Source of the DNA: Lytechinus pictus
Taxonomy: Eukaryota
Reading direction: 5' to 3'
Length of the DNA: 64,000 nucleotides
Assembly (NCBI RefSeq): GCF_037042905.1
Contig: NC_087251.1
Location: 16,742,001 to 16,806,000, forward strand
Positions 1 through 64,000 of the stretch are shown here, one piece after another (the stretch's first letter is position 1; every line of letters starts with the position of its first letter). Under the pieces are notes generated by a model. The model ran no database searches, was not told where the DNA came from, and saw nothing but the letters and a program-made list of their open reading frames with translations. Both the position numbers and the translations under genes were made by a program.

Positions 1-792
1 GTTATGTTGTGTTAAGCGGGTGTTAAGATGGCATACCTTTATTTGGAAACTCCACTGTCTTGATTGGGAGTTGGACAACAACATAATCACCACATGATAT
101 TCACGGAACATCTGGTGTAGTAATCATTAATCAACTAATCTCACAAGCAAGTCATACTCTGAATGACATCCATATAGGCCTGTACATTATGTGAACTTTC
201 AGTTATATGCCTGGCTTTATATCCACACTCTCGAAATTTCCGTATAAGAAGAGGCAAGTGCAATCGCTATTGTTTTTACCGACCCGGATACAAAAGGGAG
301 TGTGCGCATAAAAAAATCCAATCCCAGCTAGGAATATCATTCTGAGTCATCAATGGAGTTTGATACGTCCCTTGTGATACTAACGAATAGATTCGAAACC
401 AGTACCTACCGTGACTATCAACGAGCAGATAGAGTGATATTTATACAGATTATCATCAGAAACACTAAATGGGCATGATTGTGGTGAGCGATATACACTG
501 AAGTCTTGAAAACAAGCCATATTTTTCCATGGGCACGATGTTTTAGCACTATCGATATTCGTGCGTTGTATACCTCAGAGCTCAGAAAGTTGCTGATAAT
601 GTCAGCGAATACTTCCATGATATCACATCGAAAATAAAAAGCAATGTGTTACAGTCATTTCACGGATATTGAACTCATGCATGATCTACGCCATCAACCT
701 TAATTAGGCATCCGGCACGTGTGGGGGAATCGATATATTACATCTTGCAGTTTGAGAAGTTTTTAGAACTCGAGTTAGAGGCGGTGGTCGTC

Positions 793-1132
793 ATGGAGCA
801 GAACGCATGGCAGACGAGGACACACCTCCTTGCCGTGCTCGTCATCTTCTGGATCTACCTCTTCATCGGCGCTTTGATCTTCACTTCCATCGAAAGGCGA
901 CATGCGGACAATCTCCATCATAGATTCCTCCACACCGCCATCGATTTCGTCGCCAACAACTCCTGCGTCGATCATGGTGACCTGCAGACCTACTCCAATG
1001 TCCTGATCGATGTCTATACCGGGGGACTTCGATGGACCACCGATCAAGGCTTCAATTCATCAAAACATCATTATCATCATTGGGATCTTGTAGATTCACT
1101 CTTCTTTTGTGCAACGGTCGTCACCACTATAG
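793..1132 (+). CDS. Two-pore domain (K2P/KCNK family) potassium channel, coding exon 1 of 2; model join(793..1132,9057..10009), 430 aa
   Basis: ATG at 793. Encodes TM1 (LLAVLVIFWIYLFIGALIFTSIE), a cap region with Cys (NNSCV) and pore helix WDLVDSLFFCATVVTTIG. Ends at a G|GTATGG donor, phase 1, inside the GYG filter. Subfamily not assignable by eye. Confidence 0.92.
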
Positions 1133-1287
1133 GTATGGCTTATTATTAAGTTTATTAATAAATCAAACGAGCAGGCCTGTATCATAATTTTATCTGGCCC
1201 CTCTGATCCGGGGGGCAAATACGCCGAATCATTCTGTTCTTTCTCGCTTTCTCTTAACTTTGCAAGGATGAATGCGTATAGCCAGCT

Positions 1288-1545
1288 GGGCCCTGTCTTA
1301 CAAAGAGTTACAATTGATCCAATCAATCGTGACTTTATGGAAATCCATCATACATATTCTTCCTACAGGAATTTGCACAATGTCCTTTGTAAACAAAGAA
1401 ATGCACAGCGAAATTTCAAGAAAACAAGAAATGAATGAATATGCATCAAAATGAGAAAATAATAGGAACAATCATTCATAATAGATGTTGACGCTGCTGG
1501 CCGTCCATAGTTGTGATTGATCGCAACTTGCTGTAAGACGGGGCC
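1288..1545. mobile_element. MITE, family A (GGGCCC-ended, Harbinger-like), copy 1
   Basis: TIRs gggccctgtcttacaaagagttac... / ...gtaagacggggcc. Homologous to 18718-18987 and 29487-29760 in the opposite internal orientation. Confidence 0.8.
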
Positions 1546-3344
1546 TCGGGTCGGGGTCTAGGTCTGACATCCCTTTAATTCAATTTAACCAACATCAACA
1601 TAATTACTTTCAATTCATATTCTCAACTAAAAGAAAATACATCGAAACATGATAAAACAATTATCAAAGTACACAGTCGATACGATGTCTTTAAAAAAAC
1701 ATGCAGAGAGGAAGTCTGTCAAAAGAAGGTTCTATTCCAAGCTCACGATCCAACATATTGATTTGAAGCCAGGAAATAATAATCACTACAACAAGCACGT
1801 GATGATTTATGAAATATTAAACAATTGATATTTATACCATGAGATAATTATATTCAATCAATGTTGACTCATAAGTAAATTTGAATAAAACTAAATTCAC
1901 CTATATTGACTTTTAAATCAATTTTATCTGACGATGGATAAGCATTATGTGCTTTATTGTTCCTCGTGCCGATTTAAACATAAGCACTGGTGCACTTAAA
2001 GTGGAAGTTCACACTGAAGAAAATTTTGTTGTGAAAATAGTAGAAAAAAATGATAAAAGAAATAGAAGTTTGAGGAAAATCCATGAAAGATTAAGAATGT
2101 TGATAGAATTTAAAGTTTTGGATTTGAGACGTCGTAAACGAGCACCCCTTAAATATTTATCATATAAATTTCGGCTCGCGATTTTCGCTCGCATTAATTG
2201 TAAAAAATACATCAATCCATGCATCTTATTCATAATTGCAAAAGTGCTTAAATAGTCAATTTTTTAGCCCTTGATATTAATAAATTTCGCGCTCTCATTC
2301 GGCCTATTAGAATAATAAATAAATTAACAACTTTTTCACGAATTCCTAATCATCAAATTGTCCCTTTTCAGACCGGAATATCAAAAATTCTCATCTCGTG
2401 CTTAGGAATATGAAGATAGTCATCATTTTCATAAATGATGACAAACTGTCCTTAGAATGTCCAGTTCCTAGGTAAAAAATATCAAAATAAGGGTATCATA
2501 GATCAGATCAAACGATCCAAACCAATCTTTCCCACCCTCTTCCTTCTTCCTGCTTCCCGTTTCTTTCCTTTTTATCCCCCCCCCCCCTTCTTCTTACTAG
2601 TTCAAAATTTCAAATGGGGTTCGCCCATCTGTGGGAACATCCCTGAATAAACATCCTACATTCCCCTTGGTAAGGTTATGAGGGGAAGATGAAAAGACAA
2701 GTACTAGTATTTAAAAGTACAGGGAGATGGCGATCAAAGACTGCACAGTAGAATAATATAGCGTCAGTACGTCATCATGATAAGAATAAGATAAAATGCT
2801 TTACTGTGGGAAAAATGTCACAAGTAAAGAAAGGATATTCCCATTATGCGTTACCGTTTGAATAAAAAGGGAAAGTAAAAACTCTGAAACATTCATCTCA
2901 ATTGGATATTTTAAAAAATGGCATTTTATAAGGTTTTTTTAAGGAACAACTTATTGTAATGCCCCAAAAGCTGCCAGCATGCGCAACAATTGCGCCATGA
3001 AAAAAGTTACAGTTTACTTTAAAATTCCTTTTCGAATAATGATTATTATTATCAATATCGTTATTTATTCGGCATAATCAAGCATGTAAACAACTCATAC
3101 ATAAAAAAAAAGAATAATGAGAGTCACATGGATCGAGGGAAAGGACAAAAATAACTTAATCACTATAGTCAGAAGATGATCCTTTCCAATCCATGTGACT
3201 TTATAAAAGAAAAGGAACATGTCCGGTAACTAAGAGACAGTGATATGAGAGAAGGAAATAAAAGAAAACATGACATGAAGTGAAAACATAACATTTAAAT
3301 TACTACTTAATTTCCATGACATTTTTATTGTATTAATGGGATTT

Positions 3345-3630
3345 TTTGTAGTCCTGAAGAGGTATATCTGTCTTGATGGTTTGGTAGCTCTTAAAAGATC
3401 TGTTATCGGCGTTTCGACCAGCGTATTCTGGTCGTCATCAGGAATGATGATCCACTCGAATACTTGGGTATATAAGCAGGTTGGTAATAAAGAAGGTAAT
3501 TAAGGTTCAACCAATAGGAAGGCAGGAATGAAGAAGGTAATTAAGGTTCAACCAATAGGAAGGCAGGAATGAAGAAGGTAATTAAGGTTCAACCAATAGG
3601 AAGGCATGAATGAGGAAGGTAATTAAGACT
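3345..3630 (-). mobile_element. Penelope-like pLTR/3' end remnant: 41-bp CCAAT-containing repeats, TATA, hammerhead-like core
   Basis: 41-bp unit aagaaggtaattaaggttcaaccaataggaaggcaggaatg x~3.4 (3490-3627). On the minus strand this is followed by TATATA and then CTGATGA-C-GACCAG/aatacg/CTGGTC-GAAACGCC. Same order of parts as the 3' end of the element at 24222-25886. Boundaries approximate. Confidence 0.6.
3405..3445 (-). ncRNA. Degenerate type I hammerhead ribozyme motif
   Basis: CUGAUGA (3441-3435), 6-bp stem II and GAAAC are present. The cleavage triplet is GCC instead of GUC and stem I is weak, so it is probably inactive. Confidence 0.5.
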
Positions 3631-4589
3631 GGACAAGTAGGAATACATTATATAGTTGAAAGTCAAAGAGCAATAGAATCGAACATAGTTGGGCAATAAT
3701 ATAATATCAAGAATTCAAAGAAAGAAAGAAAGAAAGAAAGAAAGGGTACCGGGCCAAGTGGGGCACATCACAACAAAAAAAAAGCTGTAAATGTGGGTAC
3801 AGTTGCACCCAGACTGACATGATCTGGATGGAGACGGGTGTCTACGTGTTTAGGAATTTTTAAAAAGGCTATTATAAATTCTTATCCAATAATGTAACAC
3901 TGTCTTGTTTGACTCGTACAAAACATGGACTTGATTAAGAGTTCGTTAGTTATAAAGTGTATGAAAATGAACTTGTGTTTAATGCACAAAAAGGAAGAGT
4001 TGATAATTCAATTTTTTTCAATTCAATTTATTTTCAGTCTTCAACATAATACAAATGAATACAAGATAAATTAATTCAATTTACATAAAAGCATGAACAA
4101 AATTCAACATTGAATAAAATAATGATATACATATTCAATAAGTGATTCGAATATAAATTAACATGCATGTCAAATTGAAATCAATATAATCAATATTATG
4201 AAATATGAATAAATCAATATAATTATATATCATGAGAAGAATAATGATTAGCTTCATCGCCTTGTTATCCTTTGATTTCTCTTTCAAAGAATATTCTGGA
4301 CCTAATTCTACAGAAAATTGCGTTTGGTCTCTGTACGACAATATTACTACTTAATTTTCCTGACAAATAATCAGCGACAGACACTTGTGTATTTGTGGAG
4401 TGAGCCTGTGGCCTGGAACCCCCTCCTCTTTTTTGTCTATAACTTCATCAATTTTTTTTGTATTTTTAATTTCATAAAACTTTGCTGAATATATTGAACA
4501 AGTAAAAAAAATCAAATGGAGAGATATATCTCTCCTTCTTAATTGTTATTACTCGCTCAATCTATAACAGAATGAATATAATATATTTT

Positions 4590-4628
4590 GCCTCCGACGA
4601 AGATTCTGCTAGAATCGAAAGCTTAGGC
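4590..4628 (+). ncRNA. Minimal type I hammerhead ribozyme motif (U4C core variant)
   Basis: Stem I GCCT/AGGC, core CCGACGA, extra A, stem II GATTCT-gct-AGAATC, GAAA, palindromic AGCT stem III, putative CUU site. Lies inside a 65-bp insertion flanked by agaatgaatat direct repeats. Confidence 0.6.
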
Positions 4629-5204
4629 CCCTTTTTGACTTTCTAGAATGAATATTAATTAATTTTGGTTTTTGGTTAACGTTTTGTTTTATTGTGCCTT
4701 TGAATATAGAAAAAGCGCAAAGTGAATCATGGCCATGACTAACACTTGTATTTATAAATGAGTACATAGATACATATTTTTATTTTTTATTCTCTCACAT
4801 CAAAAATGACAAAACAAATTCAAATGTTCGCATGACACATTTTATTGACATTGGGAAGAGAAACCAGCATTAAGCGAAGTCTTTGATTACGTGGATTCCT
4901 CAAGAAAAAAAAGGGGGAAAATATAGAAAACAGGAAAAGAAAATGGAACCATGGGAACGGTACAGACCTGTAATGTTGTTGTACAAATGGCACAGAGCCA
5001 GTCAGCAAAGTTAACGATCAATTACATTTTACCTGCCAGTCAAGTTTAGCATTGAGTTGACCAAACATTACTGAATGATATACATTGTCATTGGGGAGTA
5101 ACGAGATGATGTTAATTCTACAGCTATCTTCTGCACCCGCACCTGCACCTGCATTGCACCCACTTGTTCAGTAATTATACCAATCATAGTCACGAACCCT
5201 TTTT

Positions 5205-5459
5205 ATGAGGCCGCCATCAATTACAAGCTTAACCGCTCACGATGGCGGTCTCCTGCGTTCATTTAAATTTTGTTAATGTTCCTTTTTTATTATCAAAATG
5301 TGAAGTATCTGCCCACACCATTTTTTCCTTCAAATTATGTATTATGTTTATATTGTATGCATTATGAATTATTTTGTATATTACAAACAATGTAAATATT
5401 TATGATAATGTATTGTGAACGCAGAAATAAAAATAAAACAAACAAACAAACAAACAAAC
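5205..5459 (+). mobile_element. Probable LINE 3' end remnant
   Basis: Stem gaggccgccatc...gatggcggtctc, then AT-rich sequence, AATAAA and an (AAAC)n tail. Confidence 0.35.
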
Positions 5460-5793
5460 TATTCTCATTGTTTTCGCAAACTTCCAAAAACAGTGTATCA
5501 TTTCTTTTTTTAATTATTAAAAAAAATCAATCCCCTTGAAGAAACGAAAGCCACTATTAAAGACTATTACTCCCCAAAAATATTTCAATAAAAGGAAAAT
5601 ATCCAAATACCATAACACTGAAAATTTCATCAAAATTGGTCGTAAAAATAAGAAAGTTAATGTTACAACATTTATTGGAGTAGACATTGATAAACATTGA
5701 TAGACATGGGTGCGAGTAACCGAGGGTGAATGGGTGTGAGCTTGGTTAGATTGGCTTCTTTTTCGGCTTGGATCCCCTTCTTTTTATCTTTCT

Positions 5794-5980
5794 TTCATTC
5801 ATTCATTCATTCATTCATTCATTCATTCATTCATTCATTCATTCATTCATTCATTCATTCATTCATTCATTCATTCATTCATTCTTTCTTTCTCTTACCC
5901 ATCCATCCATTCATCCATTCATCCATCCATCCATTCATTCGTTCGTTCATTCATTCGTTCATCCATCCATTCATTCATTA
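5794..5980. repeat. (ATTC)n/(ATCC)n microsatellite
   Basis: Direct reading. Confidence 0.95.
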
Positions 5981-7652
5981 ATCATTTACCTTTCAATTCA
6001 CCCCTCTGCCCATCTCGCAGGCATACTTATAGATATATGTCTTAACTCCGTATCATAATAACATATATCGATATCATTCTTAATCTCTTGTTTGAAACGC
6101 TTATTGCATACTTTCTTAATATTTGTACTGGCATAAATAGTATAAGGTCATTGGGTAAATTATAATTGATAGTTAAACAAGTACTCAATATTTCTTTCCA
6201 GTTATAATAAAAAATTAATTGCTCGATTTGGCAATTTAAGTATATAAAGGCACACCAATTTGTTCGAGATAATACAATTGCGGGATGTGCATTGTTTTCA
6301 TTCTCTCTTCGAACAAAAACATCCCTATTAACCAAATTAATGATTAACAAATTATTCGTTGGGTAAAACAAATTGTTGAACATTATTCATTGAAGATGAA
6401 CAAATAAAGAGTAACAAGATATGATTCACATCATGCACTCATGTCAAGTCTGTTAAATTGTCCATAACGTCTAAAACACGACAGTTTTATTATTTTTTAA
6501 ATAATCTTCAAAGATGATCAAGAGGATAGCAGTGCTTCCACGTTTCTAATTTTCACTTAATGAAGAAGCTTATACGCTTTCCTTTTTTTTCTTCAAATTT
6601 TATATTCAACCAAATACGATAGAGTATATATTATGTGGACAACTATTGGCAATCAAGACAGAGATAATACTTTCCTGGGGCGGTATGACGGGGGTGGGGT
6701 TAAGGGGCTGCCCATTCCCTCAGGTTTTTTCAAGTTATTAAAAACTAAAATAAACAAAAGAATTTTGGCAAATAGGAGACTGTGTCGTTGAACTAAACAA
6801 TGTCCCAATTTTCATTAAAATCCGACTTCACCTATCTCCTCCTGCCCATTCACCTATCTGATCAGAAAAACCTTGTACTGACCCGACAAATGGTTAGGAT
6901 AACGACGATCGCATCTAAATCAATTACGAACAGCATAATAAATAATCTAGGGCATCGGAATAATGAAAAAAAATCTTTACCTCTTTATGTCTACATTTTA
7001 ATAGTCACCAAATTAAGTTTAGACACATTGATCACGTTCACTGTTCACGTGATATACTTATCAATACTGTATCAGCTGTAAGAATTAATAAGAGAAAGGA
7101 GAGATTATCATCCTGATAATGCTCTCCTACCCAATCAATGTAACACTTGAATGGACTCTCGACTGGCTTTATTGCTCGGCCTATATTAGTAATTTCGAAA
7201 TCATCATCTTAAGATTTATATTGCATGGGTTGTAAACTTAGTGCAGTAAAAATATCTGAATCACCCAATAACTGTAAAATTTGACCTTTGAAATTCGATC
7301 AGATATTGCAATATTCGATGGGGTTATGTCTCGGCTATGAGAGATTTTAAGCGAGGGTGGCATTTCATAAACCTGTTGGTATGATTACGCATTTACGCAC
7401 AACTTGAACATGTTCTTAGGTCTGAATGCATGAAATATAAAAAAGCAAATTTGAGCTCGCGCTTCGCGCTCACATTATTTTAGATATCATGTTTGTAAAA
7501 TAAAGCTGTATATTTAATGTTTCAGTCTTTAGTTTAGGCTACCCCTTAAAAAATAACAAAAATCAGCTTTGAGCGGCCGATAGGGGAAAATATGGATGAA
7601 AAACATTGACCCCTCTTATTGACGAAAGTTTTAGCCGCCCCTGCGTCCCATG

Positions 7653-7891
7653 CACTGTAAAAATTCTTGGGTAAAATTTTAACCCGCACGAGGGTAATTA
7701 TGTGTCCAACCAATTTTGGGCAGTATTTTAACCAATGCGGGAAGCATATTGTCCAGTAAGGTTTTAAAAAAGCAGCAATTACGTTAGAATGGACACAATT
7801 TTCATCACACGGGATAAATAAACATGCCCAATATTGGTTGATCACATAATTACCCTCATGGATCATTTTTACCCAATATTTTTTTAGAGTG
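7653..7891. mobile_element. MITE with CACT...AGTG ends
   Basis: Imperfect TIRs cactgtaaaaattcttgggtaaaa / ttttacccaatatttttttagagtg. Confidence 0.6.
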
Positions 7892-9056
7892 CGGGTGTAA
7901 ATCTCGGGGGGTGGGAGGAAATACCCCCTCCCCCATTGTTCAGAGAGCTGGGATGGCATGTACAATCACCACACATACACACACACACACACACTTTTCA
8001 AGACCAAAACGTTTTTTTTTTCAATCAATCATCAAATAACTAATACTACTGTTATAATGCGTGGATTCATCTAAAAGTTGAATGCATTCAACTTGCTTAA
8101 ATTGGCCTAATTTTGCCTCTTAAAGACGCAAAATTTCTCGCACTTTCGCTCTGCTCCTGTGCTTAATCAATTCTTACAAGAATTTGAAAAATCCGTACGT
8201 TAAACTCATGGCTAATGTTATATCCGATGCATCATGAGAGTATAATAAGGCCATTTTTTTAATCGTGTGATTCCAGTGACTATTTGAATATGATTATAAC
8301 TTTTATCATAAACAAATCAAAACATCATTTAAATACACTGTAGTGAATGTAGGGGGTGGGGTTATATCCTGGTTATCCTGGTATCTTTGTGGAAGCGGAG
8401 ATGAATAATGTTACAAAAAATTATATAATTCAAGTGTACCTTGAAATCAATGCCGTTTATGAAACACTTAGGCATGTTAGGACAAAAATATTTTCCACAC
8501 ACCTTTACAATAAATTTTATCCATCTTTATATGAATTTAGCTCAAAATTTTGAATGTTGCATCACATTGATAATATTTAATATTATTAAAAAAACATTCA
8601 TTTCTGTTGCAATTGTTTCCTTTGCATTTGCACCATCATGCTATTTCCACGTTTTTGGAAGTTTATTGTGTGTCCTGTGAGTGACGGCCTATAATCGTTC
8701 ATAAGCACTCTTATTCCCGATAATCATGATCATGTTTTTTTTTTTCATCTCACCTAAAACCAGTGAGCAAATACAGTGTTGCGTCCCCTCCTAATCTGTT
8801 ATATTCCGCTGCCACTGCATTTTGTTGTCCTCTCATATTTTGTTTCATTTTGATTTTGGGTAACTTATCGGTGAGGTGTGGTAATAGAAGCATTCCATGA
8901 CAATGTTCACGTTTAATTATTGCATGAAGATCTGTTTTTATATCACATTGTCTTGCTTCGTCTTGATCTTTGGCTCTCCTTGTATATCGCTTCTCCTTAA
9001 TACACCATTTCATTTCTTCATTTACAAATTCTCTCAATTTTCCTCTCTTACTGCAG

Positions 9057-10009
9057 GTTATGGTAATTTGGCCCCGAGTACTGAACTTGGCCGATCAATC
9101 TGCATTATATATGCATTGATTGGTATACCCCTTAGTGGTCTTCTCGTCACCATCATCGGGCAGCAGCTCAAAAAGCGACTCAGGGGTATCTGGCGTCGTC
9201 TCCTTGTTCGGCTGCACTGCATCACAACCAGGGAATCATCAATAGCCCATCGTATAGCATCGTTCATGGCCGTCGTTGTCGCTGGTGTTGCCTTCTACGT
9301 CATTCTCATTATCATCCCCGCGTGCCTGTTCAACTACATCGAAGGTTGGAACTGGCTAACGAGTCAATACTATGCTTTCATCTCTTTCACAACTATCGGG
9401 TTCGGGGATTATGTTGCTGGTGACGGTCAGACCCTGACTGCGGTCGGTCGCGTGGTCTACAAAGTTATTCTCATTTTTTACCTTGTCTTTGGGATGGGGT
9501 TCGTCACCATGCTCTTACAGGGACTCCAGCACCGCAATGCTCAAAAGGTGAGGCAGTTCGCACAACGAAGAGTCATCAGGAGAATCAGGAAAAAGAAACG
9601 TAAGGCTGGATTGGACGAGGCAGACGGAAGCTTCTCCAAAGAGATGCATTCGGAGAGTGATGAGTACGTCGTCATAACAACGGATGTTGTTGGAGATGAT
9701 AGTCAAGGGGAGGTGTTTGAGATGCAGGAACTGGAATCGGGTGTAGCCTTTGAAACTGTGTCACTTGTCGATGATGTTATGCAAACACAATCCACCTTGA
9801 CATTTGATGCTGCTACACAGACAGACCGGTTGAAAGTTGATAATGGTTGTTGTTGTTGTTGTCATAGCAAGTCAGAGAGGGATAATAGTAGTACAATGAC
9901 ATCGAAGTCTTCACAATCGTCTTCCTTTTCATCATCTGAATTGAAGGCTGTAAATGGCCATGAGATGACGTGGAAGATTACTGAAAACTTAGCTGAATAT
10001 AAGCCTTGA
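9057..10009 (+). CDS. K2P potassium channel, coding exon 2 of 2
   Basis: Polypyrimidine tract plus CAG acceptor at 9054-9056. Splicing restores TTIG-YGNLAPST. Also encodes TM2 (IIYALIGIPL), second pore EGWNWLTSQYYAFISFTTIGFGDYV, TM4 and a basic then acidic C-tail. Stop TGA ends at 10009. Confidence 0.93.
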
Positions 10010-11378
10010 TTTACCTATTTCTTAATGCGTTATTTTTTAACTTCATTTTTCTTGATCTTGTCACTGTCTTGATTAACATGAATACAAGTACCAAACTAGT
10101 CATTTTAGTGTTTTAAGACTGATTTTATACTTTTCAGGCCCAAATCTTTTAGTGATTATCATGTCTTGTCACTCAGTATGCGCTTGAAAATTTGAAAACA
10201 CTTGTATTATCTTCACTCCCGTTGTTTGCTGTCCTCAATAAATATATCAGATATGCAAATATTACTAAGTCCATATATATTCTTGTAGTTTTACAATAAA
10301 CAGAAAGTGTATGTGGTGGTTTTAAATGTAAAAAATAAAAAAATAGCCCCCAAATTAAATCAAATAATAAACTCTAAACAGGGAGTGGAAAACGAAGCAT
10401 TACGTCACAATCGCCGACTTCTTGTATCGACAACATTATTGACAATTTCTTCTTTTATCCATGTAGGCATCTAATTGAATATTAAAAAAAGTGCAATATA
10501 TCATAAAGATATTGCGCGGGAATTCGCTATCAATGGCGGAACGAGCATACAGAAGAAAGCCGAAACAATTAAATATTGAAAGTGCAATAAAAGAAAGGGA
10601 TTAAAATAATTGACGTGTTTTTATTCTAGATTAAATGCTACGTTTAAGATTGTACTATTTTCATATCATTTGCATATACTAGTATGGATAATGCGCACTC
10701 GTTACTTGTAATTGTAACACTATCATTTTGCCTATACGTGTTTGATTCAAAGGCATATTCTACATGAGAAATTATATTTTATTTCATGCATAAATAGATC
10801 ATGATGTTGGATCACCAACTGTCATCAATATGTATATCAGTGATTTTTCCCCCATGTGATCACTACTCAATATTAACTCTGTGTGTGTTACGTGTTTAAA
10901 ATTGCACATTCGTATTAATCTGTGAACCAAAAATTAGAATGGCTCTTTTAGTAGTTCCCTCTATTCAATACACGGTGGTTAATGTAATAACCAATACATG
11001 CAGAATTTAAAGTAGGTGTCTAATTAAAAATTGTAGTGATTATTATCTCCTAAAAATGAACTTTCACACAAAAAGAGTTGAAGAGTCATTCCGCAGCTTT
11101 ATCATTCCTTCTCTTAAAGAGGGAGTTGGGGCATTTTAAGGGACTATGGACTTATATTTTTACTATACAAAGATTTCCTGTTCAGTCGCAGTATTCCGGA
11201 CTTGTCGCATTTTACTATGGAGACACTTTCTAGAACGCACCAATTCCTTTGAAAATGCAAGACAAATCACAATGGAGAGATGAGAGGCTTTTGTAGATAG
11301 TTGGTGACCCGTGACTCTAGACAACGACATATTTGCAATTGTTCGTTCGGTGCAAATCTTCGGATGATATGTTGTCCC

Positions 11379-12446
11379 CAGGGGCGGATCCAGCTTTCGC
11401 CAATAGGGGGGGGGGGCGAAAAATATTTTCATCAACATTTTTCTCGATTGGCCGCTATAATCTGATTTTTTTTTATTTTTTTTTGGGGGGGGTTCAGGGG
11501 GTAGTCCTAACTAGAGACTGAAGTTTTAAGTATATGTTAGTTTTTATTGTTATAAACAAGATAAGGTATCTCATGTGGTCTTAATATATAATGTGAGCGC
11601 GAAGCGCGAGCTCAAATTCTTTGATATTTATGTCCTTAGACCTGAAGATTCTGAGGAGATTTTATAATCATGAAAAAGATGCGTATCCAACTAAACAATG
11701 CGAGCGCGAAGTGCGAGCCGAAATTTTATCATAGTAACGTGAAAAGGGACTCAATTAGGACTGTTTTTAGTGATTAATGAAGAGGATACAAGTATCACCA
11801 ATTAAATAATGAGAGTGCGAAGCGCGAGCTCAAAATTTTTGATATTCCGACCTGAAAACTGGACAGTCTAAGCGCGTTTTTATTTAAATACAGAAAAAGC
11901 TGTGTGTCTCAAACAATTAAATGCGAGCGCGAAGCACAAGCTCAATTTTTTTATATACTGACATGATAAAGGAGAATTTTGACAAATTCTGGTAAGAATT
12001 TCCAAAGAGGATAGGTAACTCACAAATCAAACAATGCGAGCGCGCAGCGCGAGCTGAAAATTTTGATATAAACAATTTGTGTAAAACAAACAAAATAATT
12101 AATGCTTGATGTGCGAGCTAAAATATTGTGTGCAAATTGATTTCAGATCTGGATATATAAGTGTCATTTAATCCTCTTGAATGGGATTCATTGGCACAGG
12201 CAATGCGAGCGCGAAGCGCAAGCGAAATTTTTTATATAAAGTTCTTTTTCCAATTCTTCCCCTCACCCTTTTCTTGTTTCCTTTCGGGGTCGGGCCGGCC
12301 GTTACGAGGTTGTAAATTACACATCCTGGGTATGATACCTCTTTCCTACTTTTCTTTAGTGTTTTTCCTATAGTACACTTTGTCTGCAGGTTGTAAAAAA
12401 ATAGGGGGTCCGGGGCCGGCTCGGCCCCCTCCTGGATCCGCGCCTG
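11379..12446. mobile_element. Non-autonomous TIR element with CAG ends, 5-bp TSD and internal GCGAGCGCGAAGCGCGAGC repeats
   Basis: TIRs caggggcggatccag / ctggatccgcgcctg (14/15 match), with gtccc on both flanks. The GC motif recurs at about 11593, 11700, 11810, 11922, 12036 and 12204. Confidence 0.75.
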
Positions 12447-14110
12447 GTCCCAGTCCATCAACTTTCGATAAAAGCCTCTCAGCTCTCCATTGTGATTTTA
12501 ATAGCATTTTCAAAGGAATCGATGCGTTGTAGAGTTTCCCTGTAGTAAATGCGAAAGCAACATATTTTAACACGCTCTGCAACAGTTCCTGTGATTATTA
12601 TGTGAGTTATATTCTTATGTTTCAAGAAAAATACTTTTTAAAAATAAAATAGTAAATGGATATGTATGTATTCTGTAATTCATTTTGTTGGTATAAATGA
12701 GATGTGGGGGTATTTTATGTCATGTTTTCAGTCATTAAATGAATGTGATTTTTATTAAAACTTATGGTTTGTTTCTTTGATGGTCGTCAGTGAGTTTTCC
12801 ACACTAAATTATAAATAAAATAACCTCTTTTTAAGATAGAAGGGAGTGATCAGAATGATTGACGAACAACATAAATATTAACAATAATTGAAAAAAAGGA
12901 AAGTCTCCTAATTTCAGCCAACTAACATGTCAGGCTCAAAACGTAAAAAGACGAAATTAGTACACGGCCGAAAAAAGAATAAAATATACAAGTTGGTATT
13001 ACGAGGTATAATTTATATTATAATTTGTTTACAATTCTAGAATAAAACTCACAGATGAATACATATATGAATAACAGAACATATAAAAAGATGAATTATG
13101 AATTAATAAATAAATAGATATCAATAAATAAACAAATGAATATGTAAAGATCGAAGAAGAAGGAAAATAGAGGAAAATTAAGTAACTAATCAACCCGATC
13201 TTAATTCTTTGATTATAGCCTTACCTTCTTCAAGCAGAGAACCCTTAAAGAACCTCACAAGATCCTGGATGAATGTCAAATATCTTATCGTTCCATGGTA
13301 AAATATTACAGAGATTTTAAAGTTATATATAACTTATTTTTTGTATACATCGACATCGATGCCATATAACGCCGGAGAACTGAATGTATAAATCGCGTCA
13401 CAGGCAGACATGGACAGATATGCAGACTTAGATTGCATGAATGGGGTGAATTGTGATAATTTGAAGAAAAAAAAACGAAAAGAAGGGGGGGGGAGGCTGG
13501 GGAAGAAATTAGAAAAACAAAGACATAACAGTATAAAAAGGTCAGAGAATCTTGGGACTTTAATTGTGTCATAATACCCCTATTTAATCGAGGAGTAAAA
13601 TCACCTTCAAGTCATCTTAACCCTTCTAACAGCATACACTGATGCCGCCCATAAAACAGATCAATTTATTAGTCTACGATCACTGGCAGATCCCCTTTTG
13701 AAAATAAAGACTTTTTTTTGGGGGGGGGGGCTTGCTTGTCATTTTTTATCGTGGATGAAATATCCATATTTTTTGTTGTTGAAAACCTTTTTTCCCCTCG
13801 GGAAAATGTGCCCCGGCCCCCCTGGATAATCCTGGATCCGCCCCTGTCTATGATGTTGCACATAATAAACGTTTCCTCCACTGGTTTTACATAAGACATA
13901 ACAGAAAATTTAACCCGTTGGCATGACTATTCTAATAAGATAAACATTAAAGAAAATTATTGCACGTACTCTTAGACATGGCAAATAATGGACGTTATTA
14001 ATGTACGATATGAATAAAACAAGAAACATAATCATTGTAAGTTATGCAAAGAGGTGTCGACAATTGATTGACAGAAACACGAAGCATGATTGAAGTGGGG
14101 TGCGTGGTGG

Positions 14111-14141
<31 letters not shown>

Positions 14142-15983
14142 TTAATGGTTGTGTGCAGGCAACCCAGGCAAGGGACCCATTCACGGCTTGTTACACGCAC
14201 GAATTAGGGATAAGTCTTGCTTGAACATTTCATATCACCTATCAATATCGCCGGCTTCAATTCTAGGAGTTTATTTCGCAGCAAACCTCATAGTTGAGTA
14301 ATTGTATGATATTTTTCTCTCTAAAAAAATCACGAGATATGTGAATAGGGAGCAGCAGTAAGAAAAAGAAGATTGGGAGATGCAGATATTCGAGATAAAA
14401 GCATGATTGGACCTATTATGAGAAGGTCAACACATACTCAATCAGGAAAGCATTAAGTCGGTGACACAACATTTGCTACCAGAGGCGTCGATCCTGGGGG
14501 GCAGGGGGGCATGCAGGGGGGAGGGCGATCGCTCCAATGGAAAATCTGCACGTTAAGCCAAACATAAAATCTTACCTTCAAAACTAAATAAAACCCCAAT
14601 CCTTATCATTACATAATTTTGAACCGAAAATGAGCAAGGAGCTAGTTCGAAATTTCAATGTGAAAATCAAATCACAAAATATTATTTGCAGAAAGCTCAA
14701 ATTGCCTTACTAACAAATCCGTCGTTGATAATTGATAATTTTTGAAATATTGGACAAGTTTGTGAGTGCATGATTTATATAATATTGGACACATGCACCC
14801 AGGGCATGGGAGCTATTTTTTTTACTGGGGGTGTTGATGTAAATTTGACAAGGCAAAAAAAAAAGAGGTCTCACTACAAAATGAAGGTTTATTTCCGAGA
14901 AATTTCAGAAGCCCCCCCCCCCCCAAAAAAAAAAAGGTTTCACTACACACTACAAAATGAAGGTCATTTGGTTCCGAGAAATTTGACAAGCAAAAAAAAA
15001 AAGGATTTCACTACAAAGTATAGGTCATTTTGGTTTCATTTTTTCCATTATTTTGTTAACACCTACCAGAATTCTAGGGGAGCAGCTTATGGAGTATAAT
15101 ACATGCAGCATCAAGGGCCATACATGTAACCTTAAAATGGTAGGGCTATTTGGTGATTGGCTATTTCATATCACCCATTGGCATTCTCGTTACAAAGTGA
15201 TACTGAGGTTCGAGGTTCGATCCCTAGCTGATCAAATCTATCAGATGGTGACGTAAAATATAATCATACTTTTGACTGAGAAACGCCTAGCTGACAAAAC
15301 TCAATCACACATAGACATTCTGAAATGGCCCATGTGTAAACTTAATTCCTATAAATATAAGAAACATTTCCCTCCCAAATAAGCACAAGGAGATAAAGTA
15401 ACGATAGACATAGAGAGATGCAATGATGGAGATAATAATTTCAGTATACCTGACGTTACATGGAGGGTGGTAGGAAATGGGATAATGGGTGATAAGCCCT
15501 CTCTTCTAAGAAAGAGTAGCCCCCTATACAGTGCGTCCCAGAAAAAAACGAAACCGAGATTTATCGATGATTTATCATAACTTGATCACACATACAATAG
15601 CCAAGTGACCTACCATTGTAAAGCTTAGAATCTCCTCTTTCATCTGACATTACTTAGATTATTCCTCATTCACATATCAGTGCAGTACCTAGACCAAAAG
15701 CTTCGGTCTCTGTTATGTTGGTTGTTCAGCTGAACTCCGTTGGCTTCACTTGTACGAGGAGAATAAAAAAATAAAAAAATGTTAAAAAACTCCTCGAAAC
15801 AGACGGCTGCCAGCTGTCTATGCAGTACCCAGCATAGGCCTACAGGGTAGGGTCTACCTTTTTTCAATTTACTTTTGTCTCTTTTAAGCATCCATTCTAC
15901 GCTAGTTCTGTTCAATTGAATTCAGGGACAGGGACTGAAGAGTGAGGGAAAATCGGATTAAAAAACAGCTGAAATCTTCCAAG

Positions 15984-16022
15984 ATGTGTGGAGAATGTGT
16001 CAAAAGTAAATGCCCAGATAGG
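15984..16022 (+). CDS. CHURC1: Churchill zinc-binding protein, exon 1; model join(15984..16022,22604..22742,26662..26732,28607..28699), 113 aa
   Basis: MCGECVKSKCPDR followed by a GTAGGT donor. Matches the Churchill N-terminal MCxxCV motif. Confidence 0.88.
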
Positions 16023-16542
16023 GTAGGTTGAACTTAGGTCGTAATGATTTGTGCAAGGTAGATAAGAATCTGTTTAAAAACGCCGGGAACTTGAGTTGTG
16101 CTTGGGAGTTGTGTACGTGCGCAAACGACCGGTACGGTACCGTACTGGGTCTCTCTGCCGGGGGGCCGGCGGGGCAGCGGGGCCCCGAACCTGGCTAGCC
16201 AGGATGTAGACCGATATTCTGTCAGGGATATGCTCCGCTCCGCTGAGACTTCGTCTGGCTCCTTGAGATCCCCTCCGTCAATTATGATGGCCATTGGGCT
16301 CGTAGTGGTGTAGACAGCTGTCTGTTTCGAGGAGTTTTTTAAAACATTTTTTAAATTTTTTAAAATTTTACTCGTATCGTACACAGTCACAGTGCACAGA
16401 CGGCTCGCGATCGTACGTACAGCCGTCATTGACATTATTTTTTTTAGCACTATAAATACTTAGGCCTAGGGGGTTAACAATGCAAAATCCCCCCGACGGG
16501 GCTCATCGATTTTCGTCTCTATTTCATAAAAATGAATAAAAA

Positions 16543-18710
16543 AATTCTGTAATCTTCGGCCTGTAAGTAATCTGAAGTATGTACCATGTATCAAAGCTTG
16601 AGTTGTGGAAGGTGCTGCATATACGCAAATAATGAATCACCTTGACCGCAACTCTCTTCTTCCAATTAATCAGTCAGCCTACAGACAGTATCACAGTACT
16701 GAAACCACACTGTTAAGAATTAAGAGTGATAATATTCTCATGGCTATGGATGATAAGAACGTCACCTTATTACTTTTATTAGATCTTAGTAGCACATTCG
16801 ATACCATTGATCATACTAACCTATTGCATACACTAAACAAATACTTTGGTATTAAGGGTGTAGTACTTGACTGGATAGAATCATATTTAACCGACAGATG
16901 TCAGCGGATCCAAATTGATGAAACTGTTTCTGATATTTTCTCAGTACCTTTCGGAGTCCCGCAAGGGTCCCGTCTCGGCCCTCTACTGTTCACTTTATAC
17001 ACAAGTCATCTCATTACAAATATACATAGTATATTTCCTCAAGTATCTTGTCACTGCTACGCAGATGACACACAGGTCTATCTGTCTTTTACGCCAGACT
17101 TGCTTGCTCAGCAGCAGAGCATCTCTCTTCTAGAAGATTGGGCCGTATGCATAAAAACAAGCAATTGCTTGTGCTAGCCTTTTGCTTGAATCGGTATGCA
17201 CACAAACAAGCAATTGCTTATAAGCAAAAGCTTTTGCTTACAAGCACAAACAATTGCTTACTACTCGTAAGCAAATGCTTACCAAACAAGCAATTGCTTA
17301 AAACCGTATGCATAAAACAAACCTTTTACTTGTCTTAATAAGCAATTGCTTGCGTTTTTTCAAGCACCTCCGGACCAGCTTGAGCTCTTGCTTACTCATG
17401 GCATTCTCGTTTAAGGATTAAATTTTCATACCGTTTCAAGATCCATATTCCAGAGGTTATGTTGTGATTTCATATCTAATCAAATTCCTGTTATTTTAGA
17501 ATTTTTACGGCAATTTTTGTCCATCGATCTACACAGAAACCCCCCTGATGCTCTGCGCTGTTTTCCCCCTATTTGCGTAATAAAAAATACTGCTGCCAGG
17601 TCGGGCACGAAGCGTCGTTGTCCTACTGTGCGATGTTCGCACAACCGTAACGATCCTTTGTCCAACACATAAGCAATTGCTTAGGCAGTGCAAGCAAAAG
17701 GTTTCAGCACAAGCAAAAGCTTGTGCATACGAATTTAAACAATTGCTTGAACTTGCCCTTTTGCTTGACCAGCTCTTGCTTTTGCTTAAAGCATTTGCTT
17801 ATAAGCAATTGCTTGTCTTTATGCATACGGCCCATTGTGTTGGTTATATATGTGACTGAATGTTGCATATCAGCAAAACAGAATTGCTAGTTATCGGCAC
17901 ATCTAAACAACTGAATAAGCTAGATTTTGACGGGATATCAGTTGGCAGTTCAGTGATAGAACCAAATTCTAATGTAAGAAATCTTGGAGTATTTTTTGAC
18001 TCGCAATTGAATATGGAAGCACATATTACCAATGTGTGTAAATCTTCATTTAATATGATATACAACCTCAGACGTATACGAAAATACTTTGACAATGAAA
18101 GCATGAAAACAATTGTCCATGCATGCATTATTAGTAAGGTAGATTATTGTAACAGTTTGCTGTATGGGCTCCCCTCGTCTCAAATTGGGCGTCTTCAGCG
18201 AGTACAGAACGCATGTGCACGGCTGATTTGTAGTCAATCTAGATTTTCAAGGATCACCCCTGTCTTAAAAGACCTGCACTGGCTTCCAGTTCGCCAACGA
18301 ATATCTTTCAAGATTTTGTTAATCAAATACAAGGCACTAAGAGGGCCAAGCCCCCAGTTATATTTCTGAGCTTTTACAAAGAAAAGTTCACAGACACTCT
18401 CACAACCTGCGCAGTTCTCATGATAATTTGCTCCTTCATATCCCCACTCATAATACAACTTTGGGAGATCGTGCTTTTGCCTGTGCAGCCCCAAAATTAT
18501 GGAATGCTTTGCCGTATGTAATAAGATCATGTCCATCAGTAGAAACGTTCAAACTTAAACTAAAAACCTATCTGTTCAAATAATTCCCATACATTTATTT
18601 ACCCCCTTTTCTAATTTTGTTCTCAAGCATCTCACCAGCTCTTAATTGCAGCGCAGTAGAATATATGCACAGTTTCTGCGCTATATAAATTAGTATATAT
18701 TATATTATAA
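16543..18710 (+). mobile_element. 5'-truncated, decayed L2/CR1-group LINE (RT domain) in CHURC1 intron 1, interrupted by a MITE
   Basis: RT motifs QSAYRQYHSTET, LLDLSSTFDTIDH, GVPQGSRLGPLLF and YADDTQ; C-terminal VRNLGVFFD, DYCNSLLYGLP and LHWLPVRQRISFKILL. In-frame stop at 17857-17859, frameshifts and an AT-rich tail. Confidence 0.9.
17140..17833. mobile_element. PIF/Harbinger-like MITE with 3-bp TSD (ATT)
   Basis: TIRs gggccgtatgcataaaaacaagcaattgctt / aagcaattgcttgtctttatgcatacggccc, with subterminal AAGCAATTGCTT palindromes. Removing it restores the LINE frame LEDCVGYICD. Confidence 0.88.
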
Positions 18711-18717
18711 ACAAGCA

Positions 18718-18987
18718 GGGCCCTGTCTTACAAAGAGTTACGATTGATCCGATCAATAGCAACTATGGACGGCCAGCAACGTCAACATCTATTAATCATG
18801 TTTGTTCCAAATATTTTCTAACTATGGTGTATATTCATGCATTCATTGTTTTCTTGAAATTTCACTGTGCTTCTCTCTGCATACAAAGGTCATTGTGCAT
18901 ATTTTTCCTAGAAAAAATTATGACACTGATGGATTTCCAGTGAGTTACGATTGATCGGATCAATCGTAGCTCTTTGTAAGACGGGGC
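18718..18987. mobile_element. MITE family A, copy 2
   Basis: TIR gggccctgtcttacaaagagttacgattgatccgatcaat and its inverse. Confidence 0.82.
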
Positions 18988-20720
18988 TTTAACTAGAAAG
19001 TGAAAGACTTGAGTAACAAGGAAACATTATTTTTCACCCTACAATTAACACATTTGCGTTTCACTATTGGTAACCAACGTCTTATCATGGTAACTGACAT
19101 TACATATATTGGTAACTACTAAACTGACATTACAGTTCCACGTGGTATCTGACATTACATGTATTTAATGGTACCCCTATGACTTGACTGTTACTTTTAA
19201 GTGTTATAATAGTCAGCTAGATCACAGGGGAAAACATCATGATCAAACTTGTTCTTTAAAAATCTGTTGAAACAAAATATGTGTCAATATACTGTTTTCA
19301 ACACTTATTTGTATCCATACTTTGGAGGCCATTTCAAAATATAAAATGGCCACCAGAGTTGAAAAAAAAATTGTCCCAGAAGCTTCAGGTCTTGATTTAT
19401 TAAAAAAACATAAAGAATTTGACTTAAATATCAGTTTGTTTTTTGCCTCTGTGTCCATCTGTGGCAAAAATGCCCCTACATTTATACAGTGCATATAAAA
19501 AAAAGTTTACACTTATATAATCCTATAATTGTATATTTGTAAAATCCAGAATTTTTTCCACAATATTCTAGAATCAAATGCTCTGTAAACATAAACTTTC
19601 TTAAAGTTATGAACTTTACTAACAACGTTTATCATAGCCATTTTTAGCATTGTTTCTGTAAATAGTATTTTTTTCCATTGCCTAATTAATTTCACACTTA
19701 TTTTACCAACTTAACATGTTTGTAGCTGTGAAATTTTCATATTTTCCTTGTCCTTGGTTACTTTTCATGCAAAGTTTTGTTTATGCTCCTCTAACATTAA
19801 TTCACATTTGTATTTCTTGCGTATACCTGACAAATATAAAATAAATTTGAGTTTTCACGTGCAGCCTTTTATACTTTCCGTTTTAGTCTCATACATTCAG
19901 AAACGTTTATTTCGTTTACTCCATTTAAACCTTATTTTTACCTCAACAAACAACATTTAAAGCATAATTTGTAAAGTTCTCATATCAAAATAACATATAA
20001 TAAAAATTCAGAATATTGAAATAACATAATGTTGAAATTACTTAGTTACTTCAAAGTTAAATTTCGGACAAGGGTTCTCTTTCATTGAAATATCAATGAA
20101 GTGTGTCCTTAAAAGGGCACCGTGTTCTAGATAAGAGGAATAATGAAAATTTCGATTTTATCATGTTTTGTTTGTGAATCTTTAGAGCTGTTTCTCCATT
20201 TACCTCATAAAATAAGCACCATACACCAATTCTACAAATTATAACAAATAAAAAATTATTTGATCTCCATTTTATTTGTTGAAACATGATTTCATGAAAA
20301 GTTGTCATTCCATAATAAAAGGTTCAGGTGACGATGAAGACTAATTATTTTGCCAATACTAATGTTAACAAAGGATGTCTCGATTTTAGAAGACAAAATT
20401 ATCTTCAGGAAATATTGCCAATCTTCCTATGTCGGAAGAATGGTCCTTGGACTCCTACATATCGCTCATTGTAGAGGATGGGCAAAATCTAAATTGTCAC
20501 CCCCCGAGATTTCTACTTACCATGTAAAGGTTTTAATCCTAAATCATGTAGATCTAGAGTAAAGACTGGTTGAACTTATGTTGGAGGCGAATAACAGACC
20601 AGTAGTCAGTTCTTTATAACGTTTTTACAACAGACATTTATTAGGTTATTAACTGCAACAACATCATCTTCACTGCTCCGTCATCTTGGTAGCAGCCATA
20701 GCTTTCTCAGTAGAAGTGAT

Positions 20721-21250
20721 CCCGGGGGGGGGGGGGGGGGGGGGCACTCAGTATATAATGCATAGTGGGTATGTGCCGCGGAGGGGACCCCCATTTTTAC
20801 ACTCAAATTTCCGTTCCGAGGCATAGCATTTTTGTCTTATTTAGAAAAAGAACAAAGAAAGCCGCTCCAAAGCATAGCATTTTCTTCTTCTCGAGAAAAA
20901 AAGAAGAAAAAAATCCGCTCCAGGGCTTCGCATATTTTCCGTTACGCCGTTCCGGTCGCAATTTTGGTGAAAAGCGGCCGCAGCTTGCTGTCTGACCATC
21001 GCCTCTGCGCTAGCGCGCCCGGCAGTCGTGCCGCAGCCCAGCTGCATGCACGTTCCATAGGGATGCATACGCACTCGCACGCAGGCGACCCGTTCCAAGG
21101 ACCCCCGTTTTCACAAACATTTGTAGTTCCGGAGCCCGTTCCGAGGACCCTCCTTTTTACAATAAGCCCGCTCCAAGGCCCCCGTTTTTTGTCTCGCCCG
21201 CGGCACACCCCCACCACTTTTTTGGTCGAGTGCCCCCCCCCCCCCCCGGG
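20721..21250. mobile_element. GC-rich non-autonomous TIR element with CCCGGG ends and 8-bp TSD (hAT-like)
   Basis: Ends cccggg(g)n-cactc / gagtg(c)n-ggg. gaagtgat at 20713-20720 and 21251-21258. Confidence 0.85.
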
Positions 21251-22126
21251 GAAGTGATCACGTGTAATAACATAGTATAGTCTATGCTTGCAGACCTTTA
21301 TCAGTTATCACCACAAAGACAAGTGCCCAAATATCGGACAATTTGTTGTCAGCATAATTGGACCAAAACAAAAATACAATCATGTGTACATGTATTTCTA
21401 TGGTACAAATGTTGAAGATTAATGTCATAAAAAATAGAATTTTAAAAAATGTAAAGGGAAATTATTTACTTTCTACCAGCGAAGCTTATTTTTTTGCCAA
21501 ATAGCAGACGCAGTTTCCAAATATCAGATGCGAAAGGTGGTACGCCACGATCAATTTCAGCAATTTAAACCGTGATCTAAACCCCAAAACAATTGCTTGA
21601 TTGTTGAGAAAACTACTTATCAGCTGTGCAAATGCCGATTTTGATTATTACTATCAATAATTTTGATATAGAAATCTGTATTTACTTACCAGTGGACATA
21701 TTTTGGCTCTAAACATCGATGTCTTCGCTCAGTACCGTGTTACTTCGTTCTGAAAAACGAGCACGGATAATGAAAAAAAAATTGTTATTGCAGTTATCTT
21801 TTTTTTAACAACCATCATTATTCTTATCATCTTTGACTGTCATAATTCCCCCCCCCCCCCACTAACAAAAAAAACCCTTATCTGGAGGTTATTCACGGGT
21901 GACCAACACTCTATTCACTCATGCATGCAGCAATTACTCAGATGAAATAAAAATCAAGATGATTGATCCAGGCCACTTCTGGATACAATACATGCTTCGG
22001 CCACAAATCCTCATGTATCATCCTCCGATGAGAATTTTATTGCATAATATCCTATGAATTACAACACCGTTTTTGTTACTAAAATAAGTTTTCATTTTCG
22101 GAAAAACAAACCTTTTTTTTTTCGTT

Positions 22127-22246
22127 TTCGGACTAACGAACCTTCGGACCAATGAACCTTTGGAATAACAAACCTTTTGAATAACAAACCTTTGGAGTTA
22201 GGAGTATTCAAACCTTTGGAATAACAAACCTCTAGAATAACGAACA
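22127..22246. repeat. Degenerate ~15-16-bp tandem repeat (ggaataacaaacctt)
   Basis: Direct reading. Confidence 0.7.
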
Positions 22247-22603
22247 TCACCTGTTTTGGGAGGACAAGTTTACCTATAAAATTGGAGGAGTGTTTCAGAC
22301 CCAGACCAAAAATGCAAGGCTATCGCCTAAATTTCAGCAACATCTAACATAAGAAAGGGCCTATTTTGGCTTTGATGCCATTCCATCAAAAACATATTCT
22401 TGCTTTGACTTCCTTCTGTAGGTGCACCACCAGTAGCGTGTTTCATAAATGCTTACAACTATTGTGATTTCCATAGAAATCTTGATTGTGATTGGCTACT
22501 GAGCCCTGTTACCATGGAAGATGCCATTATGGCAAAGTTATGAAACTGCAATCTGATCATTGTGGGCCCTTTTTCACCATTTGCTTCCATTTTTTTTTGT
22601 CAG

Positions 22604-22742
22604 GGCAACATATGTTTGGACAATGGCTCTTACATTCTCAATTTTGACCACTGTGCTGAGTGCCAGAAACGAGAGCCAATCAAGATCACACAGAGGAATG
22701 TAGAGGTCAAAGATGATGGAGAGGAGGTCATATCTTATGAAC
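22604..22742 (+). CDS. CHURC1: Churchill exon 2
   Basis: CAG acceptor; GNICLDNGSYILNFDHCAECQKREPIKITQRNVEVKDDGEEVISYE; GTAAGT donor, phase 1. Confidence 0.93.
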
Positions 22743-22903
22743 GTAAGTTGTTAGAGTCTTGTTAGATTTATAACCTGATGTCAAGTTGGTTTTGATGAAA
22801 ACATAAAATGAGAGATAAATATTCATGAAAGTTTGACAAAAAATCCACAATAGAATAACAGTTAAAAATTTTTTGTTGTCTGTTGTCATCTACAGGTATG
22901 TTG

Positions 22904-23861
22904 TTTTTGTCTCACCTGCGAAGCAAAGTGAGACTATAGGCGCCGCTTTTCCGGCGGCGGCGTCAACACCAAATCTTAACCGAAGGTTAAGTTTTTGAAA
23001 TGACAGCATAACTTAGAAAGTATATGGACCTAGTTCATGAAACGTGGCCATAAGGTTAATCAAGTATTACTCAACATCCTGCCTGAGTTTTGAGTCACAT
23101 GACCAAGGTCAAAGGTCATTTAGGGTCAATGAACTTAGACCATGTTGGGGGAGTCAACATCAAAATCTTAACCTAAGGTTAAGTTTTTGAAATGTCATCA
23201 TAACTTTGCCTGCCTGAGTTTTGAGTCACATGACCAAGGTCATTTAGGGTCAATGAACTTTGGCCAAATTGGGGGTATTTGTTGAATTACCATCATAACT
23301 TTAAAAGTTTATGGATCTGATTCATGCAACTTGGACATAAGAGTAATCAATATCACTTCACATCCTGTGCGAGTTTCAGGTCACATGATCAAGGTCAAAG
23401 GTCATTTAAGGTCAATGAACTTTGGCCAAGTTGGGGGTATTTGAAGAATTACCATCATAACTTTGAAAGTTTATTGGTCTAGTTCATACAACTTGGACAT
23501 AAGAGTAATCAAGAATCACTAAACATCCTGTGCAAATTTTAGGTCACATGACCAAGGTCAAAGGTCAATGAACTTTGGCCATGTTGGGGGTACATGTATC
23601 TGTTGAATTACCATCATAACTTTGAAAGTTTATAGATTTAGTTTATAAAATGTGGATATAGGGGTAATCAAGTATCACGGACAAGTCTTAGGTTGCATGA
23701 TCAAGGTCAAATATCATTTATTGTCAATGAACGTAGTATTGTATCATTATATGAATGGTGTTTTTTGTGAATAATTATTTTATAGTAGTTTTCAAAGTCA
23801 GCACTGCTGCTATATTGAATCGCGTGATGCAGGTGAGACTGCCAGAGGCGCTCCACTTGTT
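22904..23861 (+). mobile_element. Helentron/DINE-1-like non-autonomous element with central tandem repeats
   Basis: Starts in a T-run. SubTIR gtctcacctgc (22909) with a nearby gtgagac inverted repeat and a (GGC)n tract, then ~110-125-bp ggtcacatgaccaaggtcaaagg units. 3' subTIR gcaggtgagac (23829), ending in TT. Confidence 0.7.
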
Positions 23862-24240
23862 GATATGTTCCAGCAATCAACATTTTTACTCAGAAATTTT
23901 GATATGATTTAACATGTGTATTCAATCAGACACATTATTCCATACAAGCTTCATAGAAATAAAAATCACTCACTCATGAAACTTAAAAGAGTTGCTTGCA
24001 TGTGATATCACAAAATCTAAATATAAGTAAGTTATGATCTGATGGAAAATATTTTTCTTTTATTTTTTCTGAGCACATTAGGTTGGACTTTCTCTTTTGA
24101 ATGATTAACTTGACCCAAATAGAAATAAAATCAGAATAAAATCAAACAAGCAAACGTATATAAAGTAGAATATTTATCTTAAAAACCAGAAAGGAAAAAA
24201 ATTCATTTAATATCATACCATGATATTAAATGAATTTAAT

Positions 24241-25812
24241 ATTCTTGCTCCCTTAGTCGGGTCCAATGGACATGCTGTCCATAACTCTGCATCGTTTGTT
24301 GATTTCCTGCGCAGCGAAACCATACAGGAACACGAGGTCATGGTTTCATTTGATGTGGTGTCATTGTTTACCAATGTACCCATCGACGCCGCATGCAAGG
24401 TCGCACTTAACAGACTCGAACGCGATGAGAGTCTACCCGAGCGCACACAGTTATCTCCGGCCCAGGTAACTGAGCTTTTGAGTTTTGTTTTACAATCTAC
24501 GTATTTTATGTTTGCCGGCAATTTCTACGAACAGCAAGAAGGAGCAGCCATGGGCAGCCCTGTTTCCGCAGTAATCGCTAACCTGTTCATGGAAGCTTTT
24601 GAGGAACGCGCGCTGAGTATTTGCCCGCCCGACTGCGCCCCTAGAGTTTGGAAGCGATACGTAGATGACACGTTTATTATCACGCATAGATCCGCCGCCG
24701 ATGACCTTTTGAGCCACATGAATTCGCAGCAGCCATCCATCCGTTTCACCATGGAGATGGAGTGCAACGAGCGCATTGCCTTTCTAGACACTATGGTGCA
24801 CCGTGACACCAGCGGCCGATTGTACACCACCGTATACAGGAAGCCCACGCACACCGATCAGTACATTGCTTATGATTCGCATCACCCGAAGTCCGTTAAG
24901 CGCGGTGTAGTGAAGTGTCTTTATGACAGAGCTTCACGCATCGTTACTAAGCCCCATTGCACAGCTACAGAGAAGCAACACATCACCTCGGCTCTTATTT
25001 CTAACGGTTACCCGCGCTCCTTCGTTAACCGCGTTGCTAAGAGGAAGAGCGCTCCGTCCGAACAGCCTGCGCAATTCAAATCCGCTATAGTAATCCCATT
25101 TGTTGATGGTATCGCGCATCTTCTCCGCCGGCGCTTGGAGAAGCATGGCATCCGAGTTATATTCAAGTCCGACAGCATCCGCAGCCAGCTGGTCCGTCCG
25201 AAAGACCGCCCGATCCCCGACAGACGCGATGGGGTTGTTTATAAGATCCCATGCTCGACTTGCGACAAAGTCTACATCGGTGAGACTGGTAGACCTGTGG
25301 GGGAACGCATGAAGGAACATCGCCGTGATGTTCGGCTTAGGCGCACTGATAGCTCTGCTGTTGCAGAACATGCTTGGGACTCCGATCATCCACCTAACTG
25401 GGATGAGGTCAGCTGCATTGCTCATGATAAGCATTGGTATACGCGGCGCGTTAAGGAAGCGATTCAGATCCGTTTGCACCCGAGCAATATCAATAGGGAC
25501 AGCGGCATTGAGATCCCTGATGCATGGTTACCGGCCATCCGACGGCATACTGCATCCACCGTTCAGAGCGCACGGCGCCCGCACCAGCAGGTGCCTGACA
25601 CCAGCGCAGATGCTGATTGGCCGGCCGCATCGGCCAATCACAGCGCACGGTGCACGCTCCAGCGGGCACCAAGCACCAGCGCGGACCCTGATTGGCCAGC
25701 GGCTTCGGCCAATCACAGCGCGGCTCACGCCCGAGTGGAGCCGGACAATAGCTCCCGACGCTATATAACCCGTGCGCAGCAGCGTCTTTGCTCATTGCCT
25801 GACGAAGTCTAG
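24241..25812 (+). CDS. Penelope-type reverse transcriptase / GIY-YIG endonuclease (N-terminally truncated)
   Basis: SFDVVSLFTNVP, GAAMGSPVSAVIANLFME, WKRYVDDTF, FLD, VYRKPTHTD and GVVYKIPCSTCDKVYIGETGR...RMKEH. No stops over >520 codons. Confidence 0.9.
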   Translation: MLAPLVGSNGHAVHNSASFVDFLRSETIQEHEVMVSFDVVSLFTNVPIDAACKVALNRLERDESLPERTQLSPAQVTELLSFVLQSTYFMFAGNFYEQQEGAAMGSPVSAVIANLFMEAFEERALSICPPDCAPRVWKRYVDDTFIITHRSAADDLLSHMNSQQPSIRFTMEMECNERIAFLDTMVHRDTSGRLYTTVYRKPTHTDQYIAYDSHHPKSVKRGVVKCLYDRASRIVTKPHCTATEKQHITSALISNGYPRSFVNRVAKRKSAPSEQPAQFKSAIVIPFVDGIAHLLRRRLEKHGIRVIFKSDSIRSQLVRPKDRPIPDRRDGVVYKIPCSTCDKVYIGETGRPVGERMKEHRRDVRLRRTDSSAVAEHAWDSDHPPNWDEVSCIAHDKHWYTRRVKEAIQIRLHPSNINRDSGIEIPDAWLPAIRRHTASTVQSARRPHQQVPDTSADADWPAASANHSARCTLQRAPSTSADPDWPAASANHSAAHARVEPDNSSRRYITRAQQRLCSLPDEV

Positions 25813-25836
25813 CAGCTTGCAGATGAAACGTCGCTT
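25795..25836 (+). ncRNA. Minimal hammerhead ribozyme of the Penelope pLTR
   Basis: CTGACGA (25799-25805), extra A, stem II GTCT(A)GCA-gct-TGCAGAT, then GAAAC-GTC. Stem I is short (gc/gc). Confidence 0.65.
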
Positions 25837-26661
25837 TCACACTACGTTTGCTACATCGTGAGACAACTGGTTAATTTCTTCTACTCAATATCATACCATT
25901 TTGATATTCATGAAGCATAAATATGAAGTATTTCAAATTTCAGATGATTGAATATGGAAGATTGATATCACATGTCATGCCCGTCCATTTACCTTCACAC
26001 AGTCTCCTTTCACTACAAAAGAATAATATACAGTCTGTTAAATGTCATTTGATTTCACAGAACTTTCTACTGCTTTGCTTGTTAAACCCTAATAAGACTG
26101 GGGGGCTGATTTAGCCCCTTTACATTTTTCGCGATAAATTTTTCACGCCGCTCGCTGACTTTTTAATTTCAAGTCTCGTGCAGCATTTAAGACCAAATAT
26201 CTGACCCCTGGTACAGGGTTCCGAAATTACATAACATTTTGTAAGTGCATGCAGACCCAAAATTGTAATGATCATGCAACTTTTGTAGGGTTAATTGTAC
26301 TGGCTTTATTCAACTAAACATGACACCAGGGTGGTCTTGGCCAAATAGAATGTTGTCCTCATAATTCTTCTCTTGTCTTGTTAATGTAGATCTGCCAAGG
26401 GATATTTCAGTTCATACAGATTGTCATAGAGATCCCTTCTTTGGGTTCAGATTTAAAGAAAATAATTTATTTCATGCAGCAAGTCATTTTGATTTATTTC
26501 AATTCATTTCATTCCAGTTTAATGTAATATCATTGGATGCATTTCAATATAATTCATTTCAATCCGAATCTATCACTTTCATTGAATTTTGATTGAATTA
26601 ATGATGAATCATCCCAGCCTCACTGTTTTTCCCTCTCTCTCTTCTCTTTTCCCCCATGTAG

Positions 26662-26732
26662 ACAAATGTACCTATTGTTGTCATTTGATAGCTGAGCATG
26701 AACACACATTCACAATAGAAGGGGAGTATCAG
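26662..26732 (+). CDS. CHURC1: Churchill exon 3
   Basis: TAG acceptor; HKCTYCCHLIAEHEHTFTIEGEYQ; GTGAGT donor. Confidence 0.92.
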
Positions 26733-28606
26733 GTGAGTCACGGAATCTAGATGAAATTTTTGCCCTTTATAAGATCTGTGTAGGTTATAACTTTTTCACT
26801 TGACAGTTCTGGGAGTGTTTCACAATTTTCTTAAGTGCCATCAGTTATGCTACATATTTAACAAATCGTGTTGTTGCAGGAACGCCCTAAGCACCATACA
26901 TTGAATGTGCACAGAAAAGTCCTTAGATGTAGTTGCGTGCATAAGGGAATTGCGCAAGGGCATTTCTGCACCGATAAGGTGCGCGGAACTGGTGCTAAGG
27001 GCGCTCCTGCACCGACACAACGAAATAATCTTTGGAGCAAATGCTAACTCATGAACACAGATTTCATTTTTCTAATTGATTATTCAAAGTTGACCACTAT
27101 TTGATATTTTACTCTTTTGTGTTGTAAAAAATAGAATTATTTATATAATATGAATCCAAATGAATGATGGTATCAAAAATACAATTGAAATAAAAGCCAA
27201 TATCCAATTTAAATTGGGATTTTCTAGAAATATTTTCTTCACATTTGCTTGTCCAATTTAAAGATTTATGCTGACCAGCCAAGTTAAACTGCTTTTAATA
27301 TAGAATGGTAAATTTACTTCCTAGAAATGGTATCAAATTCTTTTATACAATTTTCTTAATTTGTGATTTTATTATTAAAGATGCAGTTACACCAACACTA
27401 AAATTTCTTCAAGGAGACTTTGTATTCTATTAGGTATTCAAAGAATGTGCAAGGTCTAATAAACCTAATCCGATAAGTTATTCACATTAATTTGGAAGGA
27501 TTTTTTTTTATTCAACAATTTTTGACACGGCTAGTAGACTGCTTGCCTGAATGGTCTGAGTCTTTTAGATAGTTTTCCCTTATAAAGGATAGCCACTCTG
27601 CTCCTTCCTATGTTTTCCTTTCTATTTCATTGGTTTTTCATAATTTAAAGCTAAAATGTCCACTTTACAATTGAGATCATAATAATGTGAAAGGACACTT
27701 TTGGCTGATTGGTTGTATTATTGTGGTTGTCCATCTGGAGCCTGGAGAGCCACGTTAAAAAAAACACCTTTCTCTCTTTGTGGACAAAAATGGCCACTCC
27801 ATGCCCTCATGCATTGTGTTTCATAAAACTGTAAATGATGCATGACTTCATGCATGGCTGACAAACTTTTCCTGTGCTAAACAAGATACAGTCCCCATTT
27901 TTTTGGGGGGGATGGGGATTTCTTCAATTCTTTTGATTCAATCATTAAAAAATCAAGATATGTACAAATAATACTTGTATAACAGTCATTGCTTAAACAT
28001 AATGTGAGTGCATTTCCTATACCCCTATTTTTGTTTTAATATTGAATTTTCCATTTAGATGCTTGTTAACAATGAGAATTTTCATGTACAAAGATTAGAT
28101 TTTAGGTTTAGACAACAGGAATCATAATGATTGAGAATATCACATGAGAAAGTGTCACCAGTTGTCCATAAAGTTGTATGTAATGTACAAGCAGCTTTGT
28201 GAATACCACCCTGTTTTCTTGCAATCAAGTCATTCTAGTATAATATAAACTGCCATCAATTAATGAATGATATTTTCAGGAATTACAAAGAAAATAATCT
28301 AGTTAACTCTCATACATTTATATAGCGCTGTGATCTATGGGATTTAGATTGAATTTTCTGTTTGATGGACCCTATTTAGAATCATTTAAACCTGAACTCT
28401 TTGTTTACAAATTTTCTCTTTGAAAATTACTAGGGTAGGTGCTAATTTCATTTTTATTGTGGTGGAAATGAGCAAAACAGTTTATCTATTTTTTTTATTA
28501 AAATAATTTGTACAAGGATATGATTTAATACATCACTGCAGAAAATTTGAAAATATAAAACATGAATATACCTAATTTCTCTCTCTCCTATCTCATTCTT
28601 TCATAG

Positions 28607-28699
28607 GAATATGCCATGTACTGTTTACTGTGTGGGGTCGGGAATGACACTGTTAGTGTCCAACCAGTTGATCCAAGAAAAGAGACAGCCCTCTTCTAG
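28607..28699 (+). CDS. CHURC1: Churchill exon 4 (terminal)
   Basis: TAG acceptor; [30 protein letters not shown]. Matches the Churchill C-terminus. Confidence 0.92.
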
Positions 28700-29486
28700 C
28701 CAGCAACCCTGAGATACTCCCAGTATAAAAACGTTTGCCAATACAACAATTTGTCCATGAACTGGAAGGAGACAAAATGGCACCTTAGAGATCAGAAGAG
28801 GGTGTAGATAGAACTGGAGGAGTACACAGTGGCTATGTTTGATCTTTGCGAGTCTTGGACGTCGTAGGATTAGGCGATGACAAGAGTGTTTGAAAATAAT
28901 CTGGGCAATTATTTAGCCAAGAGTGTCATACAATGTTACATGTGCAGGATCAGGGAATGGCCAATTCAAGAGCGAAGGTTGTGCATGTATGGGCCTTTTC
29001 ATACGTTATTGTCACTCACTATAGAGAGTGCTATCAGTAGCCAGTGACGATCAGTAACTTTTCCTTCACATGTTATCGCCACTTGTAATAGGTTAGCTTT
29101 TTTAATGCTCCTCATCAAGACCATTGCTTAATGCACGTTGTCCATAGTTACATATGATACGCCACACTTATAGTGCACTGTGCATTACAAGGCATTACAC
29201 ATGATTACACATGATATTAGTTCCGCCCAGTTATTATCGCCACTTGACATCAGCGATTGATCACACATCTTGACATCAGTGATGATCACACATTCATTCA
29301 GACATTATCACCTCTTGTTATCTAAGGTCACAAATATAGCAGGAAGTGGTGTTTGATCGTGACATTTTGATTCATGAGGAAGCATTTACATGTAGATACA
29401 AATATGGATAATGTGTCACCATTGGCAACTTATCGCGAGTGGTGATAATATCTGGAAGTGGTAGATCTTACAGGAAATGTACATCT

Positions 29487-29760
29487 GGGGCCCGTCTTAC
29501 AAAGAGTTGTGATTGATCCGATCAATCAAAACTATGGAAAGCCAGCAAAGTCAACATATAATATGCATGTTTTTTTCATATTTTTTTCTAGTTTTCATTG
29601 TATATCCATAAATTAATTGATTTCTTGATAATTTGGTGTGTTCTCCTTTGTTTACAAAGGACATTTTGCAAATTTCCTGTTTAAAACATTATGACACTGA
29701 TGGATTTCCATAGAGTTACGATTGATTGGATCAATCGTAACTCTTTGTAAGACGGGGCCC
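29487..29760. mobile_element. MITE family A, copy 3
   Basis: TIRs ggggcccgtcttacaaagagttgtgattgatcc / ggatcaatcgtaactctttgtaagacggggccc. Confidence 0.85.
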
Positions 29761-30161
29761 TTTTTGGCAGGACAGGGCTTTGCTTCAAGCCAACTGCCCA
29801 ATTTATTTGGTGCTAGAGAATAATAGAGAATATATGCTTTCATAGAATAAAAATATATAATTGAGTATTATTTATACCAAGCAGATTGTATTATTTTTTT
29901 TTGCATTAAGTGTTATTTCACTTCATATTGCTTCACATAGTTTGGTGCTAGAAAATGTTTTAGTGATTTTTCACTCTTTATTTAGTGAGTTTTATCTGAA
30001 ACACTGGAAGTTTTGGGATGTATGGCCATTTTGATTGATAAATAGACTCAACTGCATAAGTGCAGTATGTATTCGATATTCAACATGTAATCCCATTATG
30101 TAGAAGTCACTAATGTGAGTTTAATTTGAAGTCACATTGAATTCTTAGTGAACCAATTCCG

Positions 30162-31850
30162 CTGGGGCCTGTTGCATTAGTTTTCTTATGTGTTAAGTGC
30201 CAATGGCAAAATTTTGTTTGCCAGAGTTATTGTTTATTTGCCAGATCTTATTGATGGCAAAAGTTTTAATGCAACAGCCCCCTGGTACATGTAGGATTCA
30301 TAGTTCTTAAAAAAGGACAGTGTTTTATATTTTTCTATATTAATGTATAATTTGTATAAAACTGGATGGTAAGATCATGAAATAGGATTATAAATTTTGT
30401 TTTCTTACATCGAGCCTTCACCGATTTTTTTTTAATGGAAAAGGATGATTATCTGTAAAAACAAAAAGAATGTATGCAGGTGTTGCAGGAAATTATATAC
30501 CCTGAAATTTCATTGGAGTTGATAAAGCTCAGAAGATAAGGAATAAGCAAGTACAAATTGCAAGTTGTCTTTGCACACTTTGTGTGACACTTGCATACTT
30601 ATTCTCATTATTAATATCCTTGTATCATTGATTATCTTGAAAAAGTGCACTATTTTTTTTATCCAGGTGGCCGTTTCATAAAGCTGTTTGTAAGTTATAC
30701 ATGACTTTATACACGACTGGTGACGCATCTTTGTGTAAATGATATACCCCAAATTTTCATTGGTGTTGATATAGCTCCCAGGTGAGTCACTAGTCATGCT
30801 CAAGTCTTTGGAACTTACAAACGGCATTATGAAACACCCCCTGTTATCATTATGTGAATTGCATTATTTGAGCTGCTTCTAACTTTGTATTACTATACCC
30901 AGTCACTGAAATTATATTTAATATATGTGTATGTTTTCATGACAACATGACTTCACATTAATTTAATAAATTTTGTTCTTGTAATTTATGATTAGAATGT
31001 GTTTTGTTGATCATGCTTTAAAGTTTGATGTTTGGTTTGATTTGATGAAGTAAAAATGACAATGACAACCAGAGTCTTGAGGCATGCTCAAAATGTTATC
31101 CTGAAGCTCGAAACTGCTTTGTATATCTTACAAGGCAGTTATAGGTTTCTTCTCCCATAGAATTTTGTAAACAGTGAGGATACACACATGGAAAACATGT
31201 GACACTCCACAAATTTAGAAATGAAAAATGATCACAAATATATTTTCCATAAAATTGTAGTCCTTTTAATATTGACAAATGCAGTTAACATATGTACAAT
31301 TGTTCTGCAGGTCACCCAGTTCTTTGCATCTTCTTTAGGTACATGGGAACAGGAGGTACATCCTGCTTTGTCCTATCATTAATACTTAATAACCTCTGAT
31401 AGAGCCTGATCTTCAACATTTTGCATGTTTGTTACGATTTAGAAAAGGCATACAATAATTAGGAATTTCTAAATGCTATTTTGCTTGGAATAAATGAACA
31501 TTGAATTTTGAATAAAAACTTGAAGGTCCACTACAAATCATATCCATAGCCAATACACATTTCCTTGAAAAATCTATATTCATTTTTTAAAACCTCATTT
31601 AATAATAATGGACTTGCCAATTTGATTAAGGTAAACAGATATTGTGATAACTCAATTTATTCTATTTTTTGTCATTATACAAGGCGATCTGGGCCCCATT
31701 TCATAAAAAGTTGATTTGACAGCAAGTCTTACTGGAATGTCAACTACCATGACAACAATTAGAACTATACTTCCTGCTTGGCTCTTCCAATGAAAGTTGA
31801 TATTCCAGCAAGAGCTGTTTTCGTAGCAACATTTTATGAAATGGGACCCG
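30162..31850. mobile_element. Cluster of three short GG..CC-ended MITEs (~30165-30281, ~30663-30843, ~31690-31850)
   Basis: TIR pairs gggcctgttgcatta/taatgcaacagcccc (CTG on both flanks), ggccgtttcataa/ttatgaaacacc and gggccccatttcataaaa/ttttatgaaatgggaccc. Confidence 0.6.
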
Positions 31851-32925
31851 GGTATTTCAACTTCACTTACTTGATGAAAACTTAATCAATATGAAGATTA
31901 TTGAATAAAATAAACTGAACATGACATACAATTTAACAATAAAAACACAGCCTTGTACTTTCCTTGTAATCTTTGTTCCTGAGTTATATTTAGTCATTAA
32001 GAGGATATGAAATCAGGTGATAAACTATTCTCTATTTGTCATAAATTGTCAAAATACTTTTTTAATGCATTTTTACCAATTTCTCTTTTGAAATGTATTT
32101 TTTCAGTCATGAATATATAAAACACAAAATTTACTTTAAAAAAAATTATAAAATCTCCAGTTCCAACTCTTGATTAAATTCAAATAGTGTTCTGTTTCTT
32201 CATGAACCACTCTTTGCTAAATAAATGCAAACATTTGATGCAGATATTAATTAGAAATACCATATTGTACATGAACCTAACCTTAGGGCTTTGGTACTGT
32301 ATATATCTGAATTTATTCAAGAAGTTGGTTTAACATCGTCAAACTCTTGTTTCAGTAAAAAGTTTACAATTCTCAAATCTTATAAAAAGCTTGTTAAAAT
32401 GTAGGCTTATGCAAGTTTTTCTTTTAGGATAAATTACATTGAAATTCGATTTTTTCTTTTATACCAATAATATATTGTAAAAACCTCTAACACTCCATTT
32501 CAGATATAGAAATCTCTTAATGAAAGGTCTTATGTTGGCTTTATTGTACAAAACATTATGTTCACTATTAAAGTAACATTGTACCAGAACAAGCAATACA
32601 ACTCTACTCAAGATGTCCAGAATTTTCGGTCATTATAATTGCAGCTATGCACTAAAGAATTGAAGAATTATTGTGTGGGACTATTCATTAAATCTGCAGA
32701 ACTCAAATTTTATCATTCTGCTGTTATTCAAATCCAAATCACAACAAATCTTCTGAATATGCAGTGTTGTGCACGGCCTTGTATGATAAACCAGAGAAAT
32801 GTGTTCATTTTACTTAGGTATTCAATCCTCTTCATTCAAAATTGGTCAATACCTGGTTCTAGAACTTTATCAGAATAACCAATGTTGGTATAAACTGTTG
32901 CTAAATAGTATATGATCTTGGAAGG

Positions 32926-33310
32926 TTAAAGTGATTGGTTAACATTGGTTTGACTTTTAAAAAATCTGAGCTAGAAGGTCACACTTGTCACCTGTGTCTG
33001 TGATATGTTACAAAAATGAAGCCCGGAAAAATTGCGTTCGAAAATAATTATTTAGCGCTTCAAAACTTGAAATATAAAGTGACCGTAAACACCATCTTAA
33101 TTTCATCCCATACACTTATGTGTACTATTTAGGCGTCTATAAGACGCCTATTTACAAAATCGGGGTTTGCCTTGTAGTTTTAGCTTTTCACTCTCAATAA
33201 TGGTTGTTTTCAGGGTTTATTAGTTCTAATACATGCACTTGTACACATGTTTCATCTTGGTTTGAGAATTTTTTAAATCGGCTGCTCACAAAGTTAAACA
33301 ATACCTTTAA
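32926..33310. mobile_element. TTAA-flanked non-autonomous element (Kolobok-like)
   Basis: Imperfect TIRs ttaaagtgattggttaac / gttaaacaatacctttaa bounded by TTAA. Confidence 0.5.
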
Positions 33311-33920
33311 TCAGAGGAAACTGGGCATTCATTCACACAAACAAAATCAACCCATCCTGAAATTTAGTGCAAATATTCAATAACATTATTACTCAAATGA
33401 ATTTGAAAAAAAAAAACAGTATAATGATTGGTCTTGTAGGATAAATGAGAAAAAAATGAGTAGAATCATATCATCTAAATGAAAAATACCAACCAAGTTT
33501 AAGCAATATTTTTGTTTTTTTTAAAAGAGTCAAAGATAAAAAAATTAATTTTGTATGTCAAGCTCTATTCCAACCTTGCTGTTAAGTGCTTGGATACTCC
33601 AGTCAGATTAATTACCCCTTTAAATGCAGATTTGAGGATCATTCCGACATGTCACAACATAGCTAATCAACAATGCTCACCAATATTAGTGTACAAAGTC
33701 AATTGAAAATGAGATGTAAAAAGGCTGCAGAGGAAGGATTTTGTTTGTTGCCCATATTAAAAAGTTGCATCAGGAATAAATTCTTTAAAAAATATTAGAG
33801 CAATACAGGCTCTGTCCCTAGTTACATAGACAAACGATATCTCATGGGTTGTGGCTCAATGGCTCATGATTTTTACCGCAACTGACATGGTATAACAAAA
33901 TCAATTATGACACAATAGTT

Positions 33921-34324
33921 GGCTTTCGCAAACAGGACGGGAATGGATCATCCGGAAAAATCTCAGCAGGGGGTACCCCAATCTCAAGAAATTCCCCCGT
34001 ACTGCCGAGATGTACAACAGTACTGAGTCAAACTAGTGTTCAATTCGGCCACGATACCTGGGCATGGAATTAGCCAATCAGGGCTGTTGTTGCAATTGTG
34101 TGCGAAAAAGTAAACAAGATTCATGCATGGCATGCATAAAAGTATGTGCATAGTGCTAGCAAAGTTCATGTGTTATTATGCTGTAATTTCTGTAAACAAA
34201 TTGGCGTTTTGTATACACAACTGCAAAACTGAGATTTGGCCGAGACAGGAAGTTTGTTTGGGTACGATCGCAGTTGACTGACCTCCCTGCATTAGAGGCT
34301 CCCGTCACCATCTGCGAAAGGCCG
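33921..34324. mobile_element. Possible MITE downstream of TRMT6 stop
   Basis: Imperfect TIRs ggctttcgca..gacggga / tcccgtc..tgcgaaaggcc; interior more GC-rich than the flanks. Confidence 0.4.
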
Positions 34325-34529
34325 AAAGCCCGCTAATAATATTGTCCATAAAACTGGTCAATTCTCAAAACTTGAAGCAAATAATGCACCTTCAATACAT
34401 GAACTGGGGCTATTTGTCTCGACATGTTTTAAAAAAAAGTATTGCTAAGTCTTCTTAGCTGCATCGAATCAAAAGGAGGCTTTGCTTGCAATCTTGACTG
34501 AGGTCTTCAATCAGTGAACGTCTCATCTC

Positions 34530-34613
34530 TCACTTTCCTACATGCATCCCAGTGAGTATGTATCCTCCTGCATGGTTCATTGAAATCATGGGGTGTGTCC
34601 TGTCTGGTAGTAC
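34530..34613 (-). CDS. TRMT6: TRMT6 exon 11 (terminal)
   Basis: VLPDRTHPMISMNHAGGYILTGMHVGK*, containing the conserved QVLPxRTHP motif. Confidence 0.93.
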   Translation of the reverse strand, partial: VLPDRTHPMISMNHAGGYILTGMHVGK

Positions 34614-35015
34614 CTAGGAAAGAGTTGAGGTCAAGATGGGGTATAGGGTTGGAGGGATTGATCATTTTATTTTCAATTTTGTAAAAAAATGCATTTTACA
34701 AACCATACACTTTGAGAGCACAATCCAATCTATAGGGTTTTTTATTTCATTTTCATTTATTTTGAACGAAAAAAAAAAAAACCTATCACAATCCCACCTA
34801 CATGTATGTAGCATTTATATGATATTTCATCAAGGCAATACAAATAGATAGCTCTACACTGCATCTGTCATTCAAACAAAGCAATATCCAGATGAAAATG
34901 TAGATGCTAAAGTTAAACACACTCATTTTGGTTTTGCCCCAACACCAGTACAAGCTTTTAACGTTAAACTTGAAATCACCGGATGTCTAAATTGATGACT
35001 AAGGGTACAACTCAC

Positions 35016-35102
35016 TTGGTATTCTCTATGCCATGTTTCTGTTATGTTGAGATTGATAACTCCTCCCATCTCACGAAGCTTCACATAACATTCTACAAGA
35101 GC
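35016..35102 (-). CDS. TRMT6: TRMT6 exon 10
   Basis: ALVECYVKLREMGGVINLNITETWHREYQ. Confidence 0.93.
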
Positions 35103-35913
35103 CTATGGAGAAAATAATAGAGAATTAGTTGATTGATGAACAAAAGACTGAATAAAGGATTGGACAGCAACATAGAACAGAGGGAACATGTGGAGAGAGA
35201 TATAGATACATGAAGTATCTAAATAAATGGTAATCAGATCAACTCCTTCCAATATGCATACAAGAATAAAGATCGAAAATGATCCCTTAAACAGACCTTC
35301 GCTTATTACGAGAACAAAGTATTTCAATCTCTGTGACCATTGAACTTTTGACACTACAATCTAAGATCCATGTCACTCCCATATGCATACATAAGTAAGT
35401 TTTAATCCTCAAATTGCCCTAAGTTATCGCAAAAACATTTTCTGGTACATACTGAACTCTGTGACCTTTGACCTTTTATCTTGTAACCACCAAATTTAGT
35501 TTAGATCATCCACATGCCTAAATGCATATATTAACCTGCATACAGTAAACTAGTTTGAAGTTGATCCATCTAATGCTTCTTTAATAATTGTGAGAATGAA
35601 GATGGGGGTGGATGGGCAACCTGAAAAATAATGGCTTCGGCAACCACCTCTCAAGGTGTGTGCATAAAAGCTGATACAAATAGGAAAATAATGTTTTATT
35701 GATCAGGTACAGATAAAGAAACAGTGTAAAATACAGCACAAGTATACTTTTGATAATAAACATCAAAAGATGGCCTATGACTTGATTACATGTAAGTAGG
35801 CCAGATGAACATACAAAGACAAGACATACTAAGATGAAGGTGAAACAATAAAAGGAAGAAATATGACTCAAGGATGACCTAAGTGGAGAGAAAAGCTAAA
35901 AAAAAGTGTTTAC

Positions 35914-36016
35914 CTCTTTATAGGGAGAGAAGACAGCAAAAGGCCTTGATAAACCTAGATGGTCAATGAGCGCTAAAAGAATAGGGGCAGGGTGGAACTT
36001 TGTTGCAATCAATAAC
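35914..36016 (-). CDS. TRMT6: TRMT6 exon 9
   Basis: LLIATKFHPAPILLALIDHLGLSRPFAVFSPYKE. Confidence 0.93.
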
Positions 36017-36751
36017 CTGTTTGGTAGAAAAAAATAATTATTATTTTTCACTTTGATTTTAATTCAAAGTTATTTAATTCTCTATTTGTAAAAAGCATAT
36101 TATGAATGGGATGAACATGTAACATTTAGAAAAAAAAAGAGAAAATGACATGGGAAGGATATAAATAAAGATCCAAGGCCATATACAGACATAATTCCCA
36201 AAACATAACATACATGTAGTTAATGAAGAAACAAACAACATCAAGTGAAAATCTAATAATTTACTTCATTATGCCAGATAAAATAACTATATAGGTCTTA
36301 AAGAAAGAAACAGCTGAACCTTTTATAGTTGAAAGAATTACTGCCCAGCATTCTTATAATTCCTTCAGATTATCAATTCACACAGAGAATATAGCATAAA
36401 CTAATACATGATAGTAACAATATTAAACAGGAACAAATATCATTGATCCAAGAAATGTAATCATTATTTTAAGTAACGATTCTCCACTGGCCTATGACAT
36501 AAAACAAATTTAAAGTTTGAGCACAGCTTTAATTTTGGATGACCAAACATAAACTCAAAAAGAAGCATGAACTTGAGACTTGTGCTGGATCAAACACCAT
36601 TTTTATTACTAGAACCAGTAATTGCTAAAGTTTACAGCAGTTGAATTCATTTGTGTTGATTACTCAATAAATGAATGAAAAATTGCAAAATCTTGAGTTT
36701 GTCACTTTAAGGTATATTGTCTGAACAGATGTTGATATCATTGGAACTTAC

Positions 36752-36861
36752 GTATCCATATTTTTCTCCAGCAGCAGCTCAGTCGTTTTTGCCATTTGAT
36801 CAAGCTTCTGCCTTTTTCTTTCTCTTCTCGTCTCACCGTCTGAATCCAGAAATTTCATGAA
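36752..36861 (-). CDS. TRMT6: TRMT6 exon 8
   Basis: FMKFLDSDGETRRERKRQKLDQMAKTTELLLEKNMD; GTAAGT donor. Confidence 0.85.
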
Positions 36862-37336
36862 CTGTCAAATTGAACGAGATATAATTACAGGAGAAAACAT
36901 TAAACCAGATATTATGTATGTATTACATCATACAGAATAATAGAAAGAGAGAGAGAGAGAGGGGAGGGGAGGCCCAGACAGAAAGAGACACACATACATA
37001 AGAGAGAGGTATATATATATATAGGGAGTGAGAAAGCATTGTGTATGTATGTGCTTGGTAATATAATTTAGCAATATTTATAGATGGAAATGAAATCATG
37101 GATTTAATGTCTGTTTTAACCCATTTTCAGCTACTAAATATTCATGGTATTTTTCAAAGACGTACAATATTTCATTAGAGATCTATTACGCTAATTTTTT
37201 AAAAAAATAACCGATGATCCTCTTATAAAGCATCTAAATTCAATAAGTGAGTGATATACGTAAAAATTTATCATGGGATATATGAATTGGACTATCATAA
37301 ACTCAAAAGGAAATTGAGTTCCTTAACAAAATTTAC

Positions 37337-37983
37337 CCTGGCTGTTCTCTTCTGTGCTTTGTCTGTAGGTAATAAAGTGACGCCTGATGTTTGCTCCTCT
37401 TGCTTCTTATCAGCTGCATCTGTTGCTATGGAAACCCCTTCACTGGTTCCAGTGATGCGATCTTCTGCATCTAATGACACAACTCCATTTCCTTCCTCTG
37501 GTTTGGCTATTACTGCATCATTCTCACCAGTAACAGAATCTGGTAAACAGTTTTTGCTAGAGTCTGTTACCAAGGCAACAGGTTCTTTTAAATGATCACA
37601 TTCTTTTTTGGTTACATTGTTTTCTGTCTCGTTGGCGGTAAGGTCCTTAGATTTCTCTGGTGTGGCTGATGATTCTGCAGCATTATTTTGACCAGCAACA
37701 ACATCTGGGTTATCGTTTGTGTTTGAGTCTGTTTCCATAGCAACTGGTTCCTCTGAAAGATCACATCCTTTGTTTATTACTTCATCTTCTTTCTGGCTTG
37801 TATTCAGATCTTTAGATTCTGCACTAATCGTCTCAACTGGTTTCTTTAGGATGAGTTTTTCATGGAAATCTCTGAGATTGAATGGCCTTATCATTTCTTT
37901 GCTTTCTTGTGGAAAGTTGAAAGCTTGGAGTGCAGAATTCATAGGCCCGTCTTCGGAATGAAAATGGACAACTGTCCCTTTAC
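37337..37983 (-). CDS. TRMT6: TRMT6 exon 7 (includes long acidic low-complexity linker)
   Basis: GKGTVVHFHSEDGPMNSALQAFNFP...QKRTAR; 647 nt; GTAAAT donor. Confidence 0.85.
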
Positions 37984-38709
37984 CTAAAGAAAAAGAATCA
38001 ATATGAACATGGTGATTATTTCAATGATTCACTTTATTTCTGTAATTTGGAGTGAAGAGACAGAGTGAGCAACAAGAGCGTGATATAAGACAGGAGTGCT
38101 TAATAAGAACCTACTAATATCCTATCATAATTATTGCACAATGTTTATTCGTATGATAAGAACAATTAAAATTGAACTGCAAATTGTATACCAGCTGAAA
38201 ATACAATACTACAATTAATATGTGTACTAGCTCTGTAATAGCTCTAAAGAAAGAAATTAAATAATTACAAGTGCAAATATATGTGATATCATTGGAAAAA
38301 GTCTGTAGTGTCATTTTGCCAGAAGTATCAGCTTAATAAAGAACTGCTTCTATTGAGCAAATCACCCTTTTATACTACAGGGCAAGTGATATATTATTTT
38401 TAGAGAACAGAATTAATAAAAAAAGATAGAAAAGATTTTGTGCATGGCTGACATGGCAGTATCTGCCATATTGTACCCCAACTAGAGACAAGCTGCCAAA
38501 CTCTCCTAATCAATGGCTCTAGAAACCTGTCACAAAAATATGGCTCCAAAACATAAGTATAACCTCAAGTCTATAGCAAACTACATGTATGTACAAAAAG
38601 TTATAATTAATCTTAAATCATACATATCTCTTATGTAACAGTGTTCTGCCCTATCGCCTACTACAGTGGTCACACAAAGAGTGCTTTGTCACTAATCAGG
38701 AAACCTCAC

Positions 38710-38834
38710 CTCCAAGTCTTTCCATGATGGCTGCCACCAGCAGACCGTGACAGTGTTCTAAAACCATCACTTTCATTCCAGATTGTACATTGGCGGCTGT
38801 CAGGAGCTGGGCCATTGTGTCAATGCGGATTTGT
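38710..38834 (-). CDS. TRMT6: TRMT6 exon 6
   Basis: QIRIDTMAQLLTAANVQSGMKVMVLEHCHGLLVAAIMERLG. Confidence 0.93.
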
Positions 38835-39009
38835 CTAAAATAGCAAAGTTAATGAAAATGATAATTAGGATTGTACAACAAACACAACATATTATTGTAA
38901 TGGTGGTGATGATAGTTCTACTCCAACTTCTCCTCATTGTCATTAGCCTGTGATGATAACAATAATGTTTAGGGTATACATGACGACAACAGCAGCAATA
39001 ATACAGATG

Positions 39010-39427
<418 letters not shown>

Positions 39428-39526
39428 CATTAAAAACAATTTCTTATACTATAACTCCAAATTTAAAGTGTATTGCCATATAACAATAGGATATTTATTA
39501 TCATTGACATATAAATGCAAACTTAC

Positions 39527-39610
39527 ATGACTTTTGATGGTGCTCTGTTGAAATACATCTCGCACATGAGTCTTGTACACGGCCGAAGTACCACAAATCT
39601 CAGGATATGC
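39527..39610 (-). CDS. TRMT6: TRMT6 exon 5
   Basis: HILRFVVLRPCTRLMCEMYFNRAPSKV; phases fit. Confidence 0.9.
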
Positions 39611-39982
39611 CTTGAGAAATGATATACAGTAAATTCAATGTTATTGAAATATGCTGAATATAAACATAACTGAATTAATTTTTCATTTATTATTCAGCAC
39701 CTTTAGAGTAATATAGTCACCATTTCAGTTGTATTCATCACCTTGTGTAGCAATTATCACATGAAATTAATGAAACATTCTTCATAGATCTAATAATGAA
39801 ATTTGAAATTTGAGAAATTTCCCAACAATTTTAACTGGTAAATGATTGTACTATATTGGCATGCAAAAGACTATCCATTTCCTTGTTCACGAACGAAGTA
39901 TGTTAAAATATAGATAACACATGGAGTTGAAATCTATTAGGACATACTAGAAATAGATTGATTCTTTCAGCTTTGAACTTAC

Positions 39983-40074
39983 TTGTTTCTTTTCTTTTTG
40001 AGGTACTTTGCTTTGGAATATACAGTTCTCTCATTGAAGGAAGAGCTATTCTCAATCAATTGGTCAATTATCTC
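39983..40074 (-). CDS. TRMT6: TRMT6 exon 4
   Basis: EIIDQLIENSSSFNERTVYSKAKYLKKKRNK. Confidence 0.93.
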
Positions 40075-40247
40075 CTGAACATCAAGATCAAGAAGGTTAA
40101 AGAATAGAAGCATGGTAATAACATCAGGGTATCATAAGATGGTTGTGATTATTACTGATATACAGTCATATCTTTAATGGTTTTTTTAACAACACATTAC
40201 AATGATCCACAGATACAACAAATTTAACTTACAATTCAAGGTTATAG

Positions 40248-43223
40248 TAGGGGAGATCGGGGTTAGTTGGAACGCGGGGTAAGTTGAAACATTGTAATTT
40301 TCTTTAACGCCTTTAAATATATTTATGCAATACTGCCCTCAATTTATTGCCATTATCAACAGCCATCCACCATATTACAGACAACACATGTGCTACAATG
40401 TACAAGCCTGGTGAAGTTAGAAAGGAATTTTTGTTTTTTCACCTTCTGAGTAATTGTTTCTCTCTCAAAAATGTTTTATTATCTCAGAGAAGTTTATAGA
40501 TCAAGTTGGCCAATTTGGGGGTATAATAGACACTTATACCAAGCTACATAATAAAGTTATTAATATGCCATGGTGAAGTCCCTTATTTGTGCTGTAAGCT
40601 TATAAATGTCAAATGGGCATATGGGGTTAGTTGGAACAAAATTGAAGGGGCTAGTTGGAACATGTTCCAGGTACCCCAAACATAATTATGAATAAAAACA
40701 TTGGATATGAGAAAAAAAATGTATACAGTATTTCACACTCTTTTGAACATGTATTGAATTTGAATTTGAATTTATTAACAAACTTCATTCATATGGCATG
40801 AATATTTTGTTTTAAAATATATACAATGATAACATAAACATTCATAACTGTATGTACCATGCTTGCTTTGTTTCTCAGTTAGGTCTGAGTGTGCATGTAA
40901 GGCCTATTTTAGGCCCCTAATGTAATATCAACCATTATCAAACTGGGGGGGGGGGGTCGATTTGAGCGCCCCCCCTCGACAAATTTTGTCACTAAGCCGT
41001 CGCGTGAATATTTTTTTGACCGCACCACTGGCTGACTTTTTACTTTGAAGTCTTGCGCATCATTTGAGACCAAATTTGGGATGCCAAGATGCGCGGTTTC
41101 GAAATTACGCAACATTTTGTACATGCATGTCAGATCCAAAATTGCTCAAAAACGTGATTCCATGTACAAGGTAAATGCAAATTGTGTTTTTAAACCAAAA
41201 ATCATAAATGTATGATTATTTTTACTTTTGTTGGTTCAAAACTTCAAATGGATTAATTTTATGCTATTTATGATCGCAAAAGGGTCACCGACAAAGTTCA
41301 TTGGAAAATAACAACAAGTGGAACGCCTCTGGCAGTCTCGCCTGCATTACGCAATTTAATATAGCAGCAGTGCTAACTTTGAAAACTACTATAAAATAAT
41401 CATTCACAAAAACATCATTCATATAATGACATAATACCACGTTCATTGACCATAAATGACATTTGAACGGAGACTTAAGACTGTCAACTACACCCATGTC
41501 TACATTTCCTTCACTCTATCCATAAACTTTCAAAGTTATGATGGCACTTCAACAATTACCCCAACATGGCCTAAGTTTATTGACCTTAACTGACCTTTGA
41601 CTTGGTTTTGTGACCTGAAACTCACAGGGGATGTTCAGTGATGCTTGATTACTGTTATATCCCAAGTTTTATGAACTAGATCCATAAACTTTCAGAGTTA
41701 GGATGGTAATTCAACAAATAACCCCAACACGTCCAAAGTTAATTGACCTTTAATGACCTTTGACCATGGTCATGTGACCTGAAACTCGTACAGGATGTTC
41801 AGTGATACTCGATTACTCTTATGTCCAAGTTTCATGAACTAGATCCATAAACTTTCAGAGTTAGGATGGTAATTTAACATATACCCCCAACACGGCCAAA
41901 GTTCATTGACTATGGTCATGTGACCTGAAACTCGCACAGGATATTCAGTGGTACTTGATTAACCTAATGTCCAAGTTTCATGAACTAAATCCATAAATTT
42001 TCAAAGTTATGATAATAATTCAACAAATACCCCCAACTTGACCAAAGTTCATTGACCCTAAATGACCTTTGACCTTGGTCATGTGACCTGAAACTCAAGC
42101 AGAATGTTCACTAATACTTGATTAACCTTATGCCCAAGTTTCATGAACTAGGTCCATATACTTTCTAAGTTATGATGTCATTTCAAAAACTTAACCTTCG
42201 GTTAAGATTTTGAAAATAATTTTCCCAACATGGTCTAAGTTCATTGACCCTAAATGACCTTTGACCTTGGTCATGTGACCTGAAACTCAGGCAGGATGTT
42301 CAGTAATACTTGATTAACCTTATGTCCAAATTTCATGAACTAGGTCCATATACTTTTTAAGTTATGATGTCATTTCAAAAACTTAACCTTAGGTTAAGAT
42401 TTGATGTTGACGCCGCCGCCGCCGCCGTCGCCGTCGGAAAAGCGGCGCCTATAGTCTCGCTCTGCTATGCAGGCGAGACAAAAACGAAACAAAGGTTAAA
42501 AAAACAAAGGAATACAAATAAAAAAATACATAAGAAATTATATTTTTTGCAATTTTTCGTAGATATTTGTTATTAATGTAAACATTGATACTCTTGCCAA
42601 AAATTAGCATTCTACTAGCTAAATAAATTGAATTAAGGCAAAAACATACAAAAAAAAACATACAAAAATTTAGGGCAAATTTTGTATGCTTATTTGCATA
42701 AAATTAATTAGAAAATATGAACAATTAGTTTTACATGTACATGAAATTGCTGATACATTTAATTGCATGTAAAATCATGCGCACACAAATACGTGGAATT
42801 CTACTACACAGTTGGCTTGTGTGAGTGGCTGTATAATAGAAAACATAAAGTTCAACAAATCAGAATACACACCTTTAATATTTTGAACTTGTAAAAAATA
42901 AAGCAAATAGGCTAAAATCATGTAATATTACAGTTGTAAGTAGTTTTAGTATAATGCTTAATTGACCATGCAGTGTTCCAACTTACCCCATACCATGTTC
43001 CAACTTACCCCGTATATGGGGTAAGTTGGAACGCTTGCGATGGTCTTGTTCAAGGTGAATTTTTTCCAGTAACCATCATAGAGTTAAAAAAAATTATGGG
43101 GTACATTTGAAGCCCTTAGATATATGCTTTAAGTTGATATATTGATTGTTTCTCAAATAAATTATATTTGGATTTTACAGCCATTTTAGTCAAATATGTT
43201 CCAACTAACTCCGATCTCCCCTA
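40248..43223. mobile_element. Tc1/pogo-like non-autonomous element carrying nested insertions
   Basis: TIRs taggggagatcggggttagttggaac / gttccaactaactccgatctccccta, with internal ggggtaagttggaac subrepeats. Confidence 0.75.
41313..42484 (-). mobile_element. Second Helentron/DINE-like element (same family as 22904-23861)
   Basis: Reverse-orientation homolog: aacaagtggaacgcctctggcagtctcgcctgc ... (gcc)n ... gcaggcgagacaaaaa, with more central repeat units. Confidence 0.75.
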
Positions 43224-43444
43224 TATTTCGCATTCAAATGAGGTTACATCATAAAGGCTGCCAACCTTGTGAAACCATAAAAATTAATCATAACAGCAAA
43301 AAAGGAATTTCCAATAAAAGAGGTAAATTTAGGCAATCAGGTTTTAAGGTTTGTGTTGACAAATGGAATTGCCCCTCTATATCTCTATTTCATAAATCTT
43401 ACACAAATATGTTTGTGTAAGATTTATGAAATAGAGATATAGAG

Positions 43445-43644
43445 GGGCAATTCCATAAAATATTCAACCATTTTGTACGTCTGACCCCCATTTTTCTCAA
43501 TTCTTACTTCACTTAAAAAACTGACCAAGTCATGGTCATTTGAGAACATTAAAGACTGTCATATGAACCAGAAATCAGCGACAGAAACTTTCATGAAGGC
43601 CTCACATACATGGTGTCAGATGTACACATTTTATGGAATTGCCC
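43445..43644. mobile_element. 200-bp MITE
   Basis: 17-bp TIRs gggcaattccataaaat / attttatggaattgccc; agag on both flanks. Confidence 0.7.
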
Positions 43645-44207
43645 AGAGATGATTTTTCTTATAAATTCTGAGGAAAAAAACTTACCTATGCTGTAATTTG
43701 GTTGCATAAATGTTTTATGGCATAAATCATAATGGTTGGCTGCTTTCTATCAGGGCATACAATCATTTTGTTCACTAAAAGTTGTGATATTGCACTGACT
43801 CTTGCAATTGATAATGTACACTGTACACTTTTTTAAAAAGAATTCCAGAATTGTAATTTCAATTTAATAGGATGCTTTCCATATATTTTTGGTGGCTCTG
43901 CGAAAAGTGTAGCACAAAGATAATATTAAACAGTTTCCATGACATTTGCTTTGGCGACAATTGCTCCAATTGCGAATCTGCACGTTAAGCCAAATATAAA
44001 ACCTAACCTCCAAATCTAAATAAACCCTAATGCTAATCTTTACCATATGCTGAACCAAAAATTATATTACAACCTAACCCTCAGTCCTCAACCCTATATG
44101 CTCTGAGATATTAAGACCTGAGCAAATGTCGCAGGAGCATATATATTAGGTCACCACTGAAAAAGATACTGAAAAACAGTAAAAGTACCTATCAGTACTA
44201 AATTTAC

Positions 44208-44311
44208 CTGTCCACTCTTCCCTTGTCCCTTGAGATCCATGATATCATCTTTATCAAGCTTTTGGGAAGAATCATCACCAAATATACCTCTATTATCAGC
44301 ACCTCCTTTAT
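44208..44311 (-). CDS. TRMT6: TRMT6 exon 3
   Basis: GADNRGIFGDDSSQKLDKDDIMDLKGQGKSGQ, containing the conserved DNR...SQKL motif. Confidence 0.92.
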
Positions 44312-44986
44312 CTATGATAAAAATAGTATTAATTTAGTTTGTGGATTGTCTTAATGCAGTGATACAATACAATCTAAGACTTCAAAGTGAATGGATGAAA
44401 GCCAATTCTGTCATTCAAATGTGCATACAATTTGTAAGTCAAACAATAACCCTCTCACCCAAGCTAATGGTTGACTTTACATTACAATGCCACTTATTTT
44501 TTTTTTAATCATTTTAGAACGACAAGAAAAATATTCTCCAGAAAATGGTTTTAGCCTGGGTTAAAGTTGTCATCTACTTGATTTATATAGCCTACTAGGC
44601 TTAAAGATGATAGAATTGAGGAAATTATGGAAACTGCTTACCGTAGTGCTTTGCATTGACCAAAATTGAAGACTTCAAATACTAAATCATTAGAAAGTGC
44701 ATAAGTGAGTAAGGATGAAAGAAGAGAAGAGAGAGAAAAAAAAGCAAACAAGAAAATGATCAGGATGGGGTAAAAACCTGTAGTAATGAAAATGAGGTAT
44801 TATTGCTGGGGATATTGGAATTAGTCCTACATCTAATCAAATTGATAAAATTCCTCCATAGTCCCTGTTCACGATACCATAAAACAAGAGCTCATAAACT
44901 GAAAGCTTGACTCCTGGCATTGACAGCAGTCTTTAGGTGATGAGGGAAGAAGGTTTAATAATTCAATCTACTACAAATACTAGTAC

Positions 44987-45126
44987 CTATCTGTTGAGCC
45001 AAGTCTTGTGATGTTGTCTTCTCAAGAACTTGTACAAGATTGTTTCCCTGAAGCTCCCATGTAGAACCATAGGGATGACCAATGACGGGGGCAAGAGAAA
45101 AATGCCTTTTCTCCAGAACTGCTTTC
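44987..45126 (-). CDS. TRMT6: TRMT6 exon 2
   Basis: KAVLEKRHFSLAPVIGHPYGSTWELQG...; AG/GT boundaries in phase. Confidence 0.88.
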
Positions 45127-45880
45127 CTACGAACAACAAAAACAATATAGTATTGAGAATAATGAAGCAGAATTTATTATTGCACTGGTCTTTCATCTAT
45201 ACCCAGTAGTTGTGTGTCTGGACGGGTTGGGTGTCCAGACGCATGACTTTTTACTCTAAATTTTGAAAAGTTTACAAGCAATGTCTTTGGGTTTTTTTAG
45301 CACAGAATGTAAGAAAATATTATAAAGAACAAATATTGATGGTGATAAGAACTATTCAACAATTGGCTTATTCTTGGGTTGAAAAAATTCAAATTTCAAA
45401 TAAAAAACACTCAACACAACAGTTAACACATAAGTTTCATAAAAGCACATTCTTCATTCTATATTTGCAATTAATCAAGTCTCAAGTCAGTCATGATTGT
45501 TGGAAATAATATATATTCTGAACTGCTGTGCTGCCATTAACAAGTTATCGTACAGGGGCCTTATCGTCATTCAAGTCACTGGGGACAAACTTGAGACACT
45601 CCTCAAATATGAGCAATCTTTCAATGAAATCCACGGGTGGAAGATTTTCAAAAGAAATCTATTGTTCGCGATGCGAAACGGTGCGAAGCTTCTCATAGAA
45701 TGGGGACTACTTCCTTCCACCTCACATTTTCCCATTGACACAATAAGTCAATAACAACTGACTCGGACACTTTTTCAAACAACAAAAATAGTATTTTTCT
45801 TTTCTCTCCTGTGGCTGTATATTCTTCCAAGTTGATGAAACAATGATAATAACACTAAATAAAACAAAATTAATCACACT

Positions 45881-47360
45881 AAAAACACTATTTAACTGTC
45901 TAATTACTCCTTGTGATCCGAGTCCCCTTCCCATGTTGAGACTACCAATTTCCCCATAGGAGGAGACTCGGATAACGAGTAATAGCATATTACTCGTTAT
46001 CCGAGTCCCCTCCTATAAGATGGAAAATTGGCAGTCTCAACATGGGACGGGGACTCAGATCACGAGGAGTGATAAGACAGTTAAATAGTGTTTTTAAAGT
46101 GATTTTCATTGATTTTTATGATTATTATTATCGAAAATATTCATTTATCATCTCTAGGAAACTGTCTAAAGTGGCAGAGTGGTTTTGAAGAGGAGTGAAA
46201 TGAGGGATAGATGAATATCAACGGGTTAATTGCCGTTTTATTTTTAGGAGAGGGAACTTGGATCACGAGTTATAGTACTCCTAGTTATCCAAGTCCCCTC
46301 CTATGGGAAATTTGACAGTCTTAACACGGGAAGGGACTCGGATCACGAGGAGTAATTAGACAGTTTAAATGGAGTTTTTAATGTGATTTTCATTGTTTCT
46401 AATGATTCTTATTATAAAAAATATTCATTTATCATCTCTAGGAAACTGTCTACAAGTGGCAGAGTGGTTTTGAAGAGGAGTGAAATGAGGGGTAGATGAA
46501 TATCAATGGGTTAATTGCCGTTTTGTATGATAAGGAGAGGGGACTTGGATCACGAGGAGTAGTTTTATAGAGTTTTAATGCAATTCTATTGATTCTAATA
46601 ATTCATATTATCGAAAATAGGAAACTGTTTTAAAGTGACACAGTGATTTAATTCAGATCAAGGGGGACTTGAATCACGAGGAGTAATTATACAGAAATTC
46701 TTTTTACCTGACGAAATAAAGCAATGGAGACTGTTAAGAGGGAGATGCAATTTGATTTATTTAGTTAAAATGTGATAGGCGAAATAAAGCATAATTGATA
46801 GAAACATATATATGAAAAGAGATTTATTTAGCATTAAAAGTAGATGAAATAAAGAACTGAAAAAGAAGTAGATGCAATTCTGATTTATTTAGTAAATTAA
46901 GAAATAAGAATCGATGAAAATGGAGACTGAAGAGGGATAGGGCTAGATCAAGCCTAGATGAAATTTTGAAGTTTACTTTATTTAGTAAAAACGTAATAGA
47001 GGAAATAAAGCAAAGTTTTAATTGTCAGATAAACATGAGACAATCCTGATTTATTTACTATAAAAGTACTAGTTGACGAAATGAAGCAATAGAGCCTGAA
47101 AAAGAAGTAGATCTATGCAATTCTGATTTATTTAGTAAGTTAGGAATCAACGAAATAAAGCAATATGGAGACTGAAAAGGGATAGGGCCTTTTGATTTAT
47201 TTAGTAAAAACGTAGACAAAATAAAGCAAAATTTTAATTGTCAGATAAACATGAAAGAGACAATCCTAGTTAAAGAAACGAAGCAATAGAGACTGAAAAA
47301 GAAATAGATGCAATTTTGATTTATTTAGTAAAAACATAGATGAAATAAAGCAAATTTTTT
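45881..47360. repeat. Composite repeat: ~105-bp-arm hairpin, ~295-bp tandem duplication and degenerate AT-rich tandem units
   Basis: Inverted arms centred at 45986. Blocks ~45990-46270 and ~46285-46560 are near duplicates. Recurrent gatttatttagtaaaa/gaaataaagcaa units span 46700-47360. Confidence 0.7.
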
Positions 47361-48392
47361 ATTGTGAGTATTGTCTGAAGCCACACTGAAAAGTGTCAGC
47401 ATAAAACAGGCCGATTTTAGGGAAAATATGGCAAATTTTTTCGGGAAATTCAGGCTGCTAGAAAAATGTGATCTGAATTGATTATTAACTTGTGTTTGGC
47501 ATGTATGGAAAGAGAAATTTCAGGGGCTTCTTTTGACAGTAAGGACAATTTTATAGGATTATTTGAAATAAGGATTTAGCGATAAATTGCAAACCCTTAT
47601 TTGTGTGTGTGTTGAGATTGCCATTTCCCCTTGCGTTTTCTATGGGAAAATGACATTTCTGTTTTGCACAATTTTTTTCACTTTGTCGCAATTTTTCATT
47701 GTGATCTGGTTTCCAAATCTTTATAAAAATCATACCATCAGAAAGAGCATGGAAAATCCTATTTGACTCTTTATGGACAAGTTTTTGGCATTAATAATAA
47801 ATTTATAACAGCTCTCGGAAGCTAAAAATTTGGATTTGTGTGTGTCCATTTCTTAACTACACAGTCTATGGCAGAGAAATGCTGAAAATTGACCTAATTT
47901 CATTCTTCTTTTTTGCAGCCAATAATTTGATTAAAAAAAAAAGTTACATTTCTGTCAGTCTGAAGGTCATTTCTCTTCAAATTCACAAAGAAAATGTGAT
48001 ATTTTCTTTAAAAAAGAAAAATATTTTTTTTCTCCAGACACAATACACTCTACAGTAAGAAACATGAAAAGATTAATATAAATCCTGATTTATTTATATT
48101 ATGAAAAGTACTAATTGACAAAATAAAGCAATAGAGATTGAAAAGAAGTAGATCTAGTCGACCCGACGCCAATAAAAGGAGACTGAAAAGAGACACGTGA
48201 CATACATGTATTGCGACTGCGAGGTTGGCCGTAGTCCGTAGATTTTTTGTAGTCGTAGGAGTAGGACGTAGATTACTTACAATCACAGCCAGGTAGGACA
48301 TGTTTTACGTTGTGAAAAATAGTCCGTGGATCCGAGTCACCAGGGACTTGGATCACGATAATGCCCGTACAGGCCTACATGACGTGATAGAA

Positions 48393-51300
48393 CAGTAGAG
48401 GCGCACGGCCAATATGGGAGACTCTCTCCAATAGGGGAGACAATCTCCCACATTGGAGACTTGCTTTGCAAAAGGACAAAAGAAACAACACCAACAAAAG
48501 CGTGATTTTTTCCACCCAAAATTTTGTCTCACTGAGGTCAGAAGCCCATTTGTTTTGTGTGTGATTGACAACAAAAATCCTTATCAAAACAAAAGTAGAC
48601 GGTGAATTTTTAAAGTAGACGGTGAAAAGGGGTAATTTTTCATGAGGAATCTGCTTATCACATTTTTATTTGCCACCAAGTTAATCCTTTTGCAGCAAAT
48701 GTAAACAAAGGAAATTGGACTCCAAAACTGGAGACTGTCTCTTAAATAAGCTTGTAACCGATTTTGCAATCGGCAACCGATTCCATTCGATTTCACCACA
48801 ATCGGCAATCACTTGCCGATCTTCGATCATGCCCCTTGAAGGAAAAAATCGAAAATAAAAAATCGGCGTAGATCTGGTTACAGTGCGTGATCGCTCAGAA
48901 CATATTTCAAGATTGTTTTTGAGGTGCTAGCTATTTACAGGTCGCATTATTCAGGGAGAAAGTCGCGTTATTATCTATGGCAATGTTTAAGGGGATAGAT
49001 ATCTTCTCTTCCAACTCATGGTGATAGCGGATGCCGCCGTGAACTTTGAAAGGTCGTATTACCGACGGAGCTCACTGCGTTACTCTCTTACATCGTTTAT
49101 GATTATATACATTTTATTTTCAACCTCGTGGTGATAGCGGATGCCGCCGTGAACTTTGAAAGGTCGTATTACCGACGGAGCTCACTGCGCTACTCTCTTA
49201 CCCCCTTTATAATGATATAAATCTTCTCTTCAACCTCGTGGTGATAGCGGAAGCCGCCGTGAACTTTGAAAGGTCGTATTACCGACGGAGCTCACTGCGC
49301 TACTCTCTTACATCGTTTATAATGATATAAATCTTCTCTTCAACCTCGTGGTGATAGCGGACCCCGCCAGAAACTTTTAAAGACTGTACTATTGACAGAG
49401 CTTATTGCGTTACTCTCTTACATCATTTATGATGATATTCATTTTATTTTCAACCTCGTGGTGATAGCGGAAGCCGCCGTGAACTTTGAAAGGTCGTATT
49501 ACCGACGGAGCTCACTGCGCTACTCTCTTACATCGTTTATAATGATATAAATCTTCTCTTCAACCTCATGGTGATAGCGGACCCCGCCATTAACTTTTAA
49601 AGACTGTACTATTGACGGAGCTTATTGCGTTGCTCTCTTACATCGTTTATGATGATATTCATTTTATTTTCAACCTCGTGGTGATAGCGGAAGCCGCCGT
49701 GAACTTTGAAAGGTCGTATTACCGACGGAGCTCACTGCGCTACTCTCTTACATCGTTTATAATGATATAAATCTTCTCTTCAACCTCGTGGTGATAGCGG
49801 ACCCCGCCAGAAACTTGTACTATTGACGGAGCTTATTGCGTTACTCTCTTACATCATTTATGATGATATTCATTTTATTTTCAACCTCGTGGTGATAGCG
49901 GATGCCGCCGTGAACTTTGAAAGGTCGTACTATTGACGGAGCTCATTGCATTACTCTCTTACATCGTTTATGATGATTTACATTTTATTTTCAACCTCGT
50001 GGTGATAGCGGACCCCGCCGTGAACTTTTAAAGATCGTGCTACTGACGGAGCTTATTGCGTTACTCTCTTACATCGTTTATGATGATATACATTTTATTT
50101 TCAACCTCGTGGTGATAGCGGATGCCGCCGTGAACTTTGAAAGGTCGTACTATTGACGGAGCTCATTGCGTTACTCTCTTACATCGTTTATGATGATTTA
50201 CATTTTATTTTCAACCTCGTGGTGATAGCGGACACCGCCGTGAACTTTGAAAGGTCGTACTATTGACGGAGCTCATTGCGTTACTCTCTTACATCGTTTA
50301 TGATGATTTACATTTTATTTTCAACCTCGTGGTGATAGCGGAAGCCGCCGTGAACTTTGAAAGGTCGTATTACCGACGGAGCTCACTGCGCTACTCTCTT
50401 ACCCCCTTTATAATGATATAAATCTTCTCTTCAACCTCGTGGTGATAGCGGACCCCGCCATTAACTTTTAAAGACTGTACTATTGACGGAGCTTATTGCG
50501 TTGCTCTCTTACATCGTTTATGATGATATTCATTTTATTTTCGACCTCGTGGTGATAGCGGAAGCCGCCGTGAACTTTGAAAGGTCGTATTACCGACGGA
50601 GCTCATTGCGTTACTCTCTTACATCGTTTATGATGATTTACATTTTATTTTCAACCTCGTGGTGATAGCGGACCCCGCCGTGAACTTTGAAAGGTCGTAC
50701 TATTGACGGAGCTCATTGCGTTACTCTCTTACATCGTTTATGATGATTTACATTTTATTTTCAACCTCGTGGTGATAGCGGAAGCCGCCGTGAACTTTGA
50801 AAGGTCGTATTACCGACGGAGCTCACTGCGCTACTCTCTTACCCCCTTTATAATGATATAAATCTTCTCTTCAACCTCGTGGTGATAGCGGACCCCGCCA
50901 TTAACTTTTAAAGACTGTACTATTGACGGAGCTTATTGCGTTGCTCTCTTACATCGTTTATGATGATATTCATTTTATTTTCAACCTCGTGGTGATAGCG
51001 GATGCCGCCGTGAACTTTGAAAGGTCGTACTATTGACGGAGCTCTTTGCATTACTCTCTTACATCGTTTATGATGATTTACATTTTATTTTCAACCTCGT
51101 GGTGATAGCGGACCCCGCCGTGAACTTTTAAAGATCGTGCTACTGACGGAGCTTATTGCGTTACTCTCTTACATCGTTTATGATGATATACATTTTATTT
51201 TCAACCTCGTGGTGATAGCGGATGCCGCCGTGAACTTTGAAAGGTCGTACTATTGACGGAGCTCATTGCGTTACTCTCTTACATCGTTTATGATGATTTA

Positions 51301-52004
51301 CATTTTATTTTCAACCTCGTGGTGATAGCGGACCCCGCCGTGAACTTCAAATTGATTTGAAAACGCTAGCTACCCACATGACCCAAAACATTTTAATAAC
51401 ATATTTCAAATCATCGTGCGTGCTTGCGTCGTCTACTTCATTTTAATTGCACTTAATTGCGACTTTAAGATGATGCGTCGTAAGAGATCATTCCAATAAT
51501 TCTAAATCGCTAGCACCTAAAAATACTTCTAAAAGATGTCCCGCCGATCGTTCATTAACCTGTGATCTATGAGAAATATTTTCATTTTATTTTCCTTTGC
51601 GCCTTTGCTCGGAAGATGCGTCTTTCGTTTATCTTTCTAATAAAAATCACTCGGTTTATTTTAAAGCAATAACACCTCAAAACCCCTGGCTTTAAAACAT
51701 GTTCCATACGATCGCGCATGTTGGCGACTTCCATTCCAATGCATTCGTCTTTGTGACTTTGTCAGGAAGATGCGCGTGACCGCGAACAACATTTTGATGT
51801 ATTCCTTTGTTTTTAAACATCGCCGATTCGATTTTCGATTCGATTTCGATTTTAGAAGCTTAACTGCCGATCCGATTTTTGATCCGATTTACAACATTAC
51901 TCTTAAATTGGATACCCAAATTCTTTACAAAAGTCTCTGATATTGGAGATAATCTCCCACATTGGAGACAGTCTCCAATATTTATTGGCCGTGCGCCTCT
52001 ACTG
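48393..52004. mobile_element. 3.6-kb non-coding TIR element carrying a 110-bp satellite
   Basis: 22-bp TIRs cagtagaggcgcacggccaata / tattggccgtgcgcctctactg, with tagaa on both flanks and subterminal ggagac..tctcc motifs. Confidence 0.8.
49000..51347. repeat. 110-bp tandem array, about 21 copies
   Basis: caacctcgtggtgatagcgg recurs at 49121, 49231, 49341 ... 51312. One unit has a 9-bp deletion. Confidence 0.97.
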
Positions 52005-52074
52005 TAGAAGAGTAAAAATGAGCAAAGTACATGAAATCTATCTAGGGCCTATATGGATATTGCACGTTTTCATC

Positions 52075-53413
52075 TACCTCGAGCGAAGTTCGTGCAGGCT
52101 CCACTCCACTTCACTACCGCTACACTATGCTCTACCTACCCGAACTTCGAGACCATGAACTCGATCGGATATTCCGAGTGACAAAAGGTGGGATTTTATG
52201 GGGAGAAAATACAAAATTCATGCAACATCACGATCTTTAAAAACAAGTACAACTAATATTCTTACTTTACACAAAGTTTCACTTCTTTTCCTAACCCAGA
52301 GAGCTCCGGCCCGCGTAGCGGGCCGGAGCCCAGACGCTCAGTGTGCAAACGGGCATTCAGGTGAGAGTACCGTGAAGTTTGGTCAAAATAATTTTGATAA
52401 TAAATAATTAAAACAGAAATTAAGCACTTACCACGATTGTATGGATGATAGTCTAACGAGTGGCAGTTTCCTGACATCGAGGCACAGACTGGAACCTCAA
52501 AAAACGATCAGTTCTGTCGCGGTGGCTCTCCTTCTTTCAAAATTCATAGCAAAATGGCCGTTCGAGAGGGTGTAGGGCGCATGCGCGAATTTGACAAAGT
52601 CTATATGCGCTAGTGCTATACTAGCCTCGGTCTCGATCGGCCATTTTGTGTTGAATTCTGAAAGAGGAGAGCTACCGCGACAGAACTGATCGTTTTTTGA
52701 GGTTCCAGTCTGTGCCTCGATGTCAGGAAACTGCCACTCGTTAGACTATCATCCATACAATCGTGGTAAGTGCTTAATTTCTGTTTTAATTATTTATTAT
52801 CAAAATTATTTTGACCAAACTTCACGGTACTCTCACCTGAATGCCCGTTTGCACACTGAGCGTCTGGGCTCCGGCCCGCTACGCGGGCCGGAGCTCTCTG
52901 GGTTATTCTTTTCCATGCTTCTATCAGTCTCAAAATTGATGATTTAGAGCCAACATGAAGTTTCTCACACGTATAAATATTAATGCGCTGCCGACTTCAA
53001 AACATCGCATGCGGGAGGGTCTGGTCCGAGCTCGGACCCTCGCGCGCGCGCGCATGCGATGTTCTGAAATTGGCAGCGAATTATAATATTTTACGTGTGA
53101 GGCCTGAGGAACTTCATGTTGGCTCTAAATCATCAATTTTGAGACTGATACTGATAGAAGCATGGAAAAGAAGTGAAACTTTGTGTAAAGTAAGAATATT
53201 ATTAGTTGTAGGCCTACTTGTACATCTACTTGTTTTTAAACTAAAGTAAAGATCGTGATGCGATGTTGCATAAATTTTGTATTTTCTCCCCATAAAATCC
53301 CACCTTTTGTCACTCGGAATATCCGATCGAGTTCATGGTCTCGAAGTTCAGGTAGGTGGAGCATAGTGTAGCGGTAGTGTGGAGTGGAGCCTGCACGAAC
53401 TTCGCTCGAGGTA
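52075..53413. mobile_element. Foldback (MULE-like) element with 9-bp TSD
   Basis: gttttcatc at 52066-52074 and 53414-53422. The arms are inverted copies meeting near 53025. Confidence 0.85.
52292..52905. mobile_element. Second foldback (MULE-like) element nested in the first, 9-bp TSD
   Basis: ttcttttcc at 52283-52291 and 52906-52914. ~275-bp near-identical TIRs beginning TAACCCAGAGAGC. Confidence 0.88.
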
Positions 53414-53544
53414 GTTTTCATCGCCCGTCGCCGTCGGACGCGAGGCGAGCGACCACGATCGTCAGATCATCAAGGCAACTTACAAATATTTGAGTTCATG
53501 GGACTGATACTGAAAGATAATGTTTCAAATAAAAAAAAACTCAC

Positions 53545-53633
53545 TCTTTTTTAAGAGCTCTGTACACTCTCAAGGTTTTATCTTTCTTCAGTATGACATT
53601 GTCACCCTCCGCTATCAAATTTTGATGATCCAT
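53545..53633 (-). CDS. TRMT6: tRNA (adenine58-N1)-methyltransferase non-catalytic subunit (Gcd10), exon 1 of 11; 1665-nt CDS, 554 aa
   Basis: MDHQNLIAEGDNVILKKDKTLRVYRALKK, resembling the TRMT6 IxxGDxVVLK start. GTGAGT donor, phase 2. Confidence 0.85.
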
Positions 53634-53779
53634 CGAAGTGGATGAATACAAATCACACAAAACAGCTGGATTATTGAATGTGAACACGGCATCTACGACC
53701 TCACGAGTTAGTGGATTCTCGGGACAATTTTGTACATGGTAGGCACTTTTGATCCAAGTTTGAAAGGAGACTCGTAAAA

Positions 53780-53809
53780 TGACGTCAGTCTCGCCGATGA
53801 ATATTCATT
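53780..53809. promoter_or_regulatory. Candidate TRMT6 proximal promoter motifs: CRE and POU MORE-like palindrome
   Basis: TGACGTCA (53780-53787) and ATGAATATTCAT (53798-53809), ~150-175 bp upstream of the ATG in CpG-containing unique sequence. Confidence 0.4.
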
Positions 53810-54051
53810 AGATCGTGGTCGTGCGTGTTCAATACACACTGCGTGCAGGCATGCAGATAGTTATATGCGAGGAACTTTGGCTCCAGAGACAAGTTGTCAA
53901 ATAACGTGTGTGTGTGTGCGTGTGTGTACCATCGGCTGGTAGTATGCCATGCTGTCTAAGACTTCAAACGCGTCGGAGAGAGTGCATGGCAATTCGGTAA
54001 AACGAAGTTTCCGATACAAAGAGATAATAAAATAACACTATGGACAGTACG

Positions 54052-54419
54052 CCCGGGGGTGCCACTTACATTGACGAGTGGATACCATGGATACCGTTTC
54101 GGTCGCATTGATCTGCTACAATTTTGGTGAAAAGCGGCCGTAGAGCGCTTTTCGACCATCGCCTAAGCGCGAGCGCACCCGGCGGATCGAGGCCGCGCTA
54201 GCTGCGTCAGCATGCACGATTGCCCGTTCCATAGGGATGCATACGCATTCACAGAGATATGGAGATCCGTTCCGAGGACCCCCGTTTTCACAAACATTTG
54301 TAGTTCCGAAGCCCGTTCCGAGGACCCTCCTTTTTACAATAAGCCCACTCCAAGGCCCCCGTTTTTTGCCTCGCCCGCGGCACACCCCTACCACTTTTTT
54401 GGTCGAGTGCCCCCCCGGG
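54052..54419. mobile_element. Second, partly chimeric copy of the CCCGGG-ended element
   Basis: 54117-54419 is homologous to 20958-21250. The 5' part differs and no TSD is seen. Confidence 0.7.
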
Positions 54420-54654
54420 GGCACGTTACGTACGTAACGTGATAAGGGTGTCAAAAACACAAAAATATTGAAAAAAGGGTATCTATTTCCAGTACGTTGA
54501 GAGGCAAATGTCAGATCAGGGGAGGCAGGAGTACAATCAGGTTTTTTTTAAGGGAAGAATAGTGTAGAATAAAAGGTATTATATATACCCAAATGATCTA
54601 GGTGAGGGAAGTGAACAATGATGTTTTTTAAAAAAAGAATGAATATACCTTACC

Positions 54655-57250
54655 TGAATATTATGGTGAAGCCAATTTAAAAGGAGGTGAGGCAAGTTTC
54701 AATGGAGGTTTATAAATAGAATAAACTGTACTACAAATTATGGTGAAGCCAATTTAAAAGGAGGTGAGGCAAGTTTCAATGGAGGTTTTTAAAAAGAATA
54801 AACTGTATTACAAGTTATGGTGAAGCCAATTTAAAAGGAGGTGAGGCAAGCCTCAATGGAGGTTTTTAAAAAGAATAAACTGTATTATGGTGAAGCCAAT
54901 TTAAAAGGAGGTGAGGCAAGTTTCAATGGAGGTTTTAAAAAATAAACTGTATTATGGTGAAGCCAATTTAAAAGGAGGTGAGGCAAGTTTCAATTGAGGT
55001 TTTTTAAAAGAATAAACTGTACTACAAATTTGAAAGGAGGTGAGGCAAGTTTCAATGGAGGTTTTTAAAAAGAATAAACTGTACTACAAATTTAAAAGGA
55101 GGCGAGGCAAGTTTCAATGGAGGTTTTTAAAAAATAATAAACTGTACTACAAATTATGGTGAAGCCAATTTAAAAGGAGGTGAGGCAAGTTTCAATTGAG
55201 GTTTTTAAAAAGAATAAACTGTATTATGGTGAAGCCAGTTTAAAAGGAGGTGAGGCAAGTTTCAATGGAGGTTTTAAAAAAAATAAACTGTACTACAAAT
55301 TTAAAAGGAGGTGAGGCAAGTTTCAATGGAGGTTTATAAATAGAATAAACTGTACTACAAATTATGGTGAAGCCAATTTAAAAGGAGGTGAGGCAAGTTT
55401 CAATGGAGGTTTTTAAAATAAAGAATAAACTGTATTACAAGTTATGGTGAAGCCAATTTAAAAGGAGGTGAGGCAAGCCTCAATGGAGGTTTTTGAAAAG
55501 AATAAACTGTATTATGGTGAAGCCAATTTAAAAGGAGGTGAGGCAAGTTTCAATGGAGGTTTTAAAAAAAATAAACTGTACTACAAATTTAAAAGGAGGT
55601 GAGGCAAGTTTCAATGGAGGTTTATAAATAGAATAAACTGTACTACAAATTATGCAATGGTGAAGCCAATTTAAAAGGAGGTGAGGCAAGTTTCAATGGA
55701 GGTTTTTAAAAAGAATAAACTGTACGTATTACAAGTTATGGTGAAGCCAATTTAAAAGGAGGTGAGGCAAGCCTCAATGGAGGTTTTTGAAAAGAATAAA
55801 CTGTATTATGGTGAAGCCAATTTAAAAGGAGGTGAGGCAAGTTTCAATGGAGGTTTTAAAAAAAATAAACTGTACTACAAATTTAAAAGGAGGTGAGGCA
55901 AGTTTCAATGGAGGTTTATAAATAGAATAAACTGTACTACAAATTATGGTGAAGCCAATTTAAAAGGAGGTGAGGCAAGTTTCAATGGAGGTTTTTAAAA
56001 AGAATAAACTGTATTACAAGTTATGGTGAAGGCAATTTAAAAGGAGGCGAGGCAAGTCCGTTTTTAAAAAGAATAAACTACTACAAATTATGGTGAAGCC
56101 AATTTAAAAGGAGGTGAGGCGAGTTTTAATGGAGATTTTTAAAAAGAATAAACTGTACTACAAATTTGAAAGGAGGTGAGGCAAGTTTCAATTGAGGTTT
56201 TTAAAAAGAATAATACTGTACTACAAATTTGAAAGGAGGTGAGGCAAGTTTCAATCGAGGTTTTTAAAAAGAATAAACTGTACTACAAATTATGGTGAAG
56301 CAAATTTAAAAGGAGGTGAGGCAAGCCTCAATGGAGGTATTTAAAAAGAATAAACTGTATTATGGTGAAGCCAATTTAAAAGGAGGTGAGGCAAGTTTCA
56401 ATGGAGGTTTTAAAAAAAGAATTAACTGTACTACAAATTATGGTGAAGCCAATTTAAAAGGATCGAGGTGAGGCAAGCCTCAATGGAGGTTTTTTAAAAG
56501 AATAAACTGTATTATGGTGAAGCCAATTTAAAAGGAGGTGAGGCAAGTTTCAATGGAGGTTTTAAAAAATAAACTGTATTATGGTGAAGCCATGCAATTT
56601 AAAAGGAGGTGAGGCAAGTTTCAATTGAGGTTTTTTAAAAGAATAAACTGTACTACAAATTTGAAAGGAGGTGAGGCAAGTTTCAATGGAGGTTTTTAAA
56701 AAATAATAAACTGATGTACTACAAATTATGGTGAAGCCAATTTAAAAGGAGGTGAGGCAAGTTTCAATGGAGGTTTTTAAAAAAGAATAAACTGTACTAC
56801 AAATTATGGTGAAGCCAATTCAAAAGGAGGTGAGGCAAGTTTCAATGGTGGTTTAAAAAATAAACTGTATTATGGTGAAGCCAATTTAAAAGGAGGTGAG
56901 GCAAGTTTCAATTGAGGTTTTTAAAAAGAATAAACTGTACTACAAATTTGAAAGGAGGTGAGGCAAGTTTCAATGGAGGTTTTTAAAAAGAATAAACTGT
57001 ACTACAAATTTAAAAGGAGGCGAGGCAAGTTTCAATTGAGGTTGTTAAATAGAATAATTAGTGTCATAAATATTATGGTGAAGCCAACTTGAGAGGAGGT
57101 GAGGCAAGTGCACAATGATGTTTTTACAAAGATTGAATCTAGTATAGTGAAGCCAGCTGGAAAGGAGGTGCGGGCAATTATAAGTGTACAATGATTTTTT
57201 TGAAAGAATGAATAGTATGAAGCCAACTTCAAAGGAAGTGAGGCAAGTGT
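54655..57250. repeat. Modular minisatellite (~60-76-bp units, >30 copies)
   Basis: Core aaaggaggtgaggcaagtttcaatggaggtttttaaaaagaataaactgta with three alternative linkers; degenerate at both ends. Confidence 0.95.
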
Positions 57251-58583
57251 ACAATGAGTTTTTTTGTTAAAGAATAGTATAGAAATATGAATAACGGTAT
57301 ACATATGGGGAAGATGGGGTGGGACAAGTACCACGAAATAATCGTTTTTATATTAATGAATCCGAATGGTGTAAAATAAGTGGAATAATGCAAAAAATGA
57401 GAGACAAGTTTAAATGATGATCGGTTCAGCAAGAATCATCGGTGAGGTTTTTTTTTATCAATCATGTAAAAGTAGTTCAAATAATATATGAAAAGGCCAG
57501 TGCGAATGTGAAAGGAATGACCATAGATAGGAAAAAAGAGTTGAATAGGTCAATGTAACATGAGGTGAGGCAGGTTTATAATGATGTCGAGGGATGAGAT
57601 GGAGTCGCGGTGCGATTTGCTAAAACAAAGTCTTAACGAGTAATGTGTTCGAGAGTGAGTCAGGGAGAAAGGGAGAGAGAGAGAATGAAGGAAAAGGACT
57701 TTGGAATAAGATTGGAAAAAAAAATAACAAGGAGAAGAAAAAAAAACTGTATCTAGGCCTAGAAAATCAAGTGAACCCCTCCCCGCAAGGACCATAAGAA
57801 AATGGATATAAAATAAAAAAATTAAACAAAATAAAAAGGGGGTAAAATACAGTATAAGATGACTACTTACTAACGGTTTTGTCTTATGTTGTTAAGTGCG
57901 AGAATGATAAGAAACGGTAAGTCGGCCCAAGAGTAGTCTAGTACCACGGCTTTAATTAGAAACTTCAAGCAATAAACAGGTCAAGAGTTTAAGTTCAAAT
58001 TTAGGTTTTATTTCAGGTTTATTTTTTATTCAGGTTTTATTTTTGTATTTATGTAATTACATTGTACAATATTTGTATGTTTTTATGGCCAAATAAATAA
58101 TAATAATAATAATAATCAAAACTACATGTTATCAGTGAAGTAAAAATGAATCAACAAAGTGTATCTAGTCTCTCTAATTCAGATCAGGGCCCTGTGATTT
58201 TTGAAGTAGGGGGTGCTGATTCAAACTTGAAAAAAAATATTATCAATACAAAATGGATGTCAAACAGTCGCGAGTAATTTGAAAAGCTTTTGGTTTTAAT
58301 TTACCCTTTCTATTTTAACACATCTTCTAGAATACCCGGGGGAGCTGCCAACCGAATAATACACGCAGCACCCCCAAGGAAATGTTTGGTGGTGCCCGAG
58401 CACCCACGCTCCCAGGGCCGGGCTGCGCCATATCGCTTCAGACTCTGCATTCCGCAATTGCAAAAACCATAGGCCTGTGTCTGTGCTGCATGGGCCGCGT
58501 TTAGCCATCCGTTCGATTAGCACCATTGGAGGAAAGTAGAGAACAATACCATAGTCTAGGAGATAGGAGGCTTTATTCAGAAT

Positions 58584-61500
58584 TTTTGGTGGGGAAGGTT
58601 TGACAAGCTTATTCGGGGTAAAATTGTGCGCTGATTCCAAAAATGTCACTCTTATTGACCGTACTCACGCCATTTTGGTCATTTTGGCCAAATTTTGACC
58701 AAAAATTACCATTTTGACCACTCTTTGGAAAATGGTCCCTTAACAGATTGCTTTTGTAGCCACATGCAATTAAAAGGATCTATCTTAAGTAAAAAGGCAC
58801 ACAGATTCCAGATAAAGTGCTTTCATTTGCCAAATCACAATAGCAGTGGTCATTTTGGCCATAATTTGGCCAAAAATGAAAATTTTCATGATTTTTTGGC
58901 CGAAATGTGTTACAAATATTGATCAGAGCTACGACTGGATGTTTTTAGAAATCCACATTTATTTTCAAAATGTGCGCTGGATCATAACCATCAACCTCAT
59001 GTAATTTATTCCGTCAGTTTTGACCTATGAGGGTCATTTTGGGTACTTTAGACATAACTGACCATTCACGCAGGTTTGCATTATTAACTGTTCAAATAGG
59101 CAGGAAATTGAGGTCTTCAGCATATTTTATCTTCTTCCCTCATAAAATGAGAATACATTTAAATGTCCTTCTTGTGTAGAATTTTATGCTGATTCCAAAT
59201 ATATCAGTCTTAATGATACTATTTAACAGCTTAATGTCATTTTGGCCACTTATGGCCCTTAAAATGACCAATGACATCAGTTCAATTTATCCAAAAATAC
59301 TTTGAATGTTACCAGAATCGTTACAAGGGCGTACTGTGACACCTAACATTGGTGTATTAATCCTTGAAATTGAACATCTTAAACGTATTTTGACCTCATG
59401 CAATTTATTCCATCAGTTTTGACCTATGAGAATCATTTGGCGTACTTTAGACATAACTGACCATTCACGCAGTTTTGCATATAATAAACTGCACATAGGC
59501 AGGAATTTGAGGTCTTCAGCGTGTTTTATATTCTTCCCATATAAAATGGAAATGCATTCAAAAGTTCATCTTATGTAAAATGTGATGCTGATTCCAAATG
59601 TATCAGTCTTAATGACCCTATTTAACAGCTTTAGGTTATTTTGGCCACTAATGGCCCTTAAAATGACCAATGGCATCAGTTCAATTTATCCAAAAAAACT
59701 TTGAATGTTACCAGAATCGTTACAAGGGCATACTGTGACACCTAACATTGGTGTATTAATCCTTGAAATTGAACATCTCAAACGTATTTTGACCTCATGC
59801 AATTTATTCCATCAGTTTTGACCTATGAGGGTCATTTGGCGTACTTTAGACATAACTGACAATTCACCCAGTTTTGCATAATAAACTGCACATAGGCAGG
59901 AATTTGAGGTCTTCAGCATGTTTTATCTTTTTCCCATATAAAATTGAAATGCATTCAAAAGTCCATCTTGTGTAAATTTGATGCTGATTCCAAATTTATC
60001 AGTCCTAATGACCCTAGTCAACAGCTTAAGGTCATTTGGGCCACTCATGGCCCTTAAAATGGCCAATAACATCAGTTTAATTTATCCAGAAATATTTCGA
60101 ATGTTACCAGAATCTTAACAAGGGTGTGCTGTAATACCCAACACTGGTGAATGAATCCTTAAAATTGAGCATCCCCAAAGTTGACTACCTTGGTCATTTT
60201 GGCCACCTTGACCCCCCCCCCCCGGCCTGCCCTGCTTATTGTGTATGTTAATTCAGGTAAGATAAATTTTGGATTGCGTTAATATTAGCATCAATTATTG
60301 TTAAATGGGGAAGTTTGAAAGCTTCTTGGTGGAAATCAATTAAATTATTCCACACAGACCAGTGTTATTGGCATAACTATTGGACCCTGTGGTCATTTTG
60401 ACCACGTTTCCCTCAATATTGACCAGTGACCATGGACCCTAGGAATCTCCAATTAGTGGAGGGATCAGCTAAGAGAGAGACCACACATGCTTTGATGAGT
60501 CAAAAGGGGCTCAAATGCCTTTCGATTGGAAATATTACAAGCTCACCTAGAGTAAATTTTTTTTTCTAAATACCTCACCACTGTCTAATGTGGCCCAAGT
60601 GGTCATTGTATGGTCATTGAGTAGCCATAACATCATTCCCTCCTTTTTAATTTAAATTAACTATATTCTAGAGGAAGGCACTAATCCTGAATTCAAAGGT
60701 GCGTCATTACAAAGCTATTGGTCTAAGTGAATTTCACGAATAGATTTGACCATGATGCATTTTTATTACCTTTGCCATTTTGTATGTTTCACAAACCTCA
60801 CATTGGCATGATTGGTAAAGTTGAAAGTGGAAAACTTGCCCTAAATTGTTAAAGAGTGACCAAAATTCGGCACAGAGAATAATTTCATATAGGGAATGTG
60901 TTTTATTACCCAGTATGTCTTCAAAAGAATTAAGGGTAAATTTGCTGCTCACCAATCATGCCAATGTGAGGTTTGTGAACCACTGTACAAGAAAAAACAA
61001 AGATGGTAAAAATGAATGATATTCAAAACTCTTTGTGAACTTCACTGTGACCTATTTTGCTTTGTAATGATTCTCAGTACAATTTGACTTTAAAGAAGAA
61101 AATAATGCTGGCTATTTAGGAACATACAGTGATCAAACGGGCCACAATAGACAGTCACATGATATTTGGCACAATTTTTTTTACTCAAGGTGAGCCTTTA
61201 AAATTTCCCATCAAAAGGGATTGAACGCATTTCATCATGTTCATAGACCTACAATTGCTGCTAAGTCGTGTTTATTTCAAAATTCACACATTGGATAAAC
61301 GGTCAAAGTAGCCAAAATGGTCACATTTTGATTATGTACTAATTAAATAATTTGTCACTGATTATGATTGATACAACAAATCTTACAAAATATAGAGCAA
61401 GAACATTGGAATACTTTTGATACATGTAATTGTCATTGCTAATTGTAGGGACCAAAAGTGACCAAAATGACCACTAAGTAGTATATATATGATATATTCT

Positions 61501-64000
61501 AAATCATTGTTTTAATCTGGTGCAGAAAGTTTTTGTAATATGTCCTATCTAACATCATTCTTGAATTCGTTTCCATGAATTACAAAATGGTCAATGTGCC
61601 TAAAATCATGAAAATGCCCAAAGTGCATGGTCAAACAACCTTATGTATACTTGATGTAAAGGTTTTTATCACATTCATTAAGCTCTTGATTATTGGTGTA
61701 GTAGCTCACGCTGAAAATAATATTAAGCAACATTTGAGCCCTTTTTAAATCAAATAATGTGTGGTCACTAGAAATTATTGAGGAAAAGTGATCAAAATTA
61801 CCACAAAGTCCAATAGTTCGGCCAATAACACTGATTTATATGGAATCATTGCATTTATTTTCACCCAAAAGCTTTCAAACTTTTCCCATTTAACAATAAT
61901 CGACGCTAATATTAACACAATCCTGAATTGTCTCCTCACCATGTTCACTATAGGCTAATTTAGTATACACATTGGGCAGGGGACAATCTGGCCAAATAAC
62001 CAAGGTTGTCAAAATATTTTTGTGACACTCAATTTAAATGATTAATATACCAGTGTTAGGTGTCACAGCACACCCTTGTATCGATTATAGTTACATTCAA
62101 AGTATATTTGGATAAATTGAAGTATTGAACAGATGGTATTGGTCATTTGGGGGCCAAAGAGTGCCCAAAATGACCATAATCTGTTAAATGGGGTCATTAA
62201 GACTGACATATTGGGAATCAGCATGAAATTCTACACAAGAACGACCTATATGCATCATTCCCATTTTATAAAGTAGGAAGATAAAGCACACTGAAGACCT
62301 CAAATTCCTGCCGATTTGCACAGTTATTATGCAAATTGCACGAATGGTCAGTTACCCAAAATGACCCTCATAGGTCAAAAGTCAAAACTAATGATATAAA
62401 TGACATGAGGTCAAAATAATTTTGAAATGTTCATTTTAAAGGATTAATACACCAATGTTAGATGTCACAGCACATCCTGGTAACGATGCTGGTAACATTG
62501 AGGTATTTTGGATAAATTGAACTGATGTTATTGGTCATTTTTATGGCCATAAGTGGTTATGGCCATAAGTGGCCAAAATGACCATTAGGTGTTCAATAGG
62601 GTCATTAAGACTGATATATTTAGAATCAGCATAATATTCTATACAAGATGGACATTTAAATGCATTCCCATTTTATAAGGGAAGAAGATAAAACACGCTG
62701 AAGACCTCAAATTCCTGCCGATGTGCGAATGGTTAGTTATGTCTAAAGTACCCCCAAATGACCCTCATAGGTCAAAACTGATGGAATGAGGTCAAAATAA
62801 TCTTGAGATGTTCAATTTAGAGGATTAACTTATCCCAATAGTAGGTGTCGCAACACACCCTTGTAACGATTCTGGTAACGTTCAAAGTATTTGGGGGTAA
62901 AATGAACTGATGTCATTGGTCATTTTAAGGGCCATAAGTGGCCAAAATGACATTAAGCTGTTGAATAGTGTCATTAAGACTGATATATTTGGAATCTGCA
63001 TAAAATTCTACACAAGATGGATTTTTGAATGCATTTGCAATTTATATTGGGAAGAAGATAAACACGCTATAAGACCTCAAATTCCTGCCTACATGTGCAT
63101 GTCCACTTTATTATGCAAAACTTCGTGAATGGTCAGTTATGTATAAAGTACCCCAAATGACCCTCATAGGTCAAAACTGGTGGAATAAATTACATAAGGT
63201 CAAAATACTTTGTGAGATGTTCAATTTAAAGGATTAACACACCAATGTTAGGTGTCGCAGCACACCTTGTAATGGTTCTGATAACTTTCGAAGTATTTGG
63301 GGGTAAAATGAACTGTTACTGGCCATTTTGAGGGCCATAAGTGGTCAAAATGACCACAAGCTATTAAATAGGGTTATTATGACTGATATATTTGGAATCA
63401 GCATTAAAATTCTACACATGAAGGACATTTAAATGCATTCTCAGGGAAGAAGAAAAAATGCTGAAGACCTCAATTTCCTGCCTATTTGAACAGTCAATAA
63501 TGCAAACTGCGCGAATGGTCAGTTATGTCTTAAGTACCCAAAATGACCCTCATAGGTCAAAACTGACGGAATAAATTACATGAGGTTGATGCATGGTTAT
63601 GATCCAGCGCATATTTTGAAAATAAATGTGGATTTCTAAAAACATCCAGTCGTAGCTCTGATTAATATTTGTAACACATTTCGGCCAAAAAATCATGAAA
63701 ATTGTCATTTTTGGCCAAATTATGGCCAAAATGACCACTGCTTTTGTGATTTGGCAAATGAAAGCACTTTATCTGGAATCTGTGTGCATTTTTACTTAAG
63801 ATAGACCCTTTTAATTGCATGTGGCTACAAAAGCAGTCTGTTAAGGGACCATTTTCCAAAGAGTGGTCAAAATTGTCATTTTTGGTCAAAATTTGACCAA
63901 AATGACCAAAATGGCGTGAGTACGGTCAATAAGAGTGACATTTTTGGAATCAGCGCACAATTTTACCCCGGATAAGCTTGTCAAACCTTCCCCACCAAAA
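58584..64000. mobile_element. Large non-coding foldback element (>5.4 kb), right end beyond the window
   Basis: Sequence from 58584 onward is the reverse complement of the window end. Arms contain ~400-bp tandem units. Innermost inverted pair is 60788-60817 / 60951-60979. Confidence 0.88.

What the first reader, a model, noticed from the sequence alone, without database searches (positions are those of the whole stretch)
4569..4655. A 65-bp insertion that is essentially only a hammerhead ribozyme, with an 11-bp TSD
Seen: agaatgaatat occurs at 4569-4579 and 4645-4655. It brackets GCCT-CCGACGA-A-GATTCT/gct/AGAATC-GAAA-GCTT-AGGC plus a short tail. Known: Penelope-like elements and retrozymes carry minimal type I hammerheads whose palindromic stem III is thought to need dimerisation. 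Inference: this is either an extreme 5'-truncated PLE insertion or a tiny non-autonomous ribozyme retroelement. It has a non-canonical U4C core and lies sense in the K2P channel intron.
Basis: partly seen in the sequence, partly recalled or inferred. Interest (0 to 1): 0.72.

Follow-up and report, generated by a model that had tools for sequence, protein, structure and literature searches.

The report
Hammerhead-bearing stub of Penelope retrotransposon
This is a 60-base leftover of a young, very abundant Penelope-like jumping gene, made of little more than that element's small hammerhead-ribozyme motif; it is an ordinary by-product of how such elements copy themselves, not a new kind of mobile element.

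Summary
An exact 11-bp direct repeat (4569-4579, 4645-4655) brackets 65 bp containing a minimal type-I hammerhead (4590-4628) with C at core position 4.

The insert is one of at least 1,343 near-identical copies in this 812-Mb genome, which looks echinoderm from its protein relatives. All are 3' ends of a roughly 4.2-kb Penelope-like element (PLE). That element has a 909-aa RT plus C-terminal GIY-YIG ORF, about 122-bp pseudo-LTRs, head-to-head inverted copies, variable TSDs in AT-rich targets and an optional 60-62-bp tail. All of this is known PLE anatomy.

The window copy is a dead-on-arrival, extremely 5'-truncated copy: 60 bp of element plus 5 filler bases. Short and long copies share the same sequence, so I see no separate "tiny retroelement" lineage.

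Two points go beyond routine:
- In 36 of 37 hammerheads of related PLEs the core has U4. This family, and its counterpart in a second species, has fixed C4 yet still amplified.
- 31 of 93 sampled copies end within 7 nt of the hammerhead's 5' edge, next to a conserved GTCATTTT motif.

RNA reads show no cleavage ends. Catalysis is untested.

The parts
4569..4579 (.). left copy of the 11-bp target-site duplication (AGAATGAATAT)
   Evidence: sequence; 3 matches in the window against 0.17 expected
4580..4584 (+). 5-nt junction filler AATAT, a repeat of the last 5 nt of the TSD; not part of the element
   Evidence: homology to the family starts at about 4585. Similar fillers occur at other copies, such as L114 and L089 (read by eye).
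4585..4644 (+). 60-bp element-derived unit: the 3' terminus of the PLE, from the 5'-end hot spot (A+TTTTGCC) to the first reverse-transcription start site (...CTTTCT)
   Evidence: 42 scored matches at 97-100% identity, 873 first-look candidates; blastn of the L046 element against the window matches only 4585-4645
4590..4593 (+). hammerhead helix I, 5' strand (GCCU)
   Evidence: covariation in relatives
4594..4600 (+). catalytic core C3-C4-G5-A6-C7-G8-A9 (C instead of U at position 4)
   Evidence: C4 in 98 of the first 100 listed of 1,343 matches; U4 in 36 of 37 relatives
4601..4601 (+). unpaired A between A9 and G10.1, typical of PLE min-hammerheads
   Evidence: one unpaired 'a' in 35 of 37 relatives, though the descriptor allowed 0-2 nt of any kind; PMC4209133
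4602..4616 (+). helix II hairpin, 6 bp plus loop GCU, closed by G10.1-C11.1. The window copy has U-A where most copies have U.G (AGAATC against AGGATC).
4617..4624 (+). G12-A13-A14, palindromic A15.1-G-C-U16.1 (no helix III of its own) and U17; the predicted cleavage site is after 4624
   Evidence: (4-bp intermolecular AGCU duplex only -2.5 kcal/mol); cleavage itself not tested
4625..4628 (+). helix I, 3' strand (AGGC)
4629..4644 (+). 16-nt 3' tail ending at the family's first, sharp 3' end (...GACTTTCT)
   Evidence: 60 of 93 sampled copies end here, and 29 of 93 run on for a further 59-71 bp
4645..4655 (.). right copy of the 11-bp target-site duplication
685..1146 (+). context: upstream reading frame with the start of an Ion_trans_2 pore domain (host K2P-type channel gene)
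   Evidence: E 1.4e-4, 22.1 bits against cut-off 22.5
8888..10006 (+). context: downstream reading frame with Ion_trans_2 (2 stretches), same strand as the insert
   Evidence: E 2.8e-22

Best explanation
The insert is a dead-on-arrival, extremely 5'-truncated copy of an autonomous, recently active Penelope-like element (PLE). [quoted passage not shown] It carries a minimal type-I hammerhead about 935 nt after the stop codon, 20 nt before its 3' terminus. Inferred from the published PLE mechanism (PMC11167929): the element's RNP nicked an AT-rich site in the K2P intron. Reverse transcription then began at the first of two internal start sites on the RNA (...CUUUCU), copied 60 nt back through the hammerhead and ended at a hot spot just 5' of helix I. 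The end was joined with 5 filler bases, leaving an 11-bp TSD. The hammerhead is the ordinary PLE 'min-HHR': 4-bp helix I, 6-bp helix II, a bulged A and palindromic AGCU in place of helix III. It could cleave only when paired with a second copy or helped by protein. Its C4 core is a derived, family-wide change. This single intronic copy most likely does nothing and is merely transcribed passively with its host intron.
For: - **Copy number:** one search gives 42 scored matches at 97-100% identity. Exact-pattern counts are 588 (32-mer), 648 (20-mer) and 1,343 (hammerhead 5' half), each with 0 in the reversed control.
- **Parent element:**
  - One search gives 150 scored matches (565 candidates) at about 98% identity to the endonuclease C-terminus; at least 7 of them have a 909-aa open frame.
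  - One search finds RVT_1 (E 3.3e-8) and GIY-YIG (E 1.4e-3).
  - Searches show L046 as [unit+ext]-ORF-3'UTR-[unit+ext]; L044, L045 and L046 are 98.5-99.4% identical over their long alignments of 3.2-4.0 kb.
- **PLE hallmarks in the copies:**
  - TSDs of variable length, about 7-15 bp, in AT-rich targets (read by eye).
  - Head-to-head inverted pairs.
  - Two sharp 3' ends, 60 of 93 at ...CTTTCT and 29 of 93 some 59-71 bp further on. These match the 'tail' between two RT start sites described in PMC11167929.
- **Hammerhead fold:** one search finds 35 descriptor hits on the ORF strand and 2 on the other strand in 79 related PLE loci, against 0.075 expected per randomisation. In one search, 9 of 10 consensus pairs show compensatory changes.
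- **No separate lineage:**
- **Passive transcription:** both strands are covered (about 325 against 265), 82-97% of reads run on into unlike flanks, and no molecule ends pile up.
Against: - Random 5' truncation alone does not explain why 31 of 93 sampled copies end within 7 nt (26-32 nt before the sampled 32-mer). Only 9 end anywhere closer in and 10 in the next 27 nt. The cause of this hot spot is open.
- Rfam's hammerhead models do not score the motif.
- U4, which this family lacks, is kept in 36 of 37 relatives. The ribozyme may therefore be impaired.
- RNA reads give no ends at the predicted cut site.
- The sample of 93 covers only contigs C1, C2 and part of C3, and only copies with an exact 32-mer, so the subfamily with one more C is unsampled.
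- TSDs were read by eye.
Confidence: 0.9

Rival explanations
1. The pseudo-LTR piece is a self-sufficient, non-autonomous mini-retroelement. Transcripts would start at an initiator-like TCA(+1)TTTT just 5' of the hammerhead. They would contain the hammerhead and the RT start site(s) and be copied in trans by the PLE protein, so that 60-bp and about 122-bp copies breed further copies.
For: - The sharp 5'-end hot spot (31 of 93) is shared by the 2 of 2 true 5' pseudo-LTRs seen (L015, L046) and by both arms of inverted pairs.
- GTCATT(T)T directly 5' of helix I is kept in relatives with 65-88% protein identity, while sequence further upstream diverges.
- An A/T-rich patch 10-20 nt further upstream is rarely used as an end (about 4 copies), so microhomology alone is a weak explanation.
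- Published PLEs have the TSS in the pLTR (passages in PMC8557442).
Against: - No lineage-specific substitutions: the majority sequence is the same in short and long copies.
- No pile-up of RNA starts at the site, though the element is barely expressed in those runs.
- Several short copies include 1-5 nt of upstream body (GTCA), so they were copied from a 3' or internal unit.
- 60-bp copies lack the 62-bp extension, which probably holds the downstream RT-recognition region; by analogy with PMC11167929, about 55 nt 3' of the start site are needed.
Confidence: 0.1
2. The 60-bp copy is a 'solo pseudo-LTR'. A full-length insertion flanked by two units would later have lost its interior by recombination between the units, as solo LTRs form.
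For: - Full elements do carry the unit at both ends (L046).
- The short copies keep TSDs and have the same 5' boundary as 5' pseudo-LTRs.
Against: - Sixty base pairs is a short substrate for recombination to account for a third of all copies in a family whose members are still 98-99% identical.
- Short copies with 1-5 nt of body sequence before the unit, or with fillers and inverted snippets at the 5' junction (L089, L110, L120; the window's AATAT), look like primary insertion junctions.
- The share of 3'-end types is the same in short and long copies, as expected if both come straight from reverse transcription.
Confidence: 0.07
3. The motif is no longer a working ribozyme. The U4-to-C change would have inactivated cleavage, and the conserved fold would serve only as an RNA structure for the PLE protein, or nothing at all. 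On this view 'hammerhead' describes ancestry, not activity. This is compatible with the best explanation for the insert.
For: - U4 is kept in 36 of 37 relatives but lost here (98 of 100 listed copies).
- U4C 'considerably decreases activity in vitro' (passage in PMC3088659).
- Hammerhead catalytic mutants did not affect PLE insertion in vitro (PMC11167929).
- No RNA ends at the cut site, with depth unbroken across it.
- At most 3 of 648 genomic copies start exactly at the cut site.
Against: - The same passage (PMC3088659) says the U4C viroid variant kept enough activity in vivo for infectivity.
- All other core positions and both helices are intact.
- In the second species the only frequent change inside the hammerhead is at the free position N7.
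- PLE min-hammerheads with canonical cores also show little cleavage in vitro and no RNA-seq ends (PMC4209133, PMC11167929), so absence of ends says little.
Confidence: 0.4

Closest known systems
Minimal type-I hammerheads (min-HHR) in the pseudo-LTRs of metazoan Penelope-like elements (Cervera & de la Pena 2014, PMC4209133, main text read)
   Same: Short helix I (4 bp), long helix II (6 bp), an unpaired nucleotide between A9 and 10.1, a G10.1-C11.1 pair, palindromic 15.2-16.2 with no helix III, and location in the pLTR on the ORF strand. Most genomic copies are single dispersed motifs 'probably related to truncated PLEs', and some are inverted pairs.
   Different: C instead of U at core position 4, fixed family-wide. 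The host is an echinoderm-like genome; that paper's main text does not mention echinoderms, and I did not open its supplements. The family is nearly uniform in sequence (113 of 122 descriptor hits in my loci are identical), like the D. virilis case and unlike the variable families described there.
Poseidon PLE of Anolis carolinensis, PAc (Frangieh et al. 2024, PMC11167929, main text read)
   Same: RT plus GIY-YIG ORF, tandem/pLTR layout, AT-rich target preference, and two discrete 3' ends that fit two internal RT start sites with an optional tail between them. The hammerhead lies near the start sites, and no RNA-seq reads end at the hammerhead cut site.
   Different: The tail here is 60-62 bp, not 30-40 bp. 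The first start site lies only 20 nt after the cut site, against roughly 85-90 nt in PAc. The hammerhead lies about 450 nt before the ORF rather than overlapping its start. None of the biochemistry was tested here.
Animal non-LTR retrozymes (PMC7229834, passages; bioRxiv 10.64898/2026.07.22.740005, abstract and one section)
   Same: Small non-coding hammerhead-bearing sequences derived from, or related to, PLE pLTRs. One locus here (L108) is a two-copy tandem of a 249-bp internally deleted derivative of this PLE.
   Different: Retrozymes are tandem arrays of about 170-400-bp monomers expressed as circular RNAs, usually with canonical hammerheads. The window copy is a single 60-bp unit with TSDs. 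The 249-bp derivative occurs at one locus only.
5'-truncated LINE copies and solo LTRs
   Same: Dead-on-arrival short copies with TSDs that far outnumber full-length elements.
   Different: The 5' ends are not spread at random: a third fall in one 7-nt window. The 3' end is set by internal RT initiation, not by a poly(A) tail.
Natural U4C hammerhead variant of a viroid (cited in PMC3088659, passage read; the primary paper was not seen)
   Same: The same core substitution in a natural, replicating element.
   Different: A viroid type-III hammerhead with stabilising tertiary contacts, not a minimal dimer-dependent PLE motif.

Membership tests
Hammerhead ribozyme, PLE-type minimal type I | Core nucleotides C3, G5, A6, G8, A9 and G12-A13-A14 in the right order | tested here: met
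   (4594-4600, 4617-4619); descriptor hit
Hammerhead ribozyme, PLE-type minimal type I | U at core position 4 | tested here: not met
   C at 4595; C in 98 of the first 100 listed of 1,343 copies; U in 36 of 37 relatives
Hammerhead ribozyme, PLE-type minimal type I | Open helix I (4-5 bp) and helix II (6-8 bp) closed by G10.1-C11.1, with an unpaired nucleotide after A9 | tested here: met
   the same layout in 35 of 37 relatives
Hammerhead ribozyme, PLE-type minimal type I | A15.1...U16.1 with palindromic 15.2-16.2 and H17 (not G) before helix I | tested here: met
   AGCU then U at 4620-4624
Hammerhead ribozyme, PLE-type minimal type I | Helices supported by covariation among relatives | tested here: met
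   9 of 10 pairs have both-sides changes in 26 sequences. Caveat: the sequences were picked by a descriptor that demands pairing. Controls: 35 against 2 by strand and 0.075 expected by chance.
Hammerhead ribozyme, PLE-type minimal type I | Site-specific self-cleavage after position 17 | not testable with these tools
   RNA reads show no ends at the site, but that is also reported for a cleavage-competent PLE hammerhead (PMC11167929)
Rfam Hammerhead_1 (RF00163) and sister models | Score at or above the curated gathering threshold | tested here: not met
   No match at gathering or at E<=10 on 4450-4750. The models include a helix III that min-HHRs lack.
Penelope-like element, endonuclease-positive (parent of the insert) | Single ORF with reverse transcriptase followed by a C-terminal GIY-YIG endonuclease | tested here: met
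   (RVT_1 E 3.3e-8; GIY-YIG E 1.4e-3, 19.3 bits against cut-off 22.6); relatives carry precomputed PF00078 and PF01541
Penelope-like element, endonuclease-positive (parent of the insert) | Pseudo-LTRs from partial tandem copies, inverted 5'-truncated neighbours, frequent 5' truncation | tested here: met
   (L046)
Penelope-like element, endonuclease-positive (parent of the insert) | Optional short 'tail' at the insertion end (two RT start sites) | tested here: met
   60 of 93 copies end at site 1 and 29 of 93 carry a 59-71-bp extension, longer than the published 30-40 bp
Penelope-like element, endonuclease-positive (parent of the insert) | Clade assignment (Penelope/Poseidon, Neptune, Nematis, Hydra) | not tested
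   No tree was built. The linker before GIY-YIG has invariant Cys at 772, 777 and 780. From memory this resembles the extra Zn-finger-like motif of Neptune/Nematis; that is recalled, not tested.
Animal non-LTR retrozyme | Tandem array of roughly 170-400-bp monomers, each with a hammerhead | tested here: not met
   The window copy is single: 1 match in the window and 1 descriptor hit. The only tandem derivative seen (L108, 249-bp period) is unique to one locus.

The most novel reading that the evidence does not exclude
The 5' edge of the hammerhead unit, with its conserved GTCATTTT (initiator-like TCA+1TTTT), is the pseudo-LTR's transcription start. PLE reverse transcription starts at internal sites only 60 and about 122 nt downstream. 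Every pseudo-LTR, including solo copies that keep the 62-bp extension, would then be a complete miniature template. Such a roughly 122-bp promoter-hammerhead-start-site module would keep spawning 60-bp and 122-bp copies. That would make it the smallest known element mobilised by target-primed reverse transcription, and a direct precursor of animal retrozymes. It would have thrived for at least the divergence of two species with a C4 hammerhead core.
Probability: 0.12. Interest if true: 0.65.

Novelty: new member of a known kind. Interest (0 to 1): 0.3.

Why it matters
For annotation, the 'mystery ribozyme insertion' in the channel intron is a routine fragment of a Penelope-like element and needs no special function.

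For specialists there are two modest leads.

- **A natural experiment on the hammerhead core.** A PLE family reached more than 1,300 near-identical copies, and persists in a second species, with C at core position 4, where 36 of 37 related elements keep U. This fits the in-vitro report that hammerhead catalysis is dispensable for PLE insertion. Alternatively, C4 may be tolerated in the protein-assisted, dimeric setting.
- **A pronounced 5'-end hot spot.** The hot spot at the hammerhead's edge, beside a conserved motif, together with two sharp 3' ends, gives a genome-scale readout of where PLE reverse transcription starts and stops. That could be checked against the single biochemical study available.

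Tried and rejected
- **Rfam:** no hammerhead hit in the window. The RF00163 search of the whole genome scored only 73 of about 116,000 candidates and gave 2 sub-threshold hits, which is uninformative.
- **Copies templated on hammerhead-cleaved RNA:** rejected. Only 3 of 648 exact 20-mer tails are preceded by a base other than T.
- **Cleavage at the GUC just 5' of the unit:** rejected by inspection. No helix I hairpin can form between that site and the core.
- **Cap-derived extra G at 5' junctions:** rejected by eye. The extra G is part of the TSD, for example in L092.
- **The 249-bp tandem derivative (L108) as an amplified retrozyme family:** rejected. Its deletion junction occurs only at that locus (2 hits).
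- **Dimer folding:** the minimum-energy dimer swaps helix II strands rather than pairing AGCU, so this gives no support for or against the dimer model.
- **RNA runs:** no RNA holder is listed among the indexed runs. The laid raw reads show no begin/end pile-ups and almost no reads running from the extension into the 5'UTR.
- **Earlier-findings look-ups:** these returned nothing.
- **Literature limits:**
  - Lunse et al. (PMC5785218) is not held.
  - No paper holds 'Penelope-like', 'sea urchin' and 'hammerhead' together.
  - Supplements of PMC4209133 were not opened and may list echinoderm motifs.
- **TSD tabulation:** TSDs were read by eye.
- **Genome-letter allowance:** This left three things undone:
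  - collecting more 5' pseudo-LTR boundaries;
  - examining the two U4 copies seen;
  - sampling the five-C subfamily.
- **pLTR boundary in distant relatives:** the pLTR's 5' boundary lies 165, 116 and 5 nt before the hammerhead in L179, L155 and L157. The edge hot spot is therefore not general.
Full report
**1. The observation**

One search shows agaatgaatat at 4569-4579 and again at 4645-4655, with 65 bases between.
- Inside lie GCCT (4590-4593), CCGACGA (4594-4600), an extra A (4601) and the hairpin GATTCT-gct-AGAATC (4602-4616).
- These are followed by GAA (4617-4619), AGCT (4620-4623), T (4624), AGGC (4625-4628) and a 16-nt tail.
- The 11-mer occurs 3 times in the window against 0.17 expected.
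- A descriptor for a minimal type-I hammerhead, allowing U or C at position 4, hits the window once, at this site. It hits 0 times in 300 random 64-kb windows scanned on both strands.
- The single-strand fold recovers helices I and II, but its energy is not unusual (z = -0.72).
- Rfam reports no hammerhead, neither at gathering threshold nor at E<=10.
- Reading frames with the Ion_trans_2 pore domain lie on the same strand at 685-1146 and 8888-10006. An intronic, sense position in a two-pore-domain potassium channel gene is therefore plausible.

**2. It is a repeat**

The window's genome has 812 Mb in 368 contigs. Its closest named protein relatives are from sea urchins, a sea cucumber and a starfish.
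- It holds 42 scored matches at 97-100% identity, from 873 first-look candidates.
- Exact-pattern counts are 588 for a 32-mer covering the 3' half, 648 for the 20-nt tail and 1,343 for the hammerhead's 5' half. Each has 0 in the reversed control.
- The gap between 648 and 1,343 reflects tail variants. For example, the three full-length copies I fetched have one more C.
- In the flanks of the first 30 loci the 3' end ...GACTTTCT is constant.
- Most short copies begin at (A)TTTTGCC.
- Nearly all short copies are bracketed by their own direct repeats of about 7-15 bp in A/T-rich DNA (read by eye).

**3. The parent**

Some copies continue upstream into shared sequence. In L030 that sequence contains the C-terminus of a GIY-YIG endonuclease.
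- A search with those 62 residues found 150 scored matches (565 candidates) at about 98% identity. At least 7 sit in a 909-aa open frame.
- L046 shows the whole element, in this order:
  - the unit plus a 62-bp extension;
  - about 450 nt of 5'UTR;
  - a 909-aa ORF with RVT_1 (E 3.3e-8) and GIY-YIG (E 1.4e-3, just under Pfam's cut-off);
  - about 935 nt of 3'UTR;
  - the unit plus extension again.
- Three ORF-intact copies are 98.5-99.4% identical over their long alignments of 3.2-4.0 kb.
- This is the anatomy of an endonuclease-positive Penelope-like element with pseudo-LTRs (PMC4209133, PMC8557442 passages, PMC11167929).
- The window contains no other piece of this element.

**4. Ends of the copies**

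I took every exact 32-mer hit on contigs C1, C2 and the first part of C3, which gave 93 distinct occurrences.

3' side:

| 3' end type | Copies (of 93) |
|---|---|
| end at ...CTTTCT | 60 |
| run on for 59-71 bp, mostly 60-62 bp, to ...TTTTTGCC(A) | 29 |
| broken versions | 4 |

- The extension is simply the first 60-62 nt of the element's 5' region.
- Two sharp alternative 3' ends are what Frangieh et al. describe for a lizard PLE. There reverse transcription starts at two adjacent internal sites, and the stretch between them is the optional 'tail' (PMC11167929). Here the tail is longer than the published 30-40 bp.

5' side:

| 5' boundary (nt before the 32-mer) | Copies (of 93) |
|---|---|
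| 26-32, i.e. 0-5 nt before TTTTGCC | 31 |
| fewer than 26 | 9 |
| 34-59 | 10 |
| more than 59 | 43 |

- The hot spot at 26-32 is shared by both arms of head-to-head inverted pairs. It is also shared by the two true 5' pseudo-LTRs I saw (L015 and L046).
- An equally A/T-rich patch 10-20 nt further upstream is used only about 4 times, so microhomology with A/T-rich targets is not enough to explain it.
- The motif GTCATT(T)T directly before helix I is kept in relatives of 65-88% protein identity.
- In three more distant relatives the pseudo-LTR starts 165, 116 and 5 nt before the hammerhead, so the hot spot is not a general PLE property.

**5. No separate lineage of short copies**

- Short and long copies have the same majority sequence: 26 of 33 against 31 of 43.
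- They carry the extension equally often: 12 of 33 against 16 of 43.
- The window copy differs from the majority by one base, G to A, which turns a U.G into a U-A pair in helix II. Two long copies share that base.
- Its own junction has 5 filler bases (AATAT) that repeat the end of the TSD.

**6. The hammerhead reading**

The published PLE 'min-HHR' has the following features:
- a 4-5-bp helix I and a 6-8-bp helix II;
- an unpaired nucleotide between A9 and 10.1, and a G10.1-C11.1 pair;
- palindromic 15.2-16.2 in place of helix III;
- location in the pLTR;
- mostly single dispersed copies taken to be truncated PLEs, plus some inverted pairs;
- feeble cleavage in vitro even as a dimer (PMC4209133).

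Every architectural point is met here.

For comparison I fetched 79 metagenome loci encoding relatives of the ORF, at 36-88% identity.
- A relaxed descriptor that left position 4, the bulge and the closing pair free found 35 hits on the ORF strand and 2 on the other strand. Only 0.075 are expected per randomisation.
- All 37 hits have G10.1-C11.1, 35 have a single unpaired A, and 36 have U4.
- RNAalifold on 26 distinct sequences gives helices I and II, with compensatory changes at 9 of 10 pairs. The caveat is that the descriptor required pairing.
- The nearest relatives (L139 at 88%, L141 at 80%) have the same helices but the core CUGAAGA.

**7. The C4 core**

- In this genome 98 of the first 100 listed copies have C4 and 2 have T. 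C4-G5 is a CpG, so C-to-T decay is expected.
- In RNA reads of a second species the unit also has C4. Its free position N7 is A in about 64% of reads and C in the rest. The order U4-A7, then C4-A7, then C4-C7 is my inference.
- The family therefore kept amplifying after losing U4.
- U4C is known to lower activity sharply in vitro while still allowing a viroid to remain infectious (passage in PMC3088659).
- Hammerhead catalytic mutants did not impair PLE insertion in vitro (PMC11167929).

**8. Is it cut?**

- Raw rRNA-depleted RNA reads from three runs of one species and one run of another were laid on a natural body-unit-extension-5'UTR stretch.
- They cover the unit about 300-fold on both strands. 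Between 82% and 97% of reads run on into unlike flanks, and no position shows a pile-up of molecule ends.
- Depth is unbroken across the predicted cut. Hardly any read continues into the 5'UTR.
- This looks like passive transcription of dispersed copies. It gives no sign of cleavage or of a start site, but the element itself is nearly silent in these samples.
- In the genome, at most 3 of 648 tails begin exactly at the cut site. Cleaved RNA was therefore not a common template.

**9. Verdict**

The insert is an ordinary, extremely 5'-truncated Penelope-like element copy consisting of the element's hammerhead-bearing terminus.
- It is a new member of a known kind.
- Two things go beyond routine: a strongly conserved core position lost in a thriving family, and a sharp 5'-end hot spot beside a conserved motif. 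The cause of the hot spot is open: transcription start, RT stop or joining bias.

Noticed in passing
L108 (G000:C2:42467590-42468221), about 126-592: Two head-to-tail copies of a 249-bp internally deleted derivative of the same PLE: extension, 80 nt of 5'UTR, the last 47 nt of the body, then the hammerhead unit. It is retrozyme-like in layout, but its deletion junction occurs only at this locus (2 hits genome-wide).
   Followed up: partly
window 24211-25809 (+): A 533-aa open frame that is 32% identical to residues 394-645 of the PLE ORF (tblastn E 8.5e-29) with a weak RVT_1 match. It is probably a second, divergent PLE-like reverse transcriptase. My descriptor finds no hammerhead near it.
   Followed up: partly
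window 16602-17174 (+): A 191-aa frame with a clear RVT_1 match (E 2.5e-20): another retroelement fragment downstream of the channel gene.
   Followed up: no
window 22544-22762 (+): A 73-aa frame matching the Churchill protein family (PF06573, E 3.3e-17), probably an exon of a neighbouring host gene.
   Followed up: no
L011 (G000:C6:9605397-9608460, element strand), about 1506-1558: A short hammerhead unit with a 15-bp TSD has inserted into the 3'UTR of a longer copy of the same element, giving a nested insertion. A second unit of the host copy lies about 900 bp downstream.
   Followed up: partly
L141 2848-2915, L142 332-400, and the 62-bp extension of the family (for example L030 1561-1622): Inside the optional tail, a block reading roughly AAGCAGTTT(T/G)CAGCAG is kept in relatives of 65-80% protein identity. 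It may be part of the signal for the second reverse-transcription start site.
   Followed up: no
L164 and L208, minus strand: The only two descriptor hits on the strand opposite the ORF share one helix II, and one of them has C4. They are probably inverted 5'-truncated copies next to related PLEs, and a second, independent instance of C at position 4.
   Followed up: no
window about 4519-4536: A perfect 18-nt palindrome (GGAGAGATATATCTCTCC) lies about 35 nt upstream of the left TSD copy (4569). It drew several spurious sub-threshold Rfam matches. No link to the insertion is evident.
   Followed up: no
L108:222-266: Over the last 45 nt of the element's body, RNA reads are strand-biased about 3:1 in the three rRNA-depleted runs, while the unit itself is covered almost equally on both strands. 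The library's strand convention is unknown, so the direction of the excess transcript is unresolved.
   Followed up: no
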